DNA of 61,430 nt, the filler included. It is 10 parts of 10 records of this genome, joined end to end, with 100 filler letters (N's around TTAATTAATTAA, not from the genome) between each part and the next. Parts side by side here need not be neighbours in the genome. Positions count along the whole stretch, not along the records: positions 5,507 to 9,906 come from SRR7504441_2615; 9 more parts are not named here. One strand, given 5' to 3'. The notes under the pieces are model-generated. The model saw only the letters and a program-made list of their open reading frames with translations, ran no database searches and was not told the DNA's origin. This document shows positions 1 to 61,430 of the stretch, one piece after another. Position 1 is the first letter of the stretch. Every line of letters begins with the position of its first letter. Both the position numbers and the translations under genes were made by a program.

Positions 1-123
1 CAGATGGGCGGCATGGGCGGCATGGGCGGCGAAGGCGATGAGCTGGACAGCGACGACGAGGATCTGCCGGACCTGGAGGCGGACGACGACATGCCCAACC
101 TGGAGGCTGCCGAGGAGAAGTAA
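1..123 (+). CDS. 3' end of a p23/Hsp90 co-chaperone-like protein (partial)
   Basis: Frame 1 reads QMGGMGGMGGEGDELDSDDEDLPDLEADDDMPNLEAAEEK* (TAA 121-123). MGG repeats plus DSDDE-x-LPDLE are typical of p23/PTGES3 tails, but the sequence is low complexity. Confidence 0.55.
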   Translation, partial: QMGGMGGMGGEGDELDSDDEDLPDLEADDDMPNLEAAEEK

Positions 124-334
124 ATCCAGCCGCGGATCAGACTACGTAGATTGCTCCGTGCCATAGTCTTCCCTTGGCCGGCCAATAAGATGGCACTCAT
201 TCACTAGTTCCTAGCATTTGTAGTAGCGTGCCAATTGATAAAATGATCATTTAATGAGTAGGTGCTAACTACTCAGGGTGTCATGGTTTAGTTTCTATGT
301 TACATATCACGTTCACACGTGAGTCTTGATCTCA

Positions 335-2340
335 TCATAAGCTTAAGTGGTGCACCACACCCTGTAGCGACATCACCTGCAAATAAAGGGGTGAGTCACA
401 ATCCTCGCACCCGCCCGCGACCTTCAATTGCGACGCTGCCCGGTCTACCTTGGACTTCATCTTAAACTCGTGCCACTCTTGCCTCGCCTTGTCGCCAAAT
501 ATTGGCTCAAAGCTCAGCTTGCCCAGAGCCACCCTCACCAGCTGCCCCACCAGCTCGGCCAGCTCCTGACCCAGCAGCCGCACCTTGGCCCTGAGCCCGG
601 GCTCCAGCCGCTGCTGCATGGCCACAGTGGCAGCCTCCTCCACCCCGGCCGATACACCCGGCAGAAGCCCTTCAGCTAGCATCGGGAAGCCCTGACCACA
701 CACTCAGCTATCGGCCCTGCGTGCCCACCCACCGTCCTGGCCAGCTTGGGCAGGCTCCACAGCGCGGCAGTATTCCAAGGGACAGTGCAGCCGTCCAGCA
801 GCTGCTGGCCAGGGCTGAACGTGTGTCCTGTGAGCGCGGCTCCGACCACCAGCGTATCGCTGTCCAGCTGTGCTCTCAGAGACTCGAGTTGCTTAACAGA
901 CGGTCTCAGCTCGACAGACTGAAACAGGATGCTATCGGCCCGCTCCTCGAGCGCAGCCGCCACGAGCGCGTTGAGTGCTGCAGTGAACTTGCCCCAGGGC
1001 GTGACTAGCAGCACTTTCACTTCCAGCTCAAGGCTTTCGACTAGCTCCAGCACTCGCGCGTGGCACACACTGTCAGTGGCCACTCCCACCGGGCAGCCAG
1101 TGCCCGTCGCGGCCAGCAGAAACTCCTTGAGCGAGGAGAGGTCCTGTGGCGGGAGCGCGCCCGCTGGGCAGTGGACACGTGTCGCAATGAACGTGCTGCT
1201 CTGACTGTCCTCTGGAGCCTCCTCCCGGTCCGACTGACCGAGCATCGGGACGTACTCGTCCTTGTACCACTGGCACAGCCTGTCCAGTCCCTGCTCGAGA
1301 GCCACCTTGGGCCGGTACCCGAGCATCGAGCCGGCTCTGCAAATGTCTGCAGCAGTGCGAGGCACGTCGCCGGGCTGTGCCGGCAACTGCCGAATGTTGG
1401 CCTGGATCCCAAGCTTGCGCTCAATAGTGGCGATGAAGTCCCGCAGCGACACCGGGTTTCCGTTGCCCAGGTTGAACACCTGGCATCCGAGAGGCTTGTC
1501 GAGCGCCAGCACGATTCCGTCGACGATATCGTCTATGTACGTATAGTCGCGTTCGGACGAGCCATCGCCGTACCTGTCGATCTGGATGCCGTTGTAGATC
1601 CGGTGCACGAACTTGAACGGGGCCATGTCGGGCCGGCCTCCCGGGCCATAGACTGTGAAGAACCGGAGGCCAGTCGTGGAGAGTTGGTACAGGTGGTGGT
1701 ACGTGTGCGCCAGCAACTCGCAGCTCATCTTGGTGGCCGCGTACGGCGAGACCGGCTTAACCGTGCTCTGGTCCGCCTCGCTGAACAGCTCGGCCTTGCA
1801 GTCGCCGTAAACCGAGCTGGACGAGGCGTAAACGAAGTGTGGGGACCCGTGAGTCCGGGCTAGCTCCAGCAGAGTCGTGGTGCCCTCCACGTTGGAGTGC
1901 AGGTAAATGAATGGATCCTCCAGCGATGGGCGCACCCCGGCCCGGGCCGCCAGGTGGCAGACCGCCGTGAACCGCTCCCGGACGAACAGGGTTTCCATTA
2001 GCGCCCTGTCGCAGACGTCGGCCTGCACCACGTGCAGCTGCGCCCCGTACCGCTCCTCGAGCCGGCGCAGGTTGGCCCGTTTGATGGTGACGTCGTAGTA
2101 GTCGTTCAGCTCGTCCACGATCACCACCCGGTCCCCACGAGCCAGCAGGGCCTCGGCTGTGTGTGAGCCGATGAACCCAGCCCCGCCCGTGAGAAGCACC
2201 CGCCGGCCGGAGAGCTCCTCGCTGTCGGACAGGGTGAAGTCGCTGTCCGAGCCGACCAGTTCCGTGCTGCCTGCAGACTGCGACATGTGTGCGTGTGCTG
2301 GTTGGGTAACCCAGCCGGGTCCGGTCGTTCTCCGAACCAT
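335..2340 (-). CDS. UDP-glucuronate 4-epimerase-like extended SDR fused to an uncharacterised C-terminal domain; about 3 short introns in the 3' part
   Basis: Motifs TGGAGFIG, HLAARAGVRPS, YASSSSVYG, SPYAATK, RFFTVYGPGGRPDMA, RDYTYIDDIVDG, QPGDVPRT. Removing the GT-AG intron at 692-732 (41 nt) joins KLART to GFPMLAEG and continues to the stop at 335. Confidence 0.85.
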
Positions 2341-2664
2341 TTGACCGTAGTCAAGTTGACCGGTGTGACCGATTTTACAAGTATTTAATTACGCAGTAAC
2401 AGGTACGGGTTTTCTTTTCGACAATCTCCTGCAACGGCCTAGAATCTGACATGGTAGCTGTGGAGAATCATGCATGCGTCTAACACGTGTCTGAGAAAAT
2501 TTTATTGGTGCTCGAAAGCCAGATTAATTAAAGCGGCGCTAAACCGTTCACGTGCGTTTCGATTATGCGAGACATGCTCTTACAGAAGCTCTATGGCTAA
2601 CAGTGTTGCATGACAAGCAATAGTAGGGCAGCGCTATATAGCCAGCACAACAGCAGCACGCGCT

Positions 2665-4332
2665 TTAGAGCTCGTCATGATCAGCGGGTCCTGGAGCAGC
2701 TCGCCCGGGCTGGCCAAGCCCCACCCGCTGCTGCACATACACCATCGGCCGCACCGCAAACGGCGACCGGGCTTGGAGCAGCTCGCGAGGCCGCAGCCCG
2801 GCGAACCCGTGCTCAATCACAGTGGGCTCAAACCCGGGCACCGACGCATTGGCAGTGAGCAGGTGGGTGAAGCCAGCAGGGTCTATTTCGGCCTCCTCCT
2901 TTGAGTACTGCCAGCGGCCGTTGGTCTCCTGCCCAAACCTGCAGAGCAAGGTCTCAGCGGCTCCGGGTCCGGCTGGCGTGGGCACCGCGACACACCCGTC
3001 ATGGCCGGCAGCACCCCGATGTGCACGCGGCAATGATCTATAGGACATCCGGCCCGGTGCATCGCCGCGAATGCGTGCCCTCCCGGGTAGTTGAGGCTTG
3101 AGGCTCTGAGGAAACACAAGCTCGCCGCGCCCGACGCAGCCAGCGCCATGAGCCCGCCAGCGAGCACCAGCCGCCATCCTACAGAGTTCTGTGCGCGCTC
3201 ATAGATCATTCCGAGCCCTCGCCCGGCGGCCATGCTGATCAGCGGCAAGGCGTAGATCACAAACCTGAGCTCCTTGTGCGGGAGCATCGAGTACAAGCCC
3301 ACAAACAGCGCCACTGGGGCTAGAAGCTTGGCCAGCCATCGATCCAGTCCAAATCCAGGCTCGAACCGGACAATTCCAAACGGGGCCAGCAGCGCCGAGC
3401 CGAGCAGCGCCCGTGGGAGGGCCGAGCTGGCGTACCAGTGCCATGGCTGGGTGCCCCACTGGTGGCTCTTGTTGAGCACAGTGTTAAAGTACAAAACCTC
3501 CAGCTCTGGACCTGCCCGCCCGTCAGCCCGCACCGGGAGCGAGCGCACATAGCGGCCGCTGCCACATGAACGAGTCCACCGCAAACGAGAGCGCCGCGCT
3601 GGCCAGCACCGCCTGCAGGCCCCAGCGCACGGCCGGCAGCAGGCCGAGCTCGCCTGTGCAGAGCCCGACTAGCCCTACAGGCCCGGCCAGCACGAGCACA
3701 TCACACCGGAAGACCACAGTGGCGAACGCCATCAGATACACCACCCCGCGCCAGTTCCCGGCCTCCCAGCAGACGATCCCCCAGAGCACCGGCACCAGCG
3801 CGAAGCTGTTTGGCAAGGTGCGGCTGGCGTAGAAAAGAAAGTGGAATTGCGCGCACATTGCCAAGACGAACCCGCCGGCTGTGGCTGCCCCGTACCGCCG
3901 CCCGAGCTGCCGGGTGAGCGCCCTGAGCGGGAGCCATACCAGCACCAGCAGCCCCGCGCGCACCGCCAGCAGAGCCCAGAGCTTGGGCAGGCCGAGAAGC
4001 CGGATCAGCGCCACCGCCGGCCCAGCCAGCCCGGCCAGCGCTATTGGGCCGACGAAAGAGCGGGGGACTACGCCGGGGAACTCAAAGTGGTCGAATTGGG
4101 CCAACCGGCCGGTGTAGAGCAGGTCGTGACTGGCTTGGAGCCCGAAGCTCTCCTCGACCTTGGTGTACGGGGCCGCCGCGATGAACCCGAGCCCGAGCCC
4201 GAGCACGGCCCACTGCGCGGCCAGCACCCGCCGGAGCCCCGGGCTGGGTGTCGAACGGGCAGCGGTCAGCTGGGCCACGGCCTGGTCTCCGAGCACCCTC
4301 CGGACTTCCCCCAGAGTAGCGGTGCCCTGCAT
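2665..4332 (-). CDS. ALG12: Dol-P-Man alpha-1,6-mannosyltransferase (GT22), 2 introns
   Basis: PYTKVEESFGLQASHDLL, FDHFEFPGVVPRSFVG, QFHFLFYASRTLPN, LPHKELRF, NYPGG, AMTGVSRF...YSKEE. Two GT-AG introns (about 37 and 47 nt) reconcile three ORF pieces. Confidence 0.92.
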
Positions 4333-4388
4333 TCTGCCGCGTCAACGGACTTGTCGGTTATCTCTGTAGACGCCGATCGAAGCGAAGC

Positions 4389-5406
4389 ATGGGGTGTGAA
4401 GGGAGCAGCGAGAAGAAGACCGAGAAGGAGTACGAGGAGCACGCGGCCGAAGTCGAGCCGGCCCCGACCCCGCAGGCCGTCGAGAAGGTGATCACCGACG
4501 ATGTCAAGTCCGAGGTTCAGGTGGCTGGCCGCTCGCTGCGCCGCCCGAGCGCGGGGCAGGCGCTCTCGGCGGAGACTGAGCACCAGCTGTTTGAGATATA
4601 CGGGGTCGGGGTCACTGTGGTGGCTCAGGCGCTCATGCACGTGATGTGGCTCCCCGGCCCCGGGCCCCAGGCTGATCCATCACAGGCGGGGCGAGATCGA
4701 AGCCGCCAAGTCGCTGGTCGCGGTGGCCGGCGCTCGCAAGGTGGCACCCGGGGACAAGGCCCGGAGCAAGCGCGACGTGGACCCCTGCATGCTCCAGGCG
4801 CCCGGGCTGGCCCGGTCCGGCCGATCTGCGGGCAGGGCGTGGTCGAGCTCCTTTCTCTAGAGGAGCACGTGGACGCCCTCAAGGCCGCCGGCAAGCCGCA
4901 AGTCGAGGTGGAGAACGCCATCCGGATGGCCACTTGCTCCTGGCTGCTCGGACACCCGTACCAGGGCAAGAAGGCGGGTCGGCCGGTCGGCGGCGCGTAA
5001 ACGGCTGGTCAGATCCCGACCCCCCGGAGTGCCAAGCTGTTGTTTGAGAGGTTCATGATCGAAAAGTACTTTGACGACCCCGAAGGGCTCACCGAGCTGG
5101 GTGCGCCCGGCCGGCGGGCTGGATGAGCCTCCCGGGGGCGCAGGGCTGCTTGAGCAGGTCGGGCTTACTGGACACAACCGCCACCTGACTGCTCGCCCGA
5201 CCGGCGTGTACCATCGGCTGCACGCTGTGCTGGCCACCAACACACTCGAGTGCCTGGAGGAGCTGATCGCCCAAGGCAACATCATGACCATCGAGTCCGA
5301 GGACCGTGTCTCGCTCGAGGTGCTCCGACCGGGCTCAGACAGAGGGCTCGATTGGAGGCAGGTGATGCGGGAGACCCTCAAGCGAGAGATTGACTTCAAC
5401 ACCACC
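4389..5406 (+). CDS. DUF885-like (putative zinc peptidase family) protein, 5' part, about 6 introns, cut by contig end
   Basis: The spliced product contains PTPRSAKLLFERFMIEKYFDDPEGLTELGLLEQVGLTGHNRHLT, resembling the N-terminus of bacterial DUF885 proteins (FxERxF...DxPExLTxLGxLExxGxxxHNxxL). Starts MGC. Confidence 0.6.
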
Positions 5407-5506
5407 NNNNNNNNNNNNNNNNNNNNNNNNNNNNNNNNNNNNNNNNNNNNTTAATTAATTAANNNNNNNNNNNNNNNNNNNNNNNNNNNNNNNNNNNNNN
5501 NNNNNN
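5407..5506. other. Artificial contig spacer (N-run, TTAATTAATTAA, N-run). The same spacer occurs at 9907-10006, 13603-13702, 16895-16994, 28685-28784, 36192-36291, 42895-42994, 46429-46528 and 50892-50991
   Basis: Identical 100-bp block with a six-frame stop linker; genes are cut at these points. Confidence 0.99.
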
Positions 5507-5688
5507 GAAGCAGACATCCCAGCAACACGACAAAGACGTCACTGGCAAAGCAAAGACGTCTTGTTGTCTAATGCATGTGTACTAAGTCTTCATTGTGACA
5601 GTCGACGTCTCTAATATAACAGTTATGTAGCTGGCGGAGCTCTATAACTACACTTGATAATCCTAATTTAATGCCAATCGTTTTGAGT

Positions 5689-8600
5689 TCAATGTCCTAA
5701 TTGATGGAAGTCGTCGTAAACTCTAGTGAACTCTTTGCATGCGTCTTCTGCATGCGGCAAGCTGCATCGATCCGGGTGGATCATTTTCATGACCTTTCGG
5801 TACATTTTCACAATTCTTTTCGCATGTAACTCGTCATCGGACATGTTTTGGCTCGTAATATCGAGCCCAAACATGTCCATCAGACGACGGAGTGCCTGCG
5901 CTTTGGACAGATGGGAACATACATATACTTCCCGATGGCTCTCAGCAATCCTCAATATTTGTGCAATCGCGTCGGCTGGTTCCATGTCCAGAATGCATTT
6001 GCGAGGGGGAGATGGTGGGTGCTGGGCCGTTCTGTGGGGGCCTGGCGGATGCTCTGCTGGTGGAGAAGGTTGGCGAGGTGGAGCTTCGTCCTCACTGTCA
6101 CTCGCTGACGCCTCATCAGTGTTCCAGCCGTCCCAGTCAGTTGCATCAGGACTATCGGACTGTTCAGGCTCTGCACTAGCCCACATGCCATTGTCCACAG
6201 CAGAAGCACGGTATTCATGCAACCGGCGGTGATATTCTTCGAGATTGTCACCAAGTCGTCTTATCAGTTCTGCATCTGCAGTAAGGGAGGTGCCGCATAC
6301 CATTCGCCTTTGACAAGCCTGATAGATACGAACATCCACAGATTGGTCTGCCTCAGGCAGTGCAGCGTGGCCCATGAATCGGACCGCTCGGCCCACACGC
6401 TGAAGAAAATCACTCGCACTGGTTGGGACGTCAACAAGCAGAAGGCGCCGCACTCCTTTGAAGGACACTCCCTCGGAACACTCTTGAGAATTTGCAACCA
6501 TTACTCTGATACTAGAATCCGGCTGATTGAATGTGCATAGAGCACACTGACAAGACCCACCAGCCCTTGAACGATCACAGCGCTTGCCTAGAAGTGGTAT
6601 GATCTTCTCGTTGCTCTCTTGTGAAAAAGGGTATCCCCTCACGACAGCGTCACCAAGCTCAGAGGCGAACATCTGCAGCAACAGTTTGTACCCATGATTT
6701 CGATGCACCATCACAAGCGTCTTCACCACAGGGGCTGCTAGTACATCTTTCACAACCACCTGCAACTTCGAGCAGAAGCCATGTGCGCGTCGGCTCTGTG
6801 CTGCCGAGCCAGCAGTCTCGTCTCCCAAGGCCAGCTTCAAGAGTGTACCTGAATGCCCAAGCACCTTATCTGCAACATCTCTCCGACCAGCATAGGTGGC
6901 AGACTGCGCGAGGGAGCATAATCTGCTGAGGCTTGCAAGGTCATCGAGCTCTAAGCTTGCGAGTCTCACGATCGAACCATGCCGTAAAAGCTTTTTCTCG
7001 TATTCCGTCCGATTTCCTATGCACCGTTTTACCTTCCTGGATTTGAAGGCGTGACCAAGTGTTGCATCGGAGAAGTTGCGAATGTTGAAACCCCGTATCA
7101 TTGATTCTGGTATCGACTGTGGTACACCAACTGGACTCACCTTGGGGAAGACCTTTGGCGGGGTGTCCATATAAAAAGATATGAAGCCTTCGTCGTTTAG
7201 CACTTCTTGACCCTGTCCTTTGATGATCGCTTTGAGGCGCTCGCCGTCTGCAAGATGGTCACACAAAGGTGTGCCTGTGAGCCCGATAATGACAGAATTC
7301 TTTGCTGTGTGTAAGAGGTGTCTAACTCGCTTGATCATCTCAAGGCGTCTCTTGCTTTTCAAAATCTCACGACTTGGACGGATCAGATTGTGAACTTCAT
7401 CCAGAAGGATGATTTTGTTCGAGAAGGGGTTGAAGTAGTTGTTGAAGTCACTGTAACCACCTTTTGATGGCAACTCTTCGGGATAGGAACCCGCATATCC
7501 ATCAGGACACTTGAAAATGGCATTGATTCTATCGCCACATGATTGATTTCCACCTGCCTGTGTATATGAGAATGCGCGAAGTGGAGCTGAGGGCAGATCA
7601 GGATCAACAAGATAGTCTTGGTGCACTCGACCTTGGTGAAGGATCCCTTGTAGCTCGAGACCTTTCTGTGGACTTCCTTCAAAGCACATGCGCTTGAGAT
7701 AGCTGGCATACCGGTTAGGAGCGCAGAATTGCCCTTGATTGGTCGTCTCGCTCAATTCACGATAAAAGTTGTCGCAAACAGCTCGGTTGGGGAATAACAG
7801 GAGTTTGGGCCGCCGATCCAAGAAGAAGTTGTCTGCGATCTGAATCATCGTTCTAGTCTTACCAGCGCCAGTACGGTGAATTGCAAGCATCCGTGGATTC
7901 GGGTACGTTCCGGGCCGGCACAGAAAGCTGACGACTTCCTGCATTCCAACACATTATAATAATGACACAGACACAACCATTATGGGTCACCTGGTATGGT
8001 TGCAGCTTTGGCTTTTCTGCGCTTGTAACCCAACAGACCGGCCTGAGATGCGTCGGCAGTAATACTTCAGGGTTACTGGGGACTCCTGCCTCACGCATGC
8101 GTGCCTGCGCAAACGCGTTGAAGCCCACATGCCCTGGCGGCACGTAGCCGTCAACGCTCTCCCAGCTCGGGCGGTACGGCAGTATCGCTCGTGCATTGCC
8201 ATCAAACTCCGTTCCCTCTGGGGCAGATCCCTCCGGGGCACTCGCTTCTGTAAAATTGGCGCCTGAGGCTTCCGCCGCCCCACTAGACTCTGCTTCTTCG
8301 TCGTCACTGCTACTGCTGTAATCTTGAATTGTCCATTGTATATCATCTGCAGCTGGGTTGGCCGCACCAGCTGCGAATTCATCCTCGCGCGCCACAAGCT
8401 CAGCCTCACGCACGGCATTTTGGATTCTTTCAACGACAGACTCCTCATCGTCATCCGCAGCAACCGACTCTGAAACGGTGTCAGTGCCAGCATTAACGGT
8501 GTCAGGGCAGCTGGTGTTCCCACAGCTGATGCTAGGGGCGTTACCATCCGACTGGCGCTTATTACGCCAGATTTGCTTCTGGCCACATAGAAACTCCTGT

Positions 8601-9268
8601 GTGATCCGGGGGATGGTGACAACGGGGGCAGTGCGCCTAGGCGGGCAAGGATTAAGATTGATGCAGATCCCAGACATTGCTTCATAGATGTGGACTTGAT
8701 AACGGATGAGTTTGTTGATTGGGTGGTTGAGAGCCCAGCCATGGGTCTTATCGAGGCACTCTGGACCTGACTGATAAGGGAGCCAGACGGCAGCCTCGCT
8801 TCTCAGTGATTCAAGATCATCGGCAAGCTCGATGCGTCTGTCTTTGTAAAAGGCTGCGCCTGGTTTGTTTTTGTTTACAATGCCCTCGCCGTTGACCAGC
8901 TTCTCTACGACCCTCATCACCTTGTTCACGTTGCTTTCAGTGAGACCCTCCGTATGCGCGAGGTACTCACGCATCTCCTCTCCATTGAATTCCACCCCTG
9001 TTAATCGAGCGCGCTGCTGAGCATCGAGTGAGCCTGTTCTTCGTCGAGGACGGCTGGCCTCTTTGATGGGCAGTGCTACCTCGGGATGCTCCGAGACATC
9101 ATTGCCCACCACGCCGGCCGGCGATATTTTGCGTGCTTCGCCAGCCGGTATTTCACACGTGGTATCATTGGCACTCTGTTGACCGGCCTGATCATCATCA
9201 GCCCGGGGAGGTGGTCCTGTATGCGCCCCTCCTCCCAGAGCACTGGACTGCTCGCGATCTCGCTTCAT
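5689..9268 (-). CDS. SF2 helicase of poxvirus D6/D11 (NCLDV) type with an N-terminal unknown domain and a C-terminal J-domain; 1 intron (7939-7990)
   Basis: The 52-nt GT-AG intron restores LQPYQ|EVV. Motifs: HRTGAGKT (Walker A), LLDEVHNL (DExH), GLTGTP, SEGVSFKGVR, QRVGRAVRFMGHAALP...VDVRIY. C-terminus YRKVMKMIHPDRC...AEDACKEF is an HPD J-domain. Confidence 0.8.
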
Positions 9269-9599
9269 GGCGCTCAGCGCGGGGTACAAAGAGCAGCAAC
9301 CGACGCCAGAGCAGGGTGCGTGCGACGAGCGTGCAAATTTGAACCGGACACATCCGGTGCCGCCGGGTAGACGTGTCCAGCCGTTGAAAAAGAAATGAAC
9401 CAGTCGCGTTTTTTTTTCGTGTTCTGACTTCGTGATTATTCAGATTTCTGTTGGAGACTGATTTCATTCTACGAGTACAATCGTATACTTATGATGTGAT
9501 GATAATGTGATGAATCTGATGATCATCATGATTACGTGCACATGACGTCGACTTGTATACGAATATGACTAACCTATACTCATGATTGTAAATCATTTT

Positions 9600-9906
9600 C
9601 TCTCCACTTGTTGAATTGTATCGCCAGCAGGTCTTGTCATCATCCAGCCTGAGTCGCCTCAACTGTGGCTCCTTGTCCCTCCATTTCACAGCAGTTCTGA
9701 GTCCACCCTCCAGCCCCAGCACCCAATTCATATTCAGCTCAACCACCATCGGCCTGTGATCTGAATCATTGACCCTGTGCCCCATGTATACCCCAGCCGC
9801 TCTGATTATCCCCTGCCTGACCAGAACCCTCGTTGCCAAAACATGGTCAGGGCAAGTCTCATGTGCCCCATCCTCCTCCGACCTCTTCCAAGTTTTTGCC
9901 TCCCTG
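9600..9906 (-). mobile_element. Relic of a non-LTR (LINE-like) retrotransposon: C-terminal part of the APE endonuclease
   Basis: Reads KTWKR...TCPDHVLA...GVYMG...NDSDHRPMVVEL (TW, xDHV and SDHxP motifs). Sense strand is strongly purine-rich. Homology stops near 9600 with no RT downstream. A host EEP-family gene cannot be fully excluded. Confidence 0.65.
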
Positions 9907-10006
9907 NNNNNNNNNNNNNNNNNNNNNNNNNNNNNNNNNNNNNNNNNNNNTTAATTAATTAANNNNNNNNNNNNNNNNNNNNNNNNNNNNNNNNNNNNNN
10001 NNNNNN

Positions 10007-10757
10007 ACGTACCTCTGGCTGGTCGCGTGGAATCTTCTCTCCCAGCCAGCGGGAAGCCACGGCTCGGCCACTGCTGCGTCCTCCTGGGCCTGGGCCCTCT
10101 CCCGAGCTGCTTCAGCCAATGCTGCGGCGTCGGCGGCGCTCGCCTCGGCCTGGGATAGTGCCTTTGCATTTGCCTCGGCTGCCAAATCTGCTCGCGTCTT
10201 CCACCGTGCCTCCTCTGCCTTGGCCCAGGCTACAGCCCAGGGCGGTCGGGCATTTGCTTGCGCCTTCAACTGCGCAACGTTGGCAAGCGCCTTGGCCTCA
10301 GCCTCGGCTGCGGCTTCGGACTCCGCAGTTGCTCTAGCCTCTGCGTGTGCCTTCAGCTGAGCCAATCCAGCCTCGGCCTTTGCCTTTGCCTCGGTCCTCG
10401 CCTTAGTCGCCCCCGCTTCTACGGGTGGCTCGGGTTGCTCTACCTCGAGCACAAGCGTCGCCTGACCCTCCTCTTTTTGGTTGAGCCAGCACTCAGCCAG
10501 GTCAGCCTCAGTGTCCAAAGTCACCCAGTCCGCCTCCTCGTCCCGCCTGCCCCCCGACCCTCACCCCTGCCCCGCCCCATCTCCTACCAGAAGAGCTTGA
10601 AACGCATACAGTCGAGCTCAAGCATCTCGGCCACCGCCACCCGCAGTTCGCCGAGGCAGAGTTGCTCACCGGTCGGACTGACGGTCCGCCGTAGCAGCTC
10701 CTCCGATCCGCGAGCCCGGCACTTGATGATCACTGCGCTGGGCGGCAGCGCTTCCAT
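10007..10757 (-). CDS. PB1 domain + Ala/Glu/Lys-rich helix + WW domain protein (3' truncated); intron 10547-10587
   Basis: Spliced: IIKCR...FKLFW|RDEEADWVTLDTEADLAEC (PB1 basic Lys and OPCA motif). LPAGWERRFHATSQRY is a WW start at the contig end. Confidence 0.75.
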
Positions 10758-11030
10758 TCTCGAAGCGTTATGATGCTGAACATGCGGTCGAGAACAACGC
10801 AAGGCGGATCTCAAAACGACACTGGATCATGACTATTAATACCGTCAGCTGACCGTAGTTGAAATAACGTAGACGGTAGATCTATGAAGATGTACGAGTA
10901 CACATAGGATAATTCAGGGCCTTGCAAATAGCTTCATACTCTTAGCGCGTACTGAGTGTATTGTACGAACTCGTTCTACGGTAAGTATCTTGAATCTACA
11001 TACTCGTACTGTACGCAGTACTCGTACACG

Positions 11031-13460
11031 CTACACACACGCGCCCGAAGGTGTCGCATGGCCATCGCGCATGACCCTTGCAATCACCACACCGCCCGGA
11101 CCAACAACACAGACGAGCACGAGGGGTTCAGTTGCACCCGGCGCCAGCCACGTCACACTGATATGCTCGCCTGGAGTGCCGATTGCCGTGACAGAGCAAG
11201 CACTGTTGGCTCCTGAGTGTGAGGCTGTCAAATCCCTGAATCTCGAATTCGAGACGGGCACCCACTTGTTGGTCTCCCCGAGCAGAGTCCAGCCATTGGG
11301 CAGCACAGGCGCAGACGCCCAGAGGCCAAAGTCCCACAGCCCGCACTTCTCGAGCCTGATCTTGGGAGACCGTGTGAGGCGGTCGGTTGCATTGGCTTCG
11401 TAGCTCACATAGGCTCCCTCAAGCCCTAGATCGCTGCCCAAATCCAACTGATAGTCCAGCGTCAGGTTGGCAACCAGCGTGACTGCGAATCTGCGGCTGC
11501 TGAGGACTGTGTATGTCGCCCAGATCTCGCTGTGGCTGCAGTCGATGGTCTTGAAGGCACGCGCCATGTGCAGCGAATCGATGAGCATCGCTGGCTTGTC
11601 GCCCTGCAGCAGGCGTCCATCCGCAGCGCAAGACTTCAGAATGAGAGAGGCGTCCGAGCGCCCAATCTTGTCACTGGGCGCGACAGGACCTTTACTAAGG
11701 GTGGACACTGCCGCCTGGAGCCGGTTGTATGGCTCTGAGATGGTGTTGTGGTCGTCATATGCAGATCCGGTCTGCACATCCGTTGACCAGAAATTATCCT
11801 GCAAGCAAACACAGTCAGCAAGCAAGCAGTGCCGCATCATTATAACCTTAGTCGGTGCGATGCCTAAGGCCCATGTGAACATGCCAGTGCCACCAAGTTG
11901 TTGCCACTGATCGGCGTGACCTGCGTGATAGTCCACACTGGCCCGAGCATTGGTGACTGCAGAAAACTCGACCGACTGCATGATGTGACGAGGGTAGGCC
12001 ATGCAGTACTGGATTGTCAAATCATTCCGTGCCGCAGCTGCTGCCATCTGGTGCAGCCACGTGCGGCCGGCCGTGGCGTTGGTATTCAGGTGCACCACAG
12101 AATCATACTCTGTCAACAGCCAGTCCTGTTCGTAGGTATGCAGACCCCACTTTGAGGCGTTGTATAACAGATCGTCCCAAAACCGCTGCTCCGTTGGCCA
12201 CGCAAAGTCCTTGAACTGTGGATTATCCGCCTTACGCTCGACGATAAAGTCGTAGCTGCCACCATTTGCAGTGGCGTACGAGTTGTCGACAGCCCAATAC
12301 CGGTTGTGGCCAACAATCGGCCAGCCAGTGGCATTGCGGACGTAATCGTTGCCATGTGGGAAGACGTCCGGCCGGCCGACCCAGTTCGTCACGCCGCCGC
12401 CAACCCCTTGGAAGTACCACCAGCTGTCCAAAAGGATATACTTGTAGGGAATCTGCTCAGCATCTGCATACTTTTTGACATCTATCAACGTCTCCTCATA
12501 AGTCTTGCCTGGCGTATATGGCGGTCCTCTCTGCGGCGCATGCCCCTCAGTCTGGTAGTAATAGAATGCGCCATTGTCAGTCGAGTAGCCCAAATACTGC
12601 AGTGCATAGTCGGAGGAGTATGTGGCTGTACGGCTCTTGCCATAGCGCCCCAGCAATACGTCGCCCCAGTTCTCAAAGGCTCGATTCACGCCCCCTGCCG
12701 GGCTCGCCACAATCGCATAGGACAGTGAGTAGCCTGGAGGCAAAGAAGTCACGGAGCCCTGGAGGCCGTAGGCCACACTGTCGCCACGCATTGCAGCACT
12801 GGCGACCATAAACTGGCTGAACGACGAAATAACCACGCTTTCAGAGAGATCAGCGCTGAAGTGGCAGACAGGCCCAAACCCGTTAACACCGAACAGGTCG
12901 TACGGCACGCCGTCCTGCTGGTATGTGGCATTCAGCGCCCCCGTGCCGTGCTGGAAGGCCGAGCCCGAGTGCCAGCCCGCGAAGGCCAGGTATCCGCGGT
13001 CCGCCGGGTAGCTGCTCGCAGCAAAGGAAGGGAAGCCGGTGCTCACGTGGTCCCGGCCGGCCATCGGGTTGGTCGCATTGAGCGCGGTGCCCTCTACACC
13101 CTTGGGGAAGGTCTGCGTGAACACGATGACGCCGTCGTATTCCCGGAAGCTCGTGAGGAACCTACCGCCGTCCCAGGAGAGGGTGCTGCTCGTGTAATGG
13201 CCGGAGGCGTCCATCCCGTCGCCCGTGGTCAGCGAGTCCAGTGGCAGGCTCCCGTCTGCGCTGCTGAGCGTCTTGCTCTGGCTGGTGTAAAAGGTGGCGG
13301 CGCTGCGGAACCAGGCGGCGCCCCCGAGCCAGACTGTGTAGGCTCCGTCACTCGTCACATCCAACGAGAGCCCTTTGTGCAGGGGGGCGCTCTCCGAGAG
13401 GCCGACTGCCGATAGCAGAGCCAAGGCGGCCAGCATTGTCTTGGCGACGCCCCGATGCAT
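11031..13460 (-). CDS. Secreted glycoside-hydrolase-like protein (uncharacterised family resembling clan GH-D); in-frame intron 11799-11846
   Basis: Signal peptide; LGYSTDNGAFYYY, IPYKYILLDSWWY, YEQDWL, IQYCM, ARASVDY. Removing a 48-nt GT-AG intron with a CTGAC branch site gives APTK|DNFWS. Confidence 0.65.
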   Translation of the reverse strand: MHRGVAKTMLAALALLSAVGLSESAPLHKGLSLDVTSDGAYTVWLGGAAWFRSAATFYTSQSKTLSSADGSLPLDSLTTGDGMDASGHYTSSTLSWDGGRFLTSFREYDGVIVFTQTFPKGVEGTALNATNPMAGRDHVSTGFPSFAASSYPADRGYLAFAGWHSGSAFQHGTGALNATYQQDGVPYDLFGVNGFGPVCHFSADLSESVVISSFSQFMVASAAMRGDSVAYGLQGSVTSLPPGYSLSYAIVASPAGGVNRAFENWGDVLLGRYGKSRTATYSSDYALQYLGYSTDNGAFYYYQTEGHAPQRGPPYTPGKTYEETLIDVKKYADAEQIPYKYILLDSWWYFQGVGGGVTNWVGRPDVFPHGNDYVRNATGWPIVGHNRYWAVDNSYATANGGSYDFIVERKADNPQFKDFAWPTEQRFWDDLLYNASKWGLHTYEQDWLLTEYDSVVHLNTNATAGRTWLHQMAAAAARNDLTIQYCMAYPRHIMQSVEFSAVTNARASVDYHAGHADQWQQLGGTGMFTWALGIAPTKVIMMRHCLLADCVCLQDNFWSTDVQTGSAYDDHNTISEPYNRLQAAVSTLSKGPVAPSDKIGRSDASLILKSCAADGRLLQGDKPAMLIDSLHMARAFKTIDCSHSEIWATYTVLSSRRFAVTLVANLTLDYQLDLGSDLGLEGAYVSYEANATDRLTRSPKIRLEKCGLWDFGLWASAPVLPNGWTLLGETNKWVPVSNSRFRDLTASHSGANSACSVTAIGTPGEHISVTWLAPGATEPLVLVCVVGPGGVVIARVMRDGHATPSGACV

Positions 13461-13905
13461 TCCGGATCCGAGTGCCACCCGATTTTATAACGGCAATCAT
13501 CTGAGATGAAGCCAGCATCCTAGCCAGCATGCCTGACCTTTTGGCGCAGTTGGACGACCACGTGCTCACCCGGTGCGTCCACCGGCTTCCAGTGCACCCC
13601 GGNNNNNNNNNNNNNNNNNNNNNNNNNNNNNNNNNNNNNNNNNNNNTTAATTAATTAANNNNNNNNNNNNNNNNNNNNNNNNNNNNNNNNNNNNNNNNNN
13701 NNGTTCAACAGACTGAGCTGCCTGGACCAGCTGGCCCGGCTGACTGGGCTGCGGTGGGCCATAAGTCGGCCGGGCGTCGGGAGACTGGGGGCAGGCGGCT
13801 GAATGTGTCCACAACGTGGTCGAGTCGCTGGTGCTACACGTACGCTGGTGCAGCCGTTTTACAAGCCTTGCGTTTGAAATACGACTTTTCGAGCACGCTT
13901 CTTCG

Positions 13906-15065
13906 ATGGCCATGGCAAACATCTTCGTGGCACTGAGTCTGGCAGCTGGCGCAGCCGGCTCGCTCTCCTGCCTGGACAACAACGGCGAGCAAACCCCGTG
14001 GTTCTTCATGTACAAGATGCCCAACACATTCGACTACGCCTATGTGGACGCTTCGAGCAAGTCTACGCCCACCCTGCAGCTGTTTGAGTACACCATGGAC
14101 AACCGGGATCACCCGAGCGCGCTCACCCAAACCCTGATGGCCCTGGCCAACAAGCAGCCACTGGGCAACGAGCAGGTGAACGCCACCACCGGCAACCAGT
14201 ACTTGCTTTACAACGACCAGCCGCCGACGGGGAGCGGCTCTGATACATACGGTCATTCAAAGGGCGTGCTGGCCGCTAGCAGCACCGGAGCCGGGCTCTG
14301 GCTGCTCCACTCGACCCCGCACTTCCCGTCGGCTTCCGGCGATGCGCAATTCTGGTGCGGCTGGCTAAGCCTCTGCCTAAGCCCGGGTATGAAGGTTCCC
14401 CGAATCGGAGACCAAGTTTGGCCAGACCTTCTTCTGCATCTCGCTGGACGCGTCGGACCTGAACAAGGTGGGTGAGCTGATGCTCTATAACCGGCCCAAC
14501 ATCTACAGCAACAAGTTCACAAGCCGCACGCTCGAAAAACTCCCAGCGGTCAAGAGCGCCATCGCCGGAGACTGGAACACGACCGCCGGCACGCTGACCA
14601 CCAAGCTGGCGAGCAAGTTCACCGCGTTCGGCAAGAACTCGGCGTGGGACAGCGACCTGTACGCTGACCTGATCGCAGTCAAGTTCGATACCGACTTGCT
14701 GGTGAACCGCCCCCTCTTCTCTTCTTCCTCCCCTCCCGTCCCAATCCAGCTTTTAAACAGTTTGTCCGCAGGTGGAGACCTGGATACGCGGCTCGGCCGA
14801 GGGTGCATATTGCAAGCCGCACCGTGTGCTGGACGTGCAGACCCTGAGTGTGGTCGGGCACGGCGGGAGCAACATCACCTGGAAGGAGTCGCAGGACCAC
14901 GCCAAATGGGCCGTCAGTCTTGGGTCTGACTCGCTGCTGTGCGTCGGCGACATCAACAGAATGACCACCCAGCGTAAGAGGGGCGGAGGGGCCATCTGCT
15001 TCTCGGACCGGACCCTTAGCGACGCGCTGTACAACACCGTGATCACTTCAGACACGTGCAAGTGA
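13906..15065 (+). CDS. DNASE2: Deoxyribonuclease II (acid DNase), 2 introns
   Basis: Signal peptide; SCLDNNG..WFFMYKMP, YNDQPP, GHSKG, WLLHSTPHFP, GQTFFCISL, VETW, DHAKW, CVGDINRMTTQRKRGGGAIC. Confidence 0.93.
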
Positions 15066-15079
15066 TCATCAGTCAGATC

Positions 15080-15232
15080 ACGACTAGCTCATCGGGCATC
15101 CGGTAGCTTCGCATTGGGATCCTAATCTTGGCCGATGAGCTAGTCGTATTGCATATGCGATCCTAATCTGAGACGTATTGCTTGCCGGGCTTATCTGAGA
15201 CGTCTGAATAAATATAGGATCGCATATGCAAT
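15080..15232. repeat. Two adjacent perfect inverted repeats (16-bp and 18-bp arms)
   Basis: ACGACTAGCTCATCGG (15080-15095) pairs with CCGATGAGCTAGTCGT (15132-15147). ATTGCATATGCGATCCTA (15148-15165) pairs with TAGGATCGCATATGCAAT (15215-15232). Confidence 0.9.
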
Positions 15233-15396
15233 TGCGATTACGCTCGAGTATGTACGGTTCATTTCGGAAATAACATTAGTTTAAATTACTTTGTAAGCTT
15301 GGCGGTGCTAAATAACATTGTGCTCACGAGCACCTCTGAGCGCTCTGAGCAATGAGCTTTCTGAGCTAAAGAACATGATTATATGGTTGGGTGCCC

Positions 15397-16894
15397 TCAC
15401 TGCGGGTCTTCAATGCTGGCGGCGAGTGCGTTGAGCTGGTCCATGTCCAAGCTGATGCTCGCAGTCAGCCCCTGGCACTCTGGCAGCGCCGTCCCTTGGC
15501 TCAGGCTGGGCAGCCGCACGTTCCTGGCCATCAGCGCCTCCCAGTCGATCTGGTCGAAGAACGGCTCGGCCTTGATCGACTGAGCGTCGGCCAGCCTCAG
15601 CTCGGGGTCCTTGACCAGCAGCCGCGAGACCAGCTGCTCGGCTGCTGGCTCCATCCCTCCAGGCAGCTCCAGCTCTGAGAACGCTATTCCCATCATCAGC
15701 TCGCGCGGCTGCTCTTCAGCCCCCCCAAACGGCATCAACCTGCCCGTGGCTGGACCGCCGGCCGGCGCGAGCGGCACCCGGTGACCATCTCGTAAAGGCA
15801 GCAGCCGGCTGACCACCAGTCGGAGGCTTCAGTTGCCGTCTGGGTCAGAATCATCTGCCGCCGCTTGGCTCGGGCTGGCCGGGCCGGCACCTCCGGGGGC
15901 ATGTAGGCCATGGTGCCGCACAGCCTGTTGTCGTTGTGCCCGGCCCGCTTGGCCAGCCCGAGGTCGCCCAGATGGACAAACCCCTCGCTATCCTGCCCAG
16001 CCGTCCAGCCAGCCGCCAGACCCGCCCGGCACCATCAGAATATCTGCCCTGCCGGTCAGCGCGGGCCCGGGCGGCTGGCTCACTCTCTGGCTTGACGTCC
16101 CGGTGTATGATGCCCATCGAATGCAGGTACTCGAGCGCAAGCACCAGCTGCGCAAAGTAGAGCGGCGCGTTTGCCTTGACCACGGGGTCGTGCTTCATCA
16201 GCCCGGCGAACATAGGCCCGGAGCAGTACTCGAACAGCAGCACCCGGTCAGCCCCCTCGTCAAACCCCTCCAGCAGCTTGACCACAAACGGGTGCTGAAG
16301 CGCCAGCCGCTCTTGGATCGCCAGCGCGTACGTGTCCTGCCAGCCCCCGATCCCCCCGGGCTGCTGGCCGGCGCACGTTGGGCCTGACGCGCTTCATGGT
16401 CATCAATTCGCTGGTGCCCCTCTCCTTGACGCAGAGCACCCGGCCGAACCCGCCCCGGCCCACCCGGCGCACGAACTCAAACCGCTCCGGGATCTGCGGC
16501 GCACAGTGGGCCCGGCCGCCTGGGCGGGCACCTCGATCCCGCGCGGCGCCACGAACTCGCGCGCCTTGTCCTCGGCCCAGGCCTGGTCGAGCGATTGGTC
16601 CGGCTGGCTCTTGGCAGAGATCAGGTCGGCCAGCTCGGCCACGCCTACAGGCCCGCCCTCCGGCTGCTCGGCCAGCACCGACTCGCGGAACGACTCGTGC
16701 CGGCGCTCTGAGAATGCCCGGCAGTGCCCGAGGCCCGTTCCGCGGCGCGGGGCGGCCAGCAGCGCACGCCTGAACGAGCCGTTCAGGGCGGCGACTGCTG
16801 CAGCCATTGGACAGGCTCGTTGCTCGAACAGCTCCTGATAGTTGACGACACACCGCATCGACAGGCAGCTGCGTGCCTTGCGGAACTCACCCAC
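15397..16894 (-). CDS. AGC-like Ser/Thr protein kinase (5' truncated), about 6 introns including an 11-nt microexon
   Basis: Spliced: VGRGGFGRV, HPFVVKL, LEYLHSMGIIHRDVKPE|NILM|DSEGFVHLGDLG, LCGTMAYMPPE, DWWSAGCCLYEM, PFFDQIDW. Confidence 0.88.
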
Positions 16895-16994
16895 NNNNNN
16901 NNNNNNNNNNNNNNNNNNNNNNNNNNNNNNNNNNNNNNTTAATTAATTAANNNNNNNNNNNNNNNNNNNNNNNNNNNNNNNNNNNNNNNNNNNN

Positions 16995-17427
16995 GGTCTG
17001 TATGCTGTTTCAAGTTGAAATCATGCTCGTCTCCACCCGGAGCCGCGACTGGGTCCAGGTTGTCCGTTGGCTGCCACTAGCCGACTGTAGCTTGGAAGGT
17101 GATCGAGTGTTCGGAGCTCTGGCAGCTGCAGCCGTCCGCCCAGCTACAGGTGGGGCACTACCACGAGCGGCACTACGTCTCGGTCCGGACCCCGCTGGCG
17201 CTGGTGACCGGCGGCGGCAGACTGGGCATCCGACAGCGGCTGAGCTGGCCCAAATGGTGGACTATGGGACGCCACGGCGCCGACCTGCTGCGTCGATTGA
17301 CGAGCCTGCGCCTGGAGAGGACTCGGGGCCGCGGAGCACAGAGAGCATGGGCGAGCGGCGCACGTGCGTGTCGGAGTTGTTAGAAGACCACCGTTCCCGC
17401 CGGCGGACTTCGATGGTGCAATTATAG
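16995..17427 (+). CDS. 3' part of a probable OTU-like cysteine protease
   Basis: With two short GT-AG introns it reads LFQVEIMLVS...WVQ|VIEC...LQVGHYHERHYVS|TGH..., resembling the OTU C-terminal strand and His (HY) motif. Confidence 0.5.
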
Positions 17428-17688
17428 TCCTTCAATTTAATTAATATTGTCGTGTTGTAGTTAGTTGCAATGCACGTTGATTAAGCCTCTAGCGCAGCTT
17501 TTCATAGCTCGATTGGGCTGCTGCTCTCCAAGTCTCCCCCAAAGCCGGTGAGCACGTCTCAAATCTAATTTGATTCTCCTACTACTACGTAGTGCCCCCA
17601 GGTGAATCGCTTGTTTGCTCTACATAAGAAGTATTGGACCCATCTAGTTTAGGCATGCCCCCCCTCCGTCCGCCATCCACTACGGCCG

Positions 17689-18227
17689 TCATCCTTTACT
17701 CCGCGCTACGAACCTCCGCAGCTCTTTAAGGATCGCGGTATCCAGCTCGGCTGGCGTTGGCCTAGTCCCCGCTACGATGTTCATCAGGAACCAGTCGTCG
17801 CATTGCAGCAACCTGCGCCGCCGTCCCCCCCCCTCCCCCGCCACTCGCCTGTCGAACTGACACATCTCCTCTTCGCTCATCGAATCCAACCGCGTGCTGA
17901 CAAAGGGCAGCAGCATCTGCTCCGTCTCGACCCAGCCTGCCCCGGCTCCCGCCTCCCCTACAGCCCGCCACCCCGCTTGCTCGCCGCCCATCGCAGCCGC
18001 TTCCGTTGCCGCTCGGGCGGCTCTGCGCCCACCGGCCGGTCCTCCTTCTGCTGGTTTGTCTTCAGGTTCATGTTTAGCTCTCGCCAGTGCGCCTCGGGGT
18101 AGGGCTGGATCCGCTCCCCGGGGAGCCGGCGGCGCTGTGCGAACGCACTAGAATGGTACCCGGGGTCCCACTCGCGCCCCGAGCTCAGCCTCCGGACTAT
18201 CGCCATCCGCACCGAGCCCCGGTGCAT
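17689..18227 (-). CDS. SDHAF2: Succinate dehydrogenase assembly factor 2 (Sdh5/SdhE family), 2 introns (one probably GC-AG)
   Basis: Arg/Ser-rich transit-peptide-like start; RKRLRWAASKRG|WVETEQML, MSEEEMCQFDR|LLQCDDWFL, PTPAELDTAIL. Confidence 0.82.
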
Positions 18228-18466
18228 CTGGCGGTGATTAGCTGCTGCTGCGACTGACCACCCGCCGAAAGGGAGGTTTTTTTTGTCGGCCGGCTGTACG
18301 TCCGGTTTCAATTATTGAGGAGAGTTCAGTGTATAATTGAGCGTTGGTCAGACGAACGGTTGTGGCTCAAGAGCGGCCTGTGCTCGTGCGGGGAGGAGTC
18401 CGTTGCCGCAGCGCACGCGAAGAGGGGATCGCCATCTCTGCAGCGCCCCCCCACGGCCCGATACGG

Positions 18467-19714
18467 ATGCCCACCGCACCCGGCGCGCCGCTGACCGGCT
18501 GGGCGGCTCCCTTAGTCCCCCAGGGGCAAGATCCGGGCCCGGTTTCGGTCCGCCCTCTCGTTCCCCCACCGCAGTCCAAGAGCCAGCAGCGACTGGCGCC
18601 CCAGGAGTCGTTGGCCTCAGATCAGACCAAGCCGGCCTTTGCCGAGCCCGCCGAGCCGGGCAAGACGACCCTGAGCAAGCTGCTCGCCGCCTCCAAGCCG
18701 GGCGATCTGGTCTTCATCGAGAAGCCCGACCGCTGCTGCCCGATCGCCGACCGGCTCTGGTGCGCCGCCCCCGAACGGTTCGCCAGGGTGGGTCTGGTCT
18801 TCCACGGCGCCTCGGTGGTCCCGGCACGACTCAACGGGGGCGACGGGCTGGCGCTGATCGAGATCGAGGCCCCGCACTTGCTAGATTCGGGCGATGGCCC
18901 AGCCGGCCCACTGGAGCAACGGCTGCGGGCGGCATTGGGCCAAGGCACCCGGGTGTTCTGGCGGGCTGTGAGCCGACCGGCCCTGAGAGGCGAGCCGGTG
19001 GGACGAGATGGAGTCATGCCCAAGATTGTGCCCAGACGAGTACGAGCCTTGGGTGGCTCGAGCAGGTTCGATATGCCCGGTGGCTTCGACTGGGAAGCCC
19101 CGCACGCCGAGGTGCTCACCGCCGGCTGCCACGAGTCCGCCCGGCTGCCGCTGACGGCCAACGTGTTTGGGCCGCGCTCGGACGAGGCTTCAGTCGCGAT
19201 CGGCAAGTTGCGTGATTGGGTATCAACCACTCACACGGGCGTGCCCTGCAAGCAGCTGAGAGAGCCGCTGAGCTTCCGCGAGTGGAGTCAGGCGTGCGTG
19301 GGCCAGCTGTCGCAGTCTGGGCTCCGGGGGGGCTTGCTTGGGCCTTGCGCCGACTGTCTCGATTGTCTAGATAAGCAAAAAGAGCGAGAGATCACCGGGC
19401 CTGGTCTGCTAGCGCATCAGATGCTCCGCGCCGGCTGGCGGAACGGGGCGGTTCCGAGTGAAAGGTTCAAGCCGGCTGACTTCGCGGAGGGCTCGGACCA
19501 GCTGCTCCGGGCCGACTTGGCCCAAGGAGTCGAGTTTGGGCCGATGGTCCGAGTGTATCTCAACCAGTCCGAGATCATGCAAGAGCTTGGTGGATGCCCC
19601 TCCGACCTGGAGCCGGAAGAGGAGCTGCCCCCGACTGAAGAGACCCCGCTGTTCCAGCGCGTGACGGCCTCGCAGCGGCGGAGCAGCACGAGGGCTCGAG
19701 ATTATAGCAACTGA
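18467..19714 (+). CDS. Hypothetical protein, possibly a degenerate permuted NlpC/P60 (YiiX-like) fold
   Basis: Long intronless ORF. KPGDLVFI...FARVGLV and GPGLLAHQMLRAGW...PSERFKPADF...GVEFGP echo GDxxxF..H-V-G and CSELVA..G..P.DF, but the catalytic His and Cys are absent. Confidence 0.45.
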   Translation: MPTAPGAPLTGWAAPLVPQGQDPGPVSVRPLVPPPQSKSQQRLAPQESLASDQTKPAFAEPAEPGKTTLSKLLAASKPGDLVFIEKPDRCCPIADRLWCAAPERFARVGLVFHGASVVPARLNGGDGLALIEIEAPHLLDSGDGPAGPLEQRLRAALGQGTRVFWRAVSRPALRGEPVGRDGVMPKIVPRRVRALGGSSRFDMPGGFDWEAPHAEVLTAGCHESARLPLTANVFGPRSDEASVAIGKLRDWVSTTHTGVPCKQLREPLSFREWSQACVGQLSQSGLRGGLLGPCADCLDCLDKQKEREITGPGLLAHQMLRAGWRNGAVPSERFKPADFAEGSDQLLRADLAQGVEFGPMVRVYLNQSEIMQELGGCPSDLEPEEELPPTEETPLFQRVTASQRRSSTRARDYSN

Positions 19715-19996
19715 TTCAGTGTCGACCGATGGCAAACATTCAGGTCGACGCATATATTTCAAAGTATATTTAGTATAGAATACGAGTCGGCCGCATGCGT
19801 ATAGATACGTGTAGTGTACTTTAAGAGGAGTTTGATAGTTATGCATGGTAGGCTTGCTTGCAAGCACAAAAATACATGTAATGATACTCGTAAGCACTGA
19901 CGAGTAAGCCTATAGATACGTAAGTAACACTCTCGCAACCGCCGTTAGAGGTCACAATCACGGACCGCGAGATGCCACACCACCAAACCGGCGAGA

Positions 19997-21182
19997 TCAG
20001 CGCTTGAAGCCTAGCGGCGGGGTGCCCGGGCTGGTGTCTCGGGAGCTCCAAGCTTGCTTAGTATCAGGCTTGAGCACTTCAAACGAGGCTTGAAGATTCG
20101 AATCAAACGACATCATCGCCCCGCTGTTGTCAAACTCGCCGCAATAATTGGGCGCCGAGAACAGCGTCACCTGCCCGGGCTCGCCCGCGCCCGGCCTGGT
20201 GGCCCGGACCAGCTGCCTTTGGCTGCCCAGGAACTCGAACCCATCTTCCACGACCTGGCGGACGCTCAAGGCTCGAGCCCCACCCACCGCACCTGGTGGG
20301 CTCGCACCAGCAGCTCCAGGTTGTTGGTCCGCAGGAACTTGTTAACCTCATCCGGCCCGAACGTGTATGACACCCCGCGCTCATTGTCTCCCCAGCTGCC
20401 ACGCAGCTCGCCCGAGCCGAGCGGCCGTACTCACCCGGACAGCTTGGCGTCCGGGTCTGACCATAGCAAGTCGCACACGAGCCCCGAGTCCGGCACCCCG
20501 CACGGCCGACTGATCGCTGCGATCTGGTCGAGATTGTGCAAGTCTGGAGACAGCCCTCCGTGGATGCAGAAACACACCTCGTCTATCAGCGCTGCGAGCG
20601 GCAGCACATCGAACAACTCGTTGAACAGCTTCCACAGCTTGTTCGAGAACCTGCGCCCGGCCTTAGCCGGGTGCGGGGGGCGGGCGGTGCCTGCGGTTGC
20701 ACTCCTCGGAGAAGCCGTACAGTCTGTTGATCCCGCTGATCTCGTGGTTGCCCCGAATCATATACAACTTGGTAGGATACTTTATCTTGTACGCCAGCAG
20801 CAGCGCCAGGCAGTCAATCCCCTGCCGGCAGCTCGCCCCGGGCTGCGGTCGGGCCGCACGTTGGGGCCGCGGTCCACGTAGTCGCCCAGGAATAAGTACG
20901 CCTGCTCCGGGGGACTGCCGCCAAACTCGAAGATCCGAAGCAAGTCGTAGAACTGGGCGTGGATGTCCCCGACCAGCTTGATCGGCGCCTGCAGGCTCAG
21001 CAGCGTCGGCTCGCTCGCAAAGATCTCCCGGGCCTGCAGCCCGGTGATGAGCCGGGCCCGGCCGCGGGAGTTACCGTGCTGATCAGGCCGCGGCAGTCGG
21101 CCTCCGTCAGGCTGCTGTGCTGGCCGGGGGGCAGCTCCTTGGCCAGGTTCAGCTCGCTGATCACCCGGTCCACGTCCACCAT
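19997..21182 (-). CDS. Ser/Thr protein phosphatase PP1 catalytic subunit (divergent), 6 introns
   Basis: [59 protein letters not shown]. Confidence 0.93.
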
Positions 21183-21267
21183 CCCGGTCCGTCTCACCCG
21201 GAGAGGTCCTCCGAGCCGCGTCCGATGCCCAACGGATCCCCAACGGATCCGCGATCTCTTTGATTCC

Positions 21268-24200
21268 ATGCCCTTTGGGCGACAAGGCATGTGGCTGGCA
21301 CGCCTGTGTGTGCTCTACTCGTCCTTGTGTTGTGCGCTGGCCCGGCCGCCAGTCTTGCCCGGGCTCGGCCCGAGAGAGCCATCGGCCCCGACAAGGCTGG
21401 TTGCACCCCGGCCCCAGGCGCGGCCGGCCCTCATGGGAGATCTCCCCCCGCCCTACCACCGGCCCCAAGGCCCGGACCCGGGCCGCCGGAGAGCGACCCG
21501 CCCTCGCGGCCGATCGGCCAAGGCGCCCGAGCAAGCGGCGACCCACGCAATCGCCCGAAGGAAGGTGCGGCCCATGGCGCCCGGGACCAGACGCGAGGAG
21601 ACTATCGCTCAGCCCCTGTCCCCGGCTGCGGACAACTCCACCAATTACACCTGTTCGTGCGGCGGTGCCGAGCAAGATTGCGCTGTGCTCACAGACCTCT
21701 ATGTGGCCACCGACGGCCCCGGCTGGGCGGAGAGTACCGGCTGGTGCGACGGCGGGGATCCGTGCGGAGGGAGCAATGGGACTGGCGGCTGGTTTGGAGT
21801 GCTGTGCGACGGGCCGCCGACGAAAGTGCGGGTGGTGACGCTCGAATACAACGACCTGGCGGGGAGCATCTCTCAGTCGCTGGGCCAGCTTGGCACGCTC
21901 GAGTCGCTGGTGATGACAGGAAACTACGACATCACAGGCAGTCTGCCCCCGGCACTGAGCAGCCTGAGTGCACTGGTCACGCTCGATCTGCAGCAATGCA
22001 GCCGGCTGTCGGGCACCATCCCCCCGGAGCTCTCCTCAATGGCCGCCCTCCGTCAGCTGGCGCTCTCAGACACCTCGCTCTCTGGATCGGTCCCTGCGGC
22101 GCTCAGCCGTTTGGCGGCGATGGGTGGTGTGATCGAAGAGTCCGAAAGTCACGAGGCGGAGGCGCAGGCCAGCAACAGCACCAGCAGCACCAACGGCAGC
22201 AACGGTACCAACAGCGCCAACAGCACCCTGGCTGACTGCGTGCCGCCTGAGTGCGTGCAGCATGAGAGCTGCACCCCGATCCAGAGAGCGACGTGTCTGA
22301 GAGCCAAAACCAAAGCTGATAATGCTGATACCACCGGTCGGCCTGGGGAGCATCGCCGCCGCGCATTTGGTGGCGGAGACGAGCCCCGAATAAAGCCCCC
22401 AGACAAGACGGGCAGGCCTGGTGAGGGTGGTAGAGGTGGCAAGGTGATCGAGGAGATTGACGAGGACCGCAACGAAAGGCTCAAGCCGGAGCCGGAAGAG
22501 GCCGGTAGAGGTGACTTCGGCCCTGCTCAGGGAACCGCAACCGGCACCGGAAATGTCTACGGTGAGCAGGAGCAGGAGCACACGAGTATAGAAACCGCCG
22601 AGGGAGAAAACACTGCTGGGCTCTGGCTCGGGGGCAGCTCGATATCGGGAACAATCCCTAGCGAACTCGCCCGGCTGCTGGATTTGGAGACTTTGCACCT
22701 TGACAGGACGCTTGTCTCGGGCACAGTTCCGGGCGAGATCTTCAGGATGGCTCAGATGCGGGACCTTAAGCTGGCAGGGGAGCAGAAATCTAGTGCTGTA
22801 ACTAGCAGTGGGGTAATGAGTGAACATCAGGTCTACATTATTGGGGACGGGAGGATCTCGGGGTCAATTCCCTCGAATGTTGCGATGCCTGCTTTGCAGA
22901 CAATCAACCTCGGCTACAACATCCTCTCCGGCACTATCCCGACATCTTTGATGAATACATCAAACCTGACAGTACTTGAGCTTCCTTTCAACGCTCTCTC
23001 AGGAAACCTCCCACCGGTCTTGCATCTGACGTCTCTTCAAAAGTTGGTTCTGGAAGGCAATTTGTATCTCTCCGGAAGCATTCCTTCACTCTCACATCTC
23101 ACGTACCTTGACACAGTAAATATCGAAGCGACTAACATGTCAGGGACCATACCACGTGGGCTTCATCTACTGACAGCACTGAACATGCTAAATGTGGGAA
23201 AAACAAATCTGTCCGGCACCATTCCAAACACAATCGGTCACATTCAGGAGCTGGTTATTAGTCACGCTGCAGTATCAGGGACAATTCCCTCCGTGTTAGG
23301 ATTATCCAACTCCCTGCGTAGCATTCATTTCACACACCTGCGGCTTTCTGGTTCGATCCCGGCAACACTGGCCAACGCCAACTCCTCGCTCTTGGAGATG
23401 TATCTGGGGAACAACATGCTCTCAGGCACTGTGCCTTTGTTCTCGAGCCCAGAGCTAGAGGTGCTGGATGTGCAGAGTAGTGCACGTCTTTCAGGAACCA
23501 TCCCCGGGAGCATTGAGCTGCTTACTGGGCTGTGGGATTTGTTTGTCCAGGCTACAAGGATCTCCGGCAGCATCCCTGAAGCTCTCGGTAGATTGCCGAG
23601 CCTGAGGTCCTTCTATGGATACGTTAGTCGGATTTCAGGGAGCTTACCAGGCACACTGACTGTAGCTTCAAGCCTGCAGTGGCTTGCACTCGAAAATACC
23701 CGAATTTCTGGTACATTCCCGGCGAGCAAGGGAGCTTTACGGCGGATCAATGCAACCGAGGACACGCTCTTAATGAAAGGCCTGTATTTCTCAGAGACCT
23801 TGCTCTCTGGCAGCATTCCGAGCACGCTGGGAGCCTTGACCCTATTGGAGGACATATATTTCGACCGGACACATATTTCATCAAGCATCCCACCCACTCT
23901 TGCAACCTTGACCACTCTCAAATACTTGGCACTGCATGAGTGCAAGCTGCAGGGTACCAGTTTACCTGCCAAGACTGCGTGGAAGAGACTGAAATTATTT
24001 TCTGTATCCAATAATCCTGGTCTCCAAATCGATCTGAACATACTCAAAAGTATGCCAAGTGTAATCGCTGCCCTGATAGAGGTGAAACCGGAGCCACCCA
24101 AAGTTGTGCCTTTCTGAATGCCCTTTGTGTCAGGGTTGCAATATGCGAGGCACGTTGCCAACAAGCTTGAGCACAAATTTCGAACTTACCACCTTACTGC

Positions 24201-26719
24201 TCTCGCACAACCAGCTGAGTGGAACAATAGGAGAGTTATTTATCCAGGCAATGCCTAATTTGGAGGTCGTATCGCTGTCAAATAATCCCTCCATATCGGG
24301 GACCCTACCTGCATCACTCGGCGAGTTGAGTATCCTGAGCGTCTTCCTTGCAAATGGGCTTCAGGTGCCTCTGTTTGTTTGCACCTTGATTCGTCTCATA
24401 CTGGGTCGTGTACAGGTGAGTGGCAGTATTCCAAGCAGCTTTGGCAATACCAGGCGGGCTGGTCGGAAGCTCACCCATTTATCATTAGCGCGCAATCGTC
24501 TGGTTGGACCAACGACAGTGTTGGATTACTCACCAGAATTGGAGACAGTGATTATATCCGCCAACTACCTTTCATGCAATTCTGCCACACTGAACAATGC
24601 ATCAAAGTTAGCAACTGGGGTTTTCAAGGAGCCTCGCGGCGAAACACTAGCCATCATAGGTCAACTCATCATGGAGCAGACCCAGTACAATCCATTTGGA
24701 CATATAGTCCCAAAGGAGTACAACAACATCGCCCTGGCTTTTTCAGGTAACACTGAGCTCACTACCGAGGCAGGCTACCTACCACCTCTACCCTCAACCA
24801 AAATGCTCGATGCGGACAGGATACGCCAGGGAAGACACTCTGTGTTTACCGGCTATCACCAAATGAAACAACTAATCTACGTCGTGATCCCCCTGCTACT
24901 CATTGTTCATCTCCTCGCAGTGATAGCGGCAATACACTGGTCCACAGACACGGCAGACCAATCCTGGATTGCAAGGTTCAAAGCTTATAAATGGCCTGAG
25001 GAACTCATGGCTGACCCACGCCGGGTGGAGCACCGAGCAGGTGTCCTCACCTTCATTCTTTTACGGTCTCGCCGATGGGCACTGATTGCTGCTTTGTGGG
25101 GGCTCGTCTTGATTGTTGTTGACGTGGCATCGCCAGGGATTTATGACAGTGACGGTGGTTGCAGTGACCCTCTGCTTCGGGCAACCACTGCACAGATCTT
25201 GTCTCAGCCTGCATATCAATATACGCTTGCGGTGTTTCTCTCGTTGGTTAATTTGACAATGGGAGTCCTCGCAGAACATCTCTGCTCGAACACCCGAGAG
25301 TACAAAGCTCAGTGCCTGATTCGGTGTCTAGATGACTGCTGTAGTAGTGGCTCAGCAGCTGGAACTGCAGTGGCGGCCTGGCAAGCGAATATGGTGCCCA
25401 AGGACATCAAGTGGGCCAGGCGGATACTGGCCTGGGCAGCACTGCTACCAATGATGTTGCTAGGCGCGATACCGGCTGCTGCCTTTGTGCTTGCGCAGAA
25501 TGTCTCATCTGACAAGTTTTCAGAAGTTTTCAGCATCCTGGGCAACGCTTTGGTTGTGGCACTAGTGCAGCTATCATTCAATACCCTGGTGGTCCCTCCA
25601 TTCACAGGTTGGATGGCCAGGACGAAATATGGAATAAAGAACCGGGTGGCAGTCGACTCGCCCTACTGCCTCGGCTTCTTCAAGACTCAAGTGAATGCTG
25701 CATTGATTTTGGAAGTATGGACAGTCATTTTGGCTCCAATGATAATGGTTTTCATGCTCGACGAAAGCTGCCTCCGTTTCTACCTGTATTTCGACGTGCC
25801 GCTACACGAGCTGCTTGACACCTGGGGTGTCGGAGTCACGGGGTTTGATGCCTATCGTCGAGGGTTTTGTAGCCGAAAGCTTCTGACCCAGTTTGGCTAT
25901 GTTTGGCTCTCAATGAGCCTTCTTAACACATTTTGGCGCCCAACAGAGTGTCTTGTTTCGTCTTTTCCTGTCACCCAGCGACTTTATGAGAGTGTTAAAA
26001 CCAAGCTCATTCGATGTTGGAACCGCACAAGGCAGTGCTGTTTTGGGTGTGCTGCAGGAGCCAACTCTAATGGAAACAGCGACGACTACGAAGAGTCATA
26101 CCAGGCAGCCATCGACACCCAGCGCGACCTGGTCAACCTTCTCACCACGCTGGTCACAACAGCAGTCTTTGGAGGGTTTGTCCCTTATTTACTTCTGCTC
26201 TTGCCGCTTTCTGTGTGGCTCCAGTTGCCTGCACTCTCATGGTCTAGGAAGCACGACCATCAGCTCTTTGGGAAGAGGCTCGCGTCGAATGTGCTTGTGC
26301 AGTTCCCAGCTCGCAAGTTTCAACTACTCATAATGCTCTTTTCCTGGCCGTCAGCAGTTTACATTATGTTCGACTTGGAGTTTGAAATAGGCGCCATTGT
26401 GCTGTATGCTGTCCTCTGCTGCTGTACGGGTGTGCTTCTCTGGTTCTTGCGGCGGTATTGGCGTACTCGACCTAGCCATTCTGAAGATCTCTACTCTGCG
26501 CCCCAAATCCAAAAAGTTCGCGACATTGAACTGACCAAGATTGATTCTGGGAACGAGAGCATTGAGTCTGTTACAAGGAAAGATGACGGAGATCCATCAC
26601 AACATGTGACTCGGCCAGAAACCATCCTGTACGTGAATCTGAACCCATTGTCAAAGGACGAGCCCGAGGATACATGCAAAGTTGAGAAGAATGTGAGTGA
26701 CGCTACCTTGAGCATCTAA
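21268..26719 (+). CDS. Large LRR receptor-like protein: signal peptide, plant-type LRR-NT cap, many LSGTIP LRRs, multi-pass TM C-terminus, no kinase; 2 introns
   Basis: [17 protein letters not shown]...W.GV.C cap; repeated LxLxxNxLSGTIP; an intron near 24082-24133 joins the two ORFs ([12 protein letters not shown]); many hydrophobic helices after about 24870. Confidence 0.85.
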
Positions 26720-27174
26720 CGTGGACATCACAACTCTTGCACATGTCGAATGTTAGACCTTCACGACTCTTGTGTCGAATTTACTAAATTCTGTACAATT
26801 ATCATGACATTCTGTACTAGAGTTTGTAATCAAAGAGTTCTAATTAAATACATGCATCTACGTAATAACGTTTGTATTAATGAAGCACTCAAGGCCTAGG
26901 TACCCAAGGCCCATAATTAATCATCGAGACTACATCATGTAAGTCATGAATGAGGTGCGTGTACGTGTCATGCGCTAATTGCGCTTTCCGTATTATGTTT
27001 GCCGTCAACGTTGGGACATAACGATTCTATCAATTGCCAGGCACTGGTTGTGCTGATACGAGGAGGGAAGCTCGGTGACTAGACATCGCAACTGAGCTGC
27101 GCAAGCAGATCCCGAGCTATGTGTGCTGTGTACGTATGGTAAGCTATTTGTGAGGCGTGTGGTGAAGCTTGATC

Positions 27175-28684
27175 TTACCTGAAGTCGAATCGAACACGAA
27201 GCAGGTAACGCATCTTTTGCTGGTGCTTCTTGTAAATAATGTACTCGTTATATTGGAGTTCGCCGTTGCCCTTGTAATCCGCATCTGTTGTCGGCAGGCC
27301 TACTGGAACTGTAACATTGTCTGGCAAAACCACATGGGTGGTCTGATTCGGCGAGATGCTGCCTTGGCCCTTCACACTGCCAGCACTAACTTGAGCCCTG
27401 GGCGGATCGGGCTAGATGCTACCTGATGGCGCCGTCAGCAAGACCCTTGGGCAGCCGTGAGTTGCTGCGGTAGGTTCGATGCGGTGTCTCGCCCAGTGCC
27501 ACTTCTGAGAGCATCAGCAAGCCCTCTGGGTTAGCTAGGCTGGGCCAGCAGTAATTGGCACTCTTGGTGACCTAAGAACAGCCTAAACTCAGCCCCTTAG
27601 TCCATGGCAGCGCCTCACCATGTCTGCGAAGTACAGCCCTTTGCCAAACCTGCACATTTGGCTCAGATATGGTACGCAAGTAGGGCTCACATGTAGCCGG
27701 TTACTGGAGCCTCAGGAGGCGCGATCCGCAGGCCCTGTGATAGGATAGCCGCCCAGTTCCCGATCCGTGATCCGTGCCAGAGCAGCATCCGGTTGGGATC
27801 AGCAGCAAAGCCGCCCTGGGCAAACTCGTCCGCCTCGCCGTCCCTCTCGATCGCAAACACGTCGGTGATGCTCAACTTGTAGCTTTGGTGTGTCGGGCCG
27901 TGGGTGCTGGCCACGTACCGCTCAATCAGCTCAAACTCGGCCGAATCGCGCTGGAGCTCGCGCATCTGCACTCCGAGCGACTCATACTTGCAATCAAGGT
28001 CGTGCTTCTGGATCTGCTGAGCTTGTGGATCGTTCGCCAGGTGCTGTCCAATGCTGATCTGCTCGAGCATGTCTAACAGCTCCCACTTCTTCTGCACGTC
28101 CTTGCCCGTCCGGAACTGCTGCACAATCGAGCTCGGGATGCTCTCATAGAAGCGGGTTGTCTCAGCCCGAAGCTTGGAGGTGTGGATGCTTCTGGCCTGC
28201 CGGTTCTCATCCTCCTCTCCTTCTGGCGGCGGGTGGTCGAGCAAATCCTGAATCTTGAGCAGGATGCTGCGGGAGTTGTTGATCAGCTGGCTGCTGATGG
28301 CGCCTAGTGGCAGCTCGTCCACTTTGATGCCCTGCTCCTTCATCTGCTCCAGGATCGCGTCCTCATCAAAAACGAGCTGCACAAGCTCGGCCGTTCGGGG
28401 TGGCAGCGTGCAGCTGCCGGCGCTCGCTCTCGCCTTCACCTTGGGGTCGTTGCTCGTGCTCGACAACTCGACAAAGTTGTACCCTCGCGGCTGCTGCCTG
28501 AAGTTGTGCCGGTCGCTGTACTCAGTGCCACACTTCTTGACAAACCACTTCTCAAACTCGCGAATTGCTTCCGCCTTGTCCGTTGTGGGCCTGGCCGGAT
28601 ACAGCTTGAAATCGCTGTACGTCTTATTCGGGCCTTCCTCGGGCCGCTCACCAATGTTGCCCCAGTGGTTGAAGACCTGGAAGC
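27175..28684 (-). CDS. Poly(ADP-ribose) polymerase, PARP1/2-type (WGR-like, regulatory and catalytic domains), 5' truncated, 3 introns
   Basis: HWGNIG; LPLGAIS; LLWHGSR; GLRIAPPEAPVTGYM|FGKGLYFADM|VTKSANYC; LQYNEYIIY. The H-Y-E triad is intact. Confidence 0.93.
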
Positions 28685-28784
28685 NNNNNNNNNNNNNNNN
28701 NNNNNNNNNNNNNNNNNNNNNNNNNNNNTTAATTAATTAANNNNNNNNNNNNNNNNNNNNNNNNNNNNNNNNNNNNNNNNNNNN

Positions 28785-30738
28785 CCCGCTCCCCTGGTGG
28801 CCGGTGCGCGCCGGGGTGTGCTGGGTTTGATCGCTGGCAGGCAACCCGACGTTTGATAAAGGCTGCACGATAGCGAGCCCGTGCGGCACGATCGTCGACC
28901 GGGCTGTGCACGACACTACTGGGTGGAAATCAGCCATGGCCGACAAGAGCGGGCCGACGATCGACGAGGAGACGGGTGCGCTGTTTATTGATAAGACGGG
29001 CGAAGGGGTGGTGACTCTCGACTCGATGCTGTTTGTCGAGTCGGACAAGCACGACTGGGAGAGGGCCTGGGTGGCGGCTCGAAGGACCGAGTCCCAGTGC
29101 CGATTGAATAAGCAGACCCAGAGCCGCGTCGAGATCTGCTACCAAAAGATCGATACTCCGTACCGTGCTCGGGCGGCCACTGCAGCCGGAGTGCGAGCCA
29201 AGCCTTGGGCCCAACGCCCAATCACCCGACCGTCTGGGAGTCCACCTTGGCACTCGCCGTGTTCACAGCCCAAGGTGTTTGAAAGGAAGACACGGCGGGC
29301 GCGCAGTGCGCCGGTGGTTCCGCCGGGCGGCATGTGCAGTCCGATAGCGCGAGGCAAGCCGAGCTGCTATGAGCAATGGGACGACGACGCGCTGTGCGAG
29401 GGCGGTGGGCCGCGACAGTCGCCAGCCAGGCTTACGAGAGGTGGCAGGGAAGAAGCCGAGCCCGAGGGTAGTGCACAGCGAGCTGTGGCGCCGGGAGTTG
29501 GGAGACAAGAGGCCGAATACAGCCGGTGGCCCGCTGATCAGCACCCCTGGGACAAAGTGCCTGGGACGTAATGCCACAGGGAAGCCTTGGTTCAAGAGGA
29601 GTAAGACCCCAGGCGAGCTGTGGAGCTCTGGTGCCTGCTAGCCCCGGCTAGAGGTGATCTGTGTGCAGGTGAGTCTATTGGGCACCATTCCCACGGGCTT
29701 AGAGTGAACTGTAATCGCGGCCGGACGTGTGCCTCGCAACTAATGAAGGTGGCTGACAAGAAGTTTCTGCTGCCAATGCCGATGGCTCGGGTGCCTTCAA
29801 GAGAGAAGGCGGCAAGATCTGGCACTAAGGACCTGGTAAGGCCGCCTGGGTCACTCCAAATCACTGTGGCTGGTCAGGTGCTGCCCCCGAGGCAGAATCA
29901 GTTTAACCCAAAGGTTGGGTACTCGAATGTCTGGAGTCAGAAGAATACTGTCAACCCGAAGCCTGAGTATGATGACATGGACGAGAAGACTGCATACCAC
30001 ACCGGCCTTGAGGGATTCGAGAGTCAGCTGGATGCAGCAAATAGGGCTGGCATGCAAGCAAGAATCACCCAGTGGCTTGGACTTCCAAAGCCACCGCCCA
30101 GAGACCCTAACAATCCAGCACCACCCAGCCAGCCAGGCCAAGGGGATAATAGCGCAGAGGAGGTTGGTAAAGCAGGCGCTGTTCAGCTGCTGAAACTGTG
30201 TGCAGGCTGCTGAGCAGTGGCGGATATTTGAGGCGCTGCTGCCTTTGATTGAGTCCATTTCACTTGGGATGCGTGTCCCCTTTGAGCAGAAGGCCGTGGC
30301 AATGGCTCAAGTCCTGTGGTGCGTGGCTTTATGGCTGCTCCTTTGCTGACAGTACTGTTGCAGCGCATTGGAGCCAGACTACATGCCGGCAGATCTGGAG
30401 GAGGAGGGACCGAAGGTGTCTCTCAAGGAGCTGTCTTTAAGGCTGCAGTACCTTGACTGCACCATGCCGTCCGAGCTGATTGAACAGTTCTTCAAGGCGT
30501 TTGACATAGACGAGACAGGCTACGCAGATGCTGCAGCGCTGCAGCAGGTCGGGTCTCGGCTTGAGAGGTATGCGAATGGTGAATGGGATAGTCCTCCGGT
30601 GCAGGTGCGTAGGAGTGTGTCTGGTGGATGTGAGTGTGGTGTCAGGAGGGCGCGCTGATGGACGACCCTGCAGAAGGTGACGCAGACCCCGAGGAAACTC
30701 AAGAAGAGCAACCACCAGAGGACAAGCCCGAGGCTTGA
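28785..30738 (+). CDS. Hypothetical multi-exon protein with a C-terminal EF-hand-like motif (5' truncated)
   Basis: Five short GT-AG introns link the ORF pieces; FFKAFDIDETGYADAAAL near the end. Confidence 0.55.
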
Positions 30739-31010
30739 TGTACACACAATAATGTTGGCTACGACGTCTATACTAATTTTGATTAGTTTATTTCATACGT
30801 TGATACGTTTGTGCGAGGCCAGTGGCCTACTTGATTAGCTTAGAACTAGCTATAATGAATATATAATGAACATGATTGATGTCTGATTCAGACCGGTCAC
30901 GTGTAGCTGCATCTGGATTCTTAGGAACCTCGAGCACTTGCATACACACTGCTATTGCTTCTTCTGTACATGTATTCTTCTCTAGAGCCCTAGTAGAGAC
31001 CCTCTTGTGT

Positions 31011-34000
31011 CTAGTCAGATAGCTCAATCACCTCAAGACCAGCATTTGGATCCACGCGTGGTCTCTTTGGAGGCGATGCTTCTGTTTCGCATCTTTCTAG
31101 CAGCACCGCTGCAGCAAGCTTTCCCGCCTCCAAATCCAGGCTCTCGAACAATCCGTACTGCTGCTTGGACACAAAATCAGCAGCATCATTCTGAAACCGC
31201 TCAGCTACTAATCGAAGCGTTTGCAGAATAGAATCACTGGAGTCACCACTCGTCTCGAGTGAATTAATTGCTGCGCACATCTTGCTATCAATGACGTTGG
31301 CACAGGAGTCTCCTTCGAAGTCATAGATTTTCCCCTCCGGGTCAAAACTTGTGAGCAGTGCAAGCAGCTTGGTGAGCAACTCCATCTTCAGCTGACTTGG
31401 GGCGGTGGAGAGTACCGGGTCCTTCTCTAGGTCAAGTAGTGCTGCGCTAACCTCTCCAACAGTGGGGTTAGCTTCATCTCGAAGGTGGCACTTGGGCTCG
31501 ACACTCTCCCACTGTCGCTGCTGGGCCACAGCTACCTTTTCTTCGAGTGTCTCCATGAATTGGCTGATGTGTGCTCTGCAGACCTCATTCACATCAAGGT
31601 CGGACCCATCACGCTCTCTAGCAGCCTCGGCCTGGCTTGGGCCTATCTGACTCGGAGCTGTCCTCGCTTTCTTTGTGGCCGTCGCCCTTGCACAGTCGTC
31701 GCTCTGCTGTAAACCAGGAGTTGTGGTAGCTGGGTCACGTGCTCGCTTCACGTTTGGTGTAGCAGATACGACTCCGGCCTCGAGCTTCACACTATGACAC
31801 CCCCCTGCGACAGCTGCCGGTGGCATTTGATCAGGCTGCTGCTCAGGGGCTCCAGCATCAGTGGTCACGCCCTGCGCATTCTCCGCAGCCCAGCGTTGCA
31901 ACGTCTCCTGCGAGACAGAACCTCCAAACCGTCTCGCAGGAGGCATTGCAGCGCTGGGATGCGGAGGATGGTCTCGAGCCGGCAGCGACTCAGGGCCATT
32001 GGGTCTTGGTGGCTGCTGCTCGACATCCAAGACACTGCCTGAGGCGATTGCATCTCGAAGCCGCTGATCTGCGTCCTTTTCTTGCACAAAGACCAAGTCT
32101 GGCGCTGGTACAGTCATCCCCATTGCGCTAAGCTCTCGATCCAATTTGGCTCGCAGCTCGTGTAACATGGGAAGTGAAGCTTCACGAGCGCTACGGCTCT
32201 TCTGTCGGAGCACTGGATCGACGACTTCTTGCTCCCAGCACACACTCCACACACTCCTCATCTTTTCCACACTCGTGCCTGCGATGTCTCTCACCTTCTC
32301 ACCGATAGCCTTCACTAGCCCTTCCACCTTGCAAAGCAGCTGCGTGCATGCTTGAGTAAAGATGCCATCGAGGGAGTTCGATGCATGGGTCACCATAGCA
32401 TCCTTCATTCTATTAAATTTACCGGTCCCTCCAGGAACCTCGAGCACAGAGGTGTATCCGACTGTCATTCGAGACTGGATCTCTGGCTGAAGTGACCGAT
32501 TAGCATCACGCTGCTGCGAAGTTACAAATTCTCTCAAATCCACCATTGAAGCTTTCACGTGCGTGCTAATGACCTTCCCGACTTGCTCTCGCATCGGGCC
32601 AATTCGCTCCGCAGGGAACGACAATTTGCAGAGCTCTGCAGCGATGCGAGCATTCGTGTCTACACAGGCTTTCTGAACTTGTACCTCACAATGCTGGATC
32701 TGCTCTGTGAGCATAGCATTCATTGTCCGATCCCACGACCCCATCATGTCTGTCTCGACCGGATCGGCAAGCTCCTGGTTGAAGTCTATTTCGCCAGCAC
32801 TTGCAGAAACATACACCCCCTGGCGCCGCACCGTAGCATTGTATGTACTCCAATACAAGCCGCCACCATTTCGTTCTTGCTTGCTTCGCCGCTCTTTGCT
32901 ACCCCAAGACTGGACAGTAGTGAGACCTGCTTGCTTCGCCTTGGCCACTCCAGCATCAATCGCTGGCTTAAGCGAGACAGCGACCCTCTGGTCCATAGTC
33001 TTGACAATCCCAACTGCGCAGCCTTCGATTGTGCTCGTCAGTGATTCTACTTGATTGTTGAACAGAGCTTCGCCCTGTTCGCTCATGAATTGGCTAGAGT
33101 TCCCACTGTCAGAGACGTACAACATGATCCCATTGAGTAGATCCGAGGCGGAGCTCACCAGGGCCTTTGATGCGGCCTCTCGTCGAATCTCTGTAATCTG
33201 CTTCACATGTCTAGCAAGTTGAGGTACATTCGTGTCCTCGGGAGAGCGGAAGCAAGCTGGTTTGCCATCGCTCTGAGATTTGATCCCAGTGACCTGCACA
33301 CGAACTCAAGAGACAGGGCTGCTAAGCAAATACCTTCAAGTAGTCATTGGCTGAAATACAAAAGACATCGAGCTTGTGCTTAAGTATGTCTATACACCAA
33401 CAGATTAGTCCTTTGAATGCATCGCTAAGGATTCACCTTGGTGAGCTGCGCTGTTCCCATCGTCTTCATCCTGGAGTAAGTCTTGGAGCCCTGCAGTAAA
33501 ATCGTCTTGCAGTCTTGCAGTCGAGTACTCATTCCGGACTTGAGCACATAGCGGCTTGAGCTTGGCTTGAAGCTTCCGCTGTGCTCGGTTAAGCGTCCTG
33601 TTCTCGACTGCAAACACCTCAACATTCCACTGATCGAGGGCTTCCTTCGCTGCTTTGAGTACTTCCTCTAGCTCTGCAAGTTTGTCAGATCCAGCGCTGA
33701 TCTCGGACTCAAGTTCACTGATCTTAGCAGCGTCTTGCTCAGTCGAGTCTGGGTTGGCTTGCTCTAGAGACCCCTCATCCTCGGCACCACCAGCTTGCTC
33801 GCTGTCCTCCATATCATCGTCGTCACAATCTTCACTCTCATTAAACCCATCATCGGACCGAGAGTCGAAATCAGAAAAGTCCGATCCACTCTGCCTAGCA
33901 TTACGGCCTGACCGCCTTGCAGGTTTTGCGGAGGCATCATCCTTGTTCAAGATTCTAGCAATCTGCTCCTTCAGAACCTCGATGGTGTCCTTCATTTGCC

Positions 34001-36191
34001 TGACGTCGTGCTTCGCAGTATGCACAGGGATCGTCTGGTCCTCTTGTCGCGTCCTGAGAGCCTCGCTTTGTTGCCTCAGACCTTCAAGCTCGTCACTCAG
34101 ACGCTTCATTTCGTCAAATCTACCGGGCACGCCTGCAGCTACATCTTTGTGGTCGTTCCAGATCTCGCTCGGCTCACAATCATCGGTCTGTGTACAAATG
34201 AAGGCAATCGACCCATACTGTCCATCCATCAGAAGTCGCCGTTTGAAATTTTCTCCCATAAGATCACGAGCTGTACGGTCATCGACCGCCCTCTTGATAG
34301 GAGCTACTATCCAGATGCAACTGCAATTCTTGAGGTAGCCGGCTGCCACGTTGCTCCGAGCGGCATTGGAGTCTCGAACACCTGGGAGGTCGACAAGGCG
34401 AGCTCCGGAGCGGAGTACGGCCCACGGCCCAAAAAGCACAACTTTCCTTATGAGTGGCCACATCTGCCGTCCCTCGCCGTTTCCACTCCGGTAGACATAA
34501 TTATTGATACTGGCACGGAACGCGCGGCCGGATTGCCGAACTTGCTCCTTAAGTTTGCGGCTGGTCGTAGAGCCCTCTGCCAGCATACGTGCATACTTGC
34601 TTCCCAAGCTTACACTGCCTTCATGAACCTGTCGACAGTCACCAGCACACATGGACAGCAATGCACTCACGTGTTTCACCGCGTACTCGTGGCTCGGATC
34701 GGTTGGAGTAAGCATCTTCGTCACTCGCGCATCTTGCATGAAGAAATTGAGTGTGGTGGACTTCGACATCCCTTTCCACCTCTCCAAAGCCCCTTTACCA
34801 TACACCTGCTCTATTTTGGTCCACGCAGCGTGTCTGTCCTAGCATGAGCCGACACACCAGCGTGTGCCAACCTCATTTCGTCGCTCTCATTGGGAGGCCT
34901 TGCATACACTGTCTCTGTCTCTGTACAGATCTCTTCGACAAGAACAGCCAGCTCCGCGTGCCAGTCAGACAGCTTCATGAACTCAACCTCACCCTGGTAG
35001 ATTGGTGCGCTGCAACGGACATAAGTCCAGAACCAAGCAGATCTCTCACCTCTCCTCTGAGCACTCTAGCAGCGCAGAGTTGAATGCGAGCTCGACCACT
35101 GCTGCCGTGCACCTGCACTCTCTCAGTCTACGCTGCATGCGGTCTGGTCCCGACCCTCGTGAGCCGCTTGTGGGCAGAATAGAGGCCTCGCCAAGCACAG
35201 CATTGAGCAGCGAGGATTTGCCAACCTACCAAAACCATCATGTTGCACAGTGTGATGGTGCCATACCCCTGTGCTGCCAAGCACCCCAATCACAGTCCTG
35301 GGAAGAGCTGCTGCCTGGAGCTGCTTTGCCTCTACCACCCATTGAGACCGCCGCTGCTCCGATGCTAGATGCTGCTCTTCTTTCACAATGTCTGACAGCT
35401 TGGCGACCAGTGCCAGGCTCGCTTTTACAGCCTTGTCTGCCGTTGAGCCTGAGCTGTTGTCTTTGTCGGTTCGAGTATTTTGTCGAGCCGCCACGTCCTC
35501 AGCTGGCATCGGTTCCTCAGCCTCCTCCTCCTCAGAGTCTTCAAGTATAGAGTCTGCAGCTCGGGGCTGCAAGGGCTCGGCACCTAGCTCCATATGCGCA
35601 GCAGGAGGCGCATCCTCCTCAGCCGCAGCGACTGGCACCACGGTTTGTTTGGCTGCATCGGTTTCATCAGACTGCTCATCCATAAGCTCCAGCGCTGCAT
35701 CGGTTGGGCCTGCAGCAACATCTGCAGCTTCCGGAAGAGGACCCTCTGGCTCATCCCGCTGATCCGCAGCGGACCTGAGCTCTGCCAGCGGCGGTGTTTG
35801 TTGGCCACTGCTGACTGCCTCAAGCTTGACCACGGCAGTGGCTGGCTTGGGGCGGCCGACAGAGAGCTTCCGATCTGCACTTGTCACATCTGAAGCTATC
35901 TTCTTGGCCTCTTGGACCAGTGACAGCCTGACGCCGTCGATGGCCAAGAAGAAGGTCCCGCCTTCTGGGAGCTGATCTAGGTCGAACTGCGACCCACCAG
36001 CTCATTATAAACCCAACAGGCTACCGCTAATAAACAACATGCAACGCACCTCATTTTCAATCGCTTGCCGCACCGCTGAAAGATTGGCTGTGCAGAGCAC
36101 CTCAACGGCTCCGGTGACGGAGCCATCCTTCCACACCTCAACTGTTACCGTAGCAGCAGCGGCCTCCTCCGCTGCAGCTTTTGCGGCCGCA
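31011..36191 (-). CDS. Dynamin-superfamily GTPase of NUGGC/SLIP-GC type (5' truncated), at least 5 introns
   Basis: Spliced G1 GSTG|VGKSSLLNALL, PTSGSRG|CTA, LVDLPGVRDSNAAR, WIVAPIKRAVDD, FICTQTD, VFCISANDYLK, WSTYNATVRRQG. Confidence 0.85.
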
Positions 36192-36291
36192 NNNNNNNNN
36201 NNNNNNNNNNNNNNNNNNNNNNNNNNNNNNNNNNNTTAATTAATTAANNNNNNNNNNNNNNNNNNNNNNNNNNNNNNNNNNNNNNNNNNNN

Positions 36292-39200
36292 GATGAGAAT
36301 CAGGAGCTGGAGGGGAAGATCCAAGGGCTGCAGAGCGAGCTCAAGGCGCTGCAGGAGCAGATGGATGCAGACGCCGAGCAGGGCAAGGCTAGGAGTGCCC
36401 AGGAGATGAAGACGCTGGAGGCCAAGCTGGCGGAGAAGACGAAGCAACTCAAGCAAGCAACGCAAAAGCTTGAGGAGAACGACAAGGCCCTGAAGGAAGT
36501 GACAGGGATGTGCGATATGATGCAGCGGCAGATCCAGGAGCTGCGGGACGAGCTGCTGGCTGAGAAGAAGGAACACATGGCCACGCAGGACGAACTCAAG
36601 AGGGCGGGGCTCAACCTGGAGCAGAGAGACCTGCAAGCAGGCAACGACCACGAGACACTGAGTGGCAAGAACACTGTGCTGGCGCAGCAGCTGGCAGACG
36701 CCAACGAGGAGCTCAGGACGCTGGCAGCAAAGCTGGAGCATCAGACAGGACAGACCAAGGAGGCCAAGGCTGAGCTTAGCCAGGCCCAGCAGGAGCTGAG
36801 TAAAGCGCTCCAGCAGAACAAGGAGGCGCAGGAGGCTCTGGACGAGCTGAACAACCGCAAGTTCCAGTGGTCAGAGTGGAATGATCAGCTCACCGCCAAG
36901 GTGTCCCAACTGGAGAAAGAACTGGGCGCAGAGAAGGCCAAGGTGGCGGCGCTCGAGAGCAGCCTTGAAACTGCCAATGCGGCCTTATCGAGCAACGAGG
37001 CCGAGGCTGAGGCGCGCAGAAAGGCCCAGGCGCTGCTGCAAGAGCTCGAAGAGAAGGTTGTAGCCGCCACCCAGGCAGCCGATGCTGCCCAGGCCCAGGT
37101 GGAGGGCTTGCAGCGAGAGCTCGAGCTGAGCCAGCTGAGGGCGACCAGTGCTGAACAGGAGTTGAAGCAGTGTCAGCAGGATCTGGAAGCAGCCCAGGCG
37201 GACCTGCACAAGACCAAGCAGGAGCAGCTTAAGCGAGAGAAGGCAAGGACTATCCAGGAGCGATTTGACAGCGCTCTCAAGTCCAAGAGGAGGCAGGACC
37301 TGGAGCAATTGCAGAATGATATCTCGGCTCTGCATGATGAGAAGGCTCAGCAGCTGGAGAGGATGCAGCAGATGCTCAAGCAGGAGAAGGAGACTGTGAT
37401 CCACCTGAGCTCGATGCGCAAATGGGACTTGATGCAGGCCAAAAGCAAGGCCGAGTCCGTCCAAGAAGACCTCAGGAATCGGCTCAGAGCTGCCGAGGAG
37501 CTGGCAGCCTCGCGCAATGCAATGCTGGAGCAGCTGCAGAAGGAGTCGAGTCTGAGTTCGGAAGAGCGCAAGCTGGAGTTTGAGTCGCAGATTGCATTGC
37601 TCGAGCAGAAGCTTAAGGCGCTGGAGGAGAAGAACCGCCAACTGACAGAGACAAACTCCAACCTGGACGAGACTGTGGCCAAGCAGCAGAGTCTCCTTGA
37701 GGAGGCCCAGAGCTTTGGCAAGGAGAATGAGTCGGAGGTGCAACGTCTTCAAGGCGAACTGGAGGCATCGCAGTCAGCAGAGCAGCAACTGCGCACAAAG
37801 CTCAGGGACCTCAACAACGAATTGTCGCGACTGGGTGCCACAAGCGAGCAAATGAAGCACCAATTGAGTGCTAAGGCCAGCGAGCTGGAGAAACTGCAGA
37901 CTAGGCTGGTTGCAGCCGAGGATGAATCGACTCAGCTGAAGGAGAAGCTTGATCACCTGCGCCAAACCCACGAAGAGGATATTACCAACTTAAAAGAGAA
38001 GGTCGAGCGGAGGAACAAGAAGCTGGATGAGGCCAAGCAGCAACTTGCTGCGCTGCAAGCCGAGCTTGAGGCCAGCCGTAGGGCGGTTTCAGAGCTGCAG
38101 GCTGAGATCGTAAACAATGAGGAGTCATATGATGTTGAAGGGCGCCGAGCATCTGCTAACCTTGAGGCTGCAAACAAGCGGGCAGAGGAGCTTTGGGCTC
38201 AGCTGGCAACTATGCACCAGCTGGAGGAGCAGCTAGCCACCAAAACTCGGCAGTTGGAAGAGGCTGGCGATGAGATAGATTCACTAAAGAGAGCCAATGC
38301 GCATTTGAGCGAGAAGATGGATCAGTTGCAAACCCAAGTGCATACTCTCGAGGCGGAGAAGAGGAATCTGCACATGTGCGGTAGTACAAAAGATGAGCTG
38401 ATCCGATCTCTACAAAATGAGCTTGAAGAGATGCGAACCGAAGAGGTGAGGCTAAGATCCGCACTCTTAGAAGCTGAAGGCAACCTAGCCAGGGAGCAGC
38501 AGGACAAGCAAAATGGCACAAAGGAATCTGCACAGCTGCGTGCGCAGTTGGCATCGCTGACAGAGCGATACAACAGCCTCCAGGCACAGTATGATGAAGC
38601 ACTGACGGAGGTCCAGAATTATGTGGCTTTGCTAGAAGGCGCCAACTCTCAGTTGGCAGAAGCTATGAAGTCTAGCGATGCAGAGGCAGCGCGTACAGCA
38701 GAGCTCGAAAGATCACTGGCAAAGGCCATGAATGAAATGAGCACTCTTCAGGAGCAACATCTGAGTACGAGCCAGGACCTTGCAAAGGCCAAAGAAGCGC
38801 TTGCTTCCTCGGAGCAGCAGATCGAGACTTTGAAGAACAAGATCAAATCAATCGTTTCTGAGATGAGCCGCCTCTCACAGGAGAATCTAGCGAACAATGA
38901 GCAACTAAGCCAGAAACTCCAAGCGGCCCAAAAAGATATAAATAACCTCCGGAAAGAGCTTAGTGAGCGCGATACTGAGGTGGATCAACTGAAGCACATG
39001 CTAGATGCATCTGAATTAACTAAGCAGCACAACGAGAGGCTACAAAAGGCGCTTGACGATACAGAGAAGCAGCTGCTTGAGCAACTAGACGAAGCCCTGA
39101 AATCGGAGCAAGAATGGGAAGCGCAACGGTCAGCATTCGAAGAAGAGATCAAACAACTGGAGGCCAAGCTTTTTGAGCAAGGGTTGAGCCATTCTGCGTC

Positions 39201-42200
39201 ATATGAAGCGATGGAGCAAGAACTGCGAGAGAAATACGAGAAGCTGAAGAAGGAACGCAAAGAGCTCGAACTGAGCATGGCAGAAGAAAGGCAAAATTTG
39301 ACTCAGGTGATCAACAATGCTCGCAGCCAAACAGCTGAGCTGAAACTGAAGATTGCTGCACTCGAAGAGGAGTTACAACAGGCTCGAGAGCAGGAGAGCT
39401 TGTGTGCTCAGCGCACTCTTGAGCTTGACCAAGCCATAGCCTTGCAGCGACAACTACAGGCCCAGCTTGACGCGGGGTCGGATAGAAGTAAGCAACTAGA
39501 GGAGAACCTGAAATCTACACAGGAGCAGCGGGATTCTGCGAGATCAGATCTGGAGACAGCGCGGCTGGACATAATTGCTGCCCAAAATGAGACCAGTGAT
39601 GCTGTGCAGACCCTGTCAAAGGTGAAGGAAGAGCTGGCAGCCCTGCGTGTGAAGCATCGATTCACTCTACTCAACATTGAAAGTCTCAGGGATAAGCAGC
39701 AGAGAGAGCAGGCAAGGTCTCAGGGCCAGGTGGATCAGCTCGAGTCGACCATACAATCCCTGCGTGAGCAGCTCGAGCAACAGAAGAAGCTGTTTACTGC
39801 TCAAAAGTGGCAGCACAATGTAGAGCACAGACAGCTCGTGGACATTCGGGCTCGCCTCAAGGCTGCACGGGAGACTGAGGTCGACCTCCAGTCGCAGATC
39901 CGCAATTTGCACGATGAGCTTGATAAAGCAAATGGGAATATAAGCGCACTGACCCTGGGAAAGGAGAGTTTGACACAGCGGTGCCAGCAGCTAATTGACG
40001 AATTGCATGCAATTGAGTTGAAGCACTCAGAGACACTGCTGCAGTTGCAAGAAGCAGAAGCAGCCGCCAAGAAGAGCAAGGTCGCTCTGATGATGACCCG
40101 CGGGGGTGCCCAAGGCCATTTGGAGACTGCGAGACAGCATGAGAAGCAGGTTGGGGTGCAAGCCACGTTGATTTCACAGCTGCAGGCCGAGCTGGCAGCT
40201 GCCAATCTTGCCAGTGGCGATGCAACTGAACAGCTGCAACAGCTTCAGCAGTTGTGTGACTCGCGAAGCAAGGCTTTGCTCGAGATGCAGGAGAAACTCC
40301 ACGACTCCAATGCTGCTCTCGAGGACGAGACAAAGCGGTCAGAGGAACTGAGAGCGGCTTTGACTGACGCCGAAGCTGAAGCTTTGGCTGCTAAGAAGAG
40401 GCTGCAGGAATCTGATGTAGAGATGAAGGCACTGCAGCGCTCGCTCGATGCTGAAAAGGCGCAGCTAGTCCTGATGAGGCAGGATGCTGAGAGGGCAGAA
40501 TTGCTACTTGCAAAGGCTGCTGAGACAGCTGCATCAGTAGAGGAAGGATTGCGGAATGAGTTGGCAAACAGCAAATCCCTCTACAACGCCCTCGAAGAGA
40601 GAATGGCGGATGTCCAGAAGCAGCTGGATGGTGAGAGATCTAAGAATCTGCTATTACAGGGAAGCTTAAGGAGCGTACAGGACATGGTTGGCGCAGCCCG
40701 TAAGAAAGAGAAGCAGCTGCTCGATGATTACTTGAGGATGCAAGATCAGACTGAACAGTCAGAAGGTGGGGCAGAAAAGTGGTCTCGGGAGGCGGCTACC
40801 AAAGAGCAGCACATTGCATCTCTCACAGCTCAATTGGAGATCGCAAACGCAAAGCTGGACGCCTTGAAAGTCGATCACGACGAGCTGGTAACTGCCTGCA
40901 GCTGCCTAATGGGTTGTCTGATGTGCTTTGCCTATTGACCGGTCCTCTTATCGCTGTGTGTTGTAGGATAAACGGCACGCAGCGACAGCGCAGCAGCTTC
41001 TGGATACCAAGCAACAGGCTGTGAAGAATGAGCAAGAGCGAGGGCAGATGCATACCCGATCCGTGGCTGCAGAGGGACAGCTGGCTTGTGCGAACACAAG
41101 GATCGAAGAGCTGGGGCAAGAAATCGATCGGCTGCAGAGCAAGATTTCTGGGCTGGAAGATATCAGCATGTCAGCAGTCGACGGGGAGCAAGGCCTGGAG
41201 AAGCAGAGCTTGTCCCAGAGACTCAAGGCTCAAGCTGCCGAGGCTGAATTGAGACATCTCAAGCAGGCGATGGCAGCCAAAACATCGGAACTAGAAAAGA
41301 TTAGGGGAGTGCTTGTGGATGTGCAAGCTCAGTTCTCAAGTTTGGATCTGATCCGCCAAACAGCAGAGGCACGGGTCCAGGAGCTCGAAGTGATTGTATC
41401 AAAGCTGGAGGACGAGGTATCGACGCTCCAGATTGAGCGAAGTGAAACCACCAGCGCTAACCTCGCGCTTGGGGCAGAGTTCAGGGCTCAGAAGCTTAAG
41501 TTGGAGCAGCAGCTTGCAGAGGCTGAACAGAAGATCAAGATGCAGAACGCAACAATAGAGTGGATGCGCGAGTCTTTGCAGTGTGCAGAGGAGGAGGTAG
41601 CGGCAGCGAATCGCCAGGGACAGGATGAGTTGGCCAGTCTTCGTTTGCAGCTGGCCGAGCTGGAAAGCCTAAACCAGCAGCAAAGGCAGCAGCTGCAACA
41701 AAAGCAAAAGGAGCTAGTTGAGGCGGAGTGCGCACTCGATGATTTGAAGTCCAAGATGCGGAGACAGCTTGAGCTTGAGCGGGACGAGAGGGAGATGCTG
41801 CAGCGCCTGTTGGATGCAGAGTACACGGGCAAGCTGGCAGTTAGCCATGCGCAGATGCTCAAAGATAGCGAGATTAGGAAACTCAAGGATGCAGAGGCAG
41901 TCCTTTTGCAGAAAGTGCACGACCTTCAAACAGAGTTGGACAAGCTATTGATGCTGAGTGAAGCTCAGCATACTAGAGCAATGAAGCAGCTCGAGGACCT
42001 TGCCGAGCAGCTCAGGCAAGAAAGGAGCAGCCCTGCCAAGTCACGCAGTCCTGATACGTCGCACAGCCCTCAAGCCTTTGTTGACCAGAGTGAAATGGTA
42101 GAGCAGCTGATGACATTGAAGCTGGAGTTGGAGAGGCAGCTGAAGCAGGTCGAGGCTGAGCATGCTGGTGTGGTGGCCCAGAAGGACAAGCAGCTGGCGG

Positions 42201-42841
42201 AGCTGACACAGGCGCTGGACAGGCAGACTGCGCAGCTGCATCGACTGGAGGAGGCAAAGCCCAAGGAGAGCAAAAGCATAGCCCAGGACACGGAGGTGCT
42301 GGAGGAAGAATCCATCCCACATTTGCTCGACTCTCACTCTCACTGGCTAGCGACAATGTCCAAGCGGCACAACAAACTCATCTCGGATGGGAATTTCTGG
42401 CGGTTAGCAGGTGCTCATTCTTGTGCCTTGAATCTGAGCTGCTGCATGTCAGATAACGAGCCTGGCAATTCATGGGCAGCCTGGCAGTACCACCTTGGGC
42501 CAGAAGATGCCGGAGTGGCCTATTTCCACAGACGAGAGTCCAACTCTGTGCGCACGATCAGCTTGAGCTTACGTCGGATCAACCCGGAGCTAATATACTT
42601 AGTGGAGATCTTCAGGTGGCCATTGCGATGCGCTCCAGACTGATCTGTGGCCAGGGCAACGGACCTGCTGTGCTCAGAGCAGATGCCAGGGTCGAAATTG
42701 ATGGAGCTTACAGTGACCATCCCTGAGGTGCCTGGGACTCTGTTGGTCCAATATAGCCAGCTCACGACCTCACCTAAGAGGAAATCTTCACCACAAAGCG
42801 TGTCCAAATCCATTCTCACGCGAACACCAATCTCAAGTTGA
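36292..42841 (+). CDS. Giant coiled-coil protein (over 2000 aa, 5' truncated) ending in a GH36 C-terminal-like beta-sandwich; 3 introns
   Basis: Continuous E/Q/K/L heptads. Introns near 40888-40966, at 42411-42452 and at 42616-42654 join the ORFs. C-terminal GNFWRL...WAAWQYH...LRRINPELIYLV...PGSKLMEL. Confidence 0.8.
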
Positions 42842-43528
42842 CCGTCCTTACGATAGATAAGGTTTAAAACACTAGTGGAAAAGTACTTAGGCAGNNNNNN
42901 NNNNNNNNNNNNNNNNNNNNNNNNNNNNNNNNNNNNNNTTAATTAATTAANNNNNNNNNNNNNNNNNNNNNNNNNNNNNNNNNNNNNNNNNNNNGCCGGC
43001 GCTGATCAGCAGCGGCCCGGCGGTCTTCAAGGAGGAGCATGCAGGAGGTGCAAGAAGCAAGGGAGGCGCCCTGAACTCTTGCCTGTTTCGATTTTTAAGG
43101 AAGTGAGGTCATTGGTCTAAGGGGACATCACTATCACGTACCGATGGTAGGGCTCTACGTTTACTCAGCCCCAGTGGGTGCTGAGATTGTACATTAGCAA
43201 TGCTGCATTAATCATGCAAGCAGAGAGAAGTCCAAACAATAGTCGATACTTAAACAATTAATTGATTGTACTAGTTAAGTACCTACATGTAGGTAGTGAG
43301 TGCTCAAAAGTTTGAATGCGTGCTTTGAAATTAGGACCAAAAGAACCCTTAGGTCAATCTCTAATGCGTGATTTTCCCTGAAGTCGTTGTCGCCACTTGG
43401 ATTTCCATGTGGGGTGAACATTCTTGATAGATGTCCACGTGGTGTGGTGTATTTATGTAGTATATATGGTGTGTACTTGCTGCTATGTGTGATCTTACAG
43501 CGCCGATGATCACTCCGTGCCTATGCGC

Positions 43529-46428
43529 CTAAAAGGACGGCCTGGTGTGAGAGACCTCGTGTCTGATCACGTTCATATCTAACTCCACATGCTCATGACC
43601 AAGCTCAAATCCAGGGCTGGCTTTCGGAAGTCGCTTATATGCGGGGCCGCTGGAAGGTATCCTACGGCAGCACTTGTGCGCGTACCATCGGCAGGTGTCT
43701 GCCCATGTTTGGGAACTCATATCGGAGGACTTGACTGTCGGTGGTTTGAAACCAAAGATAGAGAGCGAAGAAAGAACCACACAGACGGATGAGAGTCCCA
43801 TAGCCAACCCCGCAACGGACGGCGGGAGGTGCCAGTGAAAACTGGGATAGAAAAGTCCCGCAGCCAACGGAATGCAGAGAACATTGTACCCCATAGCCCA
43901 GACAAAATTGAACCGGATCTTGCGGAACGCGAACGCAGCCAAAGCAAACATCAGCACAAGGTCATTCAGGGAACTATGAACCAACACGACATCTGCAGCC
44001 TCGATGGCAATGTCCATTCCCGCCCCTATCGCCACCCCGAGGTCAGATTCTACCAGTGCCAACGAGTCGTTCACTCCGTCGCCAACAAATGCAACTGTGC
44101 AACCCTTCTGCTGAAGGTCGCGGACCAGCTCGGCCTTGTGCAAAGGCAGCAGCTGCGAGTGTACATTTGTTGGCTCAATTCCGACCCTCTGGGCAATCGC
44201 TCTTGCTGCTGGGTGTGAGTCACCTGTTGCCATGTGCACCGCAATGCCTCGAGCGCGCAGAGAAGACAGCACATCAAAAGCCTCTTCTCGCACCGAATCT
44301 GACAGTGCAACGACTGCCACTACCCGCCGCTCGACTGCTAGAATCAGAATCGATTGTTGCTCCTGCTGAAGCCTCTCCACGATCCGGCTGATGTGATTAG
44401 GGATTTGCACCGCGGCCTCCTCCATCAGTTGCTTATTGCCCACCAGTACTGCTAGCCCGTCCACATCGCACCCCATCCCACGGCCACCATACGCCTTCAC
44501 CTGGCTGGCTGGACCCGAGAACTTCCTAGCCACTGACCCGAGCTCCAAGGAGGCGTGCAACACCACTGCTTTGGCAATCGGGTGAGGACTCTCACGCTCC
44601 GCCACCTCCAGAATGGACAGAACAGCAGATGTTGGCCAATCGGGGTCAGTGGCATGCACCGTGCTGACAGAGAGGTTGCCCAGTGTGATGGTGCCAGTCT
44701 TATCCAACACTATGGCATCAACATGTGAGGCGCATTCGAGAGGCGCACCACCCTTGAGAAGTACGCCGTGTTGTCCACCCACTCCCGTTGCAACCATTAC
44801 TGCTGTAGGAGTCGCTAGCCCGAGCGCACAAGGGCATGCCACTACCACCACCGCAATGCCAAACATAAGTGAGAATGATATTGGCTCAGTTCCTGGTAGC
44901 AGCCACTCTTTGGGCATAATTGTATACGAGACAACAAGCCATACTGTGGTGGTGAGCAGTCCTAGGAAGATCACAATTGGGACAAAAACAGCCGCAATTT
45001 TGTTGGCATAGTCCTGTATTGGTGCCTTGGACGCCTGAGCTTTCTCGATTTCGGCCACCATTTGCTGAATCATCGAATCTCCCCCGACTTGCGAGGTTGA
45101 GACCACAATTGACCCATCAAGGCAGACAGTAGCCCCAATCACAGAGTCGCCAGGCTTCTTGTCAACTGGCCTCGCTTCGCCTGTAATCATTGCCTCGTCT
45201 ACTGCAGCATCCCCACGCACGACAATTCCATCCACAGGAACCTTTGCTCCGCCAAGCACCTTCACGTGATCACCCACTCGGATCAACCGCACATCCATGT
45301 CTTTCAGCTGGCCCTCGTCATTGTCCACACACAGCGTGGCGATTGCAGGCTGTAGAGAGACTAAGTGCGAGATTGCGTCATGTGTGCGCTGCCTGGCTGC
45401 ATGCTCAAGTACTCGACCGAGCAGTACAAACGTGATGAGCATTGCACAAGTCTCGAAGAAGGTGTGACCAGTGAAATCTGGACTGAGCAATGCAAGACTC
45501 ATCGAGATGAGCGAATAAATGTATGCAGCAGAGGTGCCTAGAGCAATCAGAACGTCCATTGTTGTGTGTCCGTTGGAAAGCGAGCTGAAACACTTGCTGT
45601 AGAATACAGAGCCCACATAGAACTGGACTGGAGTGACTAAGACAAACAGGAGAAGAACCTGCAGTGTAAGGCCTGATACAACCTTAGTGGCTAGTTTGTC
45701 ACAGAACGGTCCATTAAAATGTGGAATAATCGAGTGAAGCAGCACCACAGGGATGGTGAACACCAGGCTGATCTTGAACAAACGGTGCAGCTGCGCCCCC
45801 CGCTCCTGTTGACCGGTTGGCACTGCTGAGAGTCGGCTAGCTGGTAATATCTCAAAGTTGAATCCTGAGCTCTCGATCTGATCCAGCAACTCCCTCGCAT
45901 GAGCCTGGGTGCTCATGCTGACAGTGAGCACTCGGGTCTCAGGTTCGATGTCAACAGCATACACCTCAGATTTGCCCATGGCGGTGTCCCAAAGCCACTG
46001 CATATCCTCTGTATTGAGAGTCTCAAACTCGAGCTGCAGCTTGAGCATCTGGGCTTCCTCCTTGGTAAGCTCTGCCCCAAAACCAATGCTGGTGATCTCC
46101 TTCACGAGGTCCTCTTCAGTGACAGCTTCGGGGTCGAATATGACGAGTGCCCGCTCAGCAATCAGATTGACGTTGGCAGATATGACAAATGGTCGTGAGA
46201 TCAGGTGCCTCTCGATCGTGGCCGAGCAGGAGCCGCAGCTCATGCCACTCACGCTAAGCGTCACACGGTTGCCCTTTGTCACGGGGCCCTGGGCCTGTAA
46301 ATCCAGCACCTGAGGAGCAGTGTCCACAAGTGCGGAGGCGCATTCAGGAGATGGGGGACCTCGAACCTCAAACTCTGCAGGCAAACCGCGAGATTGTGCC
46401 GAATGATGCACCGACTCGTCCAGCAGGC
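43529..46428 (-). CDS. Copper-transporting P1B-1 ATPase (ATP7/CCC2/HMA5-like), probably 5' truncated
   Basis: GMSCGSC metal-binding domain, TGE, CPC, DKTGT, HP, GDGVND, YN and MxxSS transmembrane motifs. Confidence 0.95.
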
Positions 46429-46528
46429 NNNNNNNNNNNNNNNNNNNNNNNNNNNNNNNNNNNNNNNNNNNNTTAATTAATTAANNNNNNNNNNNNNNNN
46501 NNNNNNNNNNNNNNNNNNNNNNNNNNNN

Positions 46529-47560
46529 TATCGGAAGGATGAGCTGGGTTCTGCGCACCAAGCGATATGGCCTGTGATATCATGGCAACAATACCCTGGG
46601 ACCACAATCGAGCAAGGCAAGTTGCAGCCCTGCAACTGGGAGTTCAAGTATGATTACCAGCCAGCGCTTGTGGGCAGCGTATCGAATGGACGTTACACGG
46701 CTGCCGCACAACTGCTGCAGCAGAATACCGGCATGCAAGCACGGCGTTCGTGGCTGTTTACAGACTACGGTGTGGCCTCAATGGTGTCTAACATGACACA
46801 GACCAACCGAAGCGCTTCTGTGCTCACCACCGTAGCGAATCAGGCGCTTGAAGGCACGGTATCTGTAATTCTAAAAACAAACCCGGAGATGGCCATTCCT
46901 CTGGGCACACGATGTCTCAATGGCACCACATTTGCAGCGGAGACAGTAATGTCAGTCCTGCATAATCACACGGCGTATCTGCTGTTCGCTGAGCCGAGCG
47001 GAGCATTGATTCGTATCGATTGCGGACCCAGAGATGGCGATTACTTCCGTATATCGACCAACCACCAACCTGCCACTAAGCAGATGTTCACCCTTTCTTA
47101 CCAGCATTCATCAGATCCTTTGCAGCAGTTTGGCTACTTGGTGCTACCGAACACAGCCGATCTGCAGCACACTAGCCTCCAGGCGCACCAAGTGGCTCTC
47201 TCTGTGAGCTCTAATGCACACGTTATTGCCAACGTTACTTCTGGTCTTGGCAGTGTTCTTTTCTTCTCCGCCGGGAATGCATTTCTAAAACTTTCGGAGG
47301 AATTACCGCTGCTGTCAGTGCAATCCAACATGCCGTGCTTGCTGCTCCTGAGTCTGGACGAAGATGATCTTTCAGTGTCAGTCAGCTCACCAGATCAATC
47401 CATTGCAACTGTGACATTGCGTCTTGCCGGAATCGATATATCTGGCGCCTCCAGCACATGTTCGCGTAGTGCTCCTGATACGCTTGAATTTACGTTGCCC
47501 AAAGAAGCAAGTAGCGGAAACAGTACAACATGCCGTGTTAGATTTTCAAAAGTTTTGTGA
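46529..47560 (+). CDS. Polysaccharide lyase family 8 (chondroitin/hyaluronate lyase-like), central and C-terminal domains, 5' truncated
   Basis: IWPVISWQQYPGTT, LVGSVSNGRY, ARRSWLF, FTLSYQH..P..FGYLVLP, PCLLLL..VSVSSPDQ match the PL8 pattern. Confidence 0.75.
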   Translation, partial: YRKDELGSAHQAIWPVISWQQYPGTTIEQGKLQPCNWEFKYDYQPALVGSVSNGRYTAAAQLLQQNTGMQARRSWLFTDYGVASMVSNMTQTNRSASVLTTVANQALEGTVSVILKTNPEMAIPLGTRCLNGTTFAAETVMSVLHNHTAYLLFAEPSGALIRIDCGPRDGDYFRISTNHQPATKQMFTLSYQHSSDPLQQFGYLVLPNTADLQHTSLQAHQVALSVSSNAHVIANVTSGLGSVLFFSAGNAFLKLSEELPLLSVQSNMPCLLLLSLDEDDLSVSVSSPDQSIATVTLRLAGIDISGASSTCSRSAPDTLEFTLPKEASSGNSTTCRVRFSKVL

Positions 47561-47776
47561 ATCCCCCCGTTGATGTGCAGCTGATGTGCGCATAACCTTT
47601 ACCGTACAGCCGTACGTATAACTATACCTTGCTGCCTTTGAGTCAAATTTCAAAGTATAGCAAAGCATTGCTAAATGATGTATTGATTATGCAGATGTTA
47701 CTATAATTGATCACAAGTCTTATAATTATGTTCGCTCGGATTACGCTTACGCTTGCAAGTGCATGGGAACTATCGG

Positions 47777-50131
47777 CTATTTTGCATGGCCAATCAAGTC
47801 ATTATTGAGACCGTTGTGTGCAATAGTATCATCCTCGGGCTCCTCGTGTGCAACATCGAGGCACTCACGCACATCTCGGGGAGGGGCGATCTGGAGGTGA
47901 AAGGGGTAGGGAGGGCAGTACATCTCATGTGGGGAATACGAAAAGTCGTTTCGATGGATCAGGAATATCACATCCAGATCCTCCCTCTGAGCCACATTGT
48001 GCTGGCTGAGCATGGCAAGTTCCTCCGTGCTCAAACACCCTTCAGGCGCACCCAGCACCACTCGCTTGAGTGTAATATTCGACTGAATCGCCTCTAGCAA
48101 TGCTGCAATTTGCGACCCTCTTAGCGCCACATCTTCTGAGCCAATGTAGAGCGCGTGATACTCCAGGCACTCGAGCGTGGGATGCTCTTGAATCAGCGCA
48201 GTGACTGCAGTTATTGTCTCGTAGCCCGGCACCGTTTGTGGCTCCAAGTTCGCCTCCACAACCTGCCCTCCAAGTGAGTGTCTGCAAGAAGCACACAGGT
48301 CGCACCAATTTTTGTAGAGTCTTATTCGAACACGCGCCCTCAATCAGTGCTTTGAGTGCGGAAGTCTGTTCCGAGATGAAGTCTTCGGTCTCGATTTGTG
48401 ATAGCACCAGCTCACGCAAGCTGGATGTTTTCTCGAGCAGAGTGCACAGAGACTCTCCTACCTCCGCGGTCGGTCCGAAGTCATGCTCCCCTTGCAATAC
48501 CAGCGACCGTAAGGAGGGATGCCGCCCGGCTGCTCGGAATACTGCGGCCACCGTTGCAGAGCCGAAGAAACAGTCGCTTAGACAGAGGCACTGCAGATCT
48601 GGCAGCGCATCGAGGGTCTCTGCGACCCAGACTGCGCCTGAGTTGGTTTGTTGCCACGTACCATCCTCTTCAAGTTGATCACTGATTCTCAGGCTTCGGA
48701 GGGGCTCGCATTTCTTGAGGCCATCAACAAACACATGTGCCACAGCTTCGAATCGTTCACGAGATAGCTGGCAGGTATCTACGGCCAGCTCAACCAAATT
48801 GGGCAGCGCCAGGATCTTCTTCCACATGGCTACGCACCCAGCAGTGCCTGTAGGGTAGCCCGCATCTGCTTCCTTGTCATACCGGCCTGGGTCCATATAA
48901 ACAACAGCAACATTTTCAAGTGTGCTCGGAAGTGTGCTGGCAAATGCTTCGAGCATGCTGTCGCCAGTCACGGATGATGTGTTCAGCCCGCCCAGCCACT
49001 CAGACTGGGTGAAGTTGAATTTTCGCAGGGAAGAGGCCTTCATTATCGAGCATAATCTCTCAAAAGGAATATGTTGGGCGTACTCGCTCGGGGAGTTCGA
49101 ACCATCCAACCTAGCGAACCCCGCAGCTACAAACCTCCCGATCAAAGCATCATCCAGCCGGGAGTAGTTGGGATGCTCCGCTGGATGAGGCGCATCCAGA
49201 TCGGCCTGGTCCGCGATCGCGTTGAGAATGTGCTGCTTATCGGCTTCGACAGAGGCGTCACCATGTGCGATCAGGAAACGTGGCTTCTGATCCTGGCTCT
49301 GACCGCCAAGAGCCATCACGATCAGCTCCAACGGAAAGCCGATCTCGCGATCAATCTTTGAATCGGGCTTCTCGCCGGGCAGGTAACCATCGCACAGTCC
49401 TCGCGCAACGTAGCTGTTATCTTCGGCATCTTCTGAGGCCAAAGCGTACACGTCGTACAGCTTGGCAGGGGCATCCTCAGGCTGTTCCGCGGACACCGAG
49501 AGAAAAACCTCAAACCCGCACCAGATCCGAGTGAACGAGACAGCGGTTTGATCCAGAATGGTCACCGTCCCCACAGTCAAAGCCATAGCCCGGGCAAAGG
49601 CCGAGGCCCTTGGGTCGTTGGTAACATCGCCGGATAAGGCCCACTGGTTATTGCTGTATGCACACACCCAGTAGGGGCTCTCGATGCCCAGCTGACGGTC
49701 GCGCGCGTGTTGCCTGAGGCACCTGATGAACGCCAGCACAGGCTCGCCCCACCAACTGCCCCCCGCGCCTTAGTCAACGCCACGCCGGGGGACTCACTGG
49801 CTGACGAACCAAGTTGGCAGCTGGGCGGTCAGGGCAACCAGCTCGACGTAGCTGCACCTGGCGAAAGATGAGCCAGGAGAGCAAGCAGGGCGCACAGTCG
49901 CGGCTCGGTGGCCGGTTTGATGACCTTGTCGGCAACGTCGTAGAGCGTCACCAGGCCGGGCTCGAGCCGGTTTTCTTTCCAGTCAGTCCACCCCTCAGGG
50001 GAACACCGGCGGGCGAGGTGCGCATAAACTCGGGCCAGTTGGGCCACTGTGATGCCCCGGTGCTCGGTACTCTCGATGGTGCACCCGCCGCCCTCGGGAG
50101 TCTCGTGCAGGTCCTCGAAGCTCACCGCCAT
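47777..50131 (-). CDS. HET-like N-terminal domain + RI-type LRR protein, 3 introns
   Basis: Spliced: IKPAT..L|CSYVEL..PTWFVSH|WWGEP, YWVCAYSNNQW, FTRIWCGFE, then LxxLxL repeats (LPDLQCLCLSDC, HPSLRSLVL, SSLRELVLS). Confidence 0.72.
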
Positions 50132-50416
50132 GTTGGAGATCTAACTGACATTCAGGCAAGACGTCCCTCCGGCTCGAAGCTCTTGGCCTCTTCTCTGAGT
50201 GGGCACTGGTGGCAGGGACAATTGATGTGGAACAAACATCCTTCGTGGGCCCCTTGCTAGCGGGATCTGGGCTCTAGCCCCTAAGACGAGCGACCAGCTC
50301 GGGTTAAACCTCGAATTATTGGTGCTAAGTGTGCACAGGAGCTATTGCATGAGCTATTGTCGTGTGTGTTTGCAAGATACTATTAAACGCTAGTTAAACA
50401 TAAAGCATGTACTCGT

Positions 50417-50891
50417 CTAGTAGTCGGACTCGGACTCATATATGGCGTGAATTTCACCACCGACATTCGGGAAGGCTGCAGGGATGTCTTGGTCCTGGAG
50501 CTGATTGCCACACAACTCGAGATGCTCACCCACTGTGATTGACCCGAAGGAGTCAGGCAGCGAGCTGAGCTGATTGTTATCCAAATACAGATGCCCACCC
50601 ACTGCGATCGACCCGAAGGAGTCAGGCAGCGAGCTCAGCTGATTGTAATGCAAATACAGATCCGCTGTGGTGACGACGGCCCCAAACAGCTCAGGGAGTG
50701 CCCGCAGCCCACAGCTCATCAGGTCCCAGCTCTTGATCGAGCCGTCGTGGTTCAGGCTCAACCCCTCCCGTAGCTCAACCGAGGTCACAGGGACGCCCGG
50801 GTTGGCCTCGAGCATCTCTGCAATCAGCACGTCTAGGAACAGCTCCCGCGCCCAGAGCCTGGCACTGTTCACCAGCACCTCTGGCCACGCC
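50417..50891 (-). CDS. LRR protein, 3' part, with 23-aa LSSLPDSFGSIxVGxxLxLxxNQ repeats
   Basis: ORF translation plus a 69-bp DNA tandem repeat with copies starting at 50531 and 50600. Confidence 0.8.
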
Positions 50892-50991
50892 NNNNNNNNN
50901 NNNNNNNNNNNNNNNNNNNNNNNNNNNNNNNNNNNTTAATTAATTAANNNNNNNNNNNNNNNNNNNNNNNNNNNNNNNNNNNNNNNNNNNN

Positions 50992-52215
50992 CCTTTCCTT
51001 GGCCTCAGCCTCTGCCTTCTGGAGTGCCTCCATGAAGGCCACCGCCTTGGCCTTCTGGAGTGCCTTGGCCTCCTGTCGTGCCTCAGCCGCCGCCTCGGCC
51101 TTTGGCTTGGTCGCCGCCCTTTCCTTGGCCACCGCCTTTTCCTCTGCCGACTCAAGCCGCTCGATAGCTGCCTTCAGCTCAATGATCCGCGCCCGGTGCT
51201 CCAGTGCCTTCAGCATGCTTCGCCGAGCTCTACTGCCGAATTGAATAAACCGAAGCCACAAGTCAACAGCCTTGAGCATTCCCTTCTCAGTGCGTAGTGC
51301 AATCGAGCGCATCCAGCTCCGCCGCATTCTGCACATCAGCCTGATCCGCCACTGCCACAGCTTCAGTCCTCGCCTTGAGCTGCGACGATCTGCGCGGTCC
51401 TGGCCCATGCGCACCAGGAGAGCACGCGCTTCGCTGGCCGACGTGGAGGCTGCTAGCTTCTCCTTATGCCCTGGCCTTTTGAGGAGAATCAGCTTGCCAT
51501 TCTTGATAAGATGTCTCTGCCAGTCGAATAGTTTCTGTCGTCCCAACTGTATCACTTCTAGCAGCTCTTGAATTCCAGCTTGTTCGCCCTGAGCTGCCTC
51601 TTCAACGAACTCCAATGCCGCCACCAGCTCACGATGAATTCCAGCATTCGCCTTGGTGCAGCTTGGACTGACCTGATCCATCAGGTTTGGCGCAGACTGG
51701 GAGGGGCTACTGCTGCCCTCTTCCACCTCCTGTCGCCACTGCTGCCATGCTTTAGACAGTTGATGACGCATCAGATGCACATGCAGCAAGCTATGCAGCA
51801 GGAGAGGTTGCTGCCGCCAGACCTGCCAAGCTTTCTGGGCACTCGCGCGGAGCGTGAACGTCGAGCACAGGTTCTCGAGGGCTGCCTCAGAGCATCGAAG
51901 TAGCTTAGCCACACGCGGCTTGTTCACCAGGCCGTGCCAGCTTAGCTGACCAACTTCAGCGGCGCGGATATCTCGTAAACAGGCAGCGCCACAGGCCCCC
52001 AATTGCAGCAACTGAGCATCGGTCGCGCCTAAGGACACGGCTGTGTGCAGAAGCCGGGCCGCAGCCGGTAGCGCGTCGACGGATTCTTCGAGGTTGGCAG
52101 CATCTGCAGGCACACGCCGAGTGAGTCGCTGCTCGGCTTGAAAGAGCTTGGGGCGGGGGGTTGCCCTGGTAACTGTCGTTCCGGCCGCTTGGTTGGCATT
52201 GCTGTCATCCGGCAC
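50992..52215 (-). CDS. Hypothetical protein with Trp-containing helical repeats and an Ala/Glu/Lys-rich region (3' truncated)
   Basis: Long open frame; KAWQVWRQ, KAWQQWRQ and KAVDLWLRF resemble Sfi1-type repeats. Confidence 0.55.
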
Positions 52216-53918
52216 TCGTCACCAATCGTGGCACACGAGGGGCTGCCCACCGAGGCTGCGCGTGTGAAGGGGCTACGCGGGTTGGTGGCAAGAGTCGACA
52301 GCGCGGGTCGCAGCGATGCCTTTGGGGAAGCACACAGCGTCGATTAGTGGCGGAGCACTAATCGGCGGCGCGTACAGCCGGCCAGGCATAGGCAATGGAC
52401 AAGCCGGGGGCGCTTCTATATACCTCATTCGGCACGCCCTCGAGTCGCATTGCACAGCTTGGATTTGCAATCGGCTATGCCGTTACTTTGCCGTTAGGCT
52501 CGACGCCCGCCGGGCACAGCGGGAGATCTGAGAGCCAGAGCCAGGATCTGGGCCAGCTCCCGGCGCGGCAGGCTCGCGCAGCCTGTCCAGACCCGGCGGA
52601 TCGGACCGCGTGCCCGAGCGTTTGGCTCCAGTCTCGCTTCCGGCTCCGCACAGGCGGTGGAAGTGCTGGGTCGGGCCAGCGGCGTCGGCCGGCTCTCGAG
52701 ACCAGCCGAGGCCAGTGCATGGAACCAGGACTGTGGTGACTGGCACTGGGGCTGGGTATATGGCCCTGGCCCAGCCAGGGGCGGTGATGACGTCCCGAGC
52801 GCCAATGTCGGTTGCAGAGTGGCCCAACCGACGACGCATCTAACCGACAATCTCATCTTGCACCGCTGTACAGAGGCACGAGGCCCCTCTTCGCGACTAG
52901 GCCTGGGCGACAGCCATCCAGGCGCGCTGGCGCGGGCCATGTTGCCCATGTGGCCGCTGAGTCACCGCAAGGGCAGTTCACAGCTGAAGCAGGTGGGCAG
53001 CCCCGCCGGCAGACGTGAGGAACGAGTCGCCGTGCAAGCTGCGGCTGCCTGGCTAAACGGGTCAAAAGTTACTGCGGAGGCACGGACCTTTCGGTAGGCG
53101 TGAAGGTCTGAGAATCACCGAGTCGTGGTGTTTCACGAGGCGCGGATGGCTACCTCAGCACTAGCATTTATTCACGGTTTGCGTGACAGCTGCCCTAGGC
53201 CATACGAGATCACGATGTGAAGGTTAGCCCGTCCCAACGAGGCCTGCCCTCTCGGTCTCTGCGGCTGCTTCTCCACAGCGTACACGCGGCAGCCCGTCGG
53301 TGGGTGCATTCCTACTGCATTCCGGTGCAGCTTTGCCAGCCCGCGGACCTGGTCATGAACTTTGATGCCAGAACTGATGCTGCGGTCTAGTTCATGGGCA
53401 CTTATTACTCCAAGCTCGCTCAGCTACTTCCTAAATCAGCGGGGCACTTCTCGCATAGGGGCACCCAAGGGCACCTTCGGAGCATTGCATCCTTGCAGCC
53501 CTGCCTCCTTGATCAGATGGTATATATCCCTATGGTTGTCGATGCCTGCCGTTGGCTAGGTGACACCATTAAGTAACGTATGTAATGTCACAATACTCGC
53601 TATCAAACGAGTGCACCGGTTACCGTTTTGAGCTTATGATTGTGCACCGGTATAGGGTTGATCATGACCTGAGAGCTGTCACTCCCACCATTGCATAGGG
53701 TATGTATATACTGGCCCGCCTTGCCCTCTTGGGGGGGTTAGCTAGCCGTGCGTCGTCGGATCGAGCGCACTGGCATGATCTTTGATGAGTGTGATGAGAT
53801 CGACAGATCAATCCTGCAGTGCAGGACTGCATGCGCCACCTCTCAGAAATCGCAAGCTGACTCGGGCACACACCTCGGGTCGGGCCAGCCCTGCGGGCGG
53901 CCTGCGAGGGCGGGCGAG

Positions 53919-55960
53919 ATGTCGGGGCATGAGGAGTCTCTGCTGACTGGGATCCGCCGCCTGGAGCTGGTGAGAGACGACCTGATCCCGGCGCTCTTGG
54001 GGCTGGCCGACTGGCTGAGCACCAAGGACGCGAGTCTGCTGTTCAACCGGTGGGTGTTCGCCGAGCGGGGACGCGGCGGCAGCGGGGACGCGGCGGACGA
54101 CCCGGTGATTCCATCTACGATGAAGTGCAAGTCCGACCTGCAGCACTCTGTCCAGTGCAAGCACGCCTGCAGCAGGCAGCAGGCCGGGGAGGTTCTGGAC
54201 GAGTGGCTGGGGCGCGCGGCGATCCTGAGGCGCAAGCTGCGCAGGTTCGAACAGGACAACCAGAACACTGCGTTCACTGTGATCCAGACTGAGCAGCAGG
54301 ACGTCGCAGCCTCAACCGAGGGCCAGCGTGCCAATGATACGATCCAGCTCACGGTTCGGACCGATGATGATCAGAAGCAGCGCTATTCGTACAGCCTGTC
54401 GGTCACTAGATATGCCAAGCTGAGGGAGGCGTACCGCGTGTGCAGCCTGGGCGGGCTCACGGACGAGCCGAGTCAGCAGTTCCTGATTAGGCTGTTGAGC
54501 ATGATCCTGAGGTACGAGGTGTTGCTGGTTCACAGCGCGTGCGAGGGCCTGCAAGGCACTGTGCTCCCAGAGGCCTTCAAGGTGCTCGAGAGCGACTTCG
54601 GTGTGACGGCCGAGCTGTACGCCTCCCCGGTGAACGCGACCATTCCGGCGTTCTGCTCTATGTTCCCTGAAACCGACCTGCACTTTGGCTCACTCGGAGA
54701 TGTGATGCAGTTCGAGCCTTTACAGGGCTCTTTCGAAGTGAACCCTCCCTTCTTGGGCTGCTGCGTCCGCGAGTTTGCATCGCACTGCACCCGGCTGTTG
54801 AAAGCATCAGAAGATCAGTGCAAAGCCTTGTGCTTTATTGTTTTTCTGAACAGAGAGCTGGTGGACACTCTGACAAAAGATCCAGAGACCCGAAAGTTTC
54901 TGCGGGCAGAAGTGACCGTGCCTAAGGGGAAGCACCACTTTGCCTGCCCTGCATCAGCTGGGGCCACCCTTGGATTGAATTGGAATGGTGGGCTGTTTAG
55001 AGCGACTTTCGACACAGTCGTGGTTTGGCTTCAGACCACTAAGGCCAACCTTGTATGGTCACCCACGGAGCCCCGCCGCCAAAAGCTTGTAACAGCTTTG
55101 ATGTCGCGCGGGCGTCAGGTGCTCTTGCTACGCTTTTGTGGGGGATCGGCTTCCTGACTGGAGCGGGGTGTGCAGGCAACAAACATTTCACAGAGGCAGG
55201 CTAGGGCCAACAGTTCGCAGAGGCAGACGCGGGGGGACAAGCCGCCGCCGACTGAGCCGCAGCGTCCAATGTCTTCCCGTTTGGGGAAGCGACAGGCGAA
55301 CGAACCCGAGGGCAAGCCTATGAATGGCTGCAAGCGGAAGCGGGGCTCTCAGGAGTGGGTACTGATGCTCAGGCAGACTACTCCGTTCAGCGACCGCAAC
55401 GGAGGGGGGTTCTTCCGACCCGAGCAGTGGAGCCTAAACGCTCACGACAAGCAGGCAGGGCTGTACTGTGACTTAGACAGGATTGAGAAATATAGAGGAG
55501 GCCAATATAACAACTTTGAGTTCCAGCTCAAGTGGCCTGGGAGCGGAGCTGAACCGCAGGTCTGGCAGCAAGATTCCAACCCATGCAACTCCACTCGGGT
55601 CACGGTGGGCTTGCCGGCCCGGCCGGCGATCACCCATGCTGCCAGGGCTACTATGCCGAACAGGGCGGCGCCCCGCATTCGGAGTTCTGCTGGGGCGGTG
55701 TCCAGAGAGACGCACGCCACCGATGCCTACTACATGGCAGTGCGGACGATCCGCGGGGTGCAAAGTGGTTCTATGCAATGGGCACGTTCAAGGAATGGCA
55801 CAACCCGCGTGGAGGACAAAGAATTCGAGGCAACGGCGGTATCCCGGGGTGAGCTTCACACAGTTGGCGCGCCCTGAGCTCTGTGTGTGGCAGGCCCTCA
55901 GGTGCATGCCTCGTAGTCTACGTAGTTGAGCTCTGGGTGAGGGACCCCGACTTTCGATAG
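53919..55960 (+). CDS. PCIF1/CAPAM-like adenine methyltransferase, probably fused to a C-terminal fibrinogen-related domain; introns 55119-55175, 55605-55645, 55849-55893
   Basis: LRY..., GLQ...F.VL..DFGV..ELYASP.N, FCSMFPETD..FGSLG, GSFEVNPPF. Spliced tail: WVLMLRQT...LDRIEKYR...FEFQLKWP...WQQDSNP...WGG...LLHGS...WFYAMG...GIPG...VELWV*. Confidence 0.78.
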
Positions 55961-56153
55961 GCTGGAACCTTAGATCTAATTATTTTACACTCGTTACCGT
56001 CTAGAGTTCACGATTACTCTACGATTACTCGTGACCACCGCATGATGAATTACTATACCAAAAACGTTAATCAATGTACCGTGGGGGATCTCATCCAATT
56101 TGCAGTACTTAGCACAATTAATACATGTACTCGTACGAGTACGTACTTACAAA

Positions 56154-56828
56154 TCACAATTCTCTCCCCCCGTCTTGGCAAGCTGCGACTCGCCGGCAAA
56201 TGTCCGCTTTGAACGCGGCTTCAGACGTTGACTGCTCGATTGATTGTACAACCGATTCCTTGTGCTCGGTGGCAAAGAACCGGTACGCCTGAGATAGGTG
56301 CTGATGGGTGTCGGCGCCCATGCTGATCGAGCCAGAAATGCTGCCGCCTCGCATCACGTTATTAAAGTCGATGTACTGCCGGCTGCCCGGGTCGCCCATC
56401 ACCGCCCACTGCGCCCCCGCCCGATCCAACCCCGCCAGCGCCCCGGCCAGCGCCACCTCGACCGCCTGCTCGCTCTGCTCAGCAGTCGGCTCGTCCGGAT
56501 CCTCGGGCTCCAGGTTATACTTGCGACACACCTTTAGGTAAAGCTCGTATTCCTGCCCGGCCGACCGCCGGAGCAGCGAGTCCACCGTGCCCAGCTTGCT
56601 TGGGTTGTGCGCAGTGTATATCGCCCGCAGCCGGTCTCTGTACACCAGTCCGGCGGCCGATGTTCGCTTGTGCTGGCTCCACAGGTCGGTCGCGAAGTTG
56701 GTACATGCCGAGCAGCGCAGGTCCGGCTCGAGCGAGCTCAGATCAAACGCCGCCGCCTCTGTCTCCAGGATGTGTGTTGACAACCCTATCAGTGCCAACA
56801 GCGTCGCACCCGCACCTCGGGGCGCCAT
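56154..56828 (-). CDS. Secreted/ER saposin-like (Canopy-like) protein with an inserted helical module; ends in -REL
   Basis: Signal peptide, LRCSAC...ICRRVAAC, insert YRDRLRAIY..HNPSKL..VD.LL....G.E.ELY.KV..KY, C-terminal GGREL. Confidence 0.6.
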   Translation of the reverse strand: MAPRGAGATLLALIGLSTHILETEAAAFDLSSLEPDLRCSACTNFATDLWSQHKRTSAAGLVYRDRLRAIYTAHNPSKLGTVDSLLRRSAGQEYELYLKVCRKYNLEPEDPDEPTAEQSEQAVEVALAGALAGLDRAGAQWAVMGDPGSRQYIDFNNVMRGGSISGSISMGADTHQHLSQAYRFFATEHKESVVQSIEQSTSEAAFKADICRRVAACQDGGREL

Positions 56829-56842
56829 CAGGGCTTGGGACT

Positions 56843-56855
56843 GTCAGCTGACCGT
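56843..56855. promoter_or_regulatory. Candidate promoter palindrome GTCAGCTGAC(CGT), also at 10844-10856
   Basis: Identical 13-mer just upstream of two minus-strand start codons on different contigs; variant GTCAAGTTGACCG at 2350. Confidence 0.4.
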
Positions 56856-56909
56856 TATCTGCAACCTTTCCAAAGCCCGGTGGTGAGCTCAGGAGCCACT
56901 TGCGGCACG

Positions 56910-58338
56910 ATGGCGAACGTAACCGAGACGAGCGTCATCATTGAATCCGTCACGAACGTGCACATCCACGCCCCGCCCATGTGGACCTCCGTCTCCAGCT
57001 GGATGGAGGGCCTGCTCAGCGAGCGGGAGTCATTCACAACCAGCTCCATGAGCGACGGCACCGTGCGCTGCCCGCCGGCCCAGAGCTGAGCCTGTTGCTA
57101 CGCAGCGGCTGGCCAAGCTGATCGAGGCCGTCACGGGCCAGAAGCCGCCGAGCGGTGCGCTCGGGCGCTGCGCCAGTGACTAGTTGCGCAGTTGATCCTC
57201 CGGGCAACCTGCAGCCGCTGCTTGAGTTCATGTCCGGCCTCGGACTGAACGTGCCGACTGACGAGGCCACCCTGGATCAGCTGCACCAGTGCCAGTATGA
57301 GGCATGGATCAGCGTGCTGTGGCCGCTGATACTCAGGTGGTGCCCATCCGGCCAATCAATGAGCCTGGTGCAGCGATCTAGTCGGCTGTGAGGGGTTTGA
57401 CGTGTCAGCGACCGAGGAGGAAGGCAAGAGTGCGTGCATCGAGTTCATCAGGAGGGCTGCGCCCGGAGTCGACGTGACCGATTTGAGCTCCTCGCTGCAG
57501 GACGGGAGCGTGTTTATTGAATTTGTTAGGAACACTCTCCCGAATGCTGAGCTGCCTGCAGACCAGCTGGAGACTAACCAGAGGCTGCACCACTGCCTGG
57601 GGCAAATATACACCGAGCTAGGGGTGCGGCCGATGATGACGGCCGAAGATATCAGCAGCGGCACCATGGACGAGAGGATGAGCATAATCTACTTCACTGT
57701 GCTCAAAAACAGGCTCGAGGAGCACAGCACGCTCCATAGGGAATCTAGCATGGCCGAGTTTAACCAGCAAGCGAACGAGCGCGGGTACGAGCACGTGGAC
57801 CAGCTTCAGTATAGAGTGGAGCACTTTGTCAACGACGGGCTCGAGTACGATGCCGAGATGATTCGCAACAAGTTTAGGCAGAGCAACGTGACAGAGAGCA
57901 GCGACCAGAGTGAACAGAAAACAAAGGAGAAGAGCAAAAAGAAGTCCAAGGATACAAAGGAGAAGAAAAAGAAGAAGAAGAGCGAGTCCAGCAAGCATCA
58001 TGTGAGCCAATCAAATTACTTTGAGACTCCTGACGGCGCCATCGAGTATGTTGCTGCTTATGAGAACCGCAGCGTATCAGAGATTGACCCGAATAGCACT
58101 AAAGTCCAGATTGCCTCCGAGATGACCCGATTCGAGCTCATGCATGTGCTGGAGCGCAGGGGATATACCTTCAAGGAGGCAAGGAAGACGGTCCATCGCC
58201 ACAAGCATGGCAGCTCGGGAGGCGGAGGGAGCAGCAGTTCGTCTTCCTCGTCATCATCGTCCAGCAGGTGCGCTGCCGAGCCTGCATGAACTGACTGGTT
58301 GCTCGCTGTGCAGCTCCTCGTCATCCAGTTCTGACTAG
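56910..58338 (+). CDS. Tandem calponin-homology (actinin/filamin-type actin-binding) domain protein, 4 introns
   Basis: Spliced: SWMEGLL...SDGT|RLAKLIEAVTG, LWPLILR, VTDLSSSLQDGSVF, ELGVRPMMTAEDI..DERMSIIYF; Lys-rich and poly-Ser tail. Confidence 0.78.
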
Positions 58339-58803
58339 TCATGCAACTGGCATGTACACTTGGCATAGCCCTTGCGCTTCAGCATTTGCATCTGACTCGA
58401 GATGGTTGCACAGTATGCATGCGCACCACAAAACTCGGACAAAACTTAAATACGTTCAACGTCGAGTGCGTTTGATTTGATTGTCTCCGACGGGGGGTGC
58501 GCATAGATAGACTTTTGAAGACTAAGTACTAGACTGAAGACTCGAAGACTACTAGTCTTACTACGACTAAGTACTGAGCTGTAAAAGTACTGTAAGTAGA
58601 TGTAATGAAGAACTAAATGAAGTGGTCTTATCGAAATAATCTTAAAATTGTAATTTAATCTTGAACACTATGCTTGGTGCTACCATAATTCAGTACTCGA
58701 CGTGTACTCGTATCAGTGTAGATCGTATCAATAATTTGAGGGCTCAGTTTTGCGGCTGAGTTCATTGTCACTCATGCTGGCAAGGGCTCTGCTATGGCAA
58801 AAA

Positions 58804-59694
58804 TCATTTTTTACCGTCTTTGGACTTCTTTCCATCATCAGCTCCCTCCTCGCTTTCTTCTTTCTTCTTCTTCTTCCCTGGCTTCTTCCCTTGCAAGTGG
58901 TGATGCGATGTCTCTAGGAAGTGTTTCAGTGCGCTTTGATGATCGTCATGTTCATGGTAGTCCCCACTCAGCGACAGAAAGTGGTGCGCTTCAGTCAGAC
59001 AAGCTGCCTTCTGCTGCTCCAGTTTGGCCAGCTTCTTGTTTGGCTTGTAGTGCAGATTGATTCCCTGAAGCAGTGGGATCATTGAGCCGACCATCGCTGC
59101 CTGGCCCGAAGCAAACCCCATCAGGTGCAGCATCGGGACCACCGTGCCCAGCGCCATGATGGAGAGCGACAGCACCTTGTCCAGCACCACCATCTGGTAG
59201 TGGTGAACGTTCACCTCGTGCAAAGGCTCCAGAAACAGGTTGTGCAGCTGGCGGAGCTGGGCCGGGGTGGCCGGCAGGTTGTGGATCTCGTCGCCGAGGC
59301 TCTCGAGCGACGGGTCCCGGTGGCAGAACTCCTCCATCTTCTCCTTGAGTCTCACCACCTCCGGGTCCTCCCCAGCCTCCAGGTCGTCGCTAAAGCTCGG
59401 CTGCTCCAGCTCGCCCACCGACACGCTCTCCCCCATCGAGCCGTACCCCGCGGGGCCGGCCGTCGGCTGAGCGGCCTCTGACTTGGAGGCAGGGCTGCGA
59501 TGCTGCTTCCACGAATCCCTGGCCGCCTCCACCCCCTGACTGCTCCAAAGCGCAGGCTTCTTGGGCGTCGGCCTCTGGGGCTCGCCTATCATCGGCTCCA
59601 TCTCCATCTCGCTGTCTGTCTGCTTGGACGCAGCGTGGGTCTCGGCCATCTTACGCAGCGTGCCACTCAATGACGGCTCCTCTTCGCTAGGCAT
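58804..59694 (-). CDS. SLATT/DUF4231-like two-transmembrane protein with a low-complexity N-terminus, intronless
   Basis: Two hydrophobic helices (LSLSIMALGTVVPML; AAMVGSMIPLLQGI), then LTEAHHFLSLSGDY..H..ALKHF, resembling DUF4231 LxxEgWxFxxLSGxY..H..AF..F. Confidence 0.6.
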   Translation of the reverse strand: MPSEEEPSLSGTLRKMAETHAASKQTDSEMEMEPMIGEPQRPTPKKPALWSSQGVEAARDSWKQHRSPASKSEAAQPTAGPAGYGSMGESVSVGELEQPSFSDDLEAGEDPEVVRLKEKMEEFCHRDPSLESLGDEIHNLPATPAQLRQLHNLFLEPLHEVNVHHYQMVVLDKVLSLSIMALGTVVPMLHLMGFASGQAAMVGSMIPLLQGINLHYKPNKKLAKLEQQKAACLTEAHHFLSLSGDYHEHDDHQSALKHFLETSHHHLQGKKPGKKKKKEESEEGADDGKKSKDGKK

Positions 59695-59836
59695 GCACAC
59701 CTTTTGATTCGGAGTTTTGTGTCGGTTGCAGATCGACACGCGTGCAGCAGGCACCACAGCGCACTGCAGCAGCAGCAGGGCACAGCGCACAGCCCGAGAC
59801 CGCAGGCGCGCCCGGTGCCGCCCGCCAGGAGCTGAG

Positions 59837-61430
59837 ATGGCGGACGCGGAGGACGCGGTGGTGCCCGATGATCAGGCGACGGTGAGCTCGACCAGCAAAA
59901 AGTCAGAGCAGGAGCAGCAGCGGGCCGAGGAGAAGGAGGCCAGGGAGGCCGAACGCGACGCGGCGCGCCAACAGGCCGTCGAGGACCGGAAGAAGCGGGT
60001 GGATGCCTATGTGGAGCAAGGGCTGTCCGCAGAGGAGGCTGATGCCAAAGTGCAAGCGGAGATCGCCGAGGAGACAAAGGCCGCGGTGGAATCAAAGCCC
60101 AAGCTGACCGAGGAAGAGAAACAGGCAAAGCAGGAGGAGGCTGAGGCTAAGAAGAAGGCGCGCGAGGACAAGAAGGCCAAGCGGGCGGAGGACAGGGCGG
60201 CGCGGGACGACGAGAAAGACGCCAAGCTGAAGGCCAAGGAAGACAGGAAGGACGAGAAGCTCCGGAAAGAGGGCGAGAAGCAGAAAGCGCGAGAGGAGAA
60301 GGACGCTGCCCGGCAAAAGAAAGCGGATGACATGGCGGCGGCAGCTGAAGCCGGGCAGGTCGTCGATGCTGAGATGGACGCCGAAGCCACTGCTGCAGCC
60401 GAGGAAGCTGAGGCCACGCGGGCCAAGGCGGCAGAGGATGCGAAGAAGCAGCAGGAGGAAGACGTGAAGCAGGTGCAGGACGAGAAGAAGCAGGAGGAGC
60501 AGAAGCGAGCTGAGAAGCAGGAGGAGCTCAGAGCGCTCGATGCAGAGCATAAAGCCGAGAAAGATCAGGTCGCGGCTGAGAAGAAGCAGGAGCGCTGGTT
60601 CAAGAAGCAGGAGCTGCAGGAGGAGGAGAAGGAGAAGTTCTCGGACGAGAAAGCTGCGGAGGAGGATCGGATCCAGCAGGAGGCGGCGCGAATTGAGCAG
60701 GAGGAGGGCAAGGACAAGGCCGAGGCCCTGTCGCTCGCGCGGGCCAAATTCGCGGAAGATAAGAAAAAGCAGCTGGAGGACGACGCGCGGACTGCGGAGA
60801 AACAGCGCCTGGCGGATGAATCGGCGCTGAAAAAGCAGATGGAAGCCCAGCACGCTGAAAAAGAGGAAGAGCTGAAGCGCCGTGATGCTGAAAAGGCAGA
60901 GGCGGCTAGACAACGGACGGAAAAGCAGGCCGAGCGGGCAAAGAAGGATCAGGCTCGCCATGATGCAAAAATGGGAGAATTTTCAGAGAGCAAGAAGACA
61001 TTTGCGACTGCATGCACTGAGGCACACCAGCAGGCGATGGAAAAGGTGGCTGCGTTTAACAAGTCACAGGACGATTCAAGAAAAAGGGAGAGGCTAGTCA
61101 GTTCCATATATAAGTCCATCTCCAACCAGGCAATAACTGAGGTGAAGGAAAAGCTGAGAGAGTGGGGGATCCCCATGAGGGAACACGAGCGGTATTCCAG
61201 GGACCGACTCAATCCACTCCCGAAAGAGTTGGAGGAAATCACCAGAGACAAGTTTTCACGGTATTATCACGATAATTGGGAGACTGTGACTCCTAGTGGG
61301 ACGCCATCTCAGACTCCGCGTATGCCGCCGATTGCTCAGGCTTGGGCTCAACATCAGAAAGCATCAACGGATGTCGAAACTGACCTAATGCTTGATTCGG
61401 AGCAGTTTGAGAGCTACAAAACCTCTCTAG
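59837..61430 (+). CDS. Glu/Lys/Ala/Arg-rich charged helical protein, open to the window end (absent from the ORF track)
   Basis: ATG at 59837 gives MADAEDAVVPDDQATVSS... and no in-frame stop was seen before 61430. The hydrophobic minus-strand ORFs here are its shadow. Confidence 0.8.
   Translation, partial: MADAEDAVVPDDQATVSSTSKKSEQEQQRAEEKEAREAERDAARQQAVEDRKKRVDAYVEQGLSAEEADAKVQAEIAEETKAAVESKPKLTEEEKQAKQEEAEAKKKAREDKKAKRAEDRAARDDEKDAKLKAKEDRKDEKLRKEGEKQKAREEKDAARQKKADDMAAAAEAGQVVDAEMDAEATAAAEEAEATRAKAAEDAKKQQEEDVKQVQDEKKQEEQKRAEKQEELRALDAEHKAEKDQVAAEKKQERWFKKQELQEEEKEKFSDEKAAEEDRIQQEAARIEQEEGKDKAEALSLARAKFAEDKKKQLEDDARTAEKQRLADESALKKQMEAQHAEKEEELKRRDAEKAEAARQRTEKQAERAKKDQARHDAKMGEFSESKKTFATACTEAHQQAMEKVAAFNKSQDDSRKRERLVSSIYKSISNQAITEVKEKLREWGIPMREHERYSRDRLNPLPKELEEITRDKFSRYYHDNWETVTPSGTPSQTPRMPPIAQAWAQHQKASTDVETDLMLDSEQFESYKTSL

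Follow-up and report, generated by a model that had tools for sequence, protein, structure and literature searches.

The gene on the minus strand of one contig piece in the window (the whole 61,430-nucleotide stretch that was analyzed, made of ten pieces joined by nine N44-TTAATTAATTAA-N44 spacers) is probably a resident eukaryotic, haptophyte-like nuclear gene of two exons, encoding an NPH-I-type DNA translocase that would recruit Hsp70 through a J-domain. Because its relatives add chromatin-reader domains, this giant-virus-type motor looks like a cellular chromatin factor. The encoded protein of 1,175 aa consists of an N-terminal region, a pre-Q module, an SF2 ATPase, an acidic and Pro-rich linker, and a tail containing an HPD tripeptide. 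The features of the piece are as follows.

5507 to 9906: gene-bearing contig piece, 4,400 bp, GC 0.517, with an N44-TTAATTAATTAA-N44 spacer at either end.
9492 to 9905, minus strand: upstream ORF, earlier taken for a LINE relic; 138 aa, runs off the piece, identity unconfirmed.
7991 to 9268, minus strand: exon 1 (P0002), 426 aa, from the first ATG of the ORF.
7991 to 8167, minus strand: pre-Q module and Q motif, SWESVDGYVPPGHVGFNAF...GVPSN...KLQPYQ.
7939 to 7990, minus strand: intron, 52 nt, GT..AG, frame-shifting, unique in the window.
5689 to 7938, minus strand: exon 2 (P0001), 749 aa plus stop.
6184 to 7938, minus strand: SF2 (Snf2-like, NPH-I-type) ATPase core, two RecA-like lobes in the AlphaFold model, exon-2 residues 1 to about 585.
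7855 to 7878, minus strand: motif I/Walker A, HRTGAGKT, aligning with HETGVGKT of NPH-I.
7390 to 7401, minus strand: motif II, DEVH; D180 and E181 do not vary in alignment A1, and H183 hardly does.
6379 to 6402, minus strand: motif VI, QRVGRAVR; the FMGHAALPEADQSVDVRIY extension after it aligns with NPH-I.
5989 to 6183, minus strand: acidic and Pro-rich low-complexity linker, exon-2 residues 586-650.
5692 to 5988, minus strand: divergent C-terminal J-like domain, exon-2 residues 651-749; the protein stops after helix III.
5770 to 5778, minus strand: HPD tripeptide, between predicted helices II and III.

The coding sequence is spread over two minus-strand ORFs, 7859 to 9439 and 5689 to 7953, which sit in different frames; translation would start from the first ATG, at 9268, and end at the stop codon at 5689-5691. 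The sequence-only reading had placed a spliceosomal intron at the Q motif, and the sequence bears this out, with GT..AG ends at 7990-7939 and a shift of frame between them. The splice boundaries read ...CCATACCAG/GTGACC...AATGCAG/GAAGTC, and the predicted spliced junction joins ...CCATACCAG to GAAGTCGTC. In tblastn, each of five relatives gave two collinear HSPs that meet at the 52-nt interval with zero residues missing, and the relatives run LQPYQETVA.LCRP uninterrupted across the site. Since 52 is not a multiple of three and the relatives are continuous at this point, removal of the 52 nt is required. No further copy of the intron, as would mark a repeated element, was found in the window. 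Intron positions vary among the orthologues, and one paralogue is broken into at least seven pieces.

The N-terminal region of the protein is lineage-specific. No relatives were detected for exon 1 residues 1 to about 270, and exon 1 gave no Pfam match and no usable match in the ESM Atlas. Residues of about 270-426 are conserved with relatives. Within this part, the pre-Q module aligns with P0003, P0005, and P0013, shows 46% identity over 59 aa to P0190 (E 3e-11), and recurs in the consensus of alignments A1 and A3.

All of the motifs that had been quoted for the protein were found (LQPYQ, HRTGAGKT, LLDEVHNL, SEGVSFKGVRR, QRVGRAVRFMGHAALPEADQSVDVRIY, and IHPDR). SF2 motifs Q, I, II (DExH), III (GLTGTP), and VI are intact, their key residues being invariant or nearly so in A1, and the Pfam matches to ResIII (1e-9) and Helicase_C (6.2e-5) both exceed their cut-offs. 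Judged by its motifs, the helicase is an intact Snf2-like SF2 ATPase of the NPH-I/D6-D11 type and would be expected to hydrolyze ATP.

NPH-I (D11) and the small subunit of VETF (D6) are poxvirus transcription ATPases whose structures have been solved in RNA-polymerase complexes. The vaccinia proteins (6rfl_Y and 7amv_W) are the best two sequence matches among solved structures. The window protein alone finds NPH-I as its best match in the PDB at 3e-4, and a family profile built from 18 sequences, compared with solved chains only, finds NPH-I at 2.5e-23 and D6 at 5.5e-6, with the remaining 21 of the 23 matches at 0.095 or worse. Among solved structures, then, the helicase falls outside the ordinary cellular SF2 families. 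In the BFVD, all 21 named rows of the best 27 are Nucleocytoviricota helicases, and the names of several include D6-like or early transcription factor 70 kDa. The sequence alignment with NPH-I and D6 takes in the Q motif, Walker A, DExH, a TATP-like motif III, motif VI, and the extension after motif VI. The two also lead when structures are aligned, both by the number of residues covered (415 to 423) and by identity (17% to 18%). In contrast to these proteins, to which its overall identity is about 15% to 18%, the window protein is encoded by a eukaryotic gene with an intron, has no poxvirus-specific C-terminal region reported by Pfam, and adds the pre-Q module, the linker, and the J-domain, and its orthologues add FHA and zf-CW domains. 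The likeness to NPH-I and D6 does not imply a role in viral transcription. An antiviral role, which had been proposed, was not borne out either: PADLOC gave DpdE alone, and as this match reached only E 0.0065 and 12.8 bits, it provides no link to prokaryotic defense helicases.

The family comprises about 600 clusters at 50% identity (E≤1e-30) and is common to giant viruses and to the genomes and transcriptomes of haptophytes and dinoflagellates. Relatives are present in the genomes of Prymnesium parvum and Polarella glacialis and in MMETSP/EukProt transcripts, and the closest named relatives of the window protein are those of the haptophyte Prymnesium. Among 20 cluster representatives, three clusters carry a name: Polarella glacialis, an IMG "superfamily II helicase," and a "Pseudomonas sp." MAG, the last a label that looks mis-binned. 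Family members also occur on four giant-virus contigs (L001, L002, L035, and L037). L002 carries an NCLDV capsid gene (1.5e-39) and Pox_A22, L001 belongs to a giant-virus bin, L035 has a single-ORF Rpb2, and L037 an RNR containing an intein; in BLASTP, the window protein matches the helicases of L001 at 4e-31 and of L002 at 2e-16. Scans of viral contigs queried by the window protein, A1, or P0036 confirmed zero loci; the only scan to confirm any used the short-clade alignment A3, with 2 of 70 pattern stretches confirmed. The window protein resembles the SFII/D6-D11-like core helicases of giant viruses, both in the viral contigs that carry its family and in its best BFVD matches. Unlike them, the members of its own clade and of the "long" clade are eukaryote-encoded and longer and carry cellular domains. 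The D6/D11-like SFII/DEAD-SNF2-like helicase is described as a type I core gene of giant viruses (PMC4083422), and the giant-virus SFII helicase serves as marker GVOGm0013 (PMC8575486).

The sequence-only reading had called the gene a domesticated viral helicase. The D6/D11-like sequence and the giant-virus members of the family uphold the viral connection, whereas the polarity of the transfer rests on the topology of an unrooted FastTree of 158 sequences, in which poxvirus and cellular Snf2 sequences are not included. A viral origin of the gene is plausible, although the tree has no root. The main alternative is that the helicase is an old cellular (haptophyte or alveolate) Snf2-like enzyme captured by giant viruses, its likeness to D11 and D6 reflecting that capture or deep ancestry rather than domestication. 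We take this explanation seriously but consider it unlikely. It draws on the comparison of folds. The AlphaFold model of the core shows the two-lobe Snf2-like fold, and in VIA-align INO80 reached Z 21.3 versus Z 18.0 (rank 23) for NPH-I; INO80, ISW1, and SNF2h span Z 21.3 to 19.4 with rmsd 3.7 to 4.2 Å over about 390 residues, and the Foldseek E-values for NPH-I, Mot1, and CHD4 fall within one log of each other. At the level of the modeled fold, cellular Snf2 remodelers (INO80, ISWI/SNF2h, CHD1, SRCAP, and Mot1; top Z 21.3 to 19 over ∼390 residues) match the helicase as well as or better than NPH-I does. The large eukaryotic clades with their many accessory domains (FHA, zf-CW, SAP, WW, and fn3) and the low deep supports of the unrooted tree (0.19 to 0.51) also agree with a cellular source.

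The likeness to Snf2 remodelers is not matched in sequence, however. Pfam SWI2_SNF2 gave E 0.017 and 15.3 bits versus a cut-off of 26.7, SNF2-rel_dom was absent at E≤1, and the family profile sets NPH-I and D6 well apart from the cellular SF2 proteins of the PDB, all at 0.095 or worse. The viral loci occupy two separate places in the tree, where the L035b clade is sister (support 0.938) to the clade holding the eukaryotic long forms, and the named eukaryotic members come from two algal lineages only. NCLDV monophyly of the D6/D11 family, as reported in PMC3493329, also speaks against a cellular source.

The C-terminal tail had been described as an HPD J-domain. The HPD is present, and the tail is J-like by profile and by model, but it fails the Pfam DnaJ (PF00226) gathering cut-off of 27.8 bits (window tail E 0.0018, 18.8 bits). 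The orthologous tail profile, the AlphaFold model, and the conserved HPD together point to a short, divergent J-domain. In the model (pLDDT 80.7), one helix spans residues 53-71, the HPD residues 72-74, and a second helix residues 81-99; the disordered linker that separates the tail from the core has pLDDT <50 over exon-2 residues 588-650. The best structural match of the tail model is xRbj (Z 7.6, rmsd 2.2 Å over 71 residues, 30% identity), which makes DNAJC27/Rbj (RabJ) the closest J-domain type: in both, the HPD lies between two long helices, and IHPD[KR]C..P.AEDA.K aligns with LHPDKC.APGSEDAFK. In contrast to DNAJC27/RabJ, the tail scores under the Pfam cut-off, ends after helix III, and is attached to the C terminus of a helicase and not to a GTPase or chaperone body.

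A helical interaction module that merely resembles a J-domain, with Hsp70 uninvolved, would account for some of these observations. All tails tested score under the Pfam DnaJ cut-off (P0018 E 0.0013, 19.3 bits; P0193 E 2.3e-5, 24.9 bits; no DnaJ row for P0004 and P0014 at E≤0.1), helix IV is absent, and Foldseek with the tail model gave nothing at E≤0.001, its best match being at 0.1. In a set of 5.8 billion proteins, the tail (residues 645-749) had 57 candidates examined and none at E≤0.01. All six aligned tails, however, keep the HPD unchanged, while being otherwise only 26% to 34% identical to the tail of the window protein. A profile of the orthologous tails against the PDB gave DnaJ, auxilin, or RabJ in all of its best 17 rows (top E 7.9e-6), and every one of the eight chains at Z≥5 in structure alignment of the tail model is a J-domain, with values of 5 to 7.6 (below 8), a middling range for helical domains. 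Helix II, which is basic (KRIVKMYRKVMKMIHPD), and the A..A.K pattern of helix III also match the DNAJC27/RabJ alignment. We consider a look-alike unlikely, and the tail is better read as a putative, divergent J-domain.

The pairing of helicase and J-domain is real and conserved, being carried by seven distinct sequences with that of the window included. The other J tails are those of P0004, P0014, P0018, P0193, L005, and L006, where L005 is the same gene as L003, L004, and L011 and is counted once. The J-bearing members form the basal grade of the window's subclade, within which the J tail appears to be the ancestral state. In full-length orthologues, the protein also has FHA, Agenet-like, ZZ-like, and zf-CW modules, and eukaryotic family members further carry SAP, WW, and fn3 domains. 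L005, on a 53-kb metagenome contig, has FHA (8.9e-14) and zf-CW (7.4e-11) domains and cellular neighbors (U-box, amino-acid permease, GT47, and filamin genes). L006 is a single ORF of 1,907 aa in which zf-CW (6.3e-13), helicase, and J tail follow one another. Pfam detects none of the orthologues' reader domains in the window copy. The reader domains of the orthologues and the cellular neighbors of one of them fit the earlier suggestions of a host gene and of nucleoprotein remodeling, and the reader domains echo the architecture of Snf2 remodelers.

If the parts work as their relatives do, the motor would bind double-stranded DNA and translocate along it using ATP, like NPH-I, D6, and Snf2 enzymes. 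The reader domains of the orthologues would direct it to marked chromatin, where the tethered J-domain may activate Hsp70 locally, and Hsp70 could then dismantle or reset the protein-DNA complex encountered by the motor. Polyomavirus large T antigen, an SF3 hexameric helicase with an N-terminal J-domain, is likewise a DNA motor with its own Hsp70 recruiter, and its J-domain (1faf) matches the tail at Z 5.3. Unlike T antigen, the window protein has an SF2 Snf2-like motor and a C-terminal J-domain, and the two fusions are independent.

The context of the window copy is limited. As the piece is only 4.4 kb long and the helicase gene is alone there, this copy has no genomic context of its own, and the earlier remark that no other viral genes are visible on the contig carries little weight in a concatenated window. 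The earlier reading of the upstream ORF as a LINE relic was dropped as unsupported: for the 138 aa, Pfam gave no match at E≤0.01, and the best PDB match was at E 0.58. A giant-virus source for the piece, whether a virus itself or a decaying endogenous insertion, which would mean that the gene is not a working host gene, is very improbable: the helicase family does occur in giant viruses, the piece holds this gene alone, and its GC is the lowest of the ten (the others are at 0.531 to 0.637), but the gene has a frame-shifting GT..AG intron within conserved sequence, an intact frame of 1,175 aa with every ATPase motif retained, a GC3 (0.50 to 0.55) overlapping that of genes on the other pieces (0.54 to 0.79), and nearest relatives that reside in eukaryotes (L005 on its 53-kb contig and the Prymnesium parvum relative on a 4.77-Mb contig), while no capsid gene or second family member is found anywhere in the window, whose other pieces lack a physical link to the piece with the gene.

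A resident eukaryotic gene for an NPH-I-type translocase with a J-domain leaves room for a more speculative history, which we regard as rather improbable. A giant-virus transcription ATPase of NPH-I/D11 type may have been acquired by haptophyte-type algae, which then rebuilt it into a "motor plus chaperone" directed at chromatin by placing histone and phospho-readers ahead of the motor and an Hsp70-recruiting J-domain after it. In its bold version, the rebuilt ATPase would still recognize the transcription or replication complexes of giant viruses and dismantle them via Hsp70, as a virus-derived antiviral factor. In its milder version, it would be a new class of eukaryotic remodeler of viral descent, with a parallel in the virus-derived nucleoproteins of dinoflagellates. 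A full-text literature search, taken at the level of titles and the beginnings of abstracts, returned no account of algae in which a D11/NPH-I-type helicase is joined to a J-domain or zf-CW, although such a fusion may have been published all the same.

D6/D11-type helicases count as a giant-virus hallmark. The family described here includes a large eukaryote-encoded branch of this type, with introns, cellular neighbors, chromatin-reader domains, and a conserved J-domain fusion. A D6/D11 marker by itself is therefore insufficient to call a sequence viral in algal data, and the family offers a concrete case in which to study how genes pass between giant viruses and haptophytes or dinoflagellates. 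It also presents a testable design, predicted from its domains, in which an SF2 DNA motor would be hard-wired to Hsp70, a pairing of motor and J-domain otherwise known, to our knowledge, from polyomavirus T antigen with its unrelated helicase.

The gene studied here lies on the minus strand, as two open frames bridged by a short interval.

7859..9439, minus strand: open reading frame of 526 codons, in a frame other than that of 5689..7953
5689..7953, minus strand: open reading frame of 754 codons, in a frame other than that of 7859..9439
9268-7991, minus strand: exon 1 (protein P0002), 426 aa, from the first ATG at 9268
7990-7939, minus strand: predicted intron of 52 nt, GT..AG, between the two frames (...CCATACCAG / GTGACC...AATGCAG / GAAGTC)
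7938-5689, minus strand: exon 2 (protein P0001), 749 aa plus stop, the reading frame after the intron

As 52 is not divisible by three, removal of 7990-7939 is needed to keep the frame, and the predicted spliced protein comprises 1,175 aa. In alignments of the relatives, LQPYQETVA.LCRP runs unbroken over the junction. When five related proteins (P0003, P0005, P0013, P0188 and P0190) were searched by tblastn against the gene's piece, each gave two collinear HSPs abutting at the 52-nt interval with no residues lost. On these purely comparative grounds the interval is a predicted spliced-out intron. The sequence-only reading had placed a spliceosomal intron at the Q-motif, and the GT..AG ends, the frame shift and the continuity of the relatives at the site all argue for it. 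The intron sequence occurs once in the window. Within exon 1, residues about 100–270 (window 8350-8970, ∼170 residues) are missing from the N termini of P0003, P0005 and P0013, and this block has no match in Pfam or Atlas.

The ATPase of the protein is Snf2-like, of the NPH-I/D6-D11 type, and both intact and conserved. Pfam recognized ResIII (1e-9) and Helicase_C (6.2e-5), both over the cut-off, while SWI2_SNF2 (0.017) and DEAD (0.02) stayed under it. None of motifs Q, I, II, III and VI is disrupted, and the 18-sequence family alignment shows their key residues to be invariant or nearly so. Against all sequences of solved structures, the single window protein matched vaccinia NPH-I (D11) best, at 3e-4. 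The profile of the family alignment reached 2.5e-23 for NPH-I and 5.5e-6 for the VETF small subunit (D6), the rest of its 23 matches at E ≤ 1 lying at 0.095 or worse. In an AlphaFold model (pLDDT 71.5), three NPH-I chains lead the Foldseek matches (1.6e-11 to 3.4e-11), followed by Mot1, CHD4 and SNF2h less than one log behind. In VIA-align, INO80, ISW1 and SNF2h rank highest (Z 21.3 to 19.4, about 390 residues) and NPH-I stands at rank 23 (Z 18.0), yet no other chain aligns over as many residues (415 to 423) or with as high an identity (17 to 18%). The modeled fold is thus Snf2-like and does not discriminate NPH-I from Snf2 remodelers; the sequence profile does discriminate NPH-I/D6 from other solved SF2 chains. 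In a viral structure library, all 21 named entries among the best 27 are Nucleocytoviricota helicases, several of them labeled D6-like or early transcription factor 70 kDa. The D6/D11 assignment proposed from sequence is supported among solved structures, where the profile sets NPH-I and D6 apart, and by the Nucleocytoviricota matches in the viral library. The proposed D11-like stretch after motif VI is likewise borne out, with GRAVRFMGHAALPEADQSVDVRIY falling within the NPH-I alignment (23 protein letters on the other side). The sole PADLOC match was DpdE, at 0.0065.

The C-terminal tail is probably a real but divergent, shortened J-domain. Pfam DnaJ scored 18.8 bits for the window protein (E 0.0018), 19.3 for P0018 and 24.9 for P0193 (E 2.3e-5), all below the 27.8-bit cut-off, and P0004 and P0014 gave no Pfam DnaJ match at E ≤ 0.1. 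The HPD region described from sequence as a J-domain thus fails the curated DnaJ threshold (18.8 versus 27.8 bits), but the tail profile, the invariant HPD and the structural matches favor that description. A profile of four orthologous tails had 57 PDB matches at E ≤ 1, and the best 17 of them are all DnaJ, auxilin or RabJ proteins (best 7.9e-6). HPD is invariant in six of six tails, each only 26 to 34% identical to that of the window. The tail model (pLDDT 80.7) places HPD (72-74) between helices 53-71 and 81-99, and the protein terminates after helix III. Foldseek returned nothing at E ≤ 0.001 for this model (best 0.1), with J-domains in 9 of the first 12 matches. In VIA-align all eight chains at Z ≥ 5 are J-domains, with Z values middling for helical domains; the closest is that of xRbj/DNAJC27 (Z 7.6, rmsd 2.2 Å, 71 residues, 30% identity), and the polyomavirus T-antigen J-domain is also among them (Z 5.3).

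The fusion is a conserved one, with the J tail present in seven distinct sequences: the window gene, P0004, P0014, P0018, P0193, one gene represented by four contig loci (L003, L004, L005 and L011, counted once; tail-HMM E 1.7e-19) and L006 (9.1e-27). A C-terminal HPD in a J-like context was found in only 4 of 187 family proteins. L006 is a single 1,907-aa ORF in which zf-CW (6.3e-13) and ResIII (7.2e-12) accompany the J tail; in P0193, two FHA stretches (2.6e-11) and zf-CW (2e-12) occur together with ResIII and a DnaJ match under the cut-off. In L005 the ORF with the first helicase lobe also encodes FHA (8.9e-14) and zf-CW (7.4e-11), and Agenet matches it weakly (0.0031). Its 53-kb contig has a GC content of about 0.66, and within 10 kb of the helicase lie genes for a U-box protein, an amino-acid permease, a GT47 glycosyltransferase and filamin-repeat proteins. 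The helicase–J orthologs look cellular. The L005 gene's intron site differs from that of the window gene. Its intron (10343-10420) starts with an exact 30-nt copy of downstream exon sequence (GTGCGCGACGAGTTCCTGCGCCACCCGGAC), which suggests either an intron that arose by a tandem duplication supplying the AG/GT sites or the target-site duplication of an inserted element. Window exon 1 shares with L006 only a 59-aa pre-Q module (46% identity, 3e-11), and the reader domains of the orthologs were not found within the window gene's 4,400-bp piece.

Elsewhere in the family, P0191 and P0192 combine the core with C-terminal SAP and WW domains, which in P0191 replace the J tail; P0010 and P0194 add fn3 (fibronectin type III) domains, and in P0016 an N-terminal SidE-type phosphodiesterase domain (2.9e-6) is joined to the core. 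Such predicted architectures point to very free domain shuffling around the helicase motor. The L025/L026/L027 paralog is split into at least seven ORF pieces. A sister subclade (P0008, P0011, P0012 and P0015) has a different conserved C-terminal domain in place of the J tail (family-alignment columns about 1700-2080), with the pattern ..W/FRGG.., ..[AS]TSF.., ..E[KR]EFLL.PY... We take this pattern to recall R-S-E ADP-ribosyltransferases; Pfam gave no ADP-ribosyltransferase family for the domain at E ≤ 0.01.

Relatives retrieved by a word-indexed search numbered 31 at E ≤ 0.001 (top identity 53%), among them proteins of Prymnesium parvum (49%, on a 4.77-Mb contig) and Polarella glacialis and a EukProt transcript; MMETSP and EukProt transcripts fall in one Polarella cluster. 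When 1.84 billion representatives were scanned in full with the profile, 10,768 proteins scored E ≤ 1e-3, 6,020 ≤ 1e-10 and 597 ≤ 1e-30. Viral contigs yielded no confirmed locus when scanned with the window protein, the family alignment or P0036; with the short-clade alignment, 2 of 70 stretches were confirmed. L001 lies within a 315-kb giant-virus bin, where the helicase is the sole family member found. In L002 a distance of 3.6 kb separates the helicase from an NCLDV major capsid gene (1.5e-39), and Pox_A22 is nearby. The window protein aligns directly with both (4e-31 and 2e-16, respectively). Two metagenome contigs with weaker family members, L035 and L037, look viral: on L035 a single-ORF Rpb2 and a PIF1 helicase accompany two helicases of the family, and L037 is a 63-kb putative giant-virus contig whose ribonucleotide reductase large subunit (461-2824) carries an intein splicing domain (5.4e-6). 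P0037 (621 aa) also belongs to the family; its database entry reads "MAG: hypothetical protein [Pseudomonas sp.]", and the contig, roughly 15 kb long, is probably viral or eukaryotic and binned in error.

A FastTree phylogeny was built from 158 sequences and 514 columns (148 core-spanning proteins and 10 locus ORFs), after removal of 28 of 185 proteins that fall short of spanning the core and of 9 cluster members that are nearly identical. The window gene groups with P0004, L006, P0003, P0005 and L009 (support 0.999); a five-tip clade (1.0) is sister to this group, and next outward come 49 tips forming a clade of long proteins, the Polarella sequences among them. A 19-tip clade that is sister (0.938) to these three contains L035b, and the short forms include L001, L002, L035a and L037. 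As this tree has no root and its deep nodes are weakly supported (0.19 to 0.51), transfer from virus to host is no more than suggested. In a 16-sequence subtree with weak supports (0.16 to 0.78), J-bearing members form a basal grade within which the J-less P0003, P0005, P0006 and P0007 are nested.

The window contains 18 runs of 44 N, forming nine N44-TTAATTAATTAA-N44 spacers, which are six-frame-stop linkers.

5407-5506, 9907-10006, 13603-13702, 16895-16994, 28685-28784, 36192-36291, 42895-42994, 46429-46528, 50892-50991: linkers, N44-TTAATTAATTAA-N44

It therefore consists of ten separate pieces joined artificially (contigs of 3.2 to 11.7 kb each), and statements on gene neighborhood across the linker points are void. 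The epimerase, LRR, DUF7605 and P-type ATPase genes present elsewhere in the window are thus not physical neighbors of the helicase–J gene, which is alone on its piece (5507-9906, 4,400 bp). The earlier remark that no other viral genes are visible on the contig therefore says little. The LINE relic proposed upstream, a 138-aa ORF, finds no support (no Pfam match at E ≤ 0.01, best PDB E 0.58). The GC content of the gene's piece, 0.517, is the lowest of the ten (others 0.531 to 0.637); GC3 of the two exons (0.50 and 0.55) overlaps the range of 0.54 to 0.79 seen for ORFs of the other pieces. Elsewhere, 36244-40938 (plus strand) is a 1,564-codon open frame with a strong AT skew (0.30 to 0.36) and a GC2 of only 0.33, for which Pfam yields no family at E ≤ 0.001; the 558-codon ORF after it likewise has no assigned family.

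In PMC4083422 the D6/D11-like SNF2 helicase is placed with those NCLDV core genes that are most conserved, PMC3493329 describes strong support for NCLDV monophyly from D6/D11 phylogeny, and PMC8575486 uses SFII (GVOGm0013) as a giant-virus marker. Among the papers listed by full-text literature searches, no title or abstract opening describes a eukaryote-encoded D6/D11 branch fused to J, FHA or zf-CW, which is not proof of absence. The architecture joins two known kinds of protein, a Snf2-like/NPH-I-type helicase and a J-domain protein.

NPH-I, D6 and Snf2 enzymes are ATP-driven duplex-DNA motors, and J-domains trigger ATP hydrolysis by Hsp70. By analogy, the motor would bind duplex DNA and track along it with ATP. 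Linker residues 588-650 have a pLDDT below 50 in the AlphaFold model and are predicted to be disordered. The tethered J-domain would set off Hsp70 ATP hydrolysis beside the protein-DNA complex engaged by the motor, and Hsp70 might then clamp, dismantle or reset that complex. zf-CW reads methyl-lysine on histones and FHA reads phosphothreonine; in the orthologs they may direct the motor to marked chromatin, for example at sites of damage or transcription. An antiviral role of the putative helicase–J protein is no more than a possibility.
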